Positions 1 through 64,000 of a DNA stretch of 64,000 bases are shown one piece after another. A program made the position numbers and the translations under genes. Numbering within the stretch: the first letter of the stretch is position 1; every line of letters begins with the position of its first letter. The notes beneath the pieces were generated by a model that was not told the DNA's origin, searched no databases, and saw nothing but the letters and a program-made list of their open reading frames with translations. This DNA comes from Promethearchaeota archaeon Loki_b32 (GTDB taxonomy: Archaea > Asgardarchaeota > Lokiarchaeia > Sigyniarchaeales > SOKP01). The stretch covers positions 32,001 to 96,000 of the forward strand of contig NJBH01000011.1 of NCBI GenBank assembly GCA_005223125.1. The letters run 5' to 3'.

Positions 1-276
1 TTTCATAGAATAAGAATATTAGGAAGCTGTGCTTTAACCTTATGTCAAATAGCAAGTGGTAATATGGAAGCCTTCATCAACTTGAGAGAAAGTAACCGTT
101 TAGTAGATGTGGCTGCTGGAATGCTAATTCTTAAAGAAGCTGGGGGAGAGATCTTCTCTTTAAATGGAGGTAATATTGATATTGAACTATCTATAGATGC
201 GAAGTTTCCATTTATAGCTTGCAATGCTGTATTGGTTTCACTTTTAAAAGAAGAATTAAAGTTAAAAAAATGTTAA
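1..276 (+). CDS. Inositol monophosphatase/FBPase family protein, C-terminal part (5' end outside window)
   Basis: Frame 1 is open from base 1: FHRIRILGSCALTLCQIASG...DVAAGMLILKEAGG, the C-terminal motifs of the IMPase family. Confidence 0.8.
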   Translation, partial: FHRIRILGSCALTLCQIASGNMEAFINLRESNRLVDVAAGMLILKEAGGEIFSLNGGNIDIELSIDAKFPFIACNAVLVSLLKEELKLKKC

Positions 277-342
277 TTAGAGATATTTCGTTCATGACTT
301 TTTACTAAAATTATTTATAATAATTTATATAAATATTTACTA

Positions 343-1503
343 ATGAATTCAAGAGAAAGAGTAAAAATTACTTTAAATCATGAAGAACCAGATATGGTTC
401 CAATTGATTTAGGTGGGCATCAATCTGGAATTCATATAAAAGCATACAAAAAGCTATTAGATTATCTGGAAATTAAAAATAGCGATATTCAGTACTGTGA
501 TTTTGTCCAACAAATAGCATTACCATGTGAAGAATTATTGGAGAGTTTCAATGTGGATATAAGATATGTCCGCCCTTTAGGTGGGATGGTAAATGTAAAT
601 GACTTCCAGCCACAATATGAGGGAAAATACGTAGGAGTCTACGATCAATTTGGCTGTTTTTGGGGAAATGACGCAAACAAAGATTTAGATGAAATTTTAT
701 ATTATGATCCTGTTATTCATCCATTTGCTGATTTTAAAGCTGTTCAAGAGATTGAAAATTATGATTGGCCAAATGGAAAAGATAAAACTCCATTTAAAGA
801 ATTAAGGGAGTATGCAAAAAAATTGCGCGAAACTACTAATTATGCTTTATCAACACCTCCTACGGGATGCGTATATGAATATACTACTTTTCTTTTTGGT
901 TTTACAAAAGTACTAAGATTTTTACATCCAAAACCAGAATTAATTGTTGCTGCTATGGAAGGGCTTTTGAAATACTGGATTGAATATAACATAACTTTTT
1001 TAAAGGAAGTAGGTGAATTTTTAGATGTTATTTGTGTTAATGGAGATTTAGCTGAACAAACAGGGCCAATTATGAACTTGAAAATATATGAACAAATTAT
1101 AAAACCAGTCGAGAAAAAACTATCAAAAAAAATACATGAGCTAGCAGATGTTAAGATAAATTATCATTGTTGTGGCTCTACTCCTTTATTCATCCCCCAT
1201 TGGGCAGAAATCGGGTATGATATCTATAACCCTGTTCAAATTTCCGCTTATGATATGGAACCATGTAGTTTGAAAAAACGCTTTGGAAACATGATTACTT
1301 TTTGGGGAGGTATGTGCAATACACAAGGAACACTTCCTTTTGGGACTCCTAAAGAAATAAAACAAGAAGTTAAGAGAAATTTTGAGTGTTTCAAACCTGG
1401 TGGTGGATATATAGCAGCAAATATTCATAATATTACTGCAGAAGTTCCACCTCAGAATATTGTAGCTATGTTTGATGCTGCTAATGAATTTAGGAACTAT
1501 TAG
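343..1503 (+). CDS. Uroporphyrinogen decarboxylase-like (URO-D/MtaA-CmuA superfamily) protein
   Basis: MNSRERV..LNHEEPD N-terminus, HCCG metal motif, FWGG, PGGGYI...HNI...PPQNI C-terminus. Confidence 0.85.
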   Translation: MNSRERVKITLNHEEPDMVPIDLGGHQSGIHIKAYKKLLDYLEIKNSDIQYCDFVQQIALPCEELLESFNVDIRYVRPLGGMVNVNDFQPQYEGKYVGVYDQFGCFWGNDANKDLDEILYYDPVIHPFADFKAVQEIENYDWPNGKDKTPFKELREYAKKLRETTNYALSTPPTGCVYEYTTFLFGFTKVLRFLHPKPELIVAAMEGLLKYWIEYNITFLKEVGEFLDVICVNGDLAEQTGPIMNLKIYEQIIKPVEKKLSKKIHELADVKINYHCCGSTPLFIPHWAEIGYDIYNPVQISAYDMEPCSLKKRFGNMITFWGGMCNTQGTLPFGTPKEIKQEVKRNFECFKPGGGYIAANIHNITAEVPPQNIVAMFDAANEFRNY

Positions 1504-1531
1504 ATATAATTAAATTGATATCTTAAAAATT

Positions 1532-2707
1532 TCAATCTGGTATATTAATAGGATAATTTCCATACTTTCTTTTAATATTTTGCATTGCCTCAAAATGTTC
1601 TACAGGTATAACTGGATTTATTGAGTGACCAGAAGCAAAAATATAGCCTCCTCCAGGTGCTAATTCACGAATTAATTGTTTTGCATAAGTTTCAATTTCA
1701 TAGATCTCTCCATAAGCTAACATTATTGGACTTACATTTCCACAGAATGTAATTTTATCTCCATATTTTTTATGTAATTCAAAAATATCATAATCTGGAT
1801 TTGCAGTAGTTGATTCAACTGGATTTATTACATCTACTCCACACGCAACTATATCTTCAAAGATTTCAAGTAGATCACCATCAGAATGTAGAAATATTTT
1901 ACAATCTTGTTTATGAGCTGCATTACAAATACGTTTCAGCCAAGGAAAAACATAAGTCTTGTAATTTCTTGGACTCATGAATAAACCATTTTTAAACCCA
2001 TAATCATCGTAGAGAAGTATTAATTGAGCGTCATTTTCGGCTAATATCTTTACAATTTCTAAAGTAAACTTACCTCGATCATCAAATACTTTTTTTGCTT
2101 GCTTTTGTTTTGCTAATATTCTTACAAAGTTTTCTAATCCAAAACCTTGCCAGGAACATTCCATCAAAGCACCCGTAGATGGAATCGAGAACACATCATT
2201 ATTTAATTCCTCTTGTGCTTGCCGTCCTGCTAAAAAATTATTTAACCTAGCTTCCCAATAAGGATCTAAAGGTTCCCAGCTTTCATAATCATCAAAATCT
2301 TTAAAGTATCCTCCATGATATCCCAAAATAACTGTTTTATCTTTTTCATAAACTTCAAACTTCATAATACGTCCATATTCATCAATATAACCTTCACCAC
2401 TTTCTAAAAGTATACGCGGATATATTGAAGCAAAGCTAACTACAATATCTATTTCAGCTCGGCGGAAAAATTCGTAAGATTTAAGATTACCCCTTTTGAG
2501 TATTTCTATATTTTTTATACCTTTTAAATAAAGCTCTTGTCCAGCTTTACCTAATTTACTTAACTTTGCTAGAATATCTCTAAAACCTTGATCAGTTGGA
2601 AGATTGTAATGATTAATTATTGAATTATTAGAGATAATTTCAAAAGCAGGAACTCTATCAGGTTCTTCATGATTTATTACTTTTAAAACTCTTTCTGGTG
2701 CTTTAAT
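1532..2707 (-). CDS. URO-D-like protein; frame extends 114 codons upstream of the ORF-track ATG to a probable ATT start
   Basis: HSDG, PGGGYIFASGHSI motifs; upstream in-frame sequence IKAPERVLKVINHEEPDRVP matches the N-terminus of the neighbouring paralog (MNSRERVKITLNHEEPDMVP). Confidence 0.8.
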   Translation of the reverse strand: MKAPERVLKVINHEEPDRVPAFEIISNNSIINHYNLPTDQGFRDILAKLSKLGKAGQELYLKGIKNIEILKRGNLKSYEFFRRAEIDIVVSFASIYPRILLESGEGYIDEYGRIMKFEVYEKDKTVILGYHGGYFKDFDDYESWEPLDPYWEARLNNFLAGRQAQEELNNDVFSIPSTGALMECSWQGFGLENFVRILAKQKQAKKVFDDRGKFTLEIVKILAENDAQLILLYDDYGFKNGLFMSPRNYKTYVFPWLKRICNAAHKQDCKIFLHSDGDLLEIFEDIVACGVDVINPVESTTANPDYDIFELHKKYGDKITFCGNVSPIMLAYGEIYEIETYAKQLIRELAPGGGYIFASGHSINPVIPVEHFEAMQNIKRKYGNYPINIPD

Positions 2708-2807
2708 TTCATATCCCCGAAATCTTTAATTTATACTTAATTATAATTTATGTTACAAGTATTTTTTTTGTAAATAAAAGGTTATTCTCAAAAAAAGCTG
2801 TGGTTTC

Positions 2808-3413
2808 ATGACTGAGTTGAAACGATTAAGCAGAGAATTTTTTACGAAAGATACAAAAAATGTTGCAAGAGAATTATTAGGAAATTATTTAGTTAGAGAA
2901 ACAGAAAAGGGACATATGATTGGGAAAATTTTGGAGGTAGAAGCTTATCTAGGTCCTGATGATAAAGCAAGTCATTCTTATAATTATAGGAAAACGGAGA
3001 GAACAAAAGTCATGTATATGAAACCTGGAACTCTTTATATTTATTTGATATATGGATTATACTATTGTTTAAACGTTATAACCGAGCCAGAACAAATGCC
3101 CTGTGCTGTATTGATCCGGCAACTCTTTCCTATTGATGGAATTGAATTAATGATTGCCAATAGAAATGTTAAAATTGGAAAAAAGTTTAAAAATTTAACA
3201 GATGGTCCGGAAAAGCTTTGTATTGCATTAGATATTACCAAAGATAAATTTAATGGTAAAGATTCATGTTCATTGGAATCAAAATTATATTTTGCTCAAG
3301 GAGAGAAAATCCTAAAAGAAAAAATCTTATTTAATAAGAGAATAGGAGTTGGTTATGCTGAAGAAGATAAAGGCCGTCTTTTACGGTTTACTATAAAAAA
3401 CGAAATTGCATAA
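2808..3413 (+). CDS. DNA-3-methyladenine glycosylase (AAG/MPG family)
   Basis: VARELLG, I.EVEAYLG..D.ASH, YIYLIYG.Y.CLNV, AVLIR, GPEKLC, RIGV motifs. Confidence 0.92.
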   Translation: MTELKRLSREFFTKDTKNVARELLGNYLVRETEKGHMIGKILEVEAYLGPDDKASHSYNYRKTERTKVMYMKPGTLYIYLIYGLYYCLNVITEPEQMPCAVLIRQLFPIDGIELMIANRNVKIGKKFKNLTDGPEKLCIALDITKDKFNGKDSCSLESKLYFAQGEKILKEKILFNKRIGVGYAEEDKGRLLRFTIKNEIA

Positions 3414-3563
3414 ATTTTTTCATAATTTCTTTTTTTTCATAATACAAATTTGACATTAATGGATAAATTTATATATCTGTATTCTTCGTCTTTCTATGTA
3501 AGTTAGGGTTTAAGGTAACATATTTTAAAGAGAAATTACTGAATATTATACTGAGGTGATTTT

Positions 3564-4025
3564 ATCCCTAAGGACGCATTAAAGTTTTTTCACGCATATG
3601 TTAAAGAAATGATTGATATAGGTGGGAGTAATTTACCAAAAGCAATTTCTACTAAATCTGGGTCAAAACTGGGAAAATTATATAAAGAAAGAGGATTAAC
3701 TGTAGATATCGGGATTGCTTTAAAACAAGTATATTCTGCACTTAAAGCAAAACCATTGATAAAAAAACTAAATGATGATACATATGAAGTGATTATTAGA
3801 TACTCAAAAAAATTCTGCCCTATAGGAGGGGCTCATAATCCCTCCCGAGCTCCGATTTTTCAAGAGAATATTTGTATTCCTTATACACGGGGTTTTTTAA
3901 ATGAACTTTTTCCACAATTTACGTTTGAAGCAGAAATTTTAAATTGTATACCACTTAATAATCAACATACTTGCCATTACATTCTAAAAATCAAAAATAA
4001 GAAGAATACAGATCACATAACTTGA
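3564..4025 (+). CDS. V4R/MetOD1-like Cys-containing small protein, paralog 1 of 3 (probable ATC start)
   Basis: FCPIGG...ICIPY...NC...TC; IPKDALKFFHAYVKE upstream of ATG 3609 aligns to paralog N-termini; GAGGTGA at 3553-3559. Confidence 0.65.
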   Translation: MPKDALKFFHAYVKEMIDIGGSNLPKAISTKSGSKLGKLYKERGLTVDIGIALKQVYSALKAKPLIKKLNDDTYEVIIRYSKKFCPIGGAHNPSRAPIFQENICIPYTRGFLNELFPQFTFEAEILNCIPLNNQHTCHYILKIKNKKNTDHIT

Positions 4026-4106
4026 CTTGAAGGTTTTTTCTAATTCAATTCATGAAATTTTTCTTTAAAAATCTTAGAAACGCTCCTTTCCTTTTTTATT
4101 ATCAAA

Positions 4107-4151
4107 TAAATAATTCTGATAACAAGTCTTAAATAATTTAAAGTGGAGATT
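4107..4151 (+). promoter_or_regulatory. Duplicated upstream element (second copy at 4781-4825) in front of paralogs 2 and 3
   Basis: 40/45 identity between the two copies; contains a TTAAATA TATA-like box. Confidence 0.6.
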
Positions 4152-4196
4152 AATCTAGATTTTTCTTAATTATTTTAAAATATACATCTCAAACTT

Positions 4197-4655
4197 ATGT
4201 CAAAAAATAAGGATTCTTTAAAGTTCTTTCAAGCATACATTAAAGAAATGATCGATATTGGAGGAAAAAATTTACCAAAAGCCATCTCTAGTAAATCGGG
4301 GGCAAAATTAGGAAAAATGTATAAAGGAAGAGGATTAACTTTGGATATTGGAGCTGCATTAAAACAAATTTATACTGCATTGAATGGAAAACCAGTGATA
4401 AAACAATTAGATGAGAATAGATATGAAGTAATCGTAAAATTTGCAAAGAAATTTTGTCCAATCGGGGGTTCAAACAATCCATCTCGAGCTTCAATTTTTC
4501 AAGAAAACATTTGTATTCCCTACATGCGAGGATTTTTAAATGAGATTTTTCCCCAATTCACGTTCGGAGAAGATATCTTAAATTGTATTCCCCTGAATAA
4601 TCAAAAGACTTGCCATTTTATTTTAAAGATCAAAAATAAACAACATATCAGTTAG
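4197..4655 (+). CDS. V4R/MetOD1-like small protein, paralog 2 of 3
   Basis: Very similar to 3564-4025, same four cysteines; fold assignment is inference. Confidence 0.65.
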   Translation: MSKNKDSLKFFQAYIKEMIDIGGKNLPKAISSKSGAKLGKMYKGRGLTLDIGAALKQIYTALNGKPVIKQLDENRYEVIVKFAKKFCPIGGSNNPSRASIFQENICIPYMRGFLNEIFPQFTFGEDILNCIPLNNQKTCHFILKIKNKQHIS

Positions 4656-4868
4656 TTATCATGTAAATTTTACAAGGATAATAATTTTATAGTAAAATAA
4701 AATTAGGGTATTTCCTAATTCACTTTATAAACTCTTTTATTTAAATCTTGAAAGCTCTAAATATTTGATTTATTTTCAATTAAATAATTCTTATAAAAAG
4801 TCTTAAATACTTTAATGTTGAGATTTAACTATATTTTACTTTATCAATAAAATAAACACAATAATAAA

Positions 4869-5327
4869 ATGCAAAAAAATAGAGATGCTTTAAAATTCTT
4901 TCAGGCGTATATTAAGGAAATGATTGATGTCGGTGGTATTAATCTTCCTAAATCGATCTCTGCCAGCTTAGGTGCCAAATTGGGTAAATTATTAAAACGA
5001 CGCGGAATATCTGGATTAGAGAATACTCTAAAAAGAATATATAATGTTCTTAATGCTAAGACTCAGATAAAAACAATAGATGATAATACTATGGAAATAA
5101 CTTTGCGTTATCGATCACGTTTCTGTCCTCTTGGAGGAGAATATAACCCTGATAGGGCTGAACTTATTCAAAATACAATATGTATCCCTTATACAGTAGC
5201 AATTTTGAATATTTCTCATCCTGAGTATAAATATAGTGCCAAAATAATGGAATGTATTCTTAATTCCAATCAAAAAAATTGTAAATATCGACTAGTAAAA
5301 GAACTGAAAAGCATTGACAATAATTGA
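4869..5327 (+). CDS. V4R/MetOD1-like small protein, paralog 3 of 3
   Basis: LKFFQAYIKEMIDVGG, FCPLGG, ICIPY, EC...NC retained; most diverged copy. Confidence 0.65.
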   Translation: MQKNRDALKFFQAYIKEMIDVGGINLPKSISASLGAKLGKLLKRRGISGLENTLKRIYNVLNAKTQIKTIDDNTMEITLRYRSRFCPLGGEYNPDRAELIQNTICIPYTVAILNISHPEYKYSAKIMECILNSNQKNCKYRLVKELKSIDNN

Positions 5328-5342
5328 GGAGGTTTTAAAAAA

Positions 5343-5650
5343 CCTGAACCTCGATGTCAATCCTAATATTATGACCAAATTATCTCATACCCCTCCACTG
5401 CCTTAACCATGAAGCGTGAACACCTATAGTTACGAATGCTTCCTCCCGGACCTGTTCGGGTTTCTAATTACGAGCTTATACCTTTCCTACAAAAGGTACT
5501 ACTCTGACACCCACCATCATGGGGACAGCTTCGACGGAATACAAGATTGGATAATATTACTCATGAGAACTGAATTCAGGCAATTTCCACTATTGAGCAT
5601 TTTGTGGTCGACCCAGCAAGGGGCTTCAAGCATTGCCCAAGTTGCTCGAT
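5343..5650 (-). ncRNA. ffs: Archaeal signal recognition particle (7S) RNA
   Basis: Minus strand has helix 8 CAGGTCC-GGGA-GGAAGCA (5437-5454), helix 6 TACCTTTT-GTAG-GAAAGGTA with GNAR loop (5479-5498), CCTGAATT/GGTTCAGG long-range pairing, ~310 nt, T-run after the 3' end; ends approximate. Confidence 0.88.
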
Positions 5651-5740
5651 AATTTTAAAGTATTATTAAATATTAAATTTTTCATTTTCAAAAAATTGGT
5701 TGAATTCTCCTAATTATCAAATAAATCATGAAGTATCGAT

Positions 5741-5905
5741 TTATTTTCTCGAAATAATTTCTTTTTTAATCTCTCTTCTTCTAATTATTGAGAGAAACTC
5801 TTTTGTATCCGGAAAGACGTAAATAAGATCTTCACCATCATCCTCTATAGTAATCTCTTTATAAAATTTCCCTTTAACCTTAGTATTTAAATCATTCAAA
5901 ATCAT
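5741..5905 (-). CDS. Small hypothetical protein (54 aa)
   Basis: ATG-initiated ORF MILNDLNTKVKGKFYKEITIEDDGEDLIYVFPDTKEFLSIIRRREIKKEIISRK, below the track cutoff. Confidence 0.45.
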   Translation of the reverse strand: MILNDLNTKVKGKFYKEITIEDDGEDLIYVFPDTKEFLSIIRRREIKKEIISRK

Positions 5906-6000
5906 GAATTAAAAATACAAGATAAAGATTCATAAAAACGTATAGCACGGTGATAATATGAAGATTATTAGAAAAAGAGAGACTGAAAATAAAGATTATA

Positions 6001-6858
6001 TTAGTTTACGAGGATTTGATCTAAAAATGTTTTTATTTGATGATTAGCAGATTTTCCATGATTAAATAAACCATTTAGATAACCATTAAAGAAAACCTTA
6101 ATTTCAGAGTTAAGATCTTTTATGTCAGCATAATTATATTGTGATTTTAATTTCTTACCATTAACTATTGGTTTTACATGTTTTTCAATTAAACTCAATG
6201 TAAAATTCACGACTGCATGATTGACATTTTCTTTATCATCAGAAGATAACTCATAATTTCCTTGAATAGTATGTTTTCTAATTTCGTTTAATTCTAATAA
6301 CAATTTCTCTAAATCTGATGATAATTTCAATAGTTTTATTTTTGAAGATAAATCTTCACCATTATTATTGGGAAGTTGAGCATCGCAATATTTCTCTATA
6401 TTCGCATAGAATCGGACTAAAAGCTTAAATGTGTCTTTAATTTCATACATACTTTCCCAAATATTTAGATCTATACCAGTAAGAGATTTTTTAATATTAG
6501 CTTTAACTTTTTCAATAACTCCTGATAAATACTGTGAATAATCCTCAAATGGAAACCCAAAATAATAATTATTATATTTTTCTTTAATATCTTTATTTGT
6601 TAAACTCTGAGATTGGATTTTTTCTTTTTTCACGACTTCTTTCATAAATCTTAATACGAAATTACAATTAGGACAGTAAGTAATCCAAGAGCTGAGAATG
6701 ACTTCGGGGGGCTTTACTCCACTAGAACTTATATATCCATTAAAACCTGACAATAATCCTCCATTTGAAGAAGTAAAAGTGGCTTCCTCAGGGTAAAAAG
6801 TCCTTGGAATAAATTTAATACTGCATAGTGGGCATTTTAGTTTTTCTTTTTTATTCAT
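6001..6858 (-). CDS. Hypothetical protein with N-terminal zinc ribbon and a possible degenerate HEPN/DUF4145-like helical region
   Basis: CPLC...CPNC; LNEIRKHTIQG resembles a degraded RxxxxH helix. Confidence 0.55.
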   Translation of the reverse strand: MNKKEKLKCPLCSIKFIPRTFYPEEATFTSSNGGLLSGFNGYISSSGVKPPEVILSSWITYCPNCNFVLRFMKEVVKKEKIQSQSLTNKDIKEKYNNYYFGFPFEDYSQYLSGVIEKVKANIKKSLTGIDLNIWESMYEIKDTFKLLVRFYANIEKYCDAQLPNNNGEDLSSKIKLLKLSSDLEKLLLELNEIRKHTIQGNYELSSDDKENVNHAVVNFTLSLIEKHVKPIVNGKKLKSQYNYADIKDLNSEIKVFFNGYLNGLFNHGKSANHQIKTFLDQILVN

Positions 6859-7067
6859 GACTCTTCAAAAAATGTAATTATGTATCCAATAATTGATTAT
6901 ACAATAACACAATTGCTAGTATAATTGGTTCTATAAATACAAGAATAATATGTAGACCATATTCCTTTGAATTAGTCTATTAATAAAAATACAAAAAAAA
7001 AGTAACATTAATAGTTATCACATTATAAGCATAATAATAGAAGAAATTTATATGGAAAAATTCCAAA

Positions 7068-8174
7068 ATGTCAGAAGATATAGTATATGTGGATGCTAAC
7101 ACTCTTGAAAATTTTATGAGAGATGTTTTTATAGGACTTGGTGTCCCAGAGGAAGATGCTACTATCATTGCTGATGTATTAATTACATCAGATAAAAGAG
7201 GTATAGATTCACATGGGATACAGCGGTGTAAAATGTATTATGACCGTATTAAGGAAGGAATTTATGAAGCAATTACAAAAATTGATATTATAAAAGAGGG
7301 CCCTACTACAGCTCTTTTAGATGGAAATTGTGGAATAGGTCATGTAATAGCTCATAAGGCAATGAAGATGGCAATCGAAAAAGCAAAAAAGTATGGATTA
7401 GGAGCAGTAGCAGTAAAGAATTCTACTCATTTTGGCATTGCAGGCTATTATTCGCTTATGGCAATAGAAGAAGGTATGATTGGGATAACAGTTACCAATG
7501 CAAGACCCTCTATACCCCCCACATTCGGATGTGAACCAATGTTAGGAACAAATCCTTTGACTGTTGGAGCTCCTACTGATGAGAAATTCCCTTTTCTAAT
7601 TGATTGTGCCACATCAATTATTCAAAGAGGAAAAGTTGAAATTAACGCTCGGATTAATAAACCACTTCCAGAAAATACTGTAATAGATGATAAAGGTGAG
7701 ATCATGACTGATCCTAATAAGATATTAGACGAAATGCTAGAAAGAAAAGCATCTTTATTGCCATTAGGAGGAAAAGGTGAAGAAACAGCGGGTTACAAAG
7801 GATATGGTTATGCAACAGTTGTAGAACTTCTTTCAGCCGCCTTACAAGATGGAATTTACTTGCGAGATACACTAGGAATAGTTGAAGATAATCAAAAAAG
7901 ACTAAAGGTAGGTCATTTTTTTCTAGCAATTAATGCAGAAAGCTTTATTGGAGGGGATTCATTCAAAAAAACTGCTGGTAACATAATGAGGGATTTGAGG
8001 GGGTCAAGAAAGATTCCTGGAGTTGGGCGGATTTACACAGCGGGAGAAAAAGAATACATAGCAGAAAATGAGAGAAAAAAATCTGGTATCCCTCTTAATA
8101 AAAGTCTACAAAATGATATTAAAATCATGCAAAACGAACTCGGGCTAAAAAAACATAAATTTCCTTTTTCTTAG
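7068..8174 (+). CDS. Ldh_2-family (class 2 malate/L-lactate/sulfolactate) dehydrogenase
   Basis: RGIDSHG, NSTHFGIAGYY, LGTNP, DCATS, LLPLGG, YKGYG motifs. Confidence 0.92.
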   Translation: MSEDIVYVDANTLENFMRDVFIGLGVPEEDATIIADVLITSDKRGIDSHGIQRCKMYYDRIKEGIYEAITKIDIIKEGPTTALLDGNCGIGHVIAHKAMKMAIEKAKKYGLGAVAVKNSTHFGIAGYYSLMAIEEGMIGITVTNARPSIPPTFGCEPMLGTNPLTVGAPTDEKFPFLIDCATSIIQRGKVEINARINKPLPENTVIDDKGEIMTDPNKILDEMLERKASLLPLGGKGEETAGYKGYGYATVVELLSAALQDGIYLRDTLGIVEDNQKRLKVGHFFLAINAESFIGGDSFKKTAGNIMRDLRGSRKIPGVGRIYTAGEKEYIAENERKKSGIPLNKSLQNDIKIMQNELGLKKHKFPFS

Positions 8175-8298
8175 TTTTTATTAGTATTAAGGAATCTATA
8201 TTACTTTTTGTATAATCCAAGAAAACAATTACATATTTCTAAATTATTATTTTTAACAAGTGCTAAAATTTTTATATTAGTTAACTAATCTATAAGTT

Positions 8299-8461
8299 AT
8301 GGGCAAAAATTTTGTTGAAAAGCCTTGTATAATATATAATGGCTCCTGTCAATCCCCTGGATTTTTGTCTTTTGGTTGTTGTGTAATTAATTACACACAA
8401 GAATAACCTACTCTGCCTTTTGAAATTTTATGCCTCTCATTGAGGCTTGTTGGCAGGAGCT
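8299..8461 (+). ncRNA. Candidate structured RNA / micropeptide transcript, copy 1 (sORF 8299-8406)
   Basis: Closing stem 8341-8352/8450-8461, hairpins 8380-8397 and 8432-8446, 22-nt core 8355-8376 identical to copy 2, TTTATA at 8271. Confidence 0.65.
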
Positions 8462-8540
8462 ACCTTTATTAATTTGAACTTTAGAACTATTTTAAAGTTA
8501 AAAAAGAAGATCTAAATCTCTATAAACGCTATTATTATCT

Positions 8541-9386
8541 CTATAGTAAAAGAAAAGTTCCTAACAGATATGTATCTAAATTCAAATCTTTTAAGAGTTT
8601 CATATTGTTATAAAGATAAGCATAAATATTTTCCTCGCTAAAATATTTAAAACAAGAGTTGTTCCCTTTTACTTCCCTTAAGATATTTACAATTTGAGTA
8701 AGTATCATTTTTAGATTTTTAATAACCAAATTAGTATCACTTTTAATTAGATTAATGTCTTTAATGTTAAACCATGATTCTTTGCTAAAAGAAATATTCT
8801 TTAACTCTGGTTTATTTTGAAAATCTTCATGGTTTTTGAAATTTTTACAAAAGTATTCAATTTTGTTTAGAATTAAACTTTTAGATTTACTATACATTTT
8901 ATTTTCAATAATATTTCTTAACATTATAAGGATTTTTTGAAAGATACCCAAAATATCAAAAAAATCAGCTACTTGTGCCAGATCTTCCACTTCTCCCCAT
9001 TGACTATAATAATCTTCGATTTCGTTAAGAAATGGCAAGAATACATTAATATCTCCGTCCCAAGTATGTCCTTTTTTTTCCCATACAGGATCAAATTCTT
9101 TTATAAAAGCATTTTTAATGACATTTAATCGTCCTAAAAGAAGCTCAGTCTTTATATGTTTTGTATCAGCTGCAACAAAAAGTAGATTATATTTTTCTTC
9201 TAATATATAAACCCACCTTAAACCTCCCATTTCTATAGAATCCAATGATTCTTTAAATTCAACCATTGAAAAGTGATGAAATGCTGTTAAAAACCCAGAA
9301 ACAATATCTTCATCAGCATCCGTTTTCAAAAAAGATCTATATAATAATTTAACTCCAGATTCGGCATCTAATATCCAAATTATCAT
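8541..9386 (-). CDS. Longin-like domain protein
   Basis: N-terminal IWILDAESGVKLL...DIVSGFLTAF..FS...LDSIEMGG...LLFVAA pattern typical of Asgard longin-like domains. Confidence 0.65.
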   Translation of the reverse strand: MIIWILDAESGVKLLYRSFLKTDADEDIVSGFLTAFHHFSMVEFKESLDSIEMGGLRWVYILEEKYNLLFVAADTKHIKTELLLGRLNVIKNAFIKEFDPVWEKKGHTWDGDINVFLPFLNEIEDYYSQWGEVEDLAQVADFFDILGIFQKILIMLRNIIENKMYSKSKSLILNKIEYFCKNFKNHEDFQNKPELKNISFSKESWFNIKDINLIKSDTNLVIKNLKMILTQIVNILREVKGNNSCFKYFSEENIYAYLYNNMKLLKDLNLDTYLLGTFLLL

Positions 9387-9547
9387 ATTACGAATGAAAA
9401 AAAATAGCTTCTCTTTAGGAGATAAATATATTACTCTTTTAAATTATTTCTAAATATCTTTAGAAAAAAAATATAGGGTTTATATACATTGAAGCGTCAG
9501 TAATTATATTTTATACATTGCCTTTTGAAATTGCTACATCACATTCT

Positions 9548-10555
9548 TTAATGAATATCCAAAAAATGTTCAATTTTGCTTAGTTTAAACAAGAGCCAAG
9601 ATTTGAATTGTTTAAAATCTAATAATGAGGGAATTTCAGAATACTCCGATAAATTATCATAAAGTACATCAATAACAGAATTTATAAGCCCGATAGCTTT
9701 AGGTCTAATTAAGACAATTTTATCCATCGATGATGTTTTAGAGTGTGCTTCTCTGTACTGTGATATAAATTCACATGCTCGTTGGATTATCATAATAGTC
9801 TGATTATCAAAATTTTTTTCAATACAGGCGTAAAAATCTCGTAATTCGGCGTCTTTATAGGGAATTTTCCAATCTTTCATAATTCCAACCCATTTGCCTA
9901 GAGAAATTGACTTTTTTTTCATAAGATCTCCGAACTTATTATTAAATTCTGGTGAAGTGTTTTTTCTTCTAAATTTACTCTGATATAATTCTGTTAATGG
10001 TCTAAGACAGGAGGAAAGTTTATCGTTAAGAATAGTCTCAAGACCCTTTGAATAATTATTAATAACGCTAGAAGCATCGAAATTAGCAGAATTTTGAAAT
10101 TGGTTAAAGATTTGATCTCCAGATGTAAACATCTTTCGAATTTCAAGATTAGAAATTTTATGGATCTTTAAACCATTTAACTGCTGTAAATTATTTTTAA
10201 ATTTATCAATTATATCTTCTATAAGATCAAGTTTGGTGTAGAACCAATCTCTAAATTCTTCTGGTTCTTCATATATAGAAGGAATAGATTCTGCTGGATG
10301 CGTGATTTCTTGAATCTTCAATGTGGGAATTTTATGTGGGGAACACTTGACCTGAGAAGGACTTTTTACTTTATTTAATATTATCTCAAAATCTAATTGG
10401 TCCGCTTCTGTTAAAGAATAATGAGATATATTCATCTGAGCCCATTCCTCAATAAACTCTTGTGGTATTCCTTTATTCCAATGATGATTACGTAAATAGT
10501 TAAATAATTTTTGCGGATCATATAACTCTTGCAATTCTAAATGTGACGGATTCAC
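9548..10555 (-). CDS. Hypothetical protein, possible degenerate HEPN-like C-terminal domain
   Basis: GTG start with GAGG upstream; DASSVINNYSKGLE...ISLG...YREAHS. Confidence 0.5.
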   Translation of the reverse strand: MNPSHLELQELYDPQKLFNYLRNHHWNKGIPQEFIEEWAQMNISHYSLTEADQLDFEIILNKVKSPSQVKCSPHKIPTLKIQEITHPAESIPSIYEEPEEFRDWFYTKLDLIEDIIDKFKNNLQQLNGLKIHKISNLEIRKMFTSGDQIFNQFQNSANFDASSVINNYSKGLETILNDKLSSCLRPLTELYQSKFRRKNTSPEFNNKFGDLMKKKSISLGKWVGIMKDWKIPYKDAELRDFYACIEKNFDNQTIMIIQRACEFISQYREAHSKTSSMDKIVLIRPKAIGLINSVIDVLYDNLSEYSEIPSLLDFKQFKSWLLFKLSKIEHFLDIH

Positions 10556-10661
10556 CCTCTTACTACGGTATTCATGTAAGAAACTTTAATTTGTATTTAA
10601 GGATGAATTATAGATCTGATAAGAGTATATAAACAAAAAAATGAAATTTAAAATTCAAAAA

Positions 10662-10889
10662 TTAGGAAAAATCATCATCCAGAAATTTTTTTATCTTTTT
10701 TCGTTCCTCCTCATCAAAAGCCTCTGCAAAGGCATCTAATTCATCTTCTGCTAAAATATTTTCCTCGTCAATGACGCTTTTGATATCTTCAATAAAAAAG
10801 GATGACCCACACTCAGCACATTCGATATGGGAGACAAAAACAAAAACATTTTCAGACTTACAACGTGGACAGTAATATTCCTTTGGCAT
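10662..10889 (-). CDS. Small zinc-ribbon protein with acidic tail (75 aa)
   Basis: MPKEYYCPRC...CAECG; ATG 10889 preferred over the longer track start. Confidence 0.6.
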   Translation of the reverse strand: MPKEYYCPRCKSENVFVFVSHIECAECGSSFFIEDIKSVIDEENILAEDELDAFAEAFDEEERKKIKKFLDDDFS

Positions 10890-11117
10890 TCTTAAAGTAA
10901 AAAATATACATAATTGGATAATTATTATTATTGAAACTGAGAATATAAAACTATCATCATAAAATATTATGGAAATAAATAATGGGGATTTAATGAGAAA
11001 TCTCATCACCAATCAATAATTTATTATTTCTTTAAGAAATCTTCCCTATTTAAATGAAAATTGAATAAGACCTACATGACTTTTTTCTTTAAACTTTTAA
11101 ATATATATCCTGATTTC

Positions 11118-11411
11118 TCATGAAAAGATTACCGTTTTTAAGATATTATCTTTAAATTCTTCCCGTAATGCATTTTTTGTCACTACATCTACTTTACATT
11201 TAAATTCTTCTTCGAGAAATAAAGAAAGCCCAATGAAATCAAAAAGATCTGCTCCTTCCTCAAAATCGGCAAGTATATCAATATCACTGAATTCCTGAGG
11301 TTCTCCGTTTGTATAGGAGCCAAATAATCCTAATTCTTTCACTTTATATTTCTTTTTTAAATCTGGTTTTAGGTTAGTTAGCCTTCTAAGAATTTCTTTT
11401 TTATTAAGCAT
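11118..11411 (-). CDS. Minimal nucleotidyltransferase (MNT, MntA-like antitoxin)
   Basis: LGLFGSY...SDIDIL...KVDVV, 97 aa. Confidence 0.88.
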   Translation of the reverse strand: MLNKKEILRRLTNLKPDLKKKYKVKELGLFGSYTNGEPQEFSDIDILADFEEGADLFDFIGLSLFLEEEFKCKVDVVTKNALREEFKDNILKTVIFS

Positions 11412-12142
11412 CTTTTACAAATCATTTAGTATTTTGTTATTTTAAATATACCATTTTTAATATTTTAATGATAACATGTTAAGAATTTAATGATAAAATT
11501 ATGGATTCTCCTATTTTAAATTAGTATTTAGAATTATAGAAGGGGAAAAAGATATCTTATGATGAAAGAATAGATTTTTAATATTTTAATTCAGAAATAT
11601 TTATTTCAAATCTAAATTACAACACTTTTGGTTTAAATATTAAGAAATTTACCAATAATATTGATTCTCTCCTTAATGTGATATAAAAATAATTTTTGAA
11701 AAAATAGAAATTGAATTTTATGATAAGATAGAACTAAAATTTATAATCCATATAAAGAAAATTAGAAAAGGCATTTTAACGAGTAAAGAACACTAAAATT
11801 AAAGATTTGAAAAAATGAACTAGCAATCCGTGGGAGATATATACTGTTCATTATAATATGGATTTCCCAAAGGAAGAATTTGTCTTAGAAAACATACCCC
11901 TCAGATATTGGGTTAATATTATCTAAGTGTTGGTGATAAACTTAGTTCCCAATATAGGCATTTTTTGACAGGTGATGATTAAAATGCAAAATTTCTAGTC
12001 ATTTACATTACTCACAAAAAACCACCCCTCAAAATTTATGAGTAGACGCTTTCTTTTCATCAATTATTTTTTGAGGAAAATGCATAAAAAGGGTAGTCCT
12101 CATTTTATGTTAATTAGGTAAATAAAAGAAGTGATCAAAGCA

Positions 12143-13367
12143 TTGGCGACATATAAAACACTTCAAGAGAGTGGACTATTCCCTACTATATCACATCTCA
12201 ATTGCGATATTTGTGGATCTTCTAATATTATAGAAAATCTTGAGGGATATGTGTGCCGGGATTGTGGAATTGTATTAGGAAATTCAAAAATTACAATACG
12301 ATAGACCTTATAATGAAGATTTAATCCAATATGCCAAGGGTGTAGGCAAAACACAGATAGGAACGAGGCGAGAAAGAATAATCTCGCCTCTTTCTATCAA
12401 ATTACAAAGAATAAACAAATACAATTCTATAACCACCAGTGAACGAGCAGTAATTGAGGGAGCCCGTATTGAAGTAGCGAGGATCTTTAATTATTTAGGT
12501 TTAGATGGATATGATGCTTTAAAAGAAATGGTTCTAGATAAGTTCAAAAAAATTAGAGCGAAATTTAGACAGGGTTCAAAATATAAAAACATAGAAAAGC
12601 TAGTTTCAATTACGATTTATTTCTGTCTTAAGCTTAGGAATGTATCTATTAATCCATACGAATTGATTGAAATTTCTAAAATTTCAAAAAAAGAGTTCAA
12701 TGATTTCATTTTGCAGCTTCAAAAGTTCTTACCAGAATATGGTGAACGTAATAGACAGGAATATATTTCCCAGAGAATTCTCGAAATTTCTGAACATTTT
12801 GATTTAGGAATGCCATTTTACTTTCTTTCGAAGAAGATTTTGTATAGGTTATGGCAAGGAATTAAAAATACAACTGATAATGTAGTTGCTGGATTAATAA
12901 GTTCAATCTCTATTTTATGTTCGTATAAAGAAAAGGTAAGTGTAAGTTCCATTTGTAATCGTTTAGGTATTAGAATGAGTACTGTCTAGGCACAGGTTAA
13001 GAAAAAGATTTTTCAGAGGTTTAAAGTTGTGGGATTTGTAAGTTTAATAAAATCGTCCGATTTCTTAGTGAAAATAATAAATAAATTAGGGATTTTAGAA
13101 GAACCAGGATTAAGAGATTAGGAAGATGGAGGAGAAATCATTCTCGGAAATGCTTCGAAAATATTTAATATTCATAATGATTTAGATTACTATTATTTTG
13201 CACTACCAGGAAAAGAAAAATACCCTATATTTCTTTTTCTTAAGGTTTATGATTCTCCGTTAGATTTTAATTATGAAAGACGTCCTAAAATTAAAGGTGA
13301 TTCATTACTCGATTTTGAATTATATAAGTATTATACATCTAAAGACCCTCCTTTATTAGGGATTTAA
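12143..13367 (+). pseudogene. Divergent TFB/TFIIB-like gene, disrupted
   Basis: Zinc ribbon CDICGS...YVCRDCGIVL, 1-nt insertion near 12278, cyclin-like helical repeats in 12528-12989, in-frame TAG at 12987 and about 13119, frame continues to TAA 13365-13367. Confidence 0.7.
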
Positions 13368-13487
13368 CTTTTCCTTAGTGTTTTACTATAAACTATAAAC
13401 TCTAATTTTTCACTTTTTTTTTTATTTCCTTTTCTATAAATTTGAGTTAATGCATTATTCTTTTTTTATTTAAATTTACATGTTCTA

Positions 13488-14183
13488 ATGGAAAACATCC
13501 ATATCCGTACAAGAAAAGATGAAGATGTAAAGAAATATCTCAAACCAATGTATATTTACAAAATTGGAGTCGATCTAACAAGTTTAATGGAAGACGTTTA
13601 TAAGTTAATAACTATGGTTCTCGAAGAACGATTACACTATCTTTCTCAGTTAAACTTTTTAGAAACTAAAGGAGAACATTTACATACTAATATCATACGA
13701 AAAGATTTACTCAAATTAAATACAGAGTTAGTAAGGCTATTACAGAGTAATGGGGATAAAACCGGAGTATATAGTGCCCTCTCTATCAATGCTCAAGCAT
13801 TAATCCTTTACCACATGCTAGAATTAGTAGAGCAACAAGGTTTAGATGTTTTATTAGATTATTTTATAAAACTTAGCAAGGATGCAAAAAAGAAAAATAG
13901 CTCAAAAGCTGCCAAGATATTAGCTTCTGATGGACGATTGCAAAGAATTTATTTAGAATTAAAAAAAAATGTTGAATTTTCTCCTGAAAACCTTATTCAT
14001 CCGAAGTATCATGTATTAGTTAAGATAATTTCAGAACAATTACAGAATAATCCCTCCTCTCGGATTTTAGTATGTGTAAAATTAAGAAATTCAGTAAAAA
14101 ATATCGTAAATAGACTAAAAGAAATAAAAACGATAAAACCAAAACGTTTTGTAGGTCAAGCAACAAAATTTTTACATATCTGA
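13488..14183 (+). pseudogene. Internal fragment of Hef/FANCM-like SF2 helicase
   Basis: HPK...RILV.VKLRNSV...RFVGQA (motifs IV/IVa) after the helical insert; Walker A/B and motifs V/VI absent. Confidence 0.8.
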
Positions 14184-14358
14184 AAAATAATCCTTTTTTG
14201 ATTGCTTCTTTTTGGATCTCACGTAGTTGAAATATTTTTCCTTCAAAAAGTACACGTAGAATACGCTTATCATTAATAAATTTAAAAATATCTCTGTTTG
14301 TGGAACATTCTATTTTTTCTTTCTCAAGTTTATCAGAAAAATCTCCTAGAGTTATTAT
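14179..14358 (-). pseudogene. N-terminal fragment of a Ski2/Hel308-like helicase
   Basis: IFQLREIQKEAIKKGLFFR is a Q-motif segment; similarity ends before the expected Walker A; AGGTGA at 14367-14362. Confidence 0.55.
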
Positions 14359-14368
14359 ATATCACCTA

Positions 14369-14671
14369 TTAGTATGGATTTGTCCATTTTTTCATAATTT
14401 CTGAAAACGTCTCTGAATCTCTCGATATCTCTATACTTTTAATGACTCCTATATTTCTAACTTTTAACTCTAAATTAATATAACAGATTAAACTATGAAG
14501 AGGTTCTCCATGTAAATGAATATGAGGGAAATATATATTCGGATTCCCTTGTTTTAAGATATAATATTCAATTCCAAGCTCAATTTCTTTATTACATAGC
14601 GGACATATAACCTTTTGTGCCTGTCGTTTAACTTTTCTGAGATCCTTAATTCTACCAAAAACGATAACGAT
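14369..14671 (-). CDS. Small putative zinc-binding protein (100 aa), missed by the ORF track, probable ATC start
   Basis: Open frame IVIVFGRIK...VICPLC...PHIHLHGEPLHSLICY...KVR...WTNPY*; in-frame TGA two codons before ATC; AAGTGA upstream. Confidence 0.65.
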   Translation of the reverse strand: MVIVFGRIKDLRKVKRQAQKVICPLCNKEIELGIEYYILKQGNPNIYFPHIHLHGEPLHSLICYINLELKVRNIGVIKSIEISRDSETFSEIMKKWTNPY

Positions 14672-14764
14672 TGTATATCACTTTCTATTTTTTATGAATA
14701 CAACAAATATCAAGGAAATTTAAAGGAAAAAAATATGAAAATATTCTTATTTTTAAGAAAAGGT

Positions 14765-14927
14765 CACTCCCGCCCCATTAACGCAAGTATGCGTCGAAAA
14801 TATTTTAGGAGGAGGGCGAAATCAGAGTGTAGAAAACTACACTACCAAAAGACAAAAATCCAGGGTATAGGGTGGGAGTGGAATTTATTTTAAATTCATA
14901 TTGAATATTCTTGAAAATTCTTGCCAT
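14765..14927 (-). ncRNA. Candidate structured RNA / micropeptide transcript, copy 2 (sORF 14805-14927)
   Basis: Closing stem 14880-14869/14776-14765, hairpins 14826-14843 and 14780-14795, 22-nt core 14844-14865, TATATAAA about 30 nt upstream of the ATG. Confidence 0.65.
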
Positions 14928-15038
14928 TACATGTATAATGAACTCAATTTAACATTTATATATGTTGTTTATAATTAGAAAATTCCAAGACTCTATTTTT
15001 TTCTTTATAAATACTAAGTTTAATCTTCATCAATACAC

Positions 15039-18000
15039 ATGACGGAACAAAATCTTCTAGAAAAGAAACAAAATCACAAAGATGAAAAATCTGATACCAT
15101 CAATTCTAGTGTATCTGAAAAATTACTTACTCCTAGTATTGTTAAAGAAGGATTTACAGTGATCAAAGGAATTGGACCTTCTGTGGCGAAAAAGTTGACT
15201 GAAGCTAAAATCGATTCAATAGAAAAGTTAGCACATCTCTCACCAAACACACTTACATCTTCAATTAATGGTATTGGTGTAGCGTCAGCTCAGAAGATCA
15301 TAAATGGCGCAAAGGGGCATTTATCTTTAAAAAAATTAAATGATTTTTCACCATCGACTGAAGATGATGATAATAACGAAATAGAGAGTTCTAAACTCGA
15401 AGTTTATAAAGAAACTAAAGATGATGACATTAATAAAAGCCATTCTAACGATCTGAAAGGACCTCAAGGAAGATCTAATCGATGGTTCGAAGATAAATTT
15501 AAAAAGTTAAAGACAGCAACATGGTACCCTCCGGCTAATTTAGCTCCAGATATAGAGATTATGGCTGAGGAATTATTAGAAGATGAAGAATTAATAGAGA
15601 TTAAAGATAGGGAGGAATTGAAACTGACAAGATTGGAGAGTGTTAGAAATTTTCTCGAATCAGATACAGGTGTACCGTTAATAGAATCAATAAAAAGACC
15701 TAGAGTAGATGAAATATCAATACATTTGGATGAACCAGCAGACTTTATAGAAAGTATGAATCATGAACAAATCAATAATTTAAAAGATAATATAACTACG
15801 ATTCTTGAATCCGGTGAATTTCACATTATTACAAGGCTTCCTTCATTAAAGCCTGTTTTTATGAGGATTGACTTATTAGCTTTAAAACTCATCAATGTTG
15901 ATGATTTCTTAGAATTAATCTGTATTATACCTGTAAAGATTTGTTCTTTAAAGGGACCTCTAATAGTCTCGGAAGATGACATTAGTTATCATCCACTAGA
16001 AGACTATGAAAAAAATATCCACATTGATAATCAATTATTAATTGGATTGAAGATGGTTAACCTAAAGTATATTTATCGATCACCTTTTTGTTTGTTTGGG
16101 AAATTTCTTGAGAGTCTTAATAATCATAAGATCTCCTATAGCTACACGTTAAAAAATCAACCAATTAACTATCATGAGTTCTATAAATTTGGATTAAAAC
16201 ACATTCATGAAAAATTAAAAGACTTTATTTTATTTAGTTCCGAGCATGGAATAAAAAGTGAAGCTGATGCAGAACAATGGCTTGGATATCGCTCTGGAAT
16301 GTGGTACAGCACATTAACACTTACCGTTAATTCATACACATTTAAAAAATCTATCAATGATTGTAATTTCGACCAATTGGAAGAAGATTTATCTAATAAA
16401 ATTGATACTCTCAGGGGGGCATTTAACTCAAACTTTCAAAATTATGAAATTGAAGATTTAAACTCACAGGTGTTAATATCGGGATACCTTTTTACTGCCC
16501 TGAAAAATAACTATTTTAGGCTAAACGGTTCACATCTTAATTATTTGATGGTTCAAGGAGCAAATCTTTCACCATTGACAACTATAGCGGATATCCTTAG
16601 AAAAGGAATTGATACAATGATAGCTGCTGAATTTAATACCCCATTATATTTAGAGAATTTTATAACCATAGGACATACGAGAAATACGGAAGTGTTAGAA
16701 AATGAAGTTAACTTTGGATTTACGAGAGAACAGACAAAAAATCTTTTAATTGTGAATGGTACGACAATAAGTAGGGATTATGCTGCCATGAAGATTGTCT
16801 CTGAATTAATAAAAGCTCAAATCCCTTCTTTGGTATTTGATTTTAATGGCACATGGTCAACCTTAATTAGCTATTTCAAAAATTCAGACTTTCAAAAAGA
16901 AATTTTGCATTTTAAATTAGGGAGTGCGTTTACAATAGATCCTTTAGTCTCTGATATAGCATATGATACTGATAATACCGGATTCCTAGAATATATGCTT
17001 GACGCTTATGGAATGGCTTTTAAAAAGGATCAAAGAATTATTGATATGTTTCGAAATACAATAAAGAAAAATCCTGGATTGGATCTTCCATCAATGAATT
17101 TAGATTTGCAGACTCAAAAAGATTGGGAAAAAAGCCCAATAAATGATTCATTACTGAATCTTTTTTCAGATTTCACTCAGCAAGATCTTACTTTTTTTCA
17201 AGGATTTCAAGGAGATATTAAAAATAAAATAACCAGTCATGATTTTGTTACCAATAATAAAACTGTTATTATCGACCTATCAATTATACGAGATCTTGAT
17301 AAGAAACTATTCTTTGTATTTCTAATTCTCTCAAAAATAATTCATTATATCAAAAATGATGAGCAATTTATCAAAAAAACTATTGTAATTCCAAATATTG
17401 ATATCTATTTTGATTCTCGCTATTTAGATCTAAAAATGAACTATGGAAAAATCAATTTATTTTTAGATCCCCTCATTGAACGCGAATTTGGCTTAATTTT
17501 TCTCGCAAACCAAATTAGGTATCTCCATCCCAATTTATTTAATTATTTTACTAACATCATGACATTCCGAGCAACAGATCATCGTGATGTTACAACTTTA
17601 GGCAGTTTGTTAAACCTGCAGGAGCTTGAAGGAATTGGGTATTATACACTAACCAGAAATCAGACCTATCAGATAAAATATCTAAAAAGCTTGAAGAATA
17701 ATGAAGTGATTGTAAGAAGAGATGATATCTACCAGCCTTTTCCGGCAATAATTGATTGGGAAGATATTAAAAAGATAAAAAAACTAACATATGAAGAGAT
17801 TGTACTATTTATGGAACAACATGGTTATAATTTAAAATATACTGAAAGGAAGATATTAGAACAAGCAAAAAAAACAATATTTGATATAGATTTAGGACAT
17901 TATATTTTATATTTAGAAGAAGTGATCAAGTTTTTAGATGAGGTACAGAATTTTGACCAAGTTGGGAATCTTTATGCTTCAAAGCTTAAAAAACAATTAA

Positions 18001-18725
18001 AAGAAATTGTATATCCTAAAATTTCACAGAAAACCCAAAACAAAGAACGAATAAAGAATATTAGAGATAGATTGTTTGAGATTTTAATAAAGCATGGATA
18101 TTTAGTTGAAAACCATCCTAGACGCGCTAGCGGTTCTGAAGCCCTCAGAACTTCGTATTCTGTAGGACTTCGCTATCAGGAAGCACTCAAGGATTACTAT
18201 AAGATTAAAGGAAAAGCTTCTGCAAATATTAATGTAGAAGTACTGGAAAAAGGTATTGGAGAGCAAGATGACTTAACTCATTTGTTTCAGGAACAACCCT
18301 CCCGAAAATATATTATTCAAAAGGAAAACCTAAAGCAAGCCTTGGCTCGTGAGTTTAGTGATCTTAACTATGATATTTTCAATATCTATCTATTTATCAA
18401 GAAAAATGATTACCAAAATGCATTAAGAATTGAACATGGGTTAATTAATAAATTTCTGATGAATGTCTATAAGCATTTTTATAATATTGATATCTCACCA
18501 GAACCGGAGAAACTAACCACTTTCTTAACTCATTTAACAAATATTGAAGGATTCCCTTTCACAGACCATGAACTTATGGAATATGTCGAGAAATATCAAG
18601 TCATTGAGATCGAATCTGAAAGCATAGAAGCACGAGTCGAACAAGTATATCATCAAATTTATAATTTCTTTATTAAAATACAGAATTATATCTATGAAAA
18701 TGATGAAAAAAATGGAAGATTCTAA
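15039..18725 (+). CDS. Large protein: N-terminal helix-hairpin-helix module joined to a degenerate HerA/DUF87/VirB4-like ATPase region
   Basis: IKGIGPSVAKKL and INGIGVASAQKII; NLLIVNGTTISRD (no GK[ST]) followed by SLVFDFNGTW, TVIIDLS, LIFLANQ. Confidence 0.55.
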   Translation: MTEQNLLEKKQNHKDEKSDTINSSVSEKLLTPSIVKEGFTVIKGIGPSVAKKLTEAKIDSIEKLAHLSPNTLTSSINGIGVASAQKIINGAKGHLSLKKLNDFSPSTEDDDNNEIESSKLEVYKETKDDDINKSHSNDLKGPQGRSNRWFEDKFKKLKTATWYPPANLAPDIEIMAEELLEDEELIEIKDREELKLTRLESVRNFLESDTGVPLIESIKRPRVDEISIHLDEPADFIESMNHEQINNLKDNITTILESGEFHIITRLPSLKPVFMRIDLLALKLINVDDFLELICIIPVKICSLKGPLIVSEDDISYHPLEDYEKNIHIDNQLLIGLKMVNLKYIYRSPFCLFGKFLESLNNHKISYSYTLKNQPINYHEFYKFGLKHIHEKLKDFILFSSEHGIKSEADAEQWLGYRSGMWYSTLTLTVNSYTFKKSINDCNFDQLEEDLSNKIDTLRGAFNSNFQNYEIEDLNSQVLISGYLFTALKNNYFRLNGSHLNYLMVQGANLSPLTTIADILRKGIDTMIAAEFNTPLYLENFITIGHTRNTEVLENEVNFGFTREQTKNLLIVNGTTISRDYAAMKIVSELIKAQIPSLVFDFNGTWSTLISYFKNSDFQKEILHFKLGSAFTIDPLVSDIAYDTDNTGFLEYMLDAYGMAFKKDQRIIDMFRNTIKKNPGLDLPSMNLDLQTQKDWEKSPINDSLLNLFSDFTQQDLTFFQGFQGDIKNKITSHDFVTNNKTVIIDLSIIRDLDKKLFFVFLILSKIIHYIKNDEQFIKKTIVIPNIDIYFDSRYLDLKMNYGKINLFLDPLIEREFGLIFLANQIRYLHPNLFNYFTNIMTFRATDHRDVTTLGSLLNLQELEGIGYYTLTRNQTYQIKYLKSLKNNEVIVRRDDIYQPFPAIIDWEDIKKIKKLTYEEIVLFMEQHGYNLKYTERKILEQAKKTIFDIDLGHYILYLEEVIKFLDEVQNFDQVGNLYASKLKKQLKEIVYPKISQKTQNKERIKNIRDRLFEILIKHGYLVENHPRRASGSEALRTSYSVGLRYQEALKDYYKIKGKASANINVEVLEKGIGEQDDLTHLFQEQPSRKYIIQKENLKQALAREFSDLNYDIFNIYLFIKKNDYQNALRIEHGLINKFLMNVYKHFYNIDISPEPEKLTTFLTHLTNIEGFPFTDHELMEYVEKYQVIEIESESIEARVEQVYHQIYNFFIKIQNYIYENDEKNGRF

Positions 18726-19089
18726 CATAAATCAGCAAAATCTTAATGAAATACTAGAAAAGTTAGTATTTGATGATGGAGATCTTACAAATCTGAAGGT
18801 TTCAATTGATAAGATGATTACTGGCCAAATTTCGAGAAGACAATTTCGAGAAACAATCATTGAAAGTAGATCAAGAATTATTGAGAGAATAACTGAATTT
18901 ATTCCTTTTTATCTCAGACAAAAGAAAAAAGATGATGCCCTAAATAAATTCGCAGAACCCGACAATCATATGAATAATTCAGAATTAGAGGAGCAGTTAA
19001 ACGAGAAGAATAGATTCATTGAAGAAGTGGGAATAAAAATTAGTAATATTTACGAGAAGATGAGACATAAATTTAAGATCAATGTCTAA
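18712..19089 (+). CDS. Hypothetical helical/coiled-coil protein
   Basis: ORF overlaps the upstream stop, suggesting translational coupling; start uncertain (18694-18712). Confidence 0.55.
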   Translation: MEDSNINQQNLNEILEKLVFDDGDLTNLKVSIDKMITGQISRRQFRETIIESRSRIIERITEFIPFYLRQKKKDDALNKFAEPDNHMNNSELEEQLNEKNRFIEEVGIKISNIYEKMRHKFKINV

Positions 19090-19262
19090 GTTCTTAGTTT
19101 TATACTGATAAAGGCTAATTTTTCGAGGCCTTTTTCTTAAATATTTAAAGGAAAAAAAGACTGACTTCTCTAACCTTTTTTATTTAAATATACTTGCGAA
19201 TTTTGTAGTTAAATCGTTATTAGACTCTCAAAACAAAGAAAAAACTAAAAAAAGTATATATT

Positions 19263-21200
19263 ATGTTATCAGAAGAAATTATTACAACCTCGACAGTATC
19301 ACTAAACGAATTATTCCCTAATTTTATAAATCAATTCATAAAACCCTTTGAGAACGTTATTGATCCAGATATTCATAATGGGATGTATCTTGATTTTGAA
19401 CTTTGTGATAGGGCTCAAAAACACAAAGTAAATCCTATTCTTCGACTTGCGAGAGTAGATGATGCTGAAGAACTTGTTGGAATTTATAAGGAATTATATA
19501 ATGGTACATACCCTTACAAAGAAATGGAAGATCTTGATGAAGTCAGAAAAATGATTCGAGATCCTTCTATACAATGGATAATTTACCAAGATCCTTCGTT
19601 GAATATAGCAGGTTTTATTACATTTGTGTTAGATTTTGATAATAAAAGGGGGTATATTCGAGGGTTTATGCTCAAAAAAAAATATCAGGGGCATGTTGAT
19701 ATCACAAAAGCGATGATCGGTTCTATGATCGGGATGATTCATAAGTTTAAAGATGATATTTATGTGTGGTATGTAGAAAATCGAACTGCTCATTCAAAAT
19801 CACAGTATTCAATGTACGTCTGTGGAATCGCTCCAATTGGTTTTTATCCAAATAAAGATGTGTTTTTAGGTAAAGTAGAGTCTGACTTGATGCAAATTTG
19901 TTATGATGTACGAGTATTGAAAAATCTTCGTGCAACCTCAACTCCAACAATAATATCTCAAGTTGAAGATTGTTATTTATATTCCGATGCGAGATATAAC
20001 TTAGGTAATTATGAAATCCAAGTACCAGGAATTATTTTAGATCATAAAAAAATTTCTCATCTTAAGAAAAATATAAAGAAGAGCGTTAAGAAAGATAAAT
20101 TTGGATATGAGACAATTACGTTTACCATTCCTGAGTCAGATTCATTTTTTGAGTTTCTTTATACTCCTCAAGTACAAAACTTTGAGAAGTCCAAGTATCA
20201 TGTCAATAATCTCGAAGAATTATATGTGTTTATTAAAGAATTTATGAAGACTGGTAAGAGATTAGGAATTCGCTATTGCGAAGCATTTATTTCTGCTTAC
20301 GAACCTGCTCATCAAAATATATTTTATAATGCGGGACTAGCTCCAAGAGGATATATCCCAAGTTGGATTTATAATAAAAGTACAGGTGTTTTTGAAGACC
20401 AAATTTTATTTAATTGGTTTGATGGTAAGATAAGTGAAAGTATTCAGCTTATTGATGAGGGTTTAGAACTTTTGGATGTATTGAACTTAGATAATATAGA
20501 ACCCGTTAGGAATGTTCTTGAAGAGAGAGAGTTCCTAGATAAATTTCCCTTATTTTATTCGTTTAAAGAGAAGATCTCTAATGTATGGAATTATCCTAAA
20601 ACCATAAAAATATCATTAATGACAGGGCTAATGATATACCTTGCGATGCTTATAGGAAGTATAGTAGTTGCAGATTTCTTTGGATTTAATATCGTATCTC
20701 ATACGATAAGTAAACTTGGTACTATCTATTCAACTCCTGTGCCAATGATGTTCGATAGTGCTTGTGTGTTAGGCGGACTTACTACAATGTTGCTATATTG
20801 CTATTTATCTATGAAAATTCGGCTTTCTACTGAGAATATAAAAGAAGGGTGGTTCTTTCTTAGGGCATCTCGATATGCAACAATTATTGGGGTTATTGGT
20901 AGTATTGGAATAATGCTTGTTGGGATATTTAGCTTAGATCGTAAAGGTCCACATGGAATTTATCATAGCTTTTCCACAATAATCGCTTTTGGAGGGTTTG
21001 CAATCGCATTACTTACATTCGGAGTAATAATTTTCCGGCGATATACCAAGATGCTTAAGTTACTAGGATTAAACGGGATTATACCTCTCGCTATGTTCAT
21101 TTTTAACTGTTTGCTTCCCTCTCCGGTGTTAGAGTGGATATTACTATTTTCCATTCTAACAACATTAATTCCCTTGTTTTGTTGGGTATCTTTTTGGTAA
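19263..21200 (+). CDS. GNAT-like N-acetyltransferase domain(s) fused to a DUF998-like membrane domain
   Basis: LRLARVDDAEELVGIY...KKYQG; C-terminal TM helices with TISKLG, VGIFS, H, EW motifs. Confidence 0.6.
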   Translation: MLSEEIITTSTVSLNELFPNFINQFIKPFENVIDPDIHNGMYLDFELCDRAQKHKVNPILRLARVDDAEELVGIYKELYNGTYPYKEMEDLDEVRKMIRDPSIQWIIYQDPSLNIAGFITFVLDFDNKRGYIRGFMLKKKYQGHVDITKAMIGSMIGMIHKFKDDIYVWYVENRTAHSKSQYSMYVCGIAPIGFYPNKDVFLGKVESDLMQICYDVRVLKNLRATSTPTIISQVEDCYLYSDARYNLGNYEIQVPGIILDHKKISHLKKNIKKSVKKDKFGYETITFTIPESDSFFEFLYTPQVQNFEKSKYHVNNLEELYVFIKEFMKTGKRLGIRYCEAFISAYEPAHQNIFYNAGLAPRGYIPSWIYNKSTGVFEDQILFNWFDGKISESIQLIDEGLELLDVLNLDNIEPVRNVLEEREFLDKFPLFYSFKEKISNVWNYPKTIKISLMTGLMIYLAMLIGSIVVADFFGFNIVSHTISKLGTIYSTPVPMMFDSACVLGGLTTMLLYCYLSMKIRLSTENIKEGWFFLRASRYATIIGVIGSIGIMLVGIFSLDRKGPHGIYHSFSTIIAFGGFAIALLTFGVIIFRRYTKMLKLLGLNGIIPLAMFIFNCLLPSPVLEWILLFSILTTLIPLFCWVSFW

Positions 21201-21584
21201 TAAGAATAGTTAAACATCAATACATAAATCTTTCGAGATTAGAAGCAATGCGATCTTATTAGAGATCGATCTTTTAATTTGACTTTTTTTAAGTTTAATC
21301 ATTTGATAAATCTCATCTCGAGAGAGACCAGTATCCTTAATTATTATTAAAATGGAATCCTTAAATTTCATCATTACATTGAGATAGCAATAAATCTAAA
21401 TTTTGTCGTGTGTTTCATACCAACATTTATTTATTTAACAATGGATACTGTTTTGATTTATTAAATTTTATGTATAAAATTATTTATATCTACTATTCGC
21501 TTGTATTACCCTAAATATAATTAATTATTTAGTAGATATGCAAAAAGAAAGGTTTCTTTCAAAATAACATTTTATAGAATTCCC

Positions 21585-22403
21585 TTAGTTCTTTCTTTTG
21601 TATAAACCAAAGAAGATTATTAAAAAAACAAAAATGTCTACTAATTCAGCTAATATGATATACATTGCAACTTCACCTAAAATAAGTTGTATTATTGGTC
21701 TAAGAATGTTTGAGAGTAAATATAAAAAAAAACCAATTGCTAAAATTCCTGGCTTGACGACCTTAAGACGCTTTAATCTGTATGCTAAGAAAAAAATATA
21801 TACAATTCCTATCAATGAGGGAATAACAATTCCAGGTAGAATCCTACCTATAATTGTAGTATTTGGAGCTATAATAACTACAAATGATTCAATACAAACA
21901 ATAATTAGTATTATTACCATTCGCAATTTATTCATATATTCTGTATTTTTTAATATTTGAAACCTATCTTCCAAATTGAAAAAGATAATTTCAAGACCAA
22001 GGAAAATTAAAGGGGCTACTTCGAATATAATAATAAAAAATCTGAATTTTAAAAATATTAAAACAACATCGTCATTAAAAGTAAAAAAGGTAAGATCCCA
22101 AAGTAAATCAATTGCCTTTCCAAAAATTAGAATAAGGAAGAACAATCCTAATAAGAAGGGGATATCTGACAAATATTGAGCTTCTTGTTTAAACCATTTA
22201 TGAAATAAATAAAAAACTGTTATAGATAAGATCAAAATTCTAATGGATATTACCAATAGGACTTCAAATGCGCCTTCATAGGCTTGAAAGGCTTGGATAA
22301 TAAGTGACCAATTAATAAAATATAAAACAATAACCCCAATAATCGCTAAAATAAAGCATGTGAGTAATATTAATTTATAACGTTCCTTTTTTGATAATTC
22401 CAT
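21585..22403 (-). CDS. Multi-pass membrane protein (about 8 TM), hypothetical
   Basis: Repeated hydrophobic segments. Confidence 0.65.
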   Translation of the reverse strand: MELSKKERYKLILLTCFILAIIGVIVLYFINWSLIIQAFQAYEGAFEVLLVISIRILILSITVFYLFHKWFKQEAQYLSDIPFLLGLFFLILIFGKAIDLLWDLTFFTFNDDVVLIFLKFRFFIIIFEVAPLIFLGLEIIFFNLEDRFQILKNTEYMNKLRMVIILIIVCIESFVVIIAPNTTIIGRILPGIVIPSLIGIVYIFFLAYRLKRLKVVKPGILAIGFFLYLLSNILRPIIQLILGEVAMYIILAELVDIFVFLIIFFGLYKRKN

Positions 22404-22480
22404 ATTTATTGATTTAGATTGCTCCTTTTAAATTGAACTAAAAAAAAAAAGTAAATTAAAAAAGAAAAAAAAACAGTATT

Positions 22481-23650
22481 TTATTGTGGAACTGCCTTAA
22501 CTTGTTTAGTTCTTCTTTTTTTCCTGAACATATTGATATTAGTCTCAATTTGTTCCCGATTAGGATCTTTTTCCAACTGTTCTTGGATATGATTTAACAT
22601 CTCTTCTTGAGACACTCCTATCTGATTGAAAAAGGCGGTGACTTCTCTATGCTTAAATTTATTTTCAAGAATTAAGGGTGCAGATATTTTCAAAGTTCTT
22701 ACCCATTTTTTTCGTTCTTCGGGATTTTGGCGTACAAGCTCAGCATATTGGTATGCATAGAGAATTCCACTGTATCGATTGAAATCATAGAAGGTTGCGG
22801 CATGGACCACGTTGCAATTAGTAAGGAGCGGATCGGCATGTCCCCTTTTGATATAATTTTTAGATTCAACAAGTTCAATAATATCTTGTTCCCGATATGG
22901 TATTACATGGTAAGGAAGTAAGACTCGTGGAAGGTCTCCATTTTCAATCTCTTCGTCAGTTAAATACCATTGATTATCACTATCATCAAAGAATGGAGTA
23001 TCGAGAATTTCGGGTTTCCATTCTTTTATGACCTCCTCTTGAGGCATTTCATAAAAGTATCTGAAGATCTGGTCCGGTGAATATCCAAATAGCACATAAG
23101 GAATCTCTCTTCTTATCGCTTCTTTCACCACGATACTATGAATCAAGTCAGAACAATAATCGCAGATATACCGTGCTAAGAATGTTTCATTCGAATTATG
23201 GTTAAAAAAGTGGTATTTATATAACTTGGTAAAGGTGGGTATACATTCTTCAATTAGTACATGATCCACATTTATTTGAGTTAGAGTATCTTTCATATTA
23301 TCCTTAGCAATATCTGTCATAAAACCTGTATCTGAAGTTACTGCTAGAGGGTTCAATCCCAAATCATTTACCAGATGATCTAAAAGAGCTGTAGAATCTT
23401 TTCCACCTGAATATCCTAAAATGCAATCATAGGGTATCTTTCCATGATTTTGCTGCATTTGTACCACAACTATATTCCAGTTTTCGAGGGCAGTTTGTCT
23501 TCTCTCAGTACCAATTACTTTACGAGACCAATTAATATTTTTATGGTCAGGATCGCTACAAAAATCGCACATACCCTCAGGATTTAAATTAACCCCCAAA
23601 AATCCATCAGGAAGAATGCATTTAATACATATTTTTTGTTGTTCAATCAT
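22481..23650 (-). CDS. PP-loop (N-type) ATP pyrophosphatase, N-acetyl-sugar amidotransferase-like
   Basis: CxxC...CxxC N-terminus, YDCILGYSGGKDS, ICDYC. Confidence 0.75.
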   Translation of the reverse strand: MIEQQKICIKCILPDGFLGVNLNPEGMCDFCSDPDHKNINWSRKVIGTERRQTALENWNIVVVQMQQNHGKIPYDCILGYSGGKDSTALLDHLVNDLGLNPLAVTSDTGFMTDIAKDNMKDTLTQINVDHVLIEECIPTFTKLYKYHFFNHNSNETFLARYICDYCSDLIHSIVVKEAIRREIPYVLFGYSPDQIFRYFYEMPQEEVIKEWKPEILDTPFFDDSDNQWYLTDEEIENGDLPRVLLPYHVIPYREQDIIELVESKNYIKRGHADPLLTNCNVVHAATFYDFNRYSGILYAYQYAELVRQNPEERKKWVRTLKISAPLILENKFKHREVTAFFNQIGVSQEEMLNHIQEQLEKDPNREQIETNINMFRKKRRTKQVKAVPQ

Positions 23651-23715
23651 TAAATCACAGTTTTTTACAAAATTTTATTCCTAGTTGTAATGAACGTATT
23701 TAAAGGAAAAATAGG

Positions 23716-25372
23716 TCCATTTTTTTGATTGGATACAAAATTCAGTGATGGTGAATTGATCTGATCATAATTTGCACCATAATCATTGAGAATAAGAATT
23801 TCCCAAAGGGAATGAATTGGAACACCTTGATTTCCGATGGAAAATAATTTAGAGATGGCGAAAGATTTATAGGGAGCTTTTCCCTTAATATAATTATGCT
23901 AGTAACCAAATTAAGAGAAAGATTAGCTCCCATTAAGATAGAACAACCCACCCTAAATAAATTTTTTCCTAATTTACCTAAACTTAAAAATAATAGTCTA
24001 CTGGCAGAATTGGAAAGGAGAGAAGCATTATCTAATGATAAAGGATATACGATAAGATTGAGAAGGAGTGGAATGATATATATTAAAGAAACACATTGCC
24101 TTACATGTGGTTCCCGATTGATTAAAAATGGATATAATGACAGGATTGCGATTTTAGATAATGGGCTAGGGAAACATGAGTTTCGCATTCAGAGAAAGCG
24201 TTGTCCTAGATGTGGAGAAATCAAACCTGACTATTCGAAGATTGTGCCAAAATATGGCAATTACCATGAGAATTATAGACGAAGGGCACGACAACATTAT
24301 ATGGAAGGATTGATGCCCTCTCAAATTCAACGAGTGTTCAAAATTGATTTTGGTATAGAGACTTCATTAACCACTCTTGTTAATTGGATAAATGGGGTTG
24401 CCAAACCACTTAGAAAGACATTAAAAGAGACCCCCGTGCCATCTAGTGGATATTGGGGATATGACGAGATCCATTTAAGAATTAACAAAGAAAGGATGTA
24501 TGCCATTGATACTGTGGATGTGAACACCCGATTTGTTCCAGTGGCTAAAATTTCACCTAATATGGGGCGCAATGAGGGAAGAGAAGTGTTAATGGAGGGA
24601 AGGAGGGGTAAAAACCTGTGGATAAATGGATTAATGAAAGATTGTACCACAAACTTAGGCAGACTCTTTAAAACTAAAAGTTTTAAGCATATAATTCAAC
24701 AGAATTGCTTAACACATGTAAAGTGGACAGTTTCTAAGCATGTGAAAGCGTTTGCGGGATTGTCTAAACAATCAAAAAAACCTGTACCTAAAGAATGGCG
24801 CTGGCTCTTGAAACGATTCTATGATCTAATTGATTCTAAAGATGAGACAGATGCGTATATTAAATTAGAGATCATACGTAGAACAGTGGAACGATTGAAA
24901 GGAAAGAAATTAAAAGAGCTTCATACTGCATTAAAGCAGCTGGAATCATGGTTTCCGAAAATTATTGCCCATCAACGGAATCCCTTCATATCAACCACGA
25001 ATAACCTCTTAGAAGCGTTCCATAAGAAATATACCTATTATCCATCGTTTAAACGGAGCATGATGACTCCTGAAGGAGCGCAGAGAGTACTTGATTATCG
25101 TGTATTTAGACACAATTTTGGTGAATTTCCCGAATATAAAAAGTTGTTACAAACAAAGTATGAAAACTTCAAGATAATTTTAACAGAAATTCCTGATGGT
25201 CGAGTAATGGGAGGGCACCATCATTATTTTAAGAGCGAATTTAGAAAATTTGATAAGTGGTACGGAAATTACCAACAACTTTGGCACGAGTATTTCGCAA
25301 TTTTTTAAGAAAATGGGCTTTGGAAAGATTTAAATCATATCACTGGGTTTTGTAACTACCCAAAAAAATGGA
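23716..25372 (+). mobile_element. Insertion sequence with imperfect ~34-bp terminal inverted repeats
   Basis: Left TCCATTTTTTTGATTGGATACAAAATTCAGTGAT vs reverse complement of right TCCATTTTTTTGGGTAGTTACAAAACCCAGTGAT; no clear target duplication. Confidence 0.75.
23896..25308 (+). CDS. DDE transposase with N-terminal zinc ribbon
   Basis: CLTCGS...KNG...CPRCG, HTH region, WGYDE, MKD, QNCLTH, TTNNLLEAFH. Confidence 0.85.
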   Translation: MLVTKLRERLAPIKIEQPTLNKFFPNLPKLKNNSLLAELERREALSNDKGYTIRLRRSGMIYIKETHCLTCGSRLIKNGYNDRIAILDNGLGKHEFRIQRKRCPRCGEIKPDYSKIVPKYGNYHENYRRRARQHYMEGLMPSQIQRVFKIDFGIETSLTTLVNWINGVAKPLRKTLKETPVPSSGYWGYDEIHLRINKERMYAIDTVDVNTRFVPVAKISPNMGRNEGREVLMEGRRGKNLWINGLMKDCTTNLGRLFKTKSFKHIIQQNCLTHVKWTVSKHVKAFAGLSKQSKKPVPKEWRWLLKRFYDLIDSKDETDAYIKLEIIRRTVERLKGKKLKELHTALKQLESWFPKIIAHQRNPFISTTNNLLEAFHKKYTYYPSFKRSMMTPEGAQRVLDYRVFRHNFGEFPEYKKLLQTKYENFKIILTEIPDGRVMGGHHHYFKSEFRKFDKWYGNYQQLWHEYFAIF

Positions 25373-25550
25373 TGCTTACAAAATTAAGTGATACTGAGGG
25401 ATGGTAATTGCAAATTTTCTCTCTATAAGCATTAGTAACAGCTTGAATGAAGACAATTATTCTAAAAAAAATAATTTTTGAGATAATTGAGAATTTTAAA
25501 AAAAAAAATAAAGTGTAATTTAAATTAATTCTTGGAATTTTATAAGATAT

Positions 25551-27488
25551 TTATTCCCCTGTAATTGCTCGTCTCCTTTTACGCAAAGCAAATATTGCTA
25601 TACCAACTCCTACTACACCGGCTATTGACACAACAATAATTACGATCATTATGACATTATCAGAAGGACCTGTATCCACTAATTCAACTATAAGTGTATT
25701 TTGTTCCTCAATATTATCTACTTCATCGATTGCTTGATACGAGATAAGAATATCGCCATATGTATATTGAGATAAGTTAAAGGGGGTACTATACTCAAAC
25801 CAATCGGAATCATTAAATTTATATCTAATCACAGACACACCAGATCCACCCCCATCATCAGCGGTTAATGTAAAAGTTGTCGATTTATTCACCATATTAG
25901 GTTCTTTATGTACAATGTATGATATCGATGAGGTTGGCGCAATAGTATCTTTACGGACAGTTACTTCAGCATACCCCTCATTACCTAAGGTATCATTCCC
26001 AGAGAATCTAATGGTCACCGTGCCATCTCCTTTCTTGTCCCATTCTGTTTGATTGATTATTCCAGTTAATCCGCTAAATATAATATTGGTTATTCCTCCA
26101 TCTAAAGTATACCAAGTAGTTTTTAATAACGGTTCAATAATGGAAATATTGAAGTTTGGGCTTACACTTCCAATAAATTCATTTGGAGTAGGAGAATTTA
26201 TTATAATGGTTGGAACTACATCGTCGATGAATGTATACATTATCTCATAATCGGTACCCCACGGACCAGCAGTATCATCATCCCACACCACATGAACGTT
26301 TCCTAGACTATCTACTGCAATTGAAGGGTAACCACTATAACCATCATTCCAATATACACCCCCAAATCCATCGGAGATCACTGTCGCATTAGACCACCCA
26401 GCTGAAGAAGAATAGTTCACATACATTATCTCTGAATCGGTACCCCATGGACCATCAGTATAATCATACCATACCACATGAACGTTTCCACTATTATCTA
26501 TAGCAATTGAAGGGCATTCACTCCAGCCATCATTCCAATATACACCCCCAAATCCATCCGAAATTACTGTCGCATTAGACCACCCAGCTGAAGAAGAATA
26601 ATTCACATACATTATCTCAGTATCAATTCCCCATGGACCATCAGTATAATCATACCATACCACATGAACGTTTCCATTATTATCCACCGCAATTGAAGGC
26701 CTCTCACTATTACCATCATTCCAATATACACCCCCAAATCCATCCGAAATTACTGTCGCATTAGACCATCCAGCTGAAGAAGAATAATTCACATACATTA
26801 TCTCAGTATCAATTCCCCATGGACCAACAGTAAGATCCTCCCATACCACATGAACGTTTCCATTATTATCAATGGCAATTGAAGGGTAATAACTATTACC
26901 ATCATTCCAATATACACCCTCAAATCCATCCGAAATTACTGTCGCATTAGACCATCCAGCTGAAGAAGAATAATTCACATACATTATCTCTGAATCGGTA
27001 CCCCATGGACCATCAGTATAATCATGCCATACCACATGTAAATTCTCGCTATTATCAATGGCAATTGAAGGGTAACAACTATCACCATCATTCCAATATA
27101 CACCCCCAAATCCATCCGAAATTACTGTCGCATTAGACCACCCAGCTGAAGAAGAATACTTTACATACATTATTTCATCATCGGTACCCCATGGACCAGC
27201 AGTAGGATCCCACCATACCACATGAACGTTTCCATTATTATCAATGGCAATTGAAGCGTCATAACTATAACCATCATTCCAATATACACCCCCAAATCCA
27301 TCCGAAATTACTGTAGCATTGGCATAATTCGAAGAACTTGTTTTAACAGTAATAGATTCACCAAAACCACCAATTTTATATGGAGGTTCCGATATATCAA
27401 ATTTAACTATCGAAAAAACACCGAAAATGAATACTAGATATATTAAAATAGATATGGATCTAACTTTATGTTTCATTTTTTTATTCAA
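25551..27488 (-). CDS. Membrane-anchored cell-surface glycoprotein with six 62-aa repeats (probable beta-propeller) and Ig-like stalk
   Basis: N-terminal signal/TM, repeats with NAT/NYS sequons, PTIIINSP and DTIAPTS Ig-like starts, C-terminal TM plus RKRRR. Confidence 0.8.
   Translation of the reverse strand: MNKKMKHKVRSISILIYLVFIFGVFSIVKFDISEPPYKIGGFGESITVKTSSSNYANATVISDGFGGVYWNDGYSYDASIAIDNNGNVHVVWWDPTAGPWGTDDEIMYVKYSSSAGWSNATVISDGFGGVYWNDGDSCYPSIAIDNSENLHVVWHDYTDGPWGTDSEIMYVNYSSSAGWSNATVISDGFEGVYWNDGNSYYPSIAIDNNGNVHVVWEDLTVGPWGIDTEIMYVNYSSSAGWSNATVISDGFGGVYWNDGNSERPSIAVDNNGNVHVVWYDYTDGPWGIDTEIMYVNYSSSAGWSNATVISDGFGGVYWNDGWSECPSIAIDNSGNVHVVWYDYTDGPWGTDSEIMYVNYSSSAGWSNATVISDGFGGVYWNDGYSGYPSIAVDSLGNVHVVWDDDTAGPWGTDYEIMYTFIDDVVPTIIINSPTPNEFIGSVSPNFNISIIEPLLKTTWYTLDGGITNIIFSGLTGIINQTEWDKKGDGTVTIRFSGNDTLGNEGYAEVTVRKDTIAPTSSISYIVHKEPNMVNKSTTFTLTADDGGGSGVSVIRYKFNDSDWFEYSTPFNLSQYTYGDILISYQAIDEVDNIEEQNTLIVELVDTGPSDNVIMIVIIVVSIAGVVGVGIAIFALRKRRRAITGE
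26235..27320 (-). repeat. Six tandem 186-bp coding repeats (last one partial)
   Basis: NATVISDGFGGVYWNDG...HVVW...GPWG.D.EIMY recurs every 62 codons with high DNA identity. Confidence 0.95.
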
Positions 27489-27761
27489 CTCTTATATAGA
27501 CAATAAATATTGTAATTAATAAGCCTACAAAATATTAGGCTTAGGCATTGAAATTTTAATGTCGATAATTTTATGTTATAGTAATTCAAATTTAAATATT
27601 TTTATATTTTTGTCAAATTTGAGGTGGTATTTAAAAAAGGAGTATTTTATTTTGGTATATCTCTCATCACTGAATTTTGCACCCACCCGGGTTTTTTTCT
27701 TTAAATAGAAATAGTCCGGTATAATCTCAATATTTTAATTAATATCTGATGAGAGAATATA

Positions 27762-28919
27762 ATGGTTCAAGTAGTTGAAAAAATAGATATTGACCATGTA
27801 AAAATAAAAGAATCATACAATCTATGTGAAATTAAGGAAGCATTAGAATGTCTACTTTATGTCCCTGATATTCTGGTAAAGTCCAAAGTAATTTCTGAGC
27901 TTCTACGATATATAGAATCTGGATTTTCAGATCCAAATTATACCATTATCCCGTTTATAGGTTATTATAACTCAGAGATGGTTGGATTTGTTGTTGCTCA
28001 CATTGATCCTTATTATACAAGCTATAGTCGAAAAATTGGAACATTCGGATGGCTTCATGCCGATACATTAGATGTATGTAGAGCGTTGATGAGGGAATGT
28101 AAGAGGGTCCTTAAGGAAAATAGAATAAGAAAGATCAGAGGAAGCATTAACTTTCCTAAAAACTTGGGAGGTTTTGGTATTCAATTTAAAGGGTTTGAGG
28201 AGCAAATACTTTATGGTGTGGCTTATAGCGATCCTAATTCGCAAACAATAGATTATTTAGGTTCACTCGGATTTCAAAGAGAATCAGAATATTCATGTGT
28301 GTATGTCGCCCAGAAAACTTGGAACAAAGGAAAACAAATTGATAAGAATATTGAGTTTAGGTACGTATCATTAAAGGACCTATATGACTATGCTGATGAA
28401 ATACGAGACCTTGCAAATAACTCCTTTCATGAAATATTACCTGATGCATCAGGAAGGAATAGGATTATCGAATTTTATAAAGCTTTTGAGGAAATTCCCC
28501 GATCTTTTTATAAAATTAATACCAATTTCAACCCACATTTATATTCTGATGTTCCCCAATTTATCGAGGCATGGGAAACGTGTGATCTTAACAGAATAGA
28601 GCCGTTTGCCCCAATGGCATTTGACAAAAAAACGGGAGAATTAGTCGGAATATTGTTAGGTTTGCCTGATTTATTTGAAGCTTGGAAGGGTAAAGCGATT
28701 ACACGATGTAACGTAGATACTGCAATGGTAAAGGAGGGATACTTTGGAAAAGGGATCTTCTCAGCTCTTAATAATATTGGGCAATTAACATGTAGTTTAT
28801 ATGGTGTAGATTATTTTGAAGGAACAGCAATCTGGACAAACAATTCGCGCGCAATTGACACAATCTTTCCTCATTGTGAACCAATTAGAAAACATTATGT
28901 AATGCAAAAAAGGTTGTAA
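27762..28919 (+). CDS. GNAT-fold protein (YghO-like)
   Basis: GTFGW, IRGSINF, LVGILLGLPD, VKEGYFGKGI. Confidence 0.65.
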   Translation: MVQVVEKIDIDHVKIKESYNLCEIKEALECLLYVPDILVKSKVISELLRYIESGFSDPNYTIIPFIGYYNSEMVGFVVAHIDPYYTSYSRKIGTFGWLHADTLDVCRALMRECKRVLKENRIRKIRGSINFPKNLGGFGIQFKGFEEQILYGVAYSDPNSQTIDYLGSLGFQRESEYSCVYVAQKTWNKGKQIDKNIEFRYVSLKDLYDYADEIRDLANNSFHEILPDASGRNRIIEFYKAFEEIPRSFYKINTNFNPHLYSDVPQFIEAWETCDLNRIEPFAPMAFDKKTGELVGILLGLPDLFEAWKGKAITRCNVDTAMVKEGYFGKGIFSALNNIGQLTCSLYGVDYFEGTAIWTNNSRAIDTIFPHCEPIRKHYVMQKRL

Positions 28920-29075
28920 TTTTTCTCTTTATTTTGAATTGTTATTAAAAAAAAATCAAGAATTTAATAAGTAGAGTTTCAAATCACTAACTTTCACCTT
29001 ATCTTAAATATGGTTTTAATTAAATAGAAAGTATCCTAAATAATCTCTATCACAATTTTTTCTTACTGAAATATT

Positions 29076-30215
29076 ATGGTAGAAAAAGCAATAGAACAAG
29101 CGCAACAACGTTCATCAGATGATATTCTATATATTAAAGCTGATATTCTCAAGAGTTTTATGAAAGATGTTTTTATAAGTCTCAAAGTTCCAGAACAACA
29201 TGCTGAAATTATTGCAGATGTACTTATAACATCAGATTTAGAAGGCATTGACTCTCATGGAATCCAGCGATGTAAAATGTACTATGATCGGATACGAGAG
29301 GGAATTTATAATCCTAAAACAGAGATAGAAATTGTTAATGATAACAAATCTACTGCCGTTATTGATGGAAAATGTGGTATGGGACATGTAATTGCTTATA
29401 AAGCTATGAAATTAGCAATTGAAAAAGCAAAAAAATACGGTCTTGGTGCTGTAGCAGTTCGCAATAGCACTCACTTTGGGATTGCCGGATATTATTCACT
29501 AATGGCAATAAAAGAAGGAATGATAGGTTTTGTTACTACAAATACACGACCATCAGTTCCACCTACATTTGGTGTTGAGCCAATGTTGGGTACAAATCCT
29601 CTAACATACGGAGCACCTACTGATGAGAGTTTTCCTTTTTTATTAGATTGTGCTACATCAATTATTCAAAGAGGTAAAGTGGAGGTTTATAATCGTATTC
29701 ACAAACCACTTCCAAGTGGAGTAATCATTTCTAATAATGGTAATTCTAAAACAGATCCTAATGTAGTTTTAGATAAATTGGTTAAACGTTCTGCTGCATT
29801 ATTGCCTCTAGGAGGCGAAGGTGAGGATACTTCTGGTCATAAAGGATATGGATATGGTACTTTTGCGGAGATCTTATCTTCAGCATTACAAGATGGAGTA
29901 TATCTTAAAGACACTGCAGGGGTCATTGAAGATGGTCAAAAAAAGTTAAAAGTAGGACATTTCTTCTTAGCTATTAATATCCAAAATTTCATTCCAATTG
30001 AGAAATTTCAGAATATATCTGGTAATATCATGCGAGATTTGAGAAGTTCTAAGAAAGCGCCAGGGAAAGAAAAAATCTACACTGCCGGGGAAAAAGAATA
30101 TAATACTGAAGCTGAAAGAAGAAAAAATGGTATTCCGGTAAATAAAAGCATACAAAAAGATATTAAAACTATGCAAAACGAACTGGGATTGAATAATTAT
30201 AATTTTTCATTTTAA
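29076..30215 (+). CDS. Ldh_2-family dehydrogenase, close paralog of 7068-8174
   Basis: Same motifs with long identical stretches. Confidence 0.92.
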   Translation: MVEKAIEQAQQRSSDDILYIKADILKSFMKDVFISLKVPEQHAEIIADVLITSDLEGIDSHGIQRCKMYYDRIREGIYNPKTEIEIVNDNKSTAVIDGKCGMGHVIAYKAMKLAIEKAKKYGLGAVAVRNSTHFGIAGYYSLMAIKEGMIGFVTTNTRPSVPPTFGVEPMLGTNPLTYGAPTDESFPFLLDCATSIIQRGKVEVYNRIHKPLPSGVIISNNGNSKTDPNVVLDKLVKRSAALLPLGGEGEDTSGHKGYGYGTFAEILSSALQDGVYLKDTAGVIEDGQKKLKVGHFFLAINIQNFIPIEKFQNISGNIMRDLRSSKKAPGKEKIYTAGEKEYNTEAERRKNGIPVNKSIQKDIKTMQNELGLNNYNFSF

Positions 30216-30228
30216 TTTACAGTAGATA

Positions 30229-31668
30229 TCAAAAGAAGATTCCTTTTTTTTGTTCTTCAATTGGCTCAGAATGAAGAAAGATCGTATCTAAATTATCAAT
30301 CCCCAATTTATCTCTTATTTTAGTTTCTAATTCAGAAATATATTCATGAGCTTGTGAAATATTTAATGAACCATCAAAAAATACATGAAGCTCTAAAACA
30401 CAATAATCTAATGTGGCCCAAAATTCTAATTCATGATATCCCTTAACATGAGAATGAGCTCTTAAAACTTCTTCTACATTCTCGCTTATTTGTTGTATCA
30501 TTTCTGGTCCTACATCCGCACATTTTATTTGATCTGGTATAGAAACTTCACTTTGAGTATGACCTTCTATATGTGTGATAACTCTTGATATAAGAGGTGC
30601 TTGTTTTTTTATCTCATCTTCAAAATGAGAGGATAGCTTATGAGCTTCCATAAGTGAAAGCTTTTCATCGACCAACACAACTAAAGAAATAAAGTATTCA
30701 TTTTTAATACGAAAAATGTTAAGATCTTTAAAGTTTATTATTTTTGGGTATTCAGATTTCATTGAGAAAATCAAATTTATTAATCCTTCACCAATTGATT
30801 TTTCACTTGCTATAGGATTCATCTCAACGATACAATCCACTTCATATAGAGGAAAGATCTTTTCATTCATGGTTCTTATGGACTTAATAATTTCATTGGC
30901 ATGGACAATAGAAATATGATCCTCCACAGATAAATGTACCTCTAAAAATAATGATTTACCACTCGTTCGTATTTTTATATCATGTACACCAATAACATGA
31001 TCTAAAACAAAGATTTTTTGCCTTAATTCTTCAATAATTAATAAATTTATAGGATTTGTATCAGTAAGTTCTTTTACTCCTGTTTTGGCTAATTTAAATG
31101 CTCCAAATATAATCCAAATAGATATTATTATACTAAGTACAGGATCGACAAATGATACATTAAAAAAAGCAAATATAAGACTTAATATTACAATAATTGC
31201 TCTCATTGAATCTTGAAACAGATTTAACCCTTGAATCTCCATAGTCAAGCTTTTTTGTTGTTTTCCTTTTGAAATAAGAATTCTTGAGAATACCAAATTA
31301 ACCATAAAGGAGATTATTAATATAATTAAACCAATTTCTGGGTTTACAATTTCATATTTACTTGTCAATATTGCTTGAATAGCGTTGTAAATTAATAAAA
31401 CATAAATATTCATTAGGATGATTCCTTGAATTAGGGCACCTAAAGAATCTGTTTTCTTATGACCATACATATGTTCATAATCCGCAGGTTTTTGACTGTG
31501 ATACAAAGAATATAAAGTTATACAGACGAATAATATATCAGTAAGAGTATCTGCTGTCTCAGAGAGAAAACTTAAACTCCCGGTAATTAAAACACCAATT
31601 ACTTTTAATAAAGACTGAAAAAGCACTACAAAAACAGTTAAAAATCCAAATTTGATTTTAATATCCAT
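30229..31668 (-). CDS. Cation diffusion facilitator with three C-terminal ZT_dimer-like domains
   Basis: TM domain with KPADYEHMYGH; three repeats of the ...AH.....E...HxE pattern. Confidence 0.85.
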   Translation of the reverse strand: MDIKIKFGFLTVFVVLFQSLLKVIGVLITGSLSFLSETADTLTDILFVCITLYSLYHSQKPADYEHMYGHKKTDSLGALIQGIILMNIYVLLIYNAIQAILTSKYEIVNPEIGLIILIISFMVNLVFSRILISKGKQQKSLTMEIQGLNLFQDSMRAIIVILSLIFAFFNVSFVDPVLSIIISIWIIFGAFKLAKTGVKELTDTNPINLLIIEELRQKIFVLDHVIGVHDIKIRTSGKSLFLEVHLSVEDHISIVHANEIIKSIRTMNEKIFPLYEVDCIVEMNPIASEKSIGEGLINLIFSMKSEYPKIINFKDLNIFRIKNEYFISLVVLVDEKLSLMEAHKLSSHFEDEIKKQAPLISRVITHIEGHTQSEVSIPDQIKCADVGPEMIQQISENVEEVLRAHSHVKGYHELEFWATLDYCVLELHVFFDGSLNISQAHEYISELETKIRDKLGIDNLDTIFLHSEPIEEQKKGIFF

Positions 31669-31976
31669 CTCTCAACAGTTTTTAATGAGTATTGAATTTT
31701 TAATTTATTAGAAATTAATAATAAAAAAGGTTTATAAATAATTATCTTTAACTAAAATCTACTCATCGTAGATATTACATATTGGAAATTTCATGCTTTT
31801 TTTAAGTTTTAAAACAAAAAGTCATTTTATTAAATCAAATAACTAAATAGACATTTATGTTGATAATATTTTAGTATTTTCACTCTTTTTAAAAATTGGA
31901 CTAATGAAGTTATAAATGAAGTATTTATTTTCTATTAATTATACAAATTTCAGCAATTTAAAAGTAAAAGAAAATT

Positions 31977-33095
31977 ATGGTGGATCATAAGAATTCCAAG
32001 TTTGTAGATCGGACTTTGAATAAGGTTGACCCAAAAATGGCAAAAATTTTCATGCCTTGGATTTTAAAACATCCAAAAAGTATGTATACAATGTTACGAT
32101 TAGCAAAGGCATATAGAAAATCTCGTAATAAAAGGGCTGAAGAATTTCTTAAGGGTCTAAAAGTACCTCCATTCTTGATTTTAAGTATTACATCAAATTG
32201 TAATCTTAAATGTGCTGGTTGTTACGCTGCTGCAACAGGAACACTATCTAACCAAAAAACTAATAATAATTTAGATTTAGAAAAGTGGGAACAAATTATT
32301 CAAGAAGCAAGGGAATTAGGAGTATTTGCTTTTATAATAGCAGGTGGTGAACCTTTCTTAATGCCAGATTTATTAAAAATATGTGAGAAAATCAAAGATA
32401 GATTATTTTTAATATTTACAAATGGAACAATCTTAAAAAATAAAGATATTGAAAAGTTAATACGATTAAGAAATACAATAATTATTGTAAGCATTGAAGG
32501 AGATCAGTATTTGACTGATAAACGCAGAGGAACGGGGGTTTATGAAAAAATAATTAACACATTAGACGAATTAAACAGCAAGGGAGTTATTAGTGGCATA
32601 TCAGTAACAATTAACCGAAATAATGTTAAGTTTTGGATGGATTCGAATAATATTGATGATTTAATATCTAAGGGTATTCGACTTGCTTTCCTTCTGGAAT
32701 ATATTCCAGTAGATAACGATACCGAATTAATGCTCACTAAGGGAGAAAGTATTGCCTTTAGACAAAGAGTTTTAAATTTCCGTGAATCAAAACAAATATT
32801 TCTCATTCATTCACCTGGAGATGAGGTGTATATGGGGGGTTGTGTTTCAGCAGGTAGGGGATTTGCTCATATCACACCTTCAGGAGATTTGACCCCTTGC
32901 CCAGTTTCTAATATTGCAACTCATAACTTATCTAAATCAACGTTAAGAGAAGGATTAAATAGTCAATTATTTAAAATCATAAGGGAAAATGAGCATCTTT
33001 TAGAGACAAATGGATCTCCATGTGCTTTATTCTCTCACACTGAAGAAGTAAATGCAATTGTCAAAAAAGTAAAGGCGTACAGGACTAGTATTTAA
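31977..33095 (+). CDS. Radical SAM/SPASM-twitch domain protein
   Basis: CNLKCAGC, GGEP, TNG, GC.AGRG..HITPSGD.TPCP. Confidence 0.9.
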   Translation: MVDHKNSKFVDRTLNKVDPKMAKIFMPWILKHPKSMYTMLRLAKAYRKSRNKRAEEFLKGLKVPPFLILSITSNCNLKCAGCYAAATGTLSNQKTNNNLDLEKWEQIIQEARELGVFAFIIAGGEPFLMPDLLKICEKIKDRLFLIFTNGTILKNKDIEKLIRLRNTIIIVSIEGDQYLTDKRRGTGVYEKIINTLDELNSKGVISGISVTINRNNVKFWMDSNNIDDLISKGIRLAFLLEYIPVDNDTELMLTKGESIAFRQRVLNFRESKQIFLIHSPGDEVYMGGCVSAGRGFAHITPSGDLTPCPVSNIATHNLSKSTLREGLNSQLFKIIRENEHLLETNGSPCALFSHTEEVNAIVKKVKAYRTSI

Positions 33096-33129
33096 AAAAT
33101 TTGATAATTTTTATGTAAATCTGAAATAT

Positions 33130-34008
33130 TTATGTTAATTCTCCCTGAGCAACAATAAATGATTTTCCTCCTACGGATACACTAATTTTTCCCTCGTCAC
33201 CTTCTTCTGCTCTTAAATAAAGCAATGAAGGACGTCCTACTTCATATCCCTGCTCAACTCTAACATCTATTTTATTTTTAATAAAATACTGATGTTTAAC
33301 CAAATATGCTGCTAGACATCCGTTGCCACTTCCTGTAGCAGGGTCTTCTGGTATGCCATGATAATGAGCAAACACACGAACACTCAAATCATTTCCTTTA
33401 TTTCGAGTTTCTGGACAGAAAATTAATATTGATTTTGCATCAGTTTTTTCTAAAAGTTCTAAACATTTATCCACATCTACTTTTGCTCTTTTTAAAGCAT
33501 CTAAAGTCTTCAACGGAACAATAATGAATGGTCCTCCTGTAGATACTTCTTGAATTGGAAACCTATCATCAATATCAAACTCGTCTAGGTTTAATATCTG
33601 TGATATTAATTCTATATCAAAAAACCTTCCAAACGTGGGAGGATTTTGTTCCATCCAGATGACATCAACTTTTCCTGATTTATATTTGAACAGGACTGGA
33701 ATTGGCCCAATCTTAAGATTTAGTAGGATTGTTTTTATATTTCCTTTAATTAATTCTTGTTGAATTACAAGAGCAGTACCAATTGTTGGATGTCCTGCAA
33801 ATGGTAATTCTACTTCAGGGGTAAAAATACGTACGTCATAATTTTCTTTTGAAGTAATAAAAGTTGTCTCAGAATAATTCATTTCTTTTGCAATTTTTTG
33901 CATTTCCGCTTCAAAGAGTACATCTTCGCAAATGAAAACAGCAAGCTGATTACCTTCAAATTTTCTTTCAGCAAATACATCTACTATATAAAATTTACAT
34001 TTTGGCAT
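33130..34008 (-). CDS. PhzF family isomerase/epimerase
   Basis: VDVF...GN.LAV, MQKIAKEMNYSET, ELPFAGHPTIG, EDPATGSG, EQG...RPS. Confidence 0.92.
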   Translation of the reverse strand: MPKCKFYIVDVFAERKFEGNQLAVFICEDVLFEAEMQKIAKEMNYSETTFITSKENYDVRIFTPEVELPFAGHPTIGTALVIQQELIKGNIKTILLNLKIGPIPVLFKYKSGKVDVIWMEQNPPTFGRFFDIELISQILNLDEFDIDDRFPIQEVSTGGPFIIVPLKTLDALKRAKVDVDKCLELLEKTDAKSILIFCPETRNKGNDLSVRVFAHYHGIPEDPATGSGNGCLAAYLVKHQYFIKNKIDVRVEQGYEVGRPSLLYLRAEEGDEGKISVSVGGKSFIVAQGELT

Positions 34009-34213
34009 GAAAATACCTCTAAATTGGTTATGACATCAATATTAATTTATATATAATATAAAAATTGAAGTCTTTTTAATATGTAATTATTTTGGTTTTT
34101 CTTTAATAATCAATATTCTATTAATACTTATAATTATATTTTTTATTTAAATGATTAAATTATAGTAGATTACACAAATATTTATCTGGTACATGAAAGG
34201 GGTAATTCATATA

Positions 34214-35104
34214 TTATCTCTTTGCTGGAGAAGCATAACAATAATCACAATTATGTTTACACCGAAAGATTCCTGAATAGCCCCCTATATCTTTGGACTT
34301 GAAACAGCCGCAATCTTTTCTCTGGCCTGTATCTTTTATTTTTGGAATTTTCTCATTAATTAATTGTTCAATTTTATATGCGTCTATACAATGTGCTTGT
34401 TCAATACCTTCAATTTCTAGTAAATTTGGTTGACAACATGCTTTCATCTGAATATCAAACTTAGTGCATATTTGCATTAATTTATTTAGAATCTCTTTTT
34501 TTTTCTTTAATGGTGGATCAATGGGAATATATCCTCTAGCATTCATTCTATTCTTTACCTTAGAGTAAATTGTCGCAAATGAAAAAATCATTTCCCTAAT
34601 TCCAATCTTTGATACATTCTCAATAATAAGTTTGAACTTTCCTAGATTATTTAATATGTTATTTGAGTCCTTTTTCTTATAAAAAATTATAGGATCATGT
34701 CTATAATTAACGGCTAATAAGCTAAACTCTTTGGTTAACCATTCTAATTGCTTGAATCGATCGTCTAAAGAAACACCAATATTCTTTTCTAATTCTGAAG
34801 GAGAATTAATTGTAAATTGAAAACTATGTCCTTTAAAAGAATTAAAAAGATCAATGTTATTTTCATAGGCCTTAATCCATTCTCCGAAATTTTTACTCCA
34901 CCAGACCCAACATTTTACATCATCAGGATTTAATGATATTCTTGAAATTTGGTTACGATTAAATGGATTGATTACGTCTACATATCCTATTTCAACTGCT
35001 TTTATTACCCAATACATTAAAAAAGCAGGAATATCCGTTCTACGAGAACATGAGATTATTGGAGATCTTATAATAGGTCTCTTCTCACTTAACGCTATAT
35101 CCAT
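34214..35104 (-). CDS. DUF1848 family protein
   Basis: IIS.SRRTDIPAF, WSKN, CGC..SKDIG.Y...C.H.C.YCYA. Confidence 0.88.
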   Translation of the reverse strand: MDIALSEKRPIIRSPIISCSRRTDIPAFLMYWVIKAVEIGYVDVINPFNRNQISRISLNPDDVKCWVWWSKNFGEWIKAYENNIDLFNSFKGHSFQFTINSPSELEKNIGVSLDDRFKQLEWLTKEFSLLAVNYRHDPIIFYKKKDSNNILNNLGKFKLIIENVSKIGIREMIFSFATIYSKVKNRMNARGYIPIDPPLKKKKEILNKLMQICTKFDIQMKACCQPNLLEIEGIEQAHCIDAYKIEQLINEKIPKIKDTGQRKDCGCFKSKDIGGYSGIFRCKHNCDYCYASPAKR

Positions 35105-35333
35105 TTTAAAATATTAGATTATTATTTCATATTTAAATCCATTATCTAACTCAAATTTTTTCCTTGAATTAATTCTAATTCAATATTAACTTTTTCTTCT
35201 ACTCTAATCCTTAAATTTTCGTTTTCTAGAATTATTTCAGATATTTTAAACACCGATGTTTAGAATACTATTTTTCTTGAACTTATACAAAATCTAATTT
35301 AATTTTTTAAAGCTTGCAATATTTTAAATTATT

Positions 35334-36356
35334 ATGATTCCATCGATAGAATGGACAGAGGAAAATAAAGTTAAAATGATTGATCAAACTATATTGCCCC
35401 ATGCATTAAAATTCTTAGAGTTTGATGACTATAGAGATGTTGCTACCTCAATTAAAGTAATGAATATTCGTGGTGCTCCTGCCATAGGTGTTGCAGCTGC
35501 AATGAGTATGGCTTTAGCCACACTTGAATTTAAAGATCTTCCAAAAGAAACATTCCTTGAAGAAATAGAAAAAGCTGCAGATGTAATTAGAAATACTAGA
35601 CCTACTGCTTCAAACTTATTTTGGGCAATAGATAGAATATGGAAGATTATTAGTTCTTATCCCGATAATCCTTCAAATTTATCTGAACTTGTAATTGAAG
35701 AAGTGAAATTAATGGCTCAGGAAGATATTAATGTAAATAAAAATATCGGCAAAAATGGAGCAACTTTATTGGAGAATGGAGATGTGGTTTTAACTCATTG
35801 TAATGCAGGATCGCTTGCCACCGTCCAATATGGAACTGCATTAGCTCCTGTTAGAACAGCTATAGAACAAGGAAAAAATATTAGTGTAATAGCGGATGAA
35901 ACTAGACCGAGATTACAGGGTGCTAGATTAACAGCTTATGAATTACAATACGATAAAATTCCAGTTAAAGTAATTTCAGATACTTCTTCTGGATTAATAA
36001 TGAGACTTGGAAAAATAAATAAAGTTATTGTTGGAACGGATAGAGTAACTTCTGATGCGGTATTTAATAAGATTGGCACATATTTAGTTGCTTTAGCTGC
36101 AAAGGATAATAATATCCCATTTTATGTAGCGGCTCCTACATCCACATTATCTCTTCATGAAACGATTAAAGATGTTACAATTGAGCAGAGAGATAGTACA
36201 GAAGTTAGTAAAGTATTAGGAAAAGTTCAAATTGTTCCCGATGGAGTAGAATGCTTGAATTATGCATTTGATATCACTCCATTTAGGCTAGTCACTTCAA
36301 TTATAACTGAAGATGGAGTTTATAGTCCTAAAGAACTTTTAAATAAATATAAATAA
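35334..36356 (+). CDS. mtnA: S-methyl-5-thioribose-1-phosphate isomerase (eIF2B-like family)
   Basis: DQT.LP, RGAPAIG, TRPTA.NL, LTHCNAG.LAT...GTA, DETRP.LQGARLTA, NKIGTY. Confidence 0.9.
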   Translation: MIPSIEWTEENKVKMIDQTILPHALKFLEFDDYRDVATSIKVMNIRGAPAIGVAAAMSMALATLEFKDLPKETFLEEIEKAADVIRNTRPTASNLFWAIDRIWKIISSYPDNPSNLSELVIEEVKLMAQEDINVNKNIGKNGATLLENGDVVLTHCNAGSLATVQYGTALAPVRTAIEQGKNISVIADETRPRLQGARLTAYELQYDKIPVKVISDTSSGLIMRLGKINKVIVGTDRVTSDAVFNKIGTYLVALAAKDNNIPFYVAAPTSTLSLHETIKDVTIEQRDSTEVSKVLGKVQIVPDGVECLNYAFDITPFRLVTSIITEDGVYSPKELLNKYK

Positions 36357-36391
36357 AAAACCAAAAAATGATGTATCCTTTTTCTTATTTC

Positions 36392-37375
36392 TTATTCAAT
36401 TCTTTCTATAATTGTTTTCAACTGTAGAATATTTTTTACTTTACTTAAATCACGTCTAACAGGTGTAGAATTTCTAATATTTTTGGTTAACCATATTGCA
36501 TTTCTTTTTAACTCTTTAAACTTAATTTCTTCATTATTGATTAGATATGAAATTCCATTAAGAAAATCATCAATTAAATCCTCGTATATCTTAATATATT
36601 TTCTAAATAAGGCAAAGTCATTTTTAAAGGGTATTTCTTCACCTTTTGTGAAATATTCATGGATTTGATTAAAAATTTCTGGATTCCCTATAGATTCTCT
36701 GCCAATCATTAAAGCATCAACATTTGTATAATCTATAAAATGTTTAGCGCTAATGGGATTGATGATGTCTCCATTTCCAACTAACGGAATTGTTAATTTT
36801 TCTTTTAACCTCTTCACAGTGTCTAAATCTAAAGCATGTTCATGAAAGTTACTTTTAACAGTACGAGCATGAATTATAGCAAAATCAATTCCAGAATCAT
36901 TTATAATTTTTGCCATCTCTTTAATATTAACTGAGATTTCAAAGCCCGTTCTAATTTTAAGTGAAACAGGTTTAGCGGAGTATTTTACTGCAACTTTAAC
37001 TAATATCTTTAATGTATTTAAATCCTTCATTAAATATCCTCCCTCTTTGGCTTTGATTGCCCTTTTAGATGGGCATCCTGCATTTAAATCTAATGTCTCA
37101 AACTTATAGCTTTCAATGTAATCTATAGACTTTTTCAATGCTTCTGGATCAGAGCCAATTAGCTGAATGCCTATAGGATTTTCTCGTTCTATTTTATATA
37201 AATCTGTTTCAATAGATTTTGGATGCTTTTCAATCTTTTTAGTGTATAACATTGGAACATAAACTAGACCAATGTTAAAAAAATACCTACAAAATCTTCT
37301 AAAGGGGTTTGTGGTTACATTTAGCATTGGAGCTAAAAGATATCGATTTTTCAAATTAAGTGATCCTAATTTCAT
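36392..37375 (-). CDS. tRNA-dihydrouridine synthase
   Basis: LAPM, QL.G, DLNAGCP, KIRTG, IHART, GNGDI, MIGR. Confidence 0.9.
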   Translation of the reverse strand: MKLGSLNLKNRYLLAPMLNVTTNPFRRFCRYFFNIGLVYVPMLYTKKIEKHPKSIETDLYKIERENPIGIQLIGSDPEALKKSIDYIESYKFETLDLNAGCPSKRAIKAKEGGYLMKDLNTLKILVKVAVKYSAKPVSLKIRTGFEISVNIKEMAKIINDSGIDFAIIHARTVKSNFHEHALDLDTVKRLKEKLTIPLVGNGDIINPISAKHFIDYTNVDALMIGRESIGNPEIFNQIHEYFTKGEEIPFKNDFALFRKYIKIYEDLIDDFLNGISYLINNEEIKFKELKRNAIWLTKNIRNSTPVRRDLSKVKNILQLKTIIERIE

Positions 37376-37484
37376 ATGCTATGTTTATGTCTCTTAACTT
37401 TAACTTACAAATTAAAATCATGAAGTTTTTTTATTAAATGCAATTTAGTATAATTAAATAACTCTATTATATATAAGAAGAAAG

Positions 37485-37994
37485 ATGTCAGAATTACTCA
37501 AGGAATTCACATTTGAAAAATCTCCTTCCAAAATTATATATTTAGATAAAGAACCTTTAAAATTAAGTAATGAATTTATGTTTTTTCACAATAAAAGCAA
37601 ATTTCGAAAGGATTTAGTTCGACTTCAAAATTTGATTAAATCATATACTAATGCACCTTTACATGCTGCGGGTATAAGAGATTCATACTTAAAGGAAGAA
37701 TTTTCTGAAGAATATTTGATAACGATTTTTGCTACGCCAGAAACAATAAAAAAAGCTAATGAAATTATTGAAAATCATTCCAACATAGAAGTAAATAAAG
37801 GATGCTTTTTTCTTAAAGCAGATACAAACTTTGTACTCCTCTTATCAAGAGATATGGAAGGGTTGATTTTAGGGATTGATACTATTGAAGTAATTTTAAA
37901 ACAAATCCTAGAAGACTACATATATCAAGAGAAATTCGATGATTACATAAAAATCTGTGCTTTTGAATTATATGATTGTAGTAAATCTACCTAA
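37485..37994 (+). CDS. Hypothetical protein resembling the non-catalytic GH20 N-terminal domain
   Basis: GCFFLKA...LLLSRDMEGLILGIDTI pattern. Confidence 0.45.
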   Translation: MSELLKEFTFEKSPSKIIYLDKEPLKLSNEFMFFHNKSKFRKDLVRLQNLIKSYTNAPLHAAGIRDSYLKEEFSEEYLITIFATPETIKKANEIIENHSNIEVNKGCFFLKADTNFVLLLSRDMEGLILGIDTIEVILKQILEDYIYQEKFDDYIKICAFELYDCSKST

Positions 37995-38029
37995 ATGAAA
38001 AAATTAGAAAAAGTAAAAAGATAAACTAA

Positions 38030-39748
38030 TTATACAACATATTTCCATGGTCTTTGTCTTTTTAATCCATAAGCTTTTTCAGCATATTCCTCAACCATGC
38101 GATGCGTATTGAAAAAAGCAGCTAGGGAAATAGCACATTGCATCTTGTAGAGCCACTCATCGTGATTCATATATGTCGGGATAACTTGGTTTTCTAAAAT
38201 ATCATAAAGAGCGTTTGAATCAATATCCCAACTATTTGAAACTCCAGGGTCATCTGGATTTGAATCATCGGGTCCAATAGCCCAACCAGCTAAATGATTC
38301 TTCTTATATCCTTCTAACCACCAACCATCTTGGACTGATAAATTCAATATTCCATTTAACGCGGCCTTCATTCCACTTGTACCACTTGCTTCCCGATATC
38401 TATTAGGAGTGTTGAGCCAGACATCTACTCCTGATACGAGCATATGGGAAAGATCCATGTTATAATTCTCCATGACAACAACCTTTACACCATAATTATC
38501 ATATAGATATTCGCCCGCTTCATGGATTTTCTTAATATAATCTTTTCCCATTTGGTCTTTTGGATGAGCTTTTCCTGCGAATATGAATTGAATGTGATCT
38601 TTCGCAATTTTACCCAATCTGTCAATATCGTGAAAGATTAGTATAGCTCTTTTGTAAGTTGCAAATCGTCTAGCAAATCCGATTGTAATTAATTCCTCAT
38701 CAAGTAAATTCCAACTATGACCTTTTTGGTAATTTATCAGATTGAATTTATTCTCAATGTGGTTATCAAAGAGATCTAGTGGATCTAATTCTATCGCATT
38801 TTCAAGCACAGCGGGATTTGCCCTCCAATTTGGCCATTTTTTAGTAAACATTTTCCTAAACGGTTTAGATACCCAGAATGGTAAGTGAATACCATTGGTA
38901 ATATAGTCAATTTCATATTGGGGGAACATTTGTCTACTTATGTCACCATGCTTTCGGGCAACAGCATTTCTGTATCTAGAAAGAGCCATACCCAGAAATG
39001 TCATATTTAATTCTCCATTGTCATTTGCTAGATCTCTAATTTCCTTCGGCATTCTATTTCCAAATACTTTTTTAACCAAATCTTGTTTGAATCTATCATG
39101 ACCTGCAGGTACAGGGGTGTGAGTTGTAAAAGCAACTTTTTCTTTAACTTTTTCAATGCTTCCCAATCGATTATACAATTCTAAAGTAGCAAAAGAACCA
39201 TGTCCTTCATTAAGATGATAAGTTTCAATATTATTGTAGCCTAAAGATTCCAGAAGTTTTACACCTCCAATCCCTAATATCATTTCCTGTACGATTCTAT
39301 TCCAACGACTTGTGCTATCATATAAAGAACCAGTCATTTTTTTCATCCAATCTTCATTTCCTGGAATATCTGTGGTTAAAAGATAAATTGGAAGAATATG
39401 TCCTGATTGCCCTATTACTCGATAGAGCCACGCGCTTACAAGAACGTCTTTGTCCTCAATTCTCATTGTAATTGGTTTTTCTACTTTTTCAAATTCATAG
39501 TAAAAGTTCCAAGCAATTTCTTTTTCTTTTTGTTCACCAAATTCATTAAAAAATTGATAAAAATATCCAGCACTATAGCATAAACAAAGTCCAACCATTG
39601 GGATTTCCAAATCTGCAGCTGACCGAACAGTGTCCCCTGATAATACACCTAAACCCCCACTATACGTAGGAATATTTGAATCTACAGCTATTTCCATAGA
39701 AATATATGCTACATTGGTATTTGATTTTAAATCTTCATCGATTTCCAT
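38030..39748 (-). CDS. glgP: Alpha-glucan phosphorylase
   Basis: YSGGLG.L.GD, HLNEGH, FTTHTPVPAGHD, ARRFATYKR, EASGTSGMKAALNG. Confidence 0.93.
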   Translation of the reverse strand: MEIDEDLKSNTNVAYISMEIAVDSNIPTYSGGLGVLSGDTVRSAADLEIPMVGLCLCYSAGYFYQFFNEFGEQKEKEIAWNFYYEFEKVEKPITMRIEDKDVLVSAWLYRVIGQSGHILPIYLLTTDIPGNEDWMKKMTGSLYDSTSRWNRIVQEMILGIGGVKLLESLGYNNIETYHLNEGHGSFATLELYNRLGSIEKVKEKVAFTTHTPVPAGHDRFKQDLVKKVFGNRMPKEIRDLANDNGELNMTFLGMALSRYRNAVARKHGDISRQMFPQYEIDYITNGIHLPFWVSKPFRKMFTKKWPNWRANPAVLENAIELDPLDLFDNHIENKFNLINYQKGHSWNLLDEELITIGFARRFATYKRAILIFHDIDRLGKIAKDHIQFIFAGKAHPKDQMGKDYIKKIHEAGEYLYDNYGVKVVVMENYNMDLSHMLVSGVDVWLNTPNRYREASGTSGMKAALNGILNLSVQDGWWLEGYKKNHLAGWAIGPDDSNPDDPGVSNSWDIDSNALYDILENQVIPTYMNHDEWLYKMQCAISLAAFFNTHRMVEEYAEKAYGLKRQRPWKYVV

Positions 39749-40003
39749 TTTTCTTCACTTTTTGAATTTTAATTCGCTATTTTTATAGTAGTTAAGAATT
39801 TTATATAATACTTTTAAAATCCATAGTATAAAATCTTATCTTAAAATAGTATTGATAAAAAGTAATGTTCAGAATAGAGTAATAAATCTTATAATAATAA
39901 GTTAAAAAAATAAAAAATCCAACCGGAACTACAAAAAACAGGACTTAAGAGAGATACAGTTCAAGATATAATTAATGAAATTAAAAAAAAAAAATTTAAA
40001 ATT

Positions 40004-40681
40004 TTAGATTTTTAGGGGTTTGCCACCTTCTTCTAATATTTCTACTTTTATGCTTGGATCCTTTTTCTCAAGTAATTCCCTGAATTTGCTGAGATCTTTG
40101 CCCCAATTTTGCCTTTATACATTATTTATGCATAAATTATGCATTGGAATTGCGATCTTAGGTTTCACATCAACAACAGAATCAGTAGCTTCATCAAAAT
40201 CCATAGTGTACGTTCCACCGCAAGGCATCATAGCAACAGTTATATTTCTACTTGCTAGATCTTTCATTTCAGGGATTCGTTCAGTATCTCCCGCATGATA
40301 TACACTCTTGTCTTCTGCTGTTACTATTATACCTGCCCATTCATTTCTTTTGGGATGATTTGGCTTCTTAATATTGTATGCTGGAACTAACTCGATAGAA
40401 AGATCTTTATAGTCAAATGAATCCCCTAACTTCAACGGTGTTCCATCAAATTTTTGTAAACTGCTAGCAATACTTTCAGGACCGATTACAACCGTATCAT
40501 CCTTCATAAGATTTTGTATACTACTTGAATCAAAATGATCACTGTGTGAATGTGTTGAAACAATTATATCTGCTTTCTCTTCTCCTTTTTTAATTTGGTA
40601 AGGATCAAGGTAAATAATTCTTCCACTTGGTGTTTTTATTTTAAAGGCAGCATGACCAAGCCATGTAATTTCCATAGTCAT
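40004..40681 (-). CDS. MBL-fold metallo-hydrolase interrupted by a 30-nt insert; 215 aa once the insert is removed
   Basis: TWLGHA, DPY, THSHSDH, YHAGDT, IPMH; frame resumes after the stop as NWGKDLSKFRELLEKKDPSIKVEILEEGGKPLKI*. Confidence 0.85.
40108..40137 (-). other. Candidate bulge-helix-bulge mRNA intron (30 nt)
   Basis: Exon helix UUCCAA/UUGGGG, central helix UGCA/GGCA (3 of 4 paired), bulges UAA and AAA, 9-bp intron stem; canonical cuts give I-P-M-H-N-W-G. Confidence 0.75.
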
Positions 40682-40810
40682 TTTTTATCACCACGTTAAA
40701 TTATTTCAAAAAAGGATTTATATTTTATTATTATAACTAAATGCTTTATATTTATAACTTAGAATTGATAAATTAAAGAGAAAACACGATGAGAAATTTT
40801 AAGTAAAAAT

Positions 40811-41173
40811 TTAATCTTCTTCTTCAAATTTCCATTCGGGACTTACGAGATAAATTTTTTTAGTTATTCCATGATTGTCTTCTTTGACTAAATCGAGTTC
40901 TTTAAATCTTTCGAAGAATAATTTATTTCTAAAATTAGGGATTTCATTAATAAAACGAGGTTTGGGTATGTAATTCGGAGTATTTAGACTGGTTTTTTTA
41001 GATGTTATTTCATTTATTAGTTTTTTCTCTAAATTTTTATTATTCTTAAAGGTAGGGTGTTCAATTTTCAGGAAATTTGTATTTTTTAGACTAAGTTCCT
41101 TTATTGGTGTGGTAGATTTTAAAATTCGACAAGTGGGGCAATTAATCTCATCCAAACCGTGAATACACGTCAT
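40811..41173 (-). CDS. Hypothetical protein with N-terminal CxH...CxxC motif
   Basis: MTCIHGLDEINCPTC. Confidence 0.6.
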   Translation of the reverse strand: MTCIHGLDEINCPTCRILKSTTPIKELSLKNTNFLKIEHPTFKNNKNLEKKLINEITSKKTSLNTPNYIPKPRFINEIPNFRNKLFFERFKELDLVKEDNHGITKKIYLVSPEWKFEEED

Positions 41174-41314
41174 TTTTTCAATAGTAGTTATTTTTACAAA
41201 TTCTAAGTATTTCGAATTAATTGTTTCATTTAATTTTTGTTATTATAATTTTTACATACTTTAAAAAAATAGAGTTCTCTAGAGAATTTAATAGAATTAT
41301 AATAAATTAAGATT

Positions 41315-42028
41315 ATGCTGTTAAAAGGAGTGTTTTTTGATCTTTATGGAACATTATTAGTGCCTAAAAACAGTAAGAAAGCATGGAAAAATTGGTTCAT
41401 TACATTTTATGACCTTATGAGAAGGTATGGATTAAAATTATTAAAAAATGATTTTGCAGATGCATGTAACGGGTTTTTCACGAGAGCAGAACCTGAAAAA
41501 ACCCATGATGAATTAACTAATTATGAAAATAAGATAAGACAGTTTGCTTTTGATTTAAATGTAAGACTCAAAATAACTGAAATTAAACAAATTGGACAAG
41601 ATACTATTAATGCTTGGCATAAATATATAAAAATTGACCCAGAAACAATTCCATTATTAGAAGTATTAAAAAGTAAGAAATCTCTCGCCTTAATTACTAA
41701 TTTCGATCATCCACCACATATTTACACAATTTTATCTAAATATGAACTTGATAAATACTTTGAATTTATTGCAATTTCTGGAGAAATTGGGTTTAAAAAA
41801 CCTGATCCTCAGATTTTCCATATTACTCTTAAAAATATAGGATTAGAGCCTTCGGAGGTAGTATTTATAGGGGATAGTAAAGAAGACATTGAGGGTGCTA
41901 ACAAAGTGGGTATTAAACCAATTTTCATTCAACGACAAAGCTCCAAACAAATATTAACTGGTAATGATTATTTTTCTAAAAATATAGCTAAAAAACTCAA
42001 TACACAAAATTCAAGGATAAATCCCTGA
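41315..42028 (+). CDS. HAD-superfamily hydrolase
   Basis: FFDLYGTL, TN, KKPDP.IF, FIGDS..DI.GA. Confidence 0.9.
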   Translation: MLLKGVFFDLYGTLLVPKNSKKAWKNWFITFYDLMRRYGLKLLKNDFADACNGFFTRAEPEKTHDELTNYENKIRQFAFDLNVRLKITEIKQIGQDTINAWHKYIKIDPETIPLLEVLKSKKSLALITNFDHPPHIYTILSKYELDKYFEFIAISGEIGFKKPDPQIFHITLKNIGLEPSEVVFIGDSKEDIEGANKVGIKPIFIQRQSSKQILTGNDYFSKNIAKKLNTQNSRINP

Positions 42029-42238
42029 AAAATTATCTCAAATTTAAGAGATTTATATAAAATCATTAACATATAAGGAATTTTGGAAAAAGTACTTATT
42101 GAGTATAACTAGAAAACAAGAAAGAATCTAAATTTTTATAAAATTTTTAAATCTAAAGCAATTTATTTTAATATTTAAAATTATTAATAAATAAAAATTT
42201 GAAATCTTATTAAAAAACGACTTTAAAAGTGAGAAAAG

Positions 42239-44005
42239 ATGTCAGAATGGCAAGTTAAAGAAGATAAAGCATGGTTTAAAAAATGGTGGCCAAAAAAAAC
42301 TCCGAAAAATCATAAATTTGAAAAGATTTCATTAGGAGAGTTTTTTGAAAGGCAGAGAGAGAAATATGGCAATGAAAAGATGATGTGGTTTATTGAATCA
42401 TGGATGACTTACGAAGAAACTGGACAAGCAATAGATTCCTTAGCAACTTCACTCCATAAATTAGGAGTGAAAAAAGGAGATGTTGTTGCATTTTTAATGC
42501 CAAATTGTTTTCAATACGTAATTAGCTTTTATGCAACAGTAAAATTAGGAGCGATTGCGACTGGTATTAATCCTACTTACAAGCCTTTAGAAGTATTACA
42601 TCAACTTAAAATGACAAATTCAAAGGTTTTAATTACCTTGGACGCATTATACGGAGAATTAGCACGTCCAATCATGAATAAGGCTAATGTTGAGATGGTT
42701 ATTTACACAAATATAGCTGATTTAGCTTCAGGTTTATCAGGAATAAAGAAAACATTAGGAAAAATGATTGGTAAAATACCAAAAGGAAAAGTTGATTTTC
42801 CGAGTGCAATTAACTTTATGGATCTTCTTAATACTGAGGGCAATCTTCCAAAAGTGGATTTTGATCCTACCGAGCATACAGCTACATTTATTATGACCGG
42901 TGGAACTACGGGAGTTCCTAAAGCAACAGTTTTAACACATTTCAACTTAGTGTCTAATGCATATCAATGTGTTTTATGGGTAGGTGGTGAAGATCCAGGA
43001 ATAGGTGATATTGGGGCAATTCCATTGTATCATTCATTTGCAATGACAGCAGTTATGAATGCAGCTATAGGCTTGGGAGGTTGGATGATGCTCTTTCCAA
43101 GACCACCACCAACAGGTGAATTTTTAAAAGAAATTACACATATCGATGCTCCAAAAGGTCTTTTTTATGCGGGTGCTGAAATATTATTCAAGAGGATAGC
43201 AGATTTTCCAAATTTAGAAAAGTTTCCGAATTTAATGGGTAGGTTAAAACTCTGCATTTCAGGTGCTGGACCTTTGCATGCTCCTGTACAAAAATCATTC
43301 CAAGAAAATACTCGTGGAAGAATTGTAGAAGGATATGGGCTTTCAGAAGCAAGTCCTGTAGTAAGTGCAGGGAATCTTTTCGGTGAGAGCCCAGTTGGAA
43401 CCATTGGGATGCCAATGACGGGTACGGATTGGGGAATTTTTGATGCAGAAGAATTTGAGAAAGGATCCATAGCAGATGGTTCATCAGGGTCAAAATATGG
43501 AGAGGAAAATACTGGTGAAATTTGTGTTTGTGGTCCTCAAGTTATGAAAGGATATTTAAACCAACCAGAAGAAACGGCAGACACATTGAAAAAATGGGAT
43601 GGTCGATTATGGCTTCTAACTGGTGACATTGGATTTATGAATAAAGATGGAACAATAGCTATAAGAGACAGAAAGAAGCAATTAATTAAAGTTGCAGGTC
43701 ATTCGGTCTTCCCAGCAGAAGTTGAGACCATGCTTATGAGCCATGAAGCAGTTTCCGAAGCTGCTGTTGCAGGTTTACCCGATCCTAAGGGTAAAGTTGG
43801 TGAAATCACAAAAGCATGGGTCGCTTTAAAACCTGAATATAAGGGTAAAATTACCGAAGATGAATTAATAGCATGGACAGAAAAGAATATGACAAAATGG
43901 AAATGTCCGGCCATCATCGATTTTATTGATGATATACCGAAAAATATTATGGGAAAAATTCAGAGACGCGTCCTACAGGAAGCAGATCCATTGTTCAAGA
44001 AATAA
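42239..44005 (+). CDS. Long-chain fatty acid-CoA ligase (AMP-binding family)
   Basis: MTGGTTGVPK, EGYGLSE, TGDIG, DRKKQLI, GKIQRR. Confidence 0.92.
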   Translation: MSEWQVKEDKAWFKKWWPKKTPKNHKFEKISLGEFFERQREKYGNEKMMWFIESWMTYEETGQAIDSLATSLHKLGVKKGDVVAFLMPNCFQYVISFYATVKLGAIATGINPTYKPLEVLHQLKMTNSKVLITLDALYGELARPIMNKANVEMVIYTNIADLASGLSGIKKTLGKMIGKIPKGKVDFPSAINFMDLLNTEGNLPKVDFDPTEHTATFIMTGGTTGVPKATVLTHFNLVSNAYQCVLWVGGEDPGIGDIGAIPLYHSFAMTAVMNAAIGLGGWMMLFPRPPPTGEFLKEITHIDAPKGLFYAGAEILFKRIADFPNLEKFPNLMGRLKLCISGAGPLHAPVQKSFQENTRGRIVEGYGLSEASPVVSAGNLFGESPVGTIGMPMTGTDWGIFDAEEFEKGSIADGSSGSKYGEENTGEICVCGPQVMKGYLNQPEETADTLKKWDGRLWLLTGDIGFMNKDGTIAIRDRKKQLIKVAGHSVFPAEVETMLMSHEAVSEAAVAGLPDPKGKVGEITKAWVALKPEYKGKITEDELIAWTEKNMTKWKCPAIIDFIDDIPKNIMGKIQRRVLQEADPLFKK

Positions 44006-44114
44006 CTCTTTTTTTTTATCTTTTTTTTTTAAATTTAAACAAAGATTCAAGATATTTAGAATAATCAATTGCTAATTTCATAAACTTTTGAAATAATCAT
44101 TAATTTATTTTTCC

Positions 44115-45410
44115 ATGGAGCCAACAGCTTCTGGACACACCTTCGTTCACTATTTATTTTTCTGGGGGGGTCAATTATTTTCGATATTAGGCTCCTCTAT
44201 TATTCGTTTTGTTATCATCTGGTGGATTGCTAAAGAAACCCTAAATCCGATAACAGTATCAATTGCATTTTTCTTAGGTTCACTTCCAATGGTCATCATC
44301 CCACCTATCGTAGGAGTGTTTATTGATAGATGGAACAGAAAAATTGTTATTGCATTAGCTGATTCCCTACAAGCGTTTATAACTTTTTTAATAATATTGT
44401 TCTTTTTTACCGGTATTGCCAATGTCTGGCTTGTAATAATTATGAATATTTTCCGGGGAATTTGTCAAGCAATTCATTTCCCTACAGTGAATGCTATTAT
44501 CCCAATAATGATCCCTAAGAAATATCTAAGTAGAATGAACGCTATTAACTACTTATTCACAGGTGTTATTCAAGTAATTGGACCTATAGTAGGAGCAACC
44601 TTATTAGCTTTCTTTGAAATTGAGCAAATACTTTGGGCTGATATTTTCACTTTTTTTATAGCAATCATTCCATTATTATTAATTAAAATTCCCTCGATCC
44701 TGTCAAAATCGGAACAAACTAAAAAAGTTTCATATTTTAAGGATTTTAAAGATGGCATAAAGATTTTAAAGTCCGTTAAAAGTTTTCTTATCTTAATTAT
44801 ATTTATTTCTGTTATTAATCTCTTAAACATGCCCTTTACAACCCAAATGCCATTGTTTGTTTTAATAAATCACTCTGGTGGAGAACTTGATTTTGCTCTG
44901 GTAAGTGCATTTTTACAAATTGGAATCGTTATAGGTGCTATAATAGCCTTAACAAAAAAACATTGGAAACATAAGGAATTAATAATATTATATTCTGTGT
45001 TTATTGGAATTGGGGGGTATTTAATTACAACGCTAGCTCCAACAGGTAATTTTCTATTAATGGGCATTGGTGCATTAATTCATGCTTCCATGATCCCTAT
45101 AGCAAATACTATGTTTCTTACAATATTGCAAACAAAAATACCTACAGAAACACAGGGTAGAGTCTTTTCATTCGTTATTAGTATTGCAGCAGCTGTTACC
45201 CCCCTCGGAATGATAATCTCTGGCCCTTTAGCAGTGATTTTTGGAATTAGGTTACTTTTCATAATAGTTTTGTATTTACAATTTGTAAGTGTTATGGTAA
45301 TCTGGTTTTTTACTAATCTTAAAAATGTGATACGCACAGAATCTAAAGATGAATCAAGAGAGAAACCAGAAGAAGTAAGTCTAAGGCCAGAACAAATTGA
45401 ATTACAATAA
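44115..45410 (+). CDS. MFS transporter (DHA3/Mef-like)
   Basis: W.GQ..S..GS, G...DRWNRK, QGRV, about 12 TM. Confidence 0.88.
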   Translation: MEPTASGHTFVHYLFFWGGQLFSILGSSIIRFVIIWWIAKETLNPITVSIAFFLGSLPMVIIPPIVGVFIDRWNRKIVIALADSLQAFITFLIILFFFTGIANVWLVIIMNIFRGICQAIHFPTVNAIIPIMIPKKYLSRMNAINYLFTGVIQVIGPIVGATLLAFFEIEQILWADIFTFFIAIIPLLLIKIPSILSKSEQTKKVSYFKDFKDGIKILKSVKSFLILIIFISVINLLNMPFTTQMPLFVLINHSGGELDFALVSAFLQIGIVIGAIIALTKKHWKHKELIILYSVFIGIGGYLITTLAPTGNFLLMGIGALIHASMIPIANTMFLTILQTKIPTETQGRVFSFVISIAAAVTPLGMIISGPLAVIFGIRLLFIIVLYLQFVSVMVIWFFTNLKNVIRTESKDESREKPEEVSLRPEQIELQ

Positions 45411-45511
45411 TTTTTTATTCATTTAGACCATTAGGCAATAAATTTTAATTAGTATTTTAATTCTTTAAAAATATCCTAAAAGATTTTTAGTACAATCACT
45501 TAATTCTTACA

Positions 45512-46648
45512 ATGACAAGAGGAATCATAATATCAGGTGGCTGGGGAACTCGTTTACGACCATTAACTTGTACAATCCCTAAATCCTTGATTCCAATAGT
45601 TAATAAGCCTGTTATTGAGCGCCAAATCTTATTATTAAAATCCGCGGGGATAAAGGATATTATTTTAGCTGTGAGTGTAATGAGTGATGTATTGAGAAAA
45701 TATTTTGGAGATGGAGATAAACTTGGTATAAATATCCAATACACGGATGAAAAAACCCCACTGGGAACAGCTGGTGCTATTAAGTTAGCGGAAGATTATC
45801 TTAAAGAAGAAAACTTTTTTATGTTGAATGGTGATGTCATTTTAAATTTTGATTTTAAAGAATTGATTCAAGCTCATGCCAGATATGAAGGGTTAGGTGT
45901 AATTGCTAGTAAAGTTGTTCCTGATCCGTCAAGATATGGTGTTATAATTGCTGAAGAAAAATCAAACAAAATTTTAAAATTTCTTGAAAAATCGGAATAT
46001 ACGCCTCCGGACGGAAAGCATATTCCAATGCCTATCAATGCTGGAGTTTATATTTTAGAACCTGACATTTTTCAATATATTAAACCTAATAAAAAAGTTT
46101 CAATTGAACATGATATTTTTCCGATTCTCGTAAGTGAAGAGAAATTGTATCATTATTCTATTCCAGGAGTTTGGAAAGATATCGGTAAACCTGAAGAATT
46201 ATTAGAAGGTAATATTCAATTAATGAATGATATGTTAAAAAACCTACAAACGAAAAAAGAAAATTTAATTGATGAGAATTTAGATGTTGAGGGTAAAGTT
46301 TTAATAAAACCTCCTGTTACTATTGGAGAAAATGTTGTTATTAGAAAAAATTGTCAAATAGGACCAAATGTAATAATTGGAGATAAAGTGTATATAGGAG
46401 CAAATACAGAAATTAAAGATTCTTTGATTTATAACGAAACGTACATTTCAGAGAATGTCAAATGTGAAAAAACAATTATAGCAGATAATTGCCTACTTCA
46501 CGATGGAGTTCAATTAATCGGAAATAATCAAAATTTAGTTATTCTTTCTTCATATGTAGAAGTTTTAGATAACATAAAGTTAATTGCTCCTTACAATAAC
46601 TCACTTGCTATATGTCATCATGAAGTAGTTAGATTGGATGTATCCTAA
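45512..46648 (+). CDS. NDP-sugar pyrophosphorylase (mannose-1-phosphate guanylyltransferase-like)
   Basis: GG.GTRLRPLT...PK, PLGTAG, NGD, INAGVY, W.DIG, hexapeptide repeats. Confidence 0.9.
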   Translation: MTRGIIISGGWGTRLRPLTCTIPKSLIPIVNKPVIERQILLLKSAGIKDIILAVSVMSDVLRKYFGDGDKLGINIQYTDEKTPLGTAGAIKLAEDYLKEENFFMLNGDVILNFDFKELIQAHARYEGLGVIASKVVPDPSRYGVIIAEEKSNKILKFLEKSEYTPPDGKHIPMPINAGVYILEPDIFQYIKPNKKVSIEHDIFPILVSEEKLYHYSIPGVWKDIGKPEELLEGNIQLMNDMLKNLQTKKENLIDENLDVEGKVLIKPPVTIGENVVIRKNCQIGPNVIIGDKVYIGANTEIKDSLIYNETYISENVKCEKTIIADNCLLHDGVQLIGNNQNLVILSSYVEVLDNIKLIAPYNNSLAICHHEVVRLDVS

Positions 46649-46910
46649 TTAAAGTGGTTATATCTCTTCACGGAGTTTTATAATTATTTCTTTCTTGTAT
46701 TTGGTTTAACATAGCCCAACAAGCCTTTAGATTTTTAGATAAAAAACTATTTGAAAGATACTAAGGGGGAATATTTAAAAATTTAAATTAACAAATATAA
46801 TCTCAGTTCAAAGATAAATATTTATCAAGAAATAGAACTTTAAAGATCGTGAATTAGAGGAAAAAAACCTAGAAATGGATTTTAGCTAAAATTATGAGGT
46901 TTATTTTGAA

Positions 46911-48386
46911 TTGAAAGATTACCGAATTGATGATGATTGGATATTAAATCGAATTTCGGGGCAAAGTAATAGTTTTAGTCAATGGCTTTCTAATATAATG
47001 AATTCCGTTGAAAAAACTTTAGAAGAAGTACATCCTGAAGCACTTGAAGAATTCAAAAAAGATAAAAACTTGGTATCATTCAAAGATTTGGATAAGGAAT
47101 TAAGCGAAGCACAAAAAGAATTGGATAAGTTAGGATTTTTTGGAAAAAGCATTTCAAACTTTACCACGAAAATTCTTAGCGGGATTCAAAAACCAATTGA
47201 AAAACATATTAAAAAATCTTTAAAGGATATTGAGGGCTTAGATCTTGATTTAGATTTTATAACTGGAAAGAAAAAAGATTTATCTACTGCTCTTTTTGAT
47301 GTATCTAAAGAAAGGGGAATAGAATCTGAAGGTTTACTATATCTTATACGAGCTTTACCCGACCTTGAGGCATTTCTTTATAGTACCAGTGTGAGAAAAT
47401 ATTATCGAGATCATACGGAGCATGCTCTCCGTGTTGCTGTTTTAGGAGATTTTCTTTTAGAACAAGATTTAGGACAAGGATCTCTAGAAGGCATGATTTC
47501 TGAATTAACAGAACTAGACAAGAATTTATTAAAGGATAAATTTTGGTGGATCACGGGGTTACTTCATGATATCGGTTATCCTTTAGGAAAAATGACAACA
47601 GCAGTTAACTATTCACTTCTTAACCAATTATTAAAGTGTTATCCTACTCTTGATTTAGAATTCATCCCTTTTGAAATAAATTTAGCATGGAAAGGCGAAC
47701 AAGAAGAGTATCTGAAAATTATAGAAGAAGGACTTTCTAAAGAAGCTCGTGAATTATTAAGGCAAGGAGCTGGCTTTAAATATCAAAGCAGTTCTGCTCA
47801 AGATATACAGACTTTCTTAAATCAGCCAAATGGACATCCTGAATTTAAATATAAGAACCCTGTAGAATTAGATCATGGTGTCATTTCTGCGCTTTCTCTT
47901 TTGAAGGGTCTTGGAACTCCGCACGAAATTAAACAAAATGATGAATATGTCGGATATATTCTATGTGCAAGAGCAATGGCATTACATAATTTTAAAGCAT
48001 CTCTTAAAGACTATGTTTTTAAAGAGCAACCATTAGCATTTTTCTTAATGTTAATAGATGAATTGCAGGAGTGGGGGAGACCTATTCCTGTTCAAATACG
48101 TGATACATATTTTACCACTGAATTGACAAAAGTAACATTGTTAGATGAACTTTTACTTAGTTTAGATGAATTTTCATGGTTAATGCAGTTTAAAAATCAA
48201 CAAGCTAAAGACTTAATGAAATTTAATTTTAATTTATTTTCAAATGATAAGAAAAAAACATTCGGACGGTTAAAAAGTGGAGACCTGTTTCCTGAAACTA
48301 CAATCAACCTTCAAGATATTAAAATAATTAAAGAAAAAAAGGAAAAGAAGGAAAACATCATAGCACAAGATACAATTATTATTTGA
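46911..48386 (+). CDS. HD-domain metal-dependent phosphohydrolase-like protein
   Basis: RDHTEHALRV...LLHDIGYP...DHG...H...DELQEWGR. Confidence 0.75.
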   Translation: MKDYRIDDDWILNRISGQSNSFSQWLSNIMNSVEKTLEEVHPEALEEFKKDKNLVSFKDLDKELSEAQKELDKLGFFGKSISNFTTKILSGIQKPIEKHIKKSLKDIEGLDLDLDFITGKKKDLSTALFDVSKERGIESEGLLYLIRALPDLEAFLYSTSVRKYYRDHTEHALRVAVLGDFLLEQDLGQGSLEGMISELTELDKNLLKDKFWWITGLLHDIGYPLGKMTTAVNYSLLNQLLKCYPTLDLEFIPFEINLAWKGEQEEYLKIIEEGLSKEARELLRQGAGFKYQSSSAQDIQTFLNQPNGHPEFKYKNPVELDHGVISALSLLKGLGTPHEIKQNDEYVGYILCARAMALHNFKASLKDYVFKEQPLAFFLMLIDELQEWGRPIPVQIRDTYFTTELTKVTLLDELLLSLDEFSWLMQFKNQQAKDLMKFNFNLFSNDKKKTFGRLKSGDLFPETTINLQDIKIIKEKKEKKENIIAQDTIII

Positions 48387-48394
48387 AGTGAGAT

Positions 48395-48679
48395 ATGATT
48401 ATGGAAAGTATTAAAAAAAATGGTATAACAATATATAGTGCTCTATTTGAACGAAAAAAAGTTGTTGAAATCGATGACATTGAATATCCAATTAAGAGAT
48501 TTTCAAGTGGTATTCGATATGTAGATCTTTTTGGATATAGATACATCGAACAAAATCGCAATAAAAAATCAGAATGGGGTAAAAAAGCAAGAGAGGGTCA
48601 TAAGATCATGTGGGTTATTAAAGGTAGACGCTATATGGCAAGGATAATGGATGGAGAATATGTAGATTTAAAAAAATAA
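48395..48679 (+). CDS. Small hypothetical protein
   Basis: 94-aa ORF directly downstream of the HD gene with protein-like composition. Confidence 0.65.
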   Translation: MIMESIKKNGITIYSALFERKKVVEIDDIEYPIKRFSSGIRYVDLFGYRYIEQNRNKKSEWGKKAREGHKIMWVIKGRRYMARIMDGEYVDLKK

Positions 48680-48854
48680 TGTTTAACTCTTTTAATTCTT
48701 AGGTTATTTTTTACATAAAAATTGGTCTCCATTTTGTTATTATACTATTATATTCATTTTGTAATTAGTGATACAAAGAAAATTAGATAATATGGTATTA
48801 CCTTTTCCATTTCCATAATGGGTGTATTTTTAAAAATATACCCATTTTTTTCCT

Positions 48855-49454
48855 TTATTCTCCCTTAAACTTATCTGATATCAGTTCTAAGTAAGACTTT
48901 CTTATAGATTCTTCCTTTTTAATATCAAATATAGTTAAAAATTCAAATAGAACTTCTCTAGAACTGTTGAGGTTTTCAGCTGATTCTACTAAATATTCAA
49001 CTTCAATAAAATACTGTTCTAAAATTGGGATGTAATCAATTAACGCTTCGATATGGTAGGTTTGAAATTCGAATTCAAATAATTCTCTTTCTTTCTTAAC
49101 AGTAAAAATTTCTTGAAATCCTAATAGCTTTAACATATGTCTTATTTTTTCAATATCTTCTATTTTAACATCAATTTCTTCACGCGTTTTTGTAGTTATA
49201 TCTATTTTTTTCCCCTTATAGGTTATATAATAATTAATTGTTTTCTCGATGGGTTTGTCAAATTTATCAATCTCGACAGATTTCCTCAATCTTAAAGCTT
49301 CATCAGTCTCTTTAAAATCTCTTAATCCTTTTGGCATATTAAAGTAAGTGTCTTCATGATATAATGATAATTTGTATATACCTCCATGATCCTTAAACTT
49401 ATTTATCATGACCTCTGGATCTGAGATTTTTACCTTAATTTCTACCTCAATCAC
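48855..49454 (-). CDS. cyaB: Class IV adenylate cyclase / CYTH protein
   Basis: EVEIK, DTYF, ALRLR, TYKG, REE, V.K.R, FIEVE, SYLEL. Confidence 0.88.
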   Translation of the reverse strand: MIEVEIKVKISDPEVMINKFKDHGGIYKLSLYHEDTYFNMPKGLRDFKETDEALRLRKSVEIDKFDKPIEKTINYYITYKGKKIDITTKTREEIDVKIEDIEKIRHMLKLLGFQEIFTVKKERELFEFEFQTYHIEALIDYIPILEQYFIEVEYLVESAENLNSSREVLFEFLTIFDIKKEESIRKSYLELISDKFKGE

Positions 49455-49530
49455 GTTTCTAATATTTACTCTGATAACAATTATAATTTATAATTTTTTA
49501 TTAGTATTAATAGAATGGAATCGAGTTGAT

Positions 49531-50502
49531 ATATCTATTTCACAAATACAAGAAGATGCTAGAAAACTCGCAGAAAAATATGGTTATCTCCCCTATATGG
49601 TACAAAGATATATTCAATTCCTCGGGTTAGATGACACATTAAAATTGTTAAAGGCAAATGAGCAACCACTAACACCGTCAATCCGAGTTAACACTCTTAA
49701 GATATCTGTATTAGAATTAAAAAATCGATTAGAAAAAAAAGGATTTGAGTTAGAGCAAATTGACTGGGTTCCAAATGGATTTAAAGTAATTAAAGAAGCT
49801 TTCAATTTGGGATCTTCACACGAATTCCTACAAGGATATTATTATTTACAAAACATTGCTTCAATGTTATCCGCAGTTATTCTCAATCCTAAGCCAAATG
49901 ACATTGTAATCGATATGTGTGCTGCTCCAGGAAGTAAATCAACACACCTAGCTCAACTCATGGGTAATAATGGAACACTCATTTTAATTGATAAAAATAA
50001 AAACCGAATTCCTGCTCTAGAAACTAATTTACGCCGAATGGGAATTATTAATTCAATTTTACTTAATATAGATGCCATTAATTTACCAAATCTGAATGTT
50101 AAAGCTAATAAAATTTTATTAGACGCCCCATGCACAGGAGAAGGATTAATAAGACAAGATCCAAGTAGAAAAGTTAGTAAAAAAATGAAAGATATTGAAA
50201 AAATGGCTCCAATTCAAAAAAAACTATTAAAAGCAGGATTGAACTCATTAAAATCGGAAGGTGTGTTACTTTATTGTACGTGTTCAATCGCTCCTGAAGA
50301 GAATGAACTAGTTGTAAATGAAGTAGTGGATAAACTAGACAATTTTACTATAAGTGAAATATCTAAGAATTACGGTGTGAATGGCTTAACGGAAGTTTTT
50401 GGAATTAAACTATTAGAAGATTTAAGATTCTCACAACGCTTGTATCCTCATATTCATGATACTATAGGTTTTTACTTCTGCCTAATAAAAAATTTAGATT
50501 AA
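49531..50502 (+). CDS. Nop2/RsmB-family RNA m5C methyltransferase (start uncertain, possibly ATA 49531)
   Basis: RVNTLK, DMCAAPGSKS, LLDAPCTGEG, YCTCS..PEENE; the track start overlaps the divergent cyaB gene. Confidence 0.88.
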   Translation: MSISQIQEDARKLAEKYGYLPYMVQRYIQFLGLDDTLKLLKANEQPLTPSIRVNTLKISVLELKNRLEKKGFELEQIDWVPNGFKVIKEAFNLGSSHEFLQGYYYLQNIASMLSAVILNPKPNDIVIDMCAAPGSKSTHLAQLMGNNGTLILIDKNKNRIPALETNLRRMGIINSILLNIDAINLPNLNVKANKILLDAPCTGEGLIRQDPSRKVSKKMKDIEKMAPIQKKLLKAGLNSLKSEGVLLYCTCSIAPEENELVVNEVVDKLDNFTISEISKNYGVNGLTEVFGIKLLEDLRFSQRLYPHIHDTIGFYFCLIKNLD

Positions 50503-50935
50503 TTTTTTTTTTGTAGAATTTTAGTCCATATGATTTTATAGGAGAATTTGTATTATTTAATATGTATTAATCTTTGAAATTCAACATTTTTCTGTAAAAA
50601 TGACTTCTATTACTATTTTTAATGAGAAAATAAAAGATAGTATAACAATGTCTAATACTTTAGATAATATAGAAGCGATAATCTTAAAGTATGAGTGTAC
50701 ATTTAAAATACTACTTAGAAAAAGATCCTGGTTATTAAGACTTTCAAGAAAATTGTGTCCCACTTCCAAGATTTTGTTCTTAAAAGAAGATTTATATTTA
50801 TATTTATTAAGAAACAATCTTTATATAAAAAACACCACCATTAGGAAATTAATAAAACCAGAAATTCTTAAAGCCCCCGAATTTCGAGTATACTGTTTAT
50901 ATCTCAATTATATAATACAATTGGTTATCTCTATT

Positions 50936-51652
50936 ATGAAAATCCAGATTTTATCTAAGTCTATAGGATTCGAGCATCCTAGTGTGAAGAGAGTTATAGA
51001 GATAGCTGAGGATATTATGAGTAAGAACAAAATATTAAATGTGGAAACTCTCTACAACGTGGCAAAAAAAATATTGAAATTACCTAGAAACGGACTCTTA
51101 TTTATAATACAATTTTTAATAAATAAAAAAATTCTAATTGAAGGTTCAAAATTCTCCAAGGAAACAGTTCTTTTAAATTCCATTAGAAAAAGTGTTTATA
51201 ATTATATTAGATTGAACCCGGGAGTACATTTTTCTATTTTAAGAAGAAAGGCGCTATCTGATAAATCAGGAAGTTCGGGACAATTAGTATGGCATTTAGA
51301 AATGTTGCTAAAATTTAACTACATTAATAAAATTAAAGTGGGTAATTATACAGTTTTCCTTCCTTTTGATATGTCTGAGGATATTGGAAAATTAATTTTT
51401 CTTCTAAGAGATCAAATAACAAATAAAATAGTTCATTTATTAGTTGGTAAGGAAACTTTAGTTAAAGCTGAGATATATAAACAATTAGAAGAAAAAAGAG
51501 AAAATGTCTATTATCGCATTAACAATTTACAAGATCATGATGTAATTGCTATAAGTGAGAGTTCAGATAAAGAAATATGCTTAAACTCGAATAAAAAGGA
51601 GATTATTATTGACATTTTAAAATCATTAAAATTAAATACTGAAAATAAATAA
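50936..51652 (+). CDS. Winged-helix transcriptional regulator with tandem wHTH
   Basis: RKSVYNYIRLNPGVHFS...GQLVWHLEML and a second YYRINNL helix; ATG 50936 preferred. Confidence 0.75.
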   Translation: MKIQILSKSIGFEHPSVKRVIEIAEDIMSKNKILNVETLYNVAKKILKLPRNGLLFIIQFLINKKILIEGSKFSKETVLLNSIRKSVYNYIRLNPGVHFSILRRKALSDKSGSSGQLVWHLEMLLKFNYINKIKVGNYTVFLPFDMSEDIGKLIFLLRDQITNKIVHLLVGKETLVKAEIYKQLEEKRENVYYRINNLQDHDVIAISESSDKEICLNSNKKEIIIDILKSLKLNTENK

Positions 51653-51677
51653 CGGTGAATTAGGAAGAGGTATTAAA

Positions 51678-52991
51678 ATGATATTAAATTGGAATATTGA
51701 GGTTATTGTTAATTTTCTGGTAGCTGCTGTTGGATTAATTTTTACGATAACTACTTACTATTCTCCACAAGTTAAGAAAATTAAATCATTATTTTATATT
51801 AGATTAGGATTTACCGGTTTTTGGGTTTTCATGCTATTAGATGGATTAGCATTTCTATTTTTGAGTGAATTCCTTGGATTAATTAACTGTATAAATATAT
51901 TTCTCGCAACTATATTTATAATTATTGGTGTAAATTATACAATCAAAGAAACTTTTTATTCTATTGGGTTAATTATAGCTATTGGCTTAGGCGTACTACT
52001 TTTTTATGTGGGAACACAACCTGGTGCTGTTGATATAGAATTACAATCCGGGTATCTAAGAGTGAGATGGTTGGGATTATTTAATACCTTGGCGATGATA
52101 TTGAGTGGTGTTGCATTGTATTATTTATTCTATTGGGGAATAAAGACATACAAACATGCACCATTTTTAATTAAGAAGGAAGCATCCATATTTTTTATAG
52201 GGATTTTAATAGCTTCTCCTTTAAGTCTTACCTTTTATTTCCTTTATATTTTTGAACCCATTTTAATTCTAGCAAACGCCATAGCCATGTTGGTTGGTGC
52301 TATAATCATTACCCTTACAGTTATTAGTGAACCAAAATTGTTATATATATTACCTTTTACAATTCATCGAATAGTTGTGAAAGATAAAGATGGTCGACCA
52401 TTATATGATCATGACTGGTCTGAATCGAATATAACTGAAACTATTTTTACTGGATTCTTAAACGCTGTACAACTAATGAGTGAAGAGGTAATGCATATAG
52501 GAGGATTACTGGATATTCAATTAGAAGAGGGCATTTTAATTTTAAAAGAATCTAATCGAATAACAGTAGGGCTTGTATCTTCAAAATCATCAAAATTATT
52601 AAGAGATTCAGTAATTAAGTTCACTGAAGATTTTGAGAAAAAATTTGACCGTGAATTAAAGAGATCAGAAACGGAGATGTCTCACTATGATGGAGCATTT
52701 GAACTCATAGAAAAATACTTTTCTAACTTTCCTTATAAGATTATTAAAAGTAAAACAGAACCACTATTATTGAAGGGAAAGTATTTAAAAATTCCATTAG
52801 AATTAGAAACCAAACTCCGAAGTGTATTCCCAGATGATAAAGAATATGAGGCAATTAAAGCTGAATTATTGAAAGCTCCCCTTTCTTTCGCCTCTGATTT
52901 TTTCAAACTCCATGATGATTTGAAAGATGAGATGGAACGAATTTCAGGTGAAGAAGTTAAATATTTAGATGAAAATTATGAGGAAAATTAG
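51678..52991 (+). CDS. About 7-TM membrane protein with C-terminal longin-like domain
   Basis: Hydrophobic N-terminal ~220 aa, then IVVKDKDGRPLY...IFTGFLNAVQLMSEE...DIQLEEG...VGLVS...FEKKF. Confidence 0.6.
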   Translation: MILNWNIEVIVNFLVAAVGLIFTITTYYSPQVKKIKSLFYIRLGFTGFWVFMLLDGLAFLFLSEFLGLINCINIFLATIFIIIGVNYTIKETFYSIGLIIAIGLGVLLFYVGTQPGAVDIELQSGYLRVRWLGLFNTLAMILSGVALYYLFYWGIKTYKHAPFLIKKEASIFFIGILIASPLSLTFYFLYIFEPILILANAIAMLVGAIIITLTVISEPKLLYILPFTIHRIVVKDKDGRPLYDHDWSESNITETIFTGFLNAVQLMSEEVMHIGGLLDIQLEEGILILKESNRITVGLVSSKSSKLLRDSVIKFTEDFEKKFDRELKRSETEMSHYDGAFELIEKYFSNFPYKIIKSKTEPLLLKGKYLKIPLELETKLRSVFPDDKEYEAIKAELLKAPLSFASDFFKLHDDLKDEMERISGEEVKYLDENYEEN

Positions 52992-53153
52992 TAATTTTAT
53001 TTTGAATTTGACTTAAATCGCTTTTTCCATAATTTTAATTTTTTTGTAAAAATTTGGTCCTAGTAATTTTAAATATCTTGAAGATAAAAAGATTCATAAT
53101 CTATTTTTATTATTGATTATAGGGGAGATTTGGGCGAAATTCTCCCTTTTAAT

Positions 53154-53732
53154 TTATTGACTTACTCTTAAATAAATACCTTTATCAATTAAATTAATAG
53201 CAATAATATCTTTTGGTTTAACTTCCTGAATGTCTTGATAATCAAATTTAGACCTAATTAATGCCAGGACTTCCTCATATTTATTGATAACTAATAAGAG
53301 ATCTTTCTTTCTTAAAGAAATAGGAAATTTAATTATCATATTTTTCAAAATATTATTTCCATAAAGAATTGATTTTTCTCCTTTATCATTCACATAGATT
53401 CTTCTAAAACTAGAAAGTTTATTGTTTTTATATAAAAATTCAGCGCCTTCTAAACTTATATGGAAATTTCCTTTCTTAATAAAACCAAAATATAAACCTG
53501 CTGAGATTATTCTATCACTTTTCAAAGATTGTAATAAGGTATATTGATCTTTTGAAATTAGAAAAATATTTGGGAATATACTTCTTGATGTTAAACTTTC
53601 TGTTGAAAAATATAAAAATTTTTTAAAATTATTAATAATTTGCTGGAAATCTGAAGAGATTTTAGTAAGTGAAGTAATTATTATTTTCTCTTCAATTTCA
53701 TTGATCCTTCTAAACTCCAATGTTTCACTCAT
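53154..53732 (-). CDS. Nip7-like ribosome biogenesis protein (PUA domain)
   Basis: SAGLYFG...SLEG, V...GEKSILYG, D.G.YLR. Confidence 0.78.
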   Translation of the reverse strand: MSETLEFRRINEIEEKIIITSLTKISSDFQQIINNFKKFLYFSTESLTSRSIFPNIFLISKDQYTLLQSLKSDRIISAGLYFGFIKKGNFHISLEGAEFLYKNNKLSSFRRIYVNDKGEKSILYGNNILKNMIIKFPISLRKKDLLLVINKYEEVLALIRSKFDYQDIQEVKPKDIIAINLIDKGIYLRVSQ

Positions 53733-53811
53733 AATTAATTAAAATAAAAAGAAATAAGAGGTTTTATTATTATTAATCTATAAAGGTATTAAAAAATAGT
53801 GTTATCTAAAA

Positions 53812-54525
53812 ATGGGTATTCGTAAGATAGAAGATGAGATTGATTTAAAAGAAGCGATGAAAAAAAAAGCAACAGAGCTAAAGATGAAAGATATGCAAGC
53901 AAAAGCCTCTGTTGAAAAATTTACGAAAGATAAGCTTAGAGAATTAGCTAAGCAACATGGTATTTTATTAGCTCTTACACCAGAATTAAGACAAGAAGTA
54001 AAAGAGTTGCAGAAAAAGTACAATATTCCATCTTCAAAAATTATTACTGAACAAATTACTGAGCATGACGTATTGAGAAAATTCTCTAAAATTGATTACC
54101 AAAAATTGGGAATGTTAGCATATCAGAGAGTTTTAATGAGTAAAGAAGAAACTGGAGGAATAATCCCTTTATCAGAAGTGTTTGAATTAGTGAGTACTGG
54201 AATCTTGAAAGGCAATCTTGATGTGAAAGATGTGGAAAAATCTTTAAAACTACTGAAGAAAACAAGAGTTATTGAAGACGTAACTGAATTAGATTCTGGT
54301 GCTATTATTGTTCGGTTTTTTCCGATTCAATATACAGGGGATGAAGCGAAAGTTGTTAATTTGGCTAAAGAAAAAGGCGTCCTTACTTTAGAAGATGTAT
54401 GTAGTAATTTAAACTGGTCACAAGATCGTGCTATAAGAGCATTAAAGTCGCTCGAAATAAGTGGTATTACAAAATTTAGAGAAAATCTCTTAACAGGGAA
54501 ACAATGGTATTTCCCATCATTATAA
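53812..54525 (+). CDS. ESCRT-II Vps22/Vps36-like (EAP30) protein
   Basis: YQKLG...ETGGIIPLSEV...DVEKSLKLL, second winged helix LNWSQDRA..AL..L, WYFPSL end. Confidence 0.85.
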   Translation: MGIRKIEDEIDLKEAMKKKATELKMKDMQAKASVEKFTKDKLRELAKQHGILLALTPELRQEVKELQKKYNIPSSKIITEQITEHDVLRKFSKIDYQKLGMLAYQRVLMSKEETGGIIPLSEVFELVSTGILKGNLDVKDVEKSLKLLKKTRVIEDVTELDSGAIIVRFFPIQYTGDEAKVVNLAKEKGVLTLEDVCSNLNWSQDRAIRALKSLEISGITKFRENLLTGKQWYFPSL

Positions 54526-54540
54526 TAATAGCATAATTTT

Positions 54541-55446
54541 TTATTCTAATTCAATTTTAAACGCTAATTTTCCATTTTCTAACTTTAGGATTTTAGCTCT
54601 ACGATTCTTTGCTAAAATCTTGAAAATCTCCTCCAAATCTTCAAGGGGAAGTGTACTAAAATCTTCTTGTTTTGCTTCTCTTAATTCATATATCATAATA
54701 GGTTCGATTTTACCGTTATCATAAGCCCATTTCCATATCTCATCAGACCATACTTCAAGAGTTTTCCAGTATACTCTTAATCCTTCTTTTTTTTTTGATA
54801 ACCACTTAGCTTGTTTTTGGCTAATTAATTCTTCAGCAATTTCTATTATATATTGTTCACGTTTGGTGAAATTTACAAATGGTTTATGTGTAATTACCTC
54901 TCTGGTGTATAATATATGAAGAACAGCAAATCTTACATAATCAAAAAGAACTTTTGCCCATTCTGTTTTCCATGAAATATAATCGTTTTTATTTTTATTT
55001 TTATCAGGCATTGTATACATGAATTTTTTCCTTTCTTCCTCTATCCATGGATAAGCAGTTAATAAATTTTCATAAGCAGTTAATTTTTTTTCTAATAAAC
55101 CCTTTTCTCCGATAATTTCTTCTTCTAGAGTTTGCAATTCGGCTTCAACTTGCTCTGCATGCTTTTGATAAACTTTATGATCGATCTCTCCTAATTTTGA
55201 AGATAATATATCTTCTAGTTTTTCAAATTGATCTTCTATATAATCTAACTCAGTAGATTTAATTTCATCTTCTTTTATGATTTGCTTTTGAGCAGCTTCT
55301 ATTTCTAACTGTTCTTTTTCTTGTTTTAATTTTCTTAATCTTGCTAATTCTTTCCTTAATTCCTCTAGCTCTTTTTCAGCTTGTTCCTTAACTTCTTTAG
55401 GAATTTCTGTAGATTTTTCTCTCTGTCTTTCCATAGTAATCCTCAA
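54541..55446 (-). CDS. vps25: ESCRT-II Vps25-like protein with N-terminal coiled coil
   Basis: WK.EW, VYWKTLEVWSDEIWKWAYDNG...IYEL...F..L; neighbours are ESCRT genes. Confidence 0.82.
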   Translation of the reverse strand: MRITMERQREKSTEIPKEVKEQAEKELEELRKELARLRKLKQEKEQLEIEAAQKQIIKEDEIKSTELDYIEDQFEKLEDILSSKLGEIDHKVYQKHAEQVEAELQTLEEEIIGEKGLLEKKLTAYENLLTAYPWIEEERKKFMYTMPDKNKNKNDYISWKTEWAKVLFDYVRFAVLHILYTREVITHKPFVNFTKREQYIIEIAEELISQKQAKWLSKKKEGLRVYWKTLEVWSDEIWKWAYDNGKIEPIMIYELREAKQEDFSTLPLEDLEEIFKILAKNRRAKILKLENGKLAFKIELE

Positions 55447-55452
55447 AATTTA

Positions 55453-56664
55453 TTATACTTCTCCGAATTCCTCTGCCCAATCGTTATATTGTTTTAGTAG
55501 TGCTGGATGTGTCATTGGTTTTACTTTTTTGAGTGTTTTTTTGAAATCTTTCAAATTAATATCTCTAACATTAACTTCTTTATTAGAATCTTCTAAAAGA
55601 CCACTCATATCTAATTCACGTACTGGCAACATTATTACCTCACGACATACATTTGCAATATCTCTACCGGAATAACCCTCACTTCTAACAGCTAATTCAA
55701 CGTAATCTTCATTGGATAATGCTGAATCTACTCCTTCAGTATGAATCTTAAAGATTCCAGCTCTAGCTTTTAAATCTGGAAGAGGAACATGCACTCTTTT
55801 TTCAAATCTACTTAACATAGCATTGTCTATATCCCAAGGGCGATTTGTTGCCCCTAATACCAATAATATTTTGTCATGAGTTGATTTCAATCCTTGTATT
55901 TCACTTAATAACTGTGTTTTAACTCTTCGCTCGCCACCACTCTCAGAACCCTCTCCCCGTTTTGTTGCTACTGAATCTATTTCATCCATAAATATTAAAC
56001 TAGGTGCTTTTAATCTCGCAACTTTAAACAAAGAACTGATTAATTTTTCACTTTCACCTAACCATTTGCTTAGTAAATCAGCAGAAGATGCACTAAAAAA
56101 TGTAGCATTACATTCAGTTGCAGCTGCTTTCGCTAATAATGTTTTACCACATCCAGGAGGTCCAAAGAGTAATATCCCGGACCAAGGCCTTCTCGCTCCG
56201 GTAAATAATTCTGGTTTTGCTATTGGTAAAACTATAGCTTCTCTTACAGCTTGTTTAACATTTTCTAAACCTGCAATATCATTCCATTTTACATTAGGAG
56301 ATTCTGTAACAATTGTACCCGATATCATATCTATGAGTTCTTGTTCTTCGGATGATACTCCAGCTTCAGCTTTCGATTTATCATCACCCCCTGACACACC
56401 CGGTCTTCTAGAGAGTCTCGCGCTTCTAGGTCCACCAAGCTGAGATTTCAATATTTTTGCGCGATCAACATATTCTTCGATATTTTTTTGACATAACATT
56501 CTCATCTGAGGGTTCTTATTATATTTCATAAATTGCATCAATATTTCAGCTGCACGTTGATATTTGTTTATAGCTTGTCTGTATTTGCCCTGACTATCTA
56601 GAGCAACTGCCTCCTTTGCTGTCGATACAGCATATTGATAAAGTTTCGAATCTACCGACGACAT
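55453..56664 (-). CDS. vps4: Vps4 AAA+ ATPase with MIT domain
   Basis: MIT helices, PNVKWNDIAGLE, GPPGCGKT, SKWLGESEK, FMDEID, GATNRPWDID. Confidence 0.93.
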   Translation of the reverse strand: MSSVDSKLYQYAVSTAKEAVALDSQGKYRQAINKYQRAAEILMQFMKYNKNPQMRMLCQKNIEEYVDRAKILKSQLGGPRSARLSRRPGVSGGDDKSKAEAGVSSEEQELIDMISGTIVTESPNVKWNDIAGLENVKQAVREAIVLPIAKPELFTGARRPWSGILLFGPPGCGKTLLAKAAATECNATFFSASSADLLSKWLGESEKLISSLFKVARLKAPSLIFMDEIDSVATKRGEGSESGGERRVKTQLLSEIQGLKSTHDKILLVLGATNRPWDIDNAMLSRFEKRVHVPLPDLKARAGIFKIHTEGVDSALSNEDYVELAVRSEGYSGRDIANVCREVIMLPVRELDMSGLLEDSNKEVNVRDINLKDFKKTLKKVKPMTHPALLKQYNDWAEEFGEV

Positions 56665-56682
56665 GATAACTTTATAAAAACA

Positions 56683-56760
56683 ATTTTATTATTTATAGCT
56701 ATTCTAATTTAACAATCAGTAATATTAATAATTCTAACCGTATATATCAAATTTACTCTT
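56683..56760 (+). repeat. 78-bp direct repeat, left copy (includes the likely vps4 TATA box)
   Basis: 71/78 identical to 60792-60869, ungapped. Confidence 0.9.
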
Positions 56761-56964
56761 AGAAAGAAAGATAAAATATTCAACATTTATATTATTGACA
56801 TATTTTAAATATAATGGAAGAAAAAGAAAAGAATTTACGCATGAACCTTTCTAGAATTCTGTTGTCAATTTAACAATTAAGTTTTATGGAATTATAAAAT
56901 GTAATTATATATTTATATTTTTGAATTACCTTTATTATTTTAAAAGACAAATATAAGAAGTGAA

Positions 56965-58155
56965 ATGGTAGAGTTCAAGATCAATAAATATATTACATTA
57001 AAACTTGAATGGAAAAAGACTAATATCTACGTAAATAACAGACTATTTAATCAGTGTAAATACATATTAACAAGAAAAAAGATCTCTGATTTAGAAGATC
57101 TCCTTGAAATGGAATCAGTCGATGAATTATCGGAAAGTTCAATAGACTCTTTTTTAGAGAATTCATGGGATGACCTTAGGGATTTTGAGCCTGAATTCAT
57201 AGACATCCCAATAGAAACAAGATTCTGGGTTCATTGTTCAAATTTACAAGTCTGGGCAGAAAATAATTATGATACAAGATTACTTCATAGTAACCTCTCA
57301 TTTCCCTTATTGAAGCGATTGGCGAAAGCAGGTGATCCTACTGCTAAAATGGTATTCAAAGAAGAAATTGCTAAAAGATTTGCATCAAACTACCCTTCAG
57401 TGATAAACTTTCTCACTGAAAAGGGGTATGATGAATATTTGAGTAGGGAAGAGTTTTTTAATAGTATTCTTTCTAATAATCAAGCCGATACTATGATTGA
57501 ATTAGAAAAAGTAGTGAATATGAGATACAGTCTGAATGATACTGTCAATAAACCACTTAGGGAAGATAATGGAGAAGAAGTATACTTTGCTATAGATAAT
57601 AGAAATGTCGTAGAACTTGAACTTTATTACAATGAAACACATCCAGAATATTTATTAGATTTAATTCATAATTTCAATAAGCTAAAAGTACTATATTTAT
57701 ATCTTAGTGAATATACTGAAATATTTCCTAAAACATCACGGAAGTTCAATTCTTTGTTAGAATTAAAAGTTGCGATATATGGTTGGACAAAGATTCCAGA
57801 TATATTTGATAAATTTCCAAATTTGAAGACTTTAGAGATTCATGGAGAAGGAATTGTGAATGAACTAAATTCAATTACCAAACTCAAACAATTAGAAACC
57901 TTAAAACTGATCTATGTGAATATAGATAAGCTTCCAGACTCATTAGGAGACCTAAAATCGTTAAAAAATTTATTAATAAGTAATACAAATATTGATACTC
58001 TTCCAGATTCAATTGGAACCTTAAAAAATTTATCTTATCTTAGGCTATTAAGAAACCCGTTAAAAGAATTACCGAGTTCAATAAAAAATCTAAAAAATCT
58101 AAAAAAAATAAAGTTAGATAAAAATCTTCTAGAAAATCTCAGACAAGAGAAATAA
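56965..58155 (+). CDS. Leucine-rich repeat protein with Lokiarchaeia-type N-terminal domain
   Basis: FKINKYITLKLE...FW.HCSNLQVW.ENNYDTRLLH.NL.FPLLK; LPDS.G.LK.L..L repeats. Confidence 0.85.
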   Translation: MVEFKINKYITLKLEWKKTNIYVNNRLFNQCKYILTRKKISDLEDLLEMESVDELSESSIDSFLENSWDDLRDFEPEFIDIPIETRFWVHCSNLQVWAENNYDTRLLHSNLSFPLLKRLAKAGDPTAKMVFKEEIAKRFASNYPSVINFLTEKGYDEYLSREEFFNSILSNNQADTMIELEKVVNMRYSLNDTVNKPLREDNGEEVYFAIDNRNVVELELYYNETHPEYLLDLIHNFNKLKVLYLYLSEYTEIFPKTSRKFNSLLELKVAIYGWTKIPDIFDKFPNLKTLEIHGEGIVNELNSITKLKQLETLKLIYVNIDKLPDSLGDLKSLKNLLISNTNIDTLPDSIGTLKNLSYLRLLRNPLKELPSSIKNLKNLKKIKLDKNLLENLRQEK

Positions 58156-58405
58156 TCTAATCCTCAAGAAAGATATCTCTTATCGTCTTATCGTATTTAG
58201 TAGTCCCATTCTTGATTTTATGCATATAATTTCTTATAATAACTACTTTTGAATTCGTAAAATTAATTCTATAATAATATTCTCTATATATTATTCAATC
58301 TAATAATTTGATTTATAAATTAATTTAATAGAAAAGTTAAACTCTCAAAAAATATATCAAAATTTATTAATTTTTGTTTAAAAAGTTTGGATTGGATACT
58401 ATTCT

Positions 58406-59179
58406 ATGCTAAGTAAAATACAAAAAATTACTCTGGGTACTAAAGAGTGGGCAGATAGCAATGTAAACTGCTACTTAGGCTGTTCAAATAATTGTCGATA
58501 TTGTTATGCGAAAAAAATGGCAATAAGATTTAATAGGAGGACTGAGGATACGTGGAGAATAATGATCCCTAATCAAAAAAACATTAAAAAAGGGTATGCT
58601 AAGAGAAAAGGGAGGGTCATGTTCCCCAGTTCTCATGATATTACATATGAAAGTTTAGAAGGCTGCATTATTGTATTAGAGAAACTTTTAAATGCAGGAA
58701 ACGATGTGTTGATTACTACTAAACCTAGATTAAAATGTATTAAAAAGATTTGCAGGCTTTTTTTTAAAAAAAAAGAATTAATCCAATTTAGGTTTACCAT
58801 AACTTCACTTTCAAATGAACTATTAAAATTTTGGGAGCCCTTTGCTCCTTTATTTGAGGAAAGAATCAATGCATTGAAATTTGCATTTAATAAGGGTTAT
58901 ATGACTAGTGTCTCAATTGAGCCCTTTTTAGATGAAGACCCTTTTACCTTGGTCGAAACTCTATATCCTTATATAACTGAATCAATATGGATTGGGAAAA
59001 TGAATTATGTTTTCACCAAGAATATAAAGTCTAAATTCATCAATTTTTATAACCATATTGAAAAGATAAACTCTAAAGAAAATCTGTTAAGGATCGTAAA
59101 GAGAGCAAAAAATTATGATGAATCTATTATTAGAATTAAGGATAGCATTCATAATTTTTTAAATAAAAACAATATATAA
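58406..59179 (+). CDS. Radical SAM protein, DUF5131/SPL-like
   Basis: EW...N...GCSNNCRYCYAKKMA.RF, SHD, TTKP, SVSIEP. Confidence 0.78.
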   Translation: MLSKIQKITLGTKEWADSNVNCYLGCSNNCRYCYAKKMAIRFNRRTEDTWRIMIPNQKNIKKGYAKRKGRVMFPSSHDITYESLEGCIIVLEKLLNAGNDVLITTKPRLKCIKKICRLFFKKKELIQFRFTITSLSNELLKFWEPFAPLFEERINALKFAFNKGYMTSVSIEPFLDEDPFTLVETLYPYITESIWIGKMNYVFTKNIKSKFINFYNHIEKINSKENLLRIVKRAKNYDESIIRIKDSIHNFLNKNNI

Positions 59180-59290
59180 TAATTAAATCAAGATTTAAAA
59201 TATTTAACAAAAAATTACTAAACTTATTATCATTGGGAAATTAAAACAATTATTATTTTTAAATTCTATAAAGTAAAAATCGAATCTTTA

Positions 59291-59310
59291 TGTCGGTTTT
59301 TGTCGGTTTT
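59291..59310 (+). promoter_or_regulatory. Perfect tandem 10-mer (TGTCGGTTTT)x2, possible operator
   Basis: Direct repeat in the AT-rich spacer upstream of the TcmP-like gene. Confidence 0.35.
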
Positions 59311-59354
59311 TATGTAATTTATACAATAATTACCTAATAATTTTATTTATAAAG

Positions 59355-60383
59355 GTGTTCCTTAACATTATTCATCAAATGGCTAATACTAAGAAGAAAA
59401 CCAATTTTGAATTTCATCTGCAAAATATAAAGAAGTTAGATAATGATTGGAGATTTTTAGAAAAAATTCCAAATTTTCCTTATAAAAATCCAAATTTTTA
59501 CTATTCTAGGGGTGATAATAGCGGATGGTGGATGGCTATCAAGCAAACCGCTTTCAGAGGATATATAACCGCATATCTCTCAATTTTGGGGAAAGTAAGT
59601 GACCGGAAACTTTATTTTATTGATCCTTTAAGTAGTTATGGTTTGGTTAGAGTTACGAAAAATCAGGGAAAAGATAGATTTACATTCCCTGGTACTTCTA
59701 TTAATGCTGAATTAATATCTAATCGTAAAAAAAAAGGATTTGATGGTTTTTATATAAATGATTTAAAGCCTACAGAAAGAAAAATATTAAACGAGAGAAT
59801 GTTGTCAATTAAAAATTATTATAAAAGTAATAGTGAAATCAACATTGACTTAAGTAACGATAGAATTGATTCTAATAAATGGCTCATTGATACAATGAGA
59901 GTTATCGATGAGGAAAATAGTTTTTATCATTGTTTGATCATAATTGATAATCAAGCTATGGATATCTATTATGATACTATTCAGCAAGTTAGAGAAATCA
60001 GTGAATTTAGTGATGTTATAATTACTTTTCAAGACGCTAATATTGCTCGAGCAGTTCCCTCAGGAACTCCAAAGATTAAGAAGTTTTTTGGATGTGAAAT
60101 TCCCACTGACACAAAAGATCCAAGAAAAGTCTTATGTAATATATATTGTTCCCAATTAAGCAAAGTTAATTTACCTAAAATTCAGAAAATGAAAGTGGCT
60201 TCTGAAAATAAATTTTACTATACATTATTATTTTGTTGTCGACAGAAAGCCACAGGAAAATGGTTTAAAATAATCAAATATTACAATGATGAAAGATTTA
60301 AGAACTTCACAGATAGAGATCAAAAAAGAATGTGGGACATTAAGGAAGGTAAACAGCTAAGTCTTACTCATGATTGGAATTGA
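59355..60383 (+). CDS. TcmP-like (three-Cys-motif partner) protein
   Basis: W...K......Y...Y..I, YFIDPLSSYG, PGTSI, IDSN, IIID, YTLLFC; follows a three-Cys radical SAM gene; ATG 59378 is an alternative start. Confidence 0.65.
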   Translation: MFLNIIHQMANTKKKTNFEFHLQNIKKLDNDWRFLEKIPNFPYKNPNFYYSRGDNSGWWMAIKQTAFRGYITAYLSILGKVSDRKLYFIDPLSSYGLVRVTKNQGKDRFTFPGTSINAELISNRKKKGFDGFYINDLKPTERKILNERMLSIKNYYKSNSEINIDLSNDRIDSNKWLIDTMRVIDEENSFYHCLIIIDNQAMDIYYDTIQQVREISEFSDVIITFQDANIARAVPSGTPKIKKFFGCEIPTDTKDPRKVLCNIYCSQLSKVNLPKIQKMKVASENKFYYTLLFCCRQKATGKWFKIIKYYNDERFKNFTDRDQKRMWDIKEGKQLSLTHDWN

Positions 60384-60585
60384 AACGTTTTAATGATTTT
60401 TTACTATTATCCTCCTTTTTATGTTATGAAATTTGTATTATAATGTAAAAAAAATTTCGATTAAAGAGTATCATATGACAATTTTTCCTATTTATTATTA
60501 AAATCTAATTCCCTTATTTATTAAATCATTAAAAGAACTTCATAAAATAAATATAACATTAAGTTCATTCTTATTATTTGAGATA

Positions 60586-60792
60586 ATGCATAAAATTTTC
60601 TTTCGGAATCAAGGTCAAGGAAAAGAGATCTCATTATCTGAAGATCATCTTCTAAATATACTTATCAATGAGTTTCAATTTGCTAATGATATTGAAATTA
60701 ACTTATGTTTGTTCGGGAATCTAGGGAATGAACTTTTTCTTGACCCTCACCTAGAAAGGAAATTAGAAAATGAAATTAAAGATAGAAGCTGA
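60586..60792 (+). CDS. Small hypothetical protein
   Basis: 68-aa ORF whose stop abuts the right direct repeat. Confidence 0.45.
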   Translation: MHKIFFRNQGQGKEISLSEDHLLNILINEFQFANDIEINLCLFGNLGNELFLDPHLERKLENEIKDRS

Positions 60793-60869
60793 TTTTACTA
60801 TTTATAGCTAATCTTATTTAACAATCAGTAATATTAATAGTTTTATCAGTATATATCAAATTTACTCTT
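60792..60869 (+). repeat. 78-bp direct repeat, right copy
   Basis: 71/78 identical to 56683-56760. Confidence 0.9.
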
Positions 60870-60961
60870 TAAATGAATGAGAATAAAGAATGGTCTCCAA
60901 AAAATTAAATACCCATCATAGCATTTATATATTATATAATTACTAATTAGATTTGATAAAT

Positions 60962-61597
60962 ATGGGTTTTCTAAAGGATATTTCAAAATGGTTGTCTGGT
61001 GGTAAGAGTAAAGATGGTCCCCGCTCTGCTGCGATTAAATTGAAAGTATTTAATAAAAGATTGATGAGACAAACAAAAAAATTAGAAATTAGCGCAAAAC
61101 TTGCAAGAGATAAAGCCGTAAATTTAAGAAAACAGGGAGATTTAGACGGTTCAAAATTTCATGCGAGGAATTACCTTCAAGTAAAGAAGCAAGCGAGAGC
61201 TGTGGAAATGTTTCGCACCAATTTGGAAGGGCTCCTTTTCAAATTAGAACAAGCAAATGCAGTTAAAGACGTATCTCAAATCATGACAGGTATTGCCCAG
61301 TCTCTAGCAACTTTAAAAAGCCAGCTTTCGGTGCCACAAATGACACAATTGATGAGTCAAATCGACATTGACATGGAAGAATTTGCCGTTACTGCTGATA
61401 TCGCAACAGACGGTATGGATAGTATCAGTATTGATACTGCTGTGATGGATTCAGACGTATCTGAGGTTCTCGGAGAAATTGATGCCGAAATCCAGGTAGA
61501 AATGGGAGTTGCTTTACCAAGTGCGGCTTCTGGTGCTTCTGATGAGAAGATAGCTGAATTAGAGAAAGAATTAAAGCGATTGAAATCTGACGAATAA
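60962..61597 (+). CDS. ESCRT-III protein, Vps2/24/46 class (Snf7 family)
   Basis: Basic N-terminal helices, acidic C-terminal half, terminal MIM1-like ELEKELKRLK. Confidence 0.88.
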   Translation: MGFLKDISKWLSGGKSKDGPRSAAIKLKVFNKRLMRQTKKLEISAKLARDKAVNLRKQGDLDGSKFHARNYLQVKKQARAVEMFRTNLEGLLFKLEQANAVKDVSQIMTGIAQSLATLKSQLSVPQMTQLMSQIDIDMEEFAVTADIATDGMDSISIDTAVMDSDVSEVLGEIDAEIQVEMGVALPSAASGASDEKIAELEKELKRLKSDE

Positions 61598-61790
61598 AGT
61601 TAGTCTTTTTATTATTCACTTAATTTAATCACTCGGCAAAATTGAGGCAAGTTTGATTTTTATATTCAATTTTTAATCAATAATCAAGATCTTTTTTCAA
61701 AAGATAAGAAATAATAAAAAATATAAGTATTTCCTTTAGATTAAATTTAAAAAGATACTAAATAATTATTGATTTAATTATATAACTATT

Positions 61791-62351
61791 TTGAGCAGAA
61801 TGGATTTTAACTTTAAAGTTATTATTATTGGACCTCCTGCTGTGGGTAAGACAAGCCTTCTAAATAGATTTATACATAACGACTTTAAATTGAGTTATAA
61901 AATGACTGTTGGTGTTGATTTTTTAACTAAAGCTTTGGAATATGAACCATCCAAATTTGTTAAACTCCATATTTGGGATATAGGAGGTCAAGAAAAATTT
62001 AAATTTCTCCATCGTAGCTTTTACGAAGGCGCATTTGGTGCATTTATTGTATTTGATCTCTTAAGACATCAAACATTTTCAAGTATGAAAACTTGGCTTT
62101 CAGAAATGCGTAGCATTGTAATTGATGATATTCCTAAAGTAATAATAGGAAATAAGTCCGATTTAATACCTGAAATTGGTCAGATTATAGATAGGAGTGA
62201 AGTAGAAGAATATGCAAAAAAAAAAGGCTGTTTTTATGTTGAAACATCAGCTAAAACCGGAGAAAATGTTGAAAATGCTTTTCTCGAACTTACAAATCGC
62301 ATGATAGAGAAAATGGGGAAGATTATTAACAATAATAAAGAAAATCTATAA
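61791..62351 (+). CDS. Rab-like small GTPase
   Basis: GPPAVGKT, TVGVDF, WDIGGQE, NKSD, ETSAK. Confidence 0.92.
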   Translation: MSRMDFNFKVIIIGPPAVGKTSLLNRFIHNDFKLSYKMTVGVDFLTKALEYEPSKFVKLHIWDIGGQEKFKFLHRSFYEGAFGAFIVFDLLRHQTFSSMKTWLSEMRSIVIDDIPKVIIGNKSDLIPEIGQIIDRSEVEEYAKKKGCFYVETSAKTGENVENAFLELTNRMIEKMGKIINNNKENL

Positions 62352-62490
62352 AATCAATTAAATAAAACCAAGAATTAAAGCTATTTTTTCAATTCTCTAA
62401 ACAGCATTTCTTAGCAAAATTATTAAAAGACTTATTTCTATTTTAAACTTATTCTACAAATCAAAATTTTGTATTTATTAAGTGATAATT

Positions 62491-63504
62491 ATGAATTTAC
62501 CAGAATTAATTACAATTGGAAGTAATACCTTAGATATAATAATCGACATCGATGACATATTACGCTTCGAGCTATTCGATAAAGATATAATAAAAAAATA
62601 TACTGCAATTGAATACTCTCGTAAATTAAATGTAAAAAACGTCCGGTTTATTCCAGGAGGGTCGGGGGCTAATATAGCTGCAAATTGTTCTATGCTTGGT
62701 TTAAATAGTACATATATTGGAGTAATGGGGAATGATTTTTCGGCAGAAATTTGCTTAACTGACTTAAAGAAACGAGGTGTAGATCTCTCTCAAGTGATTC
62801 AAACTGATGCGGATACTACAGCATTATCAATAATTTTAAGGACACCTTGGGGAAAAGATCGTAGTATACTTGCTTATAAAGGTGCTAATAATTTATTAAA
62901 ACCTTCAGACGTTAAAGAAGAACTATTTAATAATATTAGAGCGTTCGCATGGACATCCTTAACAACAGAGGATAGTTGTAAAGCTATAGAAAAAGCAATA
63001 ACTCTTACAAAAAACAAGGGAGGTATGGTGTTTGCAGCACCTAGCATGTCAATTATAAAAAATGCTCCAAATTGGGCAAAAATCTTGATTTCCAATTCTG
63101 ATGTTGTTTCACTAAATTTAGAAGAAGCCCAAGAGTTTACAGGAGAAAGTAAAAAAACTCTTATGATTAAAATTTTCTTAGATATGGGAATAAAACTGAT
63201 TTCTATCACTGATGGACCAAATGGATCAATTATTTCTGATGGTAAAACCATTATCAATAGTGGAGTTTATAGCGCAGGTAAGGTCGAAGATACGACAGGC
63301 GCAGGTGATGCTTTCTTAACTGGAATCTTAATTTCTCGTCTTAACAATATTTCTCTTGAAAAAACTTCAAAGATAGCTACTGCTATGTCTTTCTTAGAAA
63401 GTAAAGAAATTGGAGTTCGTGAAGGATTACCCAATAGCATACAAGAACTTGAAGATTTTGTAAGTAATTACACTATCAAACAAGTTATTTCGGAAATTGT
63501 ATAA
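62491..63504 (+). CDS. PfkB-family carbohydrate kinase
   Basis: PGGSGANIA, N.EEA, DTTGAGDAF. Confidence 0.9.
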   Translation: MNLPELITIGSNTLDIIIDIDDILRFELFDKDIIKKYTAIEYSRKLNVKNVRFIPGGSGANIAANCSMLGLNSTYIGVMGNDFSAEICLTDLKKRGVDLSQVIQTDADTTALSIILRTPWGKDRSILAYKGANNLLKPSDVKEELFNNIRAFAWTSLTTEDSCKAIEKAITLTKNKGGMVFAAPSMSIIKNAPNWAKILISNSDVVSLNLEEAQEFTGESKKTLMIKIFLDMGIKLISITDGPNGSIISDGKTIINSGVYSAGKVEDTTGAGDAFLTGILISRLNNISLEKTSKIATAMSFLESKEIGVREGLPNSIQELEDFVSNYTIKQVISEIV

Positions 63505-63570
63505 ACAATTAGAATTTCTAAGAATCATTAAATTTTAATTTTTTAATATATTCTTATTATTATTAAAAAT

Positions 63571-63642
63571 GCGCTCTTAGTATAGTGGTTAGTATGCCAG
63601 GTTGCCAACCTGGCGACCCGGGTTCAATTCCCGGAGGGCGCA
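63571..63642 (+). tRNA. tRNA-Gly (GCC), intronless, CCA not encoded
   Basis: Acceptor GCGCTCT/AGGGCGC, anticodon arm CCAGG-TTGCCAA-CCTGG, T arm CCGGG-TTCAATT-CCCGG. Confidence 0.97.
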
Positions 63643-63677
63643 TTTTAAACTATTAATCTAAAATTAAGGAGTCTAAT

Positions 63678-64000
63678 ATGAGTATAGATATATCAGATGG
63701 TATTGAAAGTGGTAATTTAACGATTAGAATTTTAACAACAAATACAGTTATTTCAACTTTATTGACCGATGAAAAATTTGAAGGAAAAATTATACAACCT
63801 CATACAAATGGAAGTAAATATTTAGCAGAACATGGACTTGCTATGAGTATAGAAATAAAGCAAGGAGAAGAGATAAAAAAATATCTTTTGGATGCAGGAG
63901 GGCTTAAGAATTCTATAATAATGAACGTAGAAGCTATGGGCTTAGATTTCAAGGATTATGACAAATTGATATTAAGTCATGGTCATGTTGATCATTATGG
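63678..64000 (+). CDS. MBL-fold metallo-hydrolase, N-terminal part (runs out of window)
   Basis: AGGAG upstream; LAEHGLAM, LLDAG, LSHGHVDHYG. Confidence 0.85.
   Translation, partial: MSIDISDGIESGNLTIRILTTNTVISTLLTDEKFEGKIIQPHTNGSKYLAEHGLAMSIEIKQGEEIKKYLLDAGGLKNSIIMNVEAMGLDFKDYDKLILSHGHVDHY

Follow-up and report, generated by a model that had tools for sequence, protein, structure and literature searches.

Among the described systems closest to the RNA studied here, the C4 antisense RNA of phages P1 and P7 and its multi-copy chromosomal relatives in Acinetobacter (RF01695; PMC5320573) are built from three stems and two single-stranded loops. A second group comprises the decoys 6S, CsrB/RsmZ and GlmY, which are stand-alone, stable, often multi-copy RNAs closed by a terminal stem; they carry a protein site that is single-stranded and conserved. 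For aCPSF1, the termination factor of archaea, the minimal site consists of two U4-tracts within 18 nt or more, and its orthologue from Loki acts similarly (PMC8716108). Almost nothing is known about Asgard non-coding RNAs beyond the housekeeping set. Here, we describe a real, uncatalogued Asgard RNA family, termed Loki RNA, which shares the C4/CI plan (stems P1, P2 and P3 with two single-stranded loops) and the layout of the decoys. It is new as a family: as the initial annotation of this DNA had proposed, its elements match no known RNA family, with only chance hits in Rfam 15 (E of at least 2), and a search of openly accessible papers returned no description. The RNA is near-universal in the largest Loki family, its U-rich loop is strictly selected, and it has been copied by virus-like DNA.

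A covarying RNA plan and its range

The window, i.e., the entire stretch of 64,000 nt analyzed here, contains two copies of the element on opposite strands (Table 1). The parts listed in the initial annotation were all recovered in place in both copies, including the invariant 22-nt core, which has exactly two matches in the window and none in 100 shuffles. Both copies fold on the annotated strand (z = -5.1 and -5.9 relative to shuffles). Some details needed revision. The closing stem of copy 1 is present, but its limits shift to G8341 and U8461 (a G-U pair); ACC and a U-run come next. ATG(G)GCAARAATTTT, which lies upstream and was listed as a separate part, is neither a start codon nor a TATA box but complements the core and sits where the transcript is predicted to begin. 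Lastly, the label of a two-copy family describes the window correctly, whereas the genome total is seven.

Table 1. Coordinates of the features of both element copies within the window.
Feature	Positions	Strand	Basis or remark
Copy 1 promoter, BRE-like element and TATA box	8262..8279	+	About 30 nt before the leader motif; sequence, TATA spacing
Copy 1 predicted 5' leader	8299..8340	+	Start near A8299, inferred from TATA spacing
Copy 1 anti-core site	8301..8312	+	12 bp with core or 13 bp with linker-P3 junction; nascent folds
Copy 1 P1 5' arm	8341..8352	+	First base G
Copy 1 invariant 22-nt core	8355..8376	+	Two U-tracts (U5, U4)
Copy 1 P2 hairpin	8380..8397	+	7 bp; missing from a few homologues
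Copy 1 pyrimidine-rich linker	8398..8431	+	Variant specific to the copy 1 locus
Copy 1 P3 hairpin	8432..8446	+	Missing from some homologues
Copy 1 P1 3' arm	8450..8461	+	
Copy 1 tail	8462..8470	+	ACC, then U-rich run; predicted terminator
Copy 2 TATA box	14953..14963	-	
Copy 2 anti-core site	14915..14925	-	At predicted 5' end (start near 14928)
Copy 2 P1 5' arm	14867..14880	-	
Copy 2 invariant core	14844..14865	-	
Copy 2 P2 hairpin	14826..14843	-	
Copy 2 linker	14796..14825	-	Opening motif kept in sister family too
Copy 2 P3 hairpin	14780..14795	-	
Copy 2 P1 3' arm	14765..14778	-	
Copy 2 tail	14758..14764	-	ACC, then U4

Selection on RNA structure, originally proposed from the two window copies, holds in an alignment of 103 distinct sequences, in which 90% of the cells are paired and all 24 modeled pairs show two-sided, i.e., compensatory, changes. 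Covariation amounts to 0.48 in this alignment, which was fitted to the model, compared with 0.20 after shuffling and 0.08–0.10 in slid controls. An unfitted MAFFT alignment gave 0.33 versus 0.19 after shuffling, so the disappearance of covariation in a larger alignment, named at the outset as grounds for abandoning the interpretation, was seen neither with nor without fitting. G-U pairs exceed A-C pairs by 149:53 on the annotated strand, which favors an RNA made from that strand.

The covarying closing stem P1 surrounds a large loop that contains the core, P2, a pyrimidine-rich linker, and P3. Only P1, the core, and the linker are constant; P2 or P3 may be lost, the linker can hold inserted extra hairpins, and truncated and chimeric copies exist. 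A GC-rich extra hairpin was seen at one and the same linker point in several lineages (L079, L106, L115, L147, and L188). Both U4-tracts of the core are retained in 99 of the 103 copies as well as in the core of a sister family, the other letters of which differ. Both families and the virus-like copies described below have in common a closed loop in which two U-tracts, each of four or more bases, flank GUC. Folding also predicts a weak 4-bp hairpin within the core, which is inaccessible to covariation analysis because the core is invariant.

The initial annotation had suggested a covariance-model search of Asgard genomes. Using a model built from 76 distinct copies, we found the RNA in 29/29 same-family genomes of at least 80% completeness, across six genera. 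A 17-nt core allowing one mismatch is present in 127/134, and copy numbers range from 1 to 14 per genome. The source genome (4.13 Mb, 30% GC; Lokiarchaeia/Promethearchaeota) harbors six exact or one-mismatch copies and one degenerate copy, two of the seven being truncated. The sister-family form, reached stepwise from a weak model match in a closed 6.0-Mb genome, is represented by 23 copies with a variant, shifted core (U4-GUC-U5-GGAU versus GGA-U5-GUC-U4-GGU in the window's family). It follows the same plan with one extra hairpin, and its helices covary too. Its carriers include the cultured strains Promethearchaeum syntrophicum MK-D1 (4,324,194 bp; PMC11316595) and Ca. Lokiarchaeum ossiferum B35 (6,035,313 bp; PMC9834061), which contain about four copies each and thereby make the RNA directly testable. 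The MK-D1 copies lie near 1734449(+), 1882171(+), 2676615(-), and 4255144(-), those of B35 near 2498180(-), 2878277(-), 3151973(-), and 3281576(-).

Among genomes of other Asgard families, the covariance model yielded 1/121 matches, a weak one judged to be due to chance; family f4 gave no match, and the shared pattern occurs elsewhere in the phylum at control level only, in searches whose strict filters can miss remote homologues. The range given here was set by genome-level searches, which place the matches in Loki families, and not by record titles, some of which name Hermod, Thor, Odin, Hod, or Patescibacteria. Two contigs filed under Saccharibacteria/Patescibacteria (L076 and L099) carry the RNA together with Loki-type or virus-like genes (Loki-type in L099) and are probably misbinned. 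Two unusual arrangements were noted in sister-family carriers. In B35, a full copy is directly trailed by another core, which is degenerate and has a hairpin of its own (L367/L395; G055, about 2498180-2497980, minus strand). Sister-form core-only sites that lack a closing stem (L401, L376, and L387; G050 C1:1044303, minus strand, and orthologues) are conserved just 3' of the same gene in three genomes, and it is possible that the same protein site is used there in a 3' UTR.

Genomic setting and predicted leader

The proposal that copy 1 is its own transcription unit is supported by three sequence features, namely flanking genes in all four orientations, the placement of the TATA box, and the U-run after the stem. 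The commonest arrangement is a co-oriented gene downstream (62/148). About 45 copies have a small membrane gene on one side and a radical-SAM gene on the other, 11 copies of the copy 1 type face a longin-like gene, about 12 of the copy 2 type adjoin a gene for a helix-hairpin-helix protein, and three genera share a sister-family locus between phosphofructokinase (PFK) and a convergent gene. Paralogues thus occupy vertically inherited loci that persist across genera, and the context fits a family of stand-alone RNA genes with occasional duplication. None of four metatranscriptome contig sets covered the most conserved copy, which counts neither for nor against transcription.

The stretch between the two convergent window copies (8541-14650) holds the longin-like gene, a minimal nucleotidyltransferase (11118-11411), and ORFs of no assigned function; plus- and minus-strand copies spaced 13–36 kb apart recur in six relatives. 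The window also contains an archaeal SRP RNA at 5341-5643(-), which at 71.9 bits falls under the Rfam gathering score and was therefore missed by the default scan. At about 39440-39500 of G000 C56, we noticed an isolated stretch that resembles the 3' end of 16S rRNA (helix 44/45 region) except that the hairpin arms are swapped, and a T7 run lies behind it; this may be a regulatory rRNA mimic. The 23S rRNA gene on G000 C68 appears to contain two group I introns, and one of these carries a LAGLIDADG-like ORF.

The exact core also occurs between genes inside stems of unrelated sequence on a 224-kb IMG/VR contig (L031) and on five other virus-like contigs (L076, L318, L336, L236, and L337), where it is kept within gene arrays. 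The five consist of short co-oriented ORFs, a gene content that we read as viral. Ten further viral matches to an 18-mer were discarded as chance matches within coding DNA. The 224-kb virus additionally encodes a 655-aa protein without Pfam match (L031:6476-8443(-)), which we take to resemble TerD-linked phage proteins.

A core-blind search of 120 dereplicated upstream regions returned as top motif ARGRYRRRAATTT, the reverse complement of core positions 5–17. Variation in this leader motif is compatible with G-U pairing and thus adds evidence on the strand (A becomes G in 14–30% and C becomes T in 55%, whereas G and T do not vary), and T occurs at its A positions in at most 4–10% against a T background of 34%. 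With a score of 10 bits or more, the motif precedes 51% of the training copies and 21% of the 85 metagenome copies held out, compared with 6% downstream, 0–2% in antisense orientation, and 2.8% of upstream regions across the genome, enrichments that are overstated because kin copies are not independent. That low genome-wide share, the lack of a positional peak, and the frequent lack of a TATA box after it led us to reject the motif as a general BRE-TATA element. Starts of TATA boxes peak 30–32 nt before the motif (40 hits over 56 sites; less sharply in held-out copies), which makes the motif the predicted 5' end of the transcript.

Two leaders form 18-bp helices. A second leader site, located 3' of the first in 21/22 cases, has its partner in the linker, at the U-rich 3' end; helices of at least 9 bp were found in 33/88 cases and in none of the downstream controls. 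With its own partner the helix measures 9.8 bp versus 7.8 bp with swapped partners, and compensatory examples were seen. When folds of the growing transcript were computed for both window copies, pairing between leader and core lasted until synthesis of the P1 3' arm, upon which P1 won; at copy 1-type loci the leader site can pair equally well with the linker-P3 junction. The wobble-type leader complement and the covarying second site suggest that the nascent RNA of the window's family probably masks its own U-tracts until P1 closes. The ends of the element look like an RNase P substrate, with A-2 (80%), U-1 (66%), and G+1 (128/141), a 12–14-bp stem, and an N-C-C tail (70/63%) followed by U, and RNase P RNA is present in the genome. 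The finished RNA is predicted to be about 120 nt long. The sister family shows no enriched anti-core site within 140 nt upstream, has a weaker N-C-C tail, and includes copies that seem to start at G+1 without a leader, which indicates that not all copies would undergo masking and cleavage by RNase P.

A candidate protein-binding RNA and alternative readings

The double U-tract loop shared by both families provides the two U4-tracts in a stretch of the length that defines the minimal aCPSF1 site, and the genome encodes aCPSF1 and three LSm genes. Together, these points suggest an RNA that binds protein. Our favored reading, which we hold tentatively, is a stand-alone RNA that serves as decoy or scaffold by exposing a double U-tract to a protein that binds U, either aCPSF1 or SmAP. 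Regarding its transcription, processing, protein partner, and effect, we infer the following course. Each gene of this multi-copy, trans-acting small RNA family would produce a transcript beginning with a leader, the first ca. 12 nt of which, in the window's family, would pair with the core during synthesis, while in many copies the second site would pair with the U-rich end of the linker. Terminator-like U-tracts would thereby be hidden while the RNA is made. Arrival of the last strand would close P1 and displace the leader, which might then be removed before G+1 in RNase P style, and the mature RNA would present its core to a U-tract-binding protein, most likely aCPSF1 or an SmAP ring. Viruses that keep only the core in a stem of their own would borrow that protein site. 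Besides the sister-family exceptions given above, several points weigh against this explanation: the core is invariant beyond its U-tracts, exceeding the known needs of aCPSF1 or SmAP; a decoy might be cut by aCPSF1, given its nuclease activity; and both proteins occur in all archaea, the RNA in two families only.

A more specific version, which we regard as improbable at present, would make Loki RNA either an Asgard snRNA-like Sm particle or the first decoy formed by an RNA for the archaeal termination factor aCPSF1. The leader would then conceal the double U-tract while the RNA is made, the completed molecule would titrate the factor and so tune genome-wide read-through, and Loki viruses would carry mimics to read through long operons. 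Binding to aCPSF1 or an Sm ring would bear on the control of archaeal termination and on the origin of eukaryotic U-rich small RNPs.

An unlikely alternative is a C4/CI-like antisense repressor, i.e., a three-stem RNA released by RNase P that uses its two single-stranded loops to bind matching sites of nascent paralogue leaders or viral RNAs in trans, serving autoregulation or domesticated virus immunity. The gross plan, the predicted processing at the 5' base of P1, chromosomal multiplicity (PMC5320573), G+1 and N-C-C ends, and copies within virus-like arrays all agree with it, as do the two complementary leader sites and the anti-SD-like CCUCC found in 98/154 linkers. However, complementary sites were found only in the RNA's own leader and neither downstream nor ahead of genes genome-wide, the sister family lacks leader sites, no Rfam C4 model matches, and the core is invariant where the specificity loop of C4 is variable.

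We assign a similarly low likelihood to a guide, catalytic, or ligand-binding RNA (snRNA/snoRNA-like, an ENE-type triple helix, a ribozyme, or an aptamer) with the core as active or recognition center. Such RNAs typically join an invariant core of 20–22 nt to helices that can be swapped, and here AU5G resembles an Sm site and the core as a whole ENE U-rich strands. Against this, C/D or ACA boxes in the right order are absent, and searches for C/D- or H/ACA-type antisense revealed no complement above shuffles in 23S, 5S, SRP, and RNase P RNA, the assembled parts of an incomplete 16S rRNA, and an incomplete set of 15 tRNAs. In addition, P2 or P3 may be lost, and U-A-U triples would not survive the A-to-G changes that the leader shows.

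An element acting at the DNA level, such as a MITE, a folded single-strand DNA site, or an integration/recombination core, appears quite doubtful. Copy numbers of 1–14 per genome, truncated and chimeric copies, occurrence on virus-like DNA, and the inverted arrangement of the window copies around a variable stretch would suit such an element. Yet the terminal arms covary rather than conserve their sequence as terminal inverted repeats, and target-site duplication, which the initial annotation had named as a sign of a MITE, does not rise above swapped controls (4.7 versus 4.6). Neither transposase nor integrase genes were found among recurrent neighbors or beside the chimeric copies inspected, and the source genome lacks the reverse transcriptase expected of a retron. 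The persistence of the radical-SAM, longin-like, and PFK loci across genera and the placement of TATA box and U-run also oppose a DNA element. A 382-aa reverse transcriptase lies 2 kb from a divergent RNA copy between a Cdc6/Orc1-like gene and RadA (L047:1341-2489(-)), a case that looks unrelated.

Even less probable is a cis-acting attenuator or riboswitch in which leader-core pairing versus P1 and U-run sets downstream read-through. The two folds are mutually exclusive and co-oriented downstream genes are the commonest arrangement, but flanks occur in four orientations, convergent genes lie ahead of copy 1 and of the conserved sister-family locus, and downstream genes are unrelated and 150–350 nt distant. 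Small peptide genes (a leader or PGFLSFG ORF) can be dismissed, since the core is read in three frames (54/39/10), 47 copies lack an AUG, and the core shows no synonymous change, even if an AUG often straddles the P1 start and PGFLSFG can be read from an upstream ATG in both window copies.

Comparison with known RNA classes

Y and vault RNAs resemble Loki RNA in their length of about 100–120 nt, paired ends, pyrimidine-rich internal loop, 3' U-run, and paralogues. They differ from it in that Loki RNA has no Ro-binding helix motif and no Rfam match; Ro60/TROVE was found in 0/6 genomes, three of them closed, and major vault protein in 1/5 Loki genomes. The latter hit is a shoulder domain in Ca. 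L. ossiferum (L410; G055 C1:3072766-3073095, minus strand); the remaining four Loki genomes lack it.

Sm-class snRNAs and SmAP/Lsm-bound archaeal sRNAs share with Loki RNA a size of about 120 nt, U-richness, and an AU5G-like tract followed by a stem-loop, and a candidate Sm site of the form RA(U)4-6G is present in the window's family in a genome with LSm genes. In contrast to snRNAs, the 5' and 3' ends of Loki RNA pair, the sister-family core reads U4 then U5, and searches found neither a splicing substrate nor a guide target. From 6S, CsrB/RsmZ, and GlmY, Loki RNA differs by lack of sequence likeness, by a leader masking that is absent there, and by a partner that is only putative.

Loki RNA and C4 are alike in a closing stem that opens with G and is followed by N-C-C, a longer precursor (predicted for Loki RNA), multiple copies on chromosomes and in viruses, and loop-complementary sites near the gene. 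They differ in size (about 120 versus about 77 nt), and Loki RNA is archaeal, has an invariant loop and no downstream targets, matches C4 neither in sequence nor in Rfam, and is only predicted to be processed by RNase P. As a kind, the Loki RNA family therefore most resembles C4-type processed multi-copy small RNAs and protein decoys, standing beside these classes rather than within them.

Follow-up and report, generated by a model that had tools for sequence, protein, structure and literature searches.

Two small reading frames in a Lokiarchaeal genome overlie copies of an uncatalogued, structured RNA family

INTRODUCTION

Two short segments of the genome of Promethearchaeota archaeon Loki_b32 (AT rich, with 30% GC, and 95.5% complete) share an identical 21-nt core, and the question raised by this locus is whether that core is kept as part of a small protein or as part of an RNA. 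Both segments lie in the 64,000-nt window, by which we mean the whole stretch of DNA that was analyzed. A first-pass annotation had taken them for genes of a leaderless micropeptide containing PGFLSFG, switched by pairing between the 5' end and the core, with the second copy possibly controlling a zinc-protein/hel308 operon in cis. Our comparison of homologs gives a different answer, namely, that both ORFs are open by chance and overlap a folded RNA gene. Each copy of this gene is likely transcribed independently as a noncoding RNA that belongs to a multicopy Lokiarchaeal family and acts in trans. The refutation of the peptide, a helix between leader and linker, an RNase P-like end signature, homologs in a sister family, and a viral copy are new here.

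RESULTS

An RNA family with covarying helices and an invariant core

The element is an RNA gene of ~120 nt in which a closing stem of 12 to 14 bp (P1) surrounds a single-stranded core, a hairpin (P2), a pyrimidine linker, and a second hairpin (P3) (Table 1). P1, P2, and P3 all covary in the covariance model. To avoid selecting on the core, we also fetched 90 regions by the neighboring gene alone; the ancestral fixed site was filled in 75 of them. Of the cells in the resulting alignment, 96.5% are paired, and 20 of the 23 pairs have changes on both sides; none of 500 shuffles reached this level of pairing, and slid controls gave 30 to 52%. The 19-nt core is identical in 71 of the 75 orthologs. 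G.U pairs far outnumber A.C mismatches (47 versus 2 in alignment A3), and this excess places the element on the strand that the first-pass annotation had read. Two orthologs at the ancestral site (L289 and L298) carry an extra hairpin inserted within the core, which implies that the core is bipartite.

The core was found in all 36 near-complete genomes of the family and in 127 of the 135 overall, while the reversed-pattern control gave at most 1 match. Copy number ranges from 1 to 17 per genome, and Loki_b32 carries seven copies, including one that is 5' truncated and one that is decayed. Homolog records are mostly from Promethearchaeota. The RNA family is real and is uncatalogued in Rfam and in the literature searched: Rfam 15 returned no family above the gathering threshold and none at E-value thresholds either, and no description of the family was found in the published literature that we searched.

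Table 1. Coordinates of the element, its parts, and adjoining signals (window positions unless a viral record is named)
Feature	Position	Strand	Remark
Copy 1 BRE/TATA-like promoter	8262..8277	+	Conserved in copy-1-type homologs
Copy 1 35-codon ORF	8299..8406	+	Not conserved
Copy 1 5' leader motif	8301..8313	+	Pairs with core or linker/P3 junction (8423-8434)
Copy 1 RNA body	8341..8467	+	Fold z = -5.4; covariance model E 1e-23
Copy 1 P1	8341-8353/8449-8461	+
Copy 1 core	8355-8375	+
Copy 1 P2	8381-8396	+
Copy 1 P3	8432-8446	+
Copy 1 ACCUUU tail		+
Operon's separate TATA box (zinc protein/hel308)	14717..14726	-	Downstream of RNA; at filled and empty orthologous sites alike
Copy 2 P1 3' arm, A-C-C, and U-run tail	14757..14778	-
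Copy 2 hairpin P3	14780..14795	-	Covariation
Copy 2 pyrimidine-rich linker	14796..14826	-	Leader partner in other subfamilies
Copy 2 40-codon ORF	14805..14927	-	Not conserved, judged chance
Copy 2 hairpin P2	14827..14842	-	Covariation
Copy 2 invariant U-rich core, Sm-site-like	14845..14865	-	Ortholog identity
Copy 2 P1 5' arm (closing stem)	14867..14880	-
Copy 2 5' leader motif GGCAAGAAUUUU	14914..14925	-	Predicted transcription start; able to pair with core
Copy 2 TATA-like box	14954..14965	-	Predicted from sequence; TATA-to-leader-motif spacing kept in homologs
AT-rich stretch with copy 2 TATA-like box			Common to divergent gene at 15039
Viral copy	L352 1503-1655	-	Inside same-strand gene run

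The reading frames are not conserved

Both ORFs exist as the first-pass annotation had described them (35 and 40 aa), and PGFLSFG is indeed present in both. Its occurrence does not go beyond chance: the heptapeptide is shared because the 21-nt core is identical in the two copies and stop free in all three frames. Among 129 nonredundant copies, ORFs that start at an ATG 40 nt or more upstream and run through the core read it in the PGF frame in 13, in the LDF frame in 14, and in the WIF frame in 7, so that family-wide the PGF frame is on a par with the others. A PGF ORF of any kind occurs in only 6 of 23 copy-1-type homologs. The copy-2 site is more favorable to the peptide, with some ATG-started PGF-frame ORF in 10 of 13 copies, yet these ORFs start anywhere from -22 to -130 and have unrelated N termini, and a close ortholog (L199) whose leader is almost the same loses the PGF frame. 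The spacer between leader motif and P1 varies from 23 to 53 nt with no mod-3 bias, and the hairpin insertions split the core. As coding sequence, the core showed no synonymous variation among the 75 orthologs (the 71 identical ones aside, 2 have insertions). Homologs thus retain the core without retaining the ATG or the frame, and this is the outcome by which the first-pass annotation itself had proposed to judge a conserved leaderless micropeptide. Neither that claim nor the related one of a type I toxin or translation switch survives it. Its caveat that the constraint may act on the RNA rather than on the peptide is supported.

The neighboring operon has its own TATA box

As had been pointed out, the zinc-protein gene follows copy 2 at a distance of ~95 nt and on the same strand; copy 2 is oriented away from the gene at 15039 and toward the zinc-protein ORF and the 5' fragment of hel308. 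Control of these genes in cis is contradicted by the operon's own TATA box and by the many loci at which the operon stands without the element: ~13 of 30 orthologous zinc-protein/hel308 sites lack it, and the TATA box downstream of the element is kept. Nor does the element hold the fixed position in the leader of a cotranscribed gene that would be expected of a cis attenuator or 5' UTR element. Neighboring genes are found in all four orientations; in 37 of 128 cases, copy 1 among them, the gene downstream of the element is convergent.

The genes beside copy 2 have peculiarities of their own. The zinc-protein gene (100 codons; ORF 14671-14369, minus strand, within window 14369-14685) has no ATG, and most of its 30 orthologs have GTGAT, a few bases, and then ATC-GT, which suggests a conserved ATC/ATN start behind a Shine-Dalgarno (SD)-like word. 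Within window 13488-14361, hel308, on the minus strand, ends after ~60 codons at ~14179 and meets the end of a truncated plus-strand helicase fragment (PF21210, Hef/FANCM-like). The assembly does not contain the remainder of hel308, which points to either a misassembly or a deletion.

A leader that can fold back onto the loop

The observation that each ATG shortly follows a TATA-like box is borne out, in that a TATA-like box lies 31 to 33 nt before the 5' motif across homologs. The leader motif G[GA]CARRAAU occurs in 17 of 129 leaders and in 0, 0, and 0 cases in three control windows. We rejected the idea that it is a generic promoter element, since only 1 of 204 TATA-like sites has the motif at +33 and that one is copy 1. 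A second leader type, AAAAUAGGG, which pairs with the linker, is found at this position. Either motif is found in 70 of 200 copies, and about two thirds show neither.

Pairing of the 5' segment with the core, as first proposed, is possible in both window copies (11 to 12 bp including G.U, at -10.6 and -9.8 kcal/mol) but is not significant against shuffled leaders (z = -1.4 and -0.6). The predicted 5' end is complementary to the loop across the closing stem, as had been claimed; covariation supports the linker/P3 junction as its partner, not the core. The covarying leader-linker pair is C-G in 12 copies, U-A in 28, U-G in 2, and C-A in 0, and TAGG is present in the leader of 55 of 151 copies whose linker contains CCTA versus 2 of 49 without it, although the pair changes only twice on the tree and is by itself not significant. 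In copy-1-type RNAs, leader and linker are both replaced, GGCAU leaders co-occur with UUUAUGCC linkers, and the leader makes 10.0 Watson-Crick pairs with the linker versus 7.3 with the core. Leaders at the copy-2 site pair better with the core than with the linker, but an invariant core cannot covary.

When leader helices are modeled as nested folds, their median cost relative to P1 is 7 to 9 kcal/mol. Only window copy 1 is nearly isoenergetic, its P1-open leader-core fold lying within 0.6 to 1.6 kcal/mol of the P1 fold; such switching is seen in 1 of 29 copies, the median penalty being 9.3 kcal/mol. In predicted nascent transcripts, a leader helix forms in 39 of 39 linker-type and 18 of 29 core-type copies. 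Given this cost and this presence in nascent transcripts, the leader helices do not amount, in these models, to a conserved thermodynamic switch; they are transient or pseudoknotted. We consider it somewhat more likely than not that a leader helix is functional in at least one subfamily.

Ends that resemble an RNase P substrate

The element is bounded by A-2 and U-1 before P1, by G+1 at its start, and by C, W, C, C, Y, U, U at its 3' end. In alignment A3, these ends are highly conserved (A-2 in 68 of 70, U-1 in 60, the G+1/C pair in 69, C74 in 69, and C75 in 58), with A76 in only 2 of 70, and AU/G (the slash marking the putative cut) recurs in several sister-family copies. RNase P recognizes U-1, the G+1/C pair, and RCCA, the latter by pairing with GGU in P15 (PMC11143913). 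An RNase P RNA with GGU in its P15 region is present in the host. The leader, U-1, the G+1/C pair, and the long helix are found family-wide, although copy 2 of the window is without AU/G, and the element has no T-loop and mostly no terminal 3' A. Substrates of RNase P other than tRNA include pre-4.5S RNA and the phage C4/CI RNAs. The element resembles them in having a 5' leader, U at -1, a G+1/C pair, a long helix, and 3' N-C-C, and it differs in having no terminal A, no T-loop, and a body unrelated to signal recognition particle (SRP) RNA. Cleavage of the precursor by RNase P is a proposal that we would rate at somewhat under even chances.

Homologs in a sister family and in a virus

Diverged homologs occur in a sister family, where DNA matches were found in 11 of 14 genomes and the same architecture was checked in 10 loci. 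UUUUGUCUUUU is the only long invariant word kept across both families. Outside the two families, a covariance-model search scored 42 candidates per genome in other Asgard classes. A complete virus of 224.8 kb (IMGVR_UViG_3300029288_000001) carries one copy (E 2e-9) in a short intergenic gap; a search of this virus for an Sm gene found none. A diverged copy (L070 1478-1592, minus strand) sits beside a ParB-like/DNA-methyltransferase gene on a contig binned as Saccharibacteria, which is probably a misbinned mobile element. A core-like match at G272 6008148 and the viral matches L348, L349, and L351 were set aside as chance matches in coding DNA. The sister-family genomes with homologs include complete single-contig genomes, probably also of cultured strains, and these make expression, 5' processing, and protein partners testable. 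Loci homologous to the element include G272 C1 2878163-2878299 and 3151866-3151991 and one on G269 C1 near 1198600.

DISCUSSION

A leader-masked, processed, and protein-bound RNA that acts in trans is, in our judgment, the probable explanation overall. Transcription would start ~31 to 33 nt after the TATA box and give a leader of 25 to 55 nt, the first ~12 nt of which would fold back during synthesis onto the loop (the linker/P3 junction or, in some subfamilies, the core). RNase P would cut at AU/G at the foot of P1, aided by the 3' W-C-C tail, to leave a ~120-nt mature RNA with its core exposed. The exposed core would be bound by a protein that recognizes its sequence, for which an Sm-like (SmAP) ring is the most plausible candidate, and the particle would act in trans.

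Readings based on translation have to contend with the frames. The first-pass model of a PGFLSFG micropeptide switched by its own 5' end now seems scarcely credible, its ORFs and the near-isoenergetic fold of copy 1 notwithstanding. A different translated product is conceivable: a structured mRNA might encode a hydrophobic peptide of 12 to 19 residues from an AUG at the foot of P1, with an SD-like leader (AUAGGGA) silenced by the CU-rich linker in the manner of a type I toxin, or a ribosome might initiate there whatever the frame. An ATG does lie at -25 to -15 in 88 of 129 copies versus 12 to 29 in control windows, it is present in 62 of 75 copies at the ancestral site with rare GTG/TTG variants, and the leader-linker helix covers the SD-like word. 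At one orthologous site, however, the frame of this ATG is LDF in 38 copies, WIF in 23, and PGF in 1, with no ATG in 13; variation is greater at the second base of this ATG than at the first (AAG, AGG, and ACG in 10 of 70 versus 2 of 70), unlike in start codons; it opens only 4 codons in some sister-family copies; and silent sites in the core are invariant. These points render such a peptide improbable, and the conserved AU/G before P1 together with W-C-C after it appears to agree with RNase P processing more closely than with a start codon. Type I toxin mRNAs and leader-peptide attenuators are multicopy and highly folded, with an SD-like word that pairs with a CU-rich stretch. The element shares these traits and differs in that neither a peptide nor a frame is conserved, no antisense gene was seen, and no downstream operon is fixed.

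Two further readings dispense with translation. The idea that the element is a small RNA that binds mRNAs or some other RNA by base pairing, through its CU-rich, anti-SD-like linker or its core, draws on the exposed CCCUCCUCC linker, on the 16S rRNA 3' end of a relative (GGAUCACCUCC), and on the GTGAT SD-like word of the neighboring operon. It is nevertheless unlikely, for complementarity to rRNA does not exceed that of shuffles, few long genomic matches exist besides the copies themselves, and the core is constant while the copy-1 subfamily has a different linker and the sister family has one that forms a hairpin. The variable copy number, the many sites that are specific to a lineage, the copies that are truncated or decayed, the occurrence of empty sites beside filled ones, and the viral copy would all suit a nonautonomous mobile or single-stranded-DNA repeat (MITE- or REP-like) with P1 as its terminal inverted repeat; against this are the one site fixed across the family, P1 changes that are compensatory or to G.U on one strand, the promoter and leader that accompany the copies, and the lack of a recurring cluster of transposase-like neighbors, so that we consider it very improbable.

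Several known RNAs were also compared with the element and rejected. Antisense pairing to 16S or 23S rRNA was no better than in shuffles (the 16S sequences being those of relatives, as no 16S rRNA gene is present in the assembly). Canonical 5S, SRP, and RNase P RNA genes are encoded elsewhere, so the element is not a divergent form of these, and a tRNA/tmRNA scan found none at the element. Y RNAs are similar in size, long terminal stem, pyrimidine-rich loop, and multiple copies, and the element differs from them in having no bulged-C Ro site; no TROVE/Ro60 gene was found in the 95.5% complete genome. Retrons, bridge RNAs, hammerhead and HDV ribozymes, and SECIS elements were dismissed on a by-eye comparison, their motifs or partner genes being absent.

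If the leader-masked RNA is indeed bound by a protein, its core offers a clue to the partner. The core shows the single-stranded A-U(n)-G site beside a hairpin that characterizes the Sm class. The U7 Sm site is AAUUUGUCUAG and the spliceosomal one is AAUUUUGG, and the Drosophila U7 sequence is tabulated as AAUUUGUCUUGG (PMC12360213). Against the U7 consensus, the core is U7-like, with longer U runs and with U as the base after G. What the element has in common with U7 and other Sm-class snRNAs is a single-stranded A-U(4-5)-GUCU-U(n)-GG followed by a hairpin, Drosophila U7 being close to the core; it differs in being archaeal, in having both ends closed by a long stem, and in that no guide or target pairing was found, and its Sm binding is a prediction. 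Archaeal SmAPs bind oligo-U (PMC4500138). With the RNAs that they bind, the element shares exposed U-rich tracts and a genome with Sm-family genes (three in Loki_b32), and it differs in that no described SmAP ligand has its fold, its own binding being predicted. U-rich motifs come to resemble Sm sites easily, and an Sm-like partner is a tentative suggestion that we hold to be rather unlikely. We further consider it a long shot that the element is an RNA dedicated to Sm rings in Lokiarchaeia, that RNase P matures this RNA, with its U7-like site, from a self-masking leader, and that one of the viruses of Lokiarchaeia has copied it; such an RNA would be an analogue, or a pre-eukaryotic relative, of the Sm-class snRNAs. 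Eukaryotes have their closest relatives in the Asgard archaea, for which the literature searched describes no dedicated Sm-site RNA. As a covarying, near-universal RNA whose U-rich loop is invariant, the element provides a concrete candidate for a ligand of Asgard Sm-like proteins.

OTHER FEATURES OF THE WINDOW AND GENOME

The assembly has two 23S rRNA genes of very different score, at C48 89955-93418 (3,464 nt) and C68 17319-21347 (4,029 nt). An archaeal SRP RNA lies at window 5341-5643 on the minus strand (E 2e-15); it falls under the Rfam gathering score, so that a default scan misses it. A tRNA-Gly(GCC) lies at 63571-63642 on the plus strand. Two ORFs at 12131-12989, one zinc-ribbon and one cyclin-fold-like, resemble on visual inspection the parts of a TFB-like gene that has been split or frameshifted; the cyclin-fold-like ORF had no Pfam match.

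Repeats occur at several places in the window. Three tandem paralogous genes of ~150 aa lie at 3569-5327, spaced by 639 and 672 nt, and five tandem 186-nt (62-codon) repeats lie at 26235-27278 within the minus-strand ORF 25551-27488. A gene for an Ldh_2-family dehydrogenase (7068-8174) has a paralog 22 kb away at 29076-30215, 71 to 77% identical in DNA. Two coding regions share a 28-nt inverted match (374-401 and 2649-2676) and are probably paralogous genes on opposite strands. Finally, a 92-nt intergenic direct repeat is found at 56683-56774 and 60792-60883, the two units being 87% identical.

Follow-up and report, generated by a model that had tools for sequence, protein, structure and literature searches.

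Confirmed splicing within an archaeal coding sequence is limited, in the literature that we searched (PMC2738675, PMC7714728), to the bulge-helix-bulge (BHB) intron of the cbf5 pre-mRNA of Crenarchaeota (Watanabe 2002; Yokobori 2009, PMC2738675). This intron is short, lies in a conserved catalytic motif, has a relaxed BHB structure, shows patchy gain and loss, and is found in hosts with a hetero-oligomeric EndA endonuclease (PMC2738675). In Haloferax, EndA also acts on the HVO_1309 mRNA, where a 46-nt BHB intron is located in the 5' untranslated region and leaves the reading frame unbroken (Schwarz 2020, PMC7714728). A 2026 preprint considers the arrival route of tRNA introns in Asgard archaea the central open problem, and it found no general mobile-element route (10.64898/2026.10.13.758758).

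Two mobile systems are close to the locus described here. The WHO elements of Torulaspora and Lachancea yeasts are free-standing LAGLIDADG genes placed downstream of a host gene. Their homing gives the host gene a substitute 3' end and pushes the old end downstream, with displaced fragments that begin near one position; the 3' phylogeny is discordant, and old endonuclease genes decay and get deleted (Coughlan 2020, PMC7282813). In phage collaborative homing, a free-standing endonuclease is paired with an ORF-less, self-splicing group I intron (PMC2988022, PMC10448857).

We analysed a window of 64,000 nucleotides from the Lokiarchaeial genome Loki_b32 (contig NJBH01000011.1, positions 32,001 to 96,000), in which a hydrolase gene is interrupted by a 30-nt insert. 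We consider it very probable that the insert is a BHB intron, removed from the mRNA by EndA and RtcB to give a 215-aa hydrolase. Nearly as probable is that the intron was delivered by a 3'-replacement homing cassette, and the two readings taken jointly are still likely. As in cbf5, the candidate intron is short, relaxed in its BHB structure, patchily distributed and placed in a conserved catalytic motif within the coding sequence of a host with a hetero-oligomeric EndA. Unlike cbf5, the host is an Asgard archaeon, the gene is another one, the insert is one of several in the genome, and a delivery vehicle is visible; moreover, cbf5 splicing was demonstrated experimentally, whereas splicing here is deduced from sequence. 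In the literature searched, which covered only a minority of subscription journals, neither a coding-sequence BHB intron from Asgard archaea nor a WHO-like carrier for such an intron came up. The BHB intron and the WHO-like carrier each have precedents, and what the present analysis adds is the tested series of three states and the endonuclease relic in this window. The features of the locus are the following:

39932 to 39991, plus strand: endonuclease relic, made up of the final 20 or so codons of a LAGLIDADG gene (free-standing, with two motifs) that runs convergently towards the hydrolase stop
40004 to 40107, minus strand: exon 2, 34 codons and the stop, C-terminal helix and strands; probably a replacement 3' end brought by the cassette
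40049 to 40100, minus strand: foreign tract; these 52 nt differ from near-identical intronless strains at 22 positions, whereas the 90 nt upstream of the intron differ at 1
40101 to 40149, minus strand: whole BHB motif with its exon parts; outer helix 40149-40144/40106-40101, central helix 40143-40140/40113-40110
40108 to 40137, minus strand: predicted BHB mini-intron, 30 nt; 9-bp stem 40136-40128/40122-40114 with a loop of 5 nt; 40113-40110 form the 3' strand of the central helix, and the in-frame TAA is at 40117-40115
40138 to 40681, minus strand: exon 1, UPF0173/UlaG-like metallo-beta-lactamase (MBL)-fold hydrolase, ending in the PMH motif and the first base of an Asn codon

The hydrolase gene runs on the minus strand from 40681 to 40004. 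Its unspliced frame codes for 188 aa and ends at the TAA, and the C-terminus continues downstream in the same frame; the deletion of 40137-40108 gives a 215-aa MBL hydrolase reading PMHNWG, exactly as in the intronless orthologs. A preliminary description of this DNA had reported the in-frame stop, the resumed frame, the BHB motif and the 215-aa product of the 30-nt removal. All of these were recomputed and hold, on the minus strand, which it had not given. Exon 1 matches the Pfam model Lactamase_B_3 (6e-28), and its match to PRK00685 is below the cut-off of that model; an intronless ortholog matches PDB 3kl7 and 3x2z. On these matches, the gene product is classified as a UPF0173/UlaG-like MBL-fold hydrolase. 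In the AlphaFold model of a full-length ortholog, the part encoded by exon 2 includes a helix at residues 188-197, with a pLDDT of about 95 across residues 191-215. Orthologs have been deposited in databases as truncated proteins of 182-193 aa. Three other genomes (G012, G030 and G062; loci L076-L078 and L083-L085) carry tandem full-length paralogs of the hydrolase, about 73% and 60% identical to the query, neither of which stops at the site. At 40811-41173 on the minus strand, upstream of the hydrolase, an ORF of 120 aa is conserved; it has a Cys/His motif at its N-terminus and no Pfam match, and it occupies this place in most orthologous loci.

The exon helix of the BHB motif consists of 6 bp, including two G.U pairs, and the central helix (UGCA/GGCA) of three pairs and an A.G mismatch. 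The bulges, UAA and AAA, are 3 nt each and lie on opposite strands. Cutting after the second base of both bulges regenerates the intronless sequence, so that the EndA rule predicts cuts between 40138 and 40137 and between 40108 and 40107, a register fixed by allele L065 (see below). The 50-nt motif has a folding z-score of −3.3. In the minimum-energy fold computed with ViennaRNA, a 6x6 internal loop stands in place of the central helix, and for this reason we assigned the BHB geometry by the rule and by covariation, not by minimum energy. The fourth pair of the central helix is mismatched (A.G or A.A) in 17 of 19 alleles and paired in two; fully paired central helices are found in alleles L025, L065, L096 and L098. 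The prevalence of this mismatch implies that an EndA of relaxed specificity would be needed. An Rfam search gave no match up to E 1; group I and II introns and catalogued RNA families were rejected on this result and on the length of 30 nt, too short for a ribozyme core. The spliced junction (window 40138-40144 and 40107-40103) folds like a tRNA anticodon arm, with a 7-nt loop, CAU occupying positions 34-36 and the intron placed canonically at 37/38, a likeness that may be due to chance. ARAGORN found only 23 tRNA genes in this genome, and tRNA-Met is not among them; BHB fits made to the introns of these genes were of low reliability.

Then, we compared the site across the orthologs, as the preliminary description had proposed for presence, absence and covariation of the insert. 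A 30-nt insert occupies the site in 13 of the 44 genomes of the genus, and the other 31 read the predicted spliced sequence. Metagenome contigs bring the set to 23 intron alleles, among which 22 inserts are distinct, and the hosts range down to a protein identity of about 67%. In all 23 the insert is exactly 30 nt long, at the same site and with an in-frame stop, which falls at the same codon in 22 alleles and has moved to the loop in L098. Over 19 alleles, compensatory changes affect 6 pairs, with 12 cells altered on both sides. None of 500 shuffles reaches that and slid controls give at most 2 pairs, although the shuffles ignore relatedness and kin alleles are not independent.

Two alleles are informative in the manner of a natural experiment. 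L065 lacks a repeat at the junction and allows a single register, that of the BHB cut. In L098 the Met has become Cys, and the whole motif has shifted by one base, with all 4 bp of the helix paired and a stem of 9 bp. The junction His and Asn codons are invariant in 22/22 intron alleles and vary in 8/33 (His) and 5/33 (Asn) intronless ones. The mean p in the intron is 0.19, compared with 0.60-0.68 at exon synonymous sites, and the first two bases of the stop codon are constant even where their stem partners mutate. The always-kept stop suggests selection against translation of the unspliced mRNA.

Two of the circumstances that the preliminary description had named as fatal to its reading, an assembly error or a one-off footprint flanked by AATT, do not apply. 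The insert recurs at one and the same position across 13 genus genomes and additional metagenome contigs, which rules out an assembly error. A transposon footprint was rejected: the repeat is absent from L065 and broken in L057 and L096, and there is no second copy in the genome, where a search for other sequences similar to the intron found none. A consensus-intron pattern search of metagenome contigs returned no matches.

The same alleles bear on the possibility that the ribosome, and not EndA, bypasses the insert, either by hopping between matched AAU codons 30 nt apart or by reading through the stop. In this genome AAU codons do flank the insert, the stop lies in a hairpin, and a hop would yield the same protein, in an arrangement that loosely resembles T4 gene 60. 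However, alleles L057, L065 and L096 break the matched codon pair and still have an intact exon 2, and hopping leaves the pairing between intron and exon unexplained. Readthrough, for its part, would insert ten variable residues beside the metal-ligand His, and none of 120 homologs has such an insertion. We therefore regard recoding as extremely improbable.

A further explanation is that the cassette simply knocks the gene out, the insert remaining unspliced and the hydrolase truncated or dead. It would fit with the distant paralogs of the gene and with the absence of spliced RNA from the metatranscriptome contigs (see below); also, dead exon 2 copies that have been displaced remain recognisable for a time. 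Against it, exon 2 is open to its native stop in all 23 intron alleles (0 stops and 0 frameshifts), with a pN/pS of 0.195 (95% interval 0.12-0.28), which indicates that it is under purifying selection in these alleles; exon 1 of the intron alleles is likewise under purifying selection. Within the genus, the pN/pS of exon 2 is 0.143 in intron alleles versus 0.135 in intronless genes. The stem and the helix are also preserved by compensatory change and one-base re-registering, and a similar insert is found in the single-copy gene gyrB. Overall, a knockout appears very improbable.

In fact, BHB-like inserts break at least four other genes of this genome (G000): gyrB (53 nt, C56 near 37006, minus strand), cdhD (33 nt, C45:47178-47210, plus strand), psmA, coding for the proteasome alpha subunit (29 nt, C4 near 22685, plus strand), and an EF-2 paralog (30 nt, C3 near 75804, plus strand). 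Their deletion restores conserved motifs, and gyrB and cdhD are single-copy, with one tblastn match each. In a distant relative (L063), the neighbouring glycogen phosphorylase gene carries two more inserts of 33 and 29 nt (around positions 2981 and 4313); their helices have 4 bp and their bulges 3 nt, and their deletion mends the frame. In a strict BHB scan of the whole genome, the hydrolase locus was the only match with the (3,3) geometry; decoy geometries give 0-2 matches each, so that the scan itself is not significant. With loose settings the genome scan showed no excess above the decoy geometries, and the strict scan missed real-looking inserts with weak exon helices.

The machinery that splicing would require is encoded in this genome, which has a two-subunit EndA (catalytic and structural paralogs, encoded in the C18:184175 and C2:78430 regions of G000) and an intact RtcB. 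The best match of the catalytic subunit is PDB 3p1z/3ajv, which we take to be the broad-specificity EndA of Aeropyrum pernix, and the catalytic His and the KPR loop region are kept in the alignment. According to the proposed mechanism, the pre-mRNA would fold into the BHB, EndA would cut both bulges behind their second base, and the exons, joined by RtcB, would give the 215-aa hydrolase; on an unspliced mRNA, translation would end at the intron stop codon.

RNA data came from four metatranscriptome runs of a single study, in the form of contigs, with 3-6% from this genome. Among contigs of close relatives, a first shows the exons joined, a second breaks off 4 letters beyond the junction and a third 2 nt short of it; the intron and the remaining exon 2 are covered by none of them. 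The 3' flank of the joined contig, GGT AAG, equals that of intronless DNA contigs of close strains, while this genome reads GGC AAA. For this reason, the joined contig counts neither for nor against splicing, and a spliced transcript from an intron-bearing allele was not seen in the contigs of the four runs. The earlier proposal that expression depends on splicing by the tRNA machinery has strong comparative evidence behind it, and the RNA contigs do not show splicing of the intron allele. The high probability that we assign to splicing derives from the exact presence and absence of the insert, the covariation, the cut register, the selection on exon 2, the presence of the machinery and the similar inserts.

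The way in which the intron arrived was examined on its distribution. The intron is absent from strains that are 97-100% identical in exon 1. On the exon-1 tree, its distribution needs 13 changes, of which well-supported branches impose at least 8, and the grouping of all intron alleles in one clade is rejected (AU p 0.012). The flank immediately 3' of the intron co-travels with it, and discordance within the gene is highest in the 60 nt past the site (Spearman 0.29 vs 0.53-0.82). The foreign tract of this genome, defined against intronless strains about 3% different in exon 1, is one-sided and extends towards the endonuclease. Three intronless orthologs (L006, L015 and L021, from G009, G031 and G008) have the first 60 nt of exon 2 nearest to intron-type tracts, and represent either precise intron losses or intron-free cassettes.

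Three states of the locus were found. In the first, intronless state, loci L059-L061 carry an old endonuclease relic. In the second, invaded state (L092), exon 1 is identical to that of L060 across 540 nt and is followed by an intron one base different from ours, by a foreign exon 2 four bases different from ours, by an intact endonuclease gene and, beyond it, by the old 3' end of L060, starting from 10 nt after the insertion site. In a second assembly, L093, which comes from the sample of L060, the endonuclease and the displaced end are found again at 99.9%. The direction of the change is a gain, because L060 cannot be obtained from L092 by simple deletion: L092 lacks the first exon 2 bases of L060. 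The third state is that of this genome, with the intron and the foreign exon 2 in place, the endonuclease deleted and a relic left, lying 12 nt beyond the hydrolase stop codon; neither the cassette nor this relic had been noted in the preliminary description. The sequence of this genome agrees with the cassette between the intron and about 39990, and with the old relic from 39944 downwards, a switch that fits a deletion between the two direct repeats. On these matches, the relic is a hybrid that combines the old relic with the end of the newer cassette, as that deletion would leave it. Displaced old 3' ends occur in five loci (L092/L093, L096, L097, L099 and L025), and genome G035 bears one; four begin within about 10 nt of the insertion site, and that of L096 at codon 12.

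The association with the endonuclease was evaluated in other loci. In G025, an intact LAGLIDADG gene lies convergent to the hydrolase, and its stop overlaps the hydrolase stop; in Pfam its protein matches only LAGLIDADG_3, and no zinc finger was seen in it. A search for loci related to this endonuclease returned that of G025 alone. Six further endonuclease homologs were looked up to test the prediction of this neighbourhood, and all six adjoin this hydrolase gene, so that a convergent, free-standing LAGLIDADG gene is found at the hydrolase 3' end in 7/7 loci examined. Most homologs have two acidic LAGLIDADG motifs, while P0132 is the C-terminal half only. Four of the six further loci carry the intron, and the other two (L097 and L099) are intronless and have altered codons at the site instead. 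Endonuclease relics are present in 7/13 intron-bearing and 0/31 intronless genomes of the genus; the Fisher p of 4.5e-5 overstates this difference, and independent pairs are about 4:0 (p about 0.125, underpowered). The link between intron and endonuclease is not obligatory, as two endonuclease loci are intronless and six intron-bearing genomes have no relic. The same LAGLIDADG family occurs elsewhere in this genome, at G000 C67:98897-102289 (L094) and C56:2989-3777 (L095), both on the minus strand; of these two members, the 1131-aa one is encoded directly upstream of etfB-etfA-like genes.

These exceptions leave some room for an intron that is spliced but was moved by ordinary short-tract recombination, with the endonuclease as an independent resident of the slot. 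Other mosaic tracts, without an intron, do occur within 6 kb: the glycogen phosphorylase gene has short high-divergence tracts versus close strains at 38040-38160, 38580, 38760 and 39420 of the window (up to 35 differences in 120 nt, no insert), and short-tract exchange seems common in this region. Nevertheless, in L092 the intron, exon 2 and the endonuclease came as one block and the old 3' end was displaced from about the insertion site; the intron is found in 5/7 endonuclease loci vs 13/44 genomes overall; and the foreign tract is one-sided. We consider ordinary recombination unlikely, and retain delivery by a homing cassette as the preferred reading. In a close strain, the same glycogen phosphorylase gene is called as two pieces of 60 and 435 aa (L061:2177-3895), without a large insert compared with this genome, probably owing to a point break.

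We propose a cassette in which the intron travels as cargo, together with a replacement exon 2 and a LAGLIDADG gene in convergent orientation. Its endonuclease would cut sensitive alleles near the PMH-NW codons, and repair from the donor would install the cassette and push the old 3' end downstream. The intron, by interrupting the cut site, would probably make the new allele resistant; the altered codons of the two intronless endonuclease loci fall at this same predicted site. In this genome, the endonuclease would then have been lost by direct-repeat deletion, leaving the intron, the foreign exon 2 and the relic.

In its architecture, the carrier matches the yeast WHO elements point for point: the free-standing LAGLIDADG gene downstream of the host gene, the replaced 3' end, the old end pushed downstream with fragments beginning near one position, the discordant 3' phylogeny and the decaying endonuclease (PMC7282813). 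It differs in being archaeal, in bearing an intron at the site within the replacement 3' end, and in the convergent orientation of the endonuclease gene. Furthermore, the WHO family proper has an intein-like domain fused to a zinc finger, with HO/VDE homology, whereas here only LAGLIDADG_3 was found in Pfam, so we liken the two by architecture and do not file the carrier as a WHO member. The locus also resembles phage collaborative homing (PMC2988022, PMC10448857) in having an ORF-less intron at the likely cut site, although here the intron is a 30-nt, presumably protein-spliced BHB intron in a cellular genome, and the host gene has its 3' end duplicated. With respect to the Haloferax intron (PMC7714728), the proposed action of EndA on mRNA is the same, and the position, length and effect on the reading frame differ.

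The patchy distribution and the carrier also bear on whether the spliced intron is a host regulatory switch. The preliminary description had compared it to the eukaryotic HAC1/XBP1 system, in which an endonuclease cut and joining of the mRNA by an RtcB-type or tRNA ligase restore the full protein; that system relies on IRE1 stem-loops, is regulated by stress and is fixed in the species. The chemistry would be the same, an unspliced mRNA yields no full-length protein in any of the 23 alleles, and the intron is more conserved than exon synonymous sites. However, the likeness stops at the chemistry. Most orthologs are intronless, including those of near-identical strains and of one sample in which the endonuclease end of the cassette is present too (L060 and L093); the intron distribution tracks a selfish endonuclease, and lateral spread together with structure explains the conservation. 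The proposed regulatory logic is thus unsupported for an intron that is patchy and cassette-delivered, and we judge a switch to be decidedly improbable. Our preferred reading is that the intron is tolerated as a passenger or serves as a resistance device, and is not a host regulator.

As to its wider meaning, the locus offers a concrete route for the arrival of an mRNA intron, with the states before, during and after it among near-identical strains, and it shows that the carrier can erase itself. More tentatively, and with the balance somewhat against so broad a claim, Asgard archaea might carry WHO-like cassettes that use a 30-nt EndA-spliced intron as a resistance device. Such cassettes might be a general engine of intron gain in the mRNAs, and perhaps the tRNAs, of Lokiarchaeia, installing an intron and then vanishing by deletion, which would leave genes dependent on the tRNA-splicing machinery. 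For direct tests, the locus combines a short RNA with an enzyme pair and an endonuclease-target pair, both of them defined. If true, routine EndA/RtcB splicing of mRNAs in the closest archaeal relatives of eukaryotes would alter the annotation of their genomes, and would bear on the origin of non-spliceosomal mRNA splicing.
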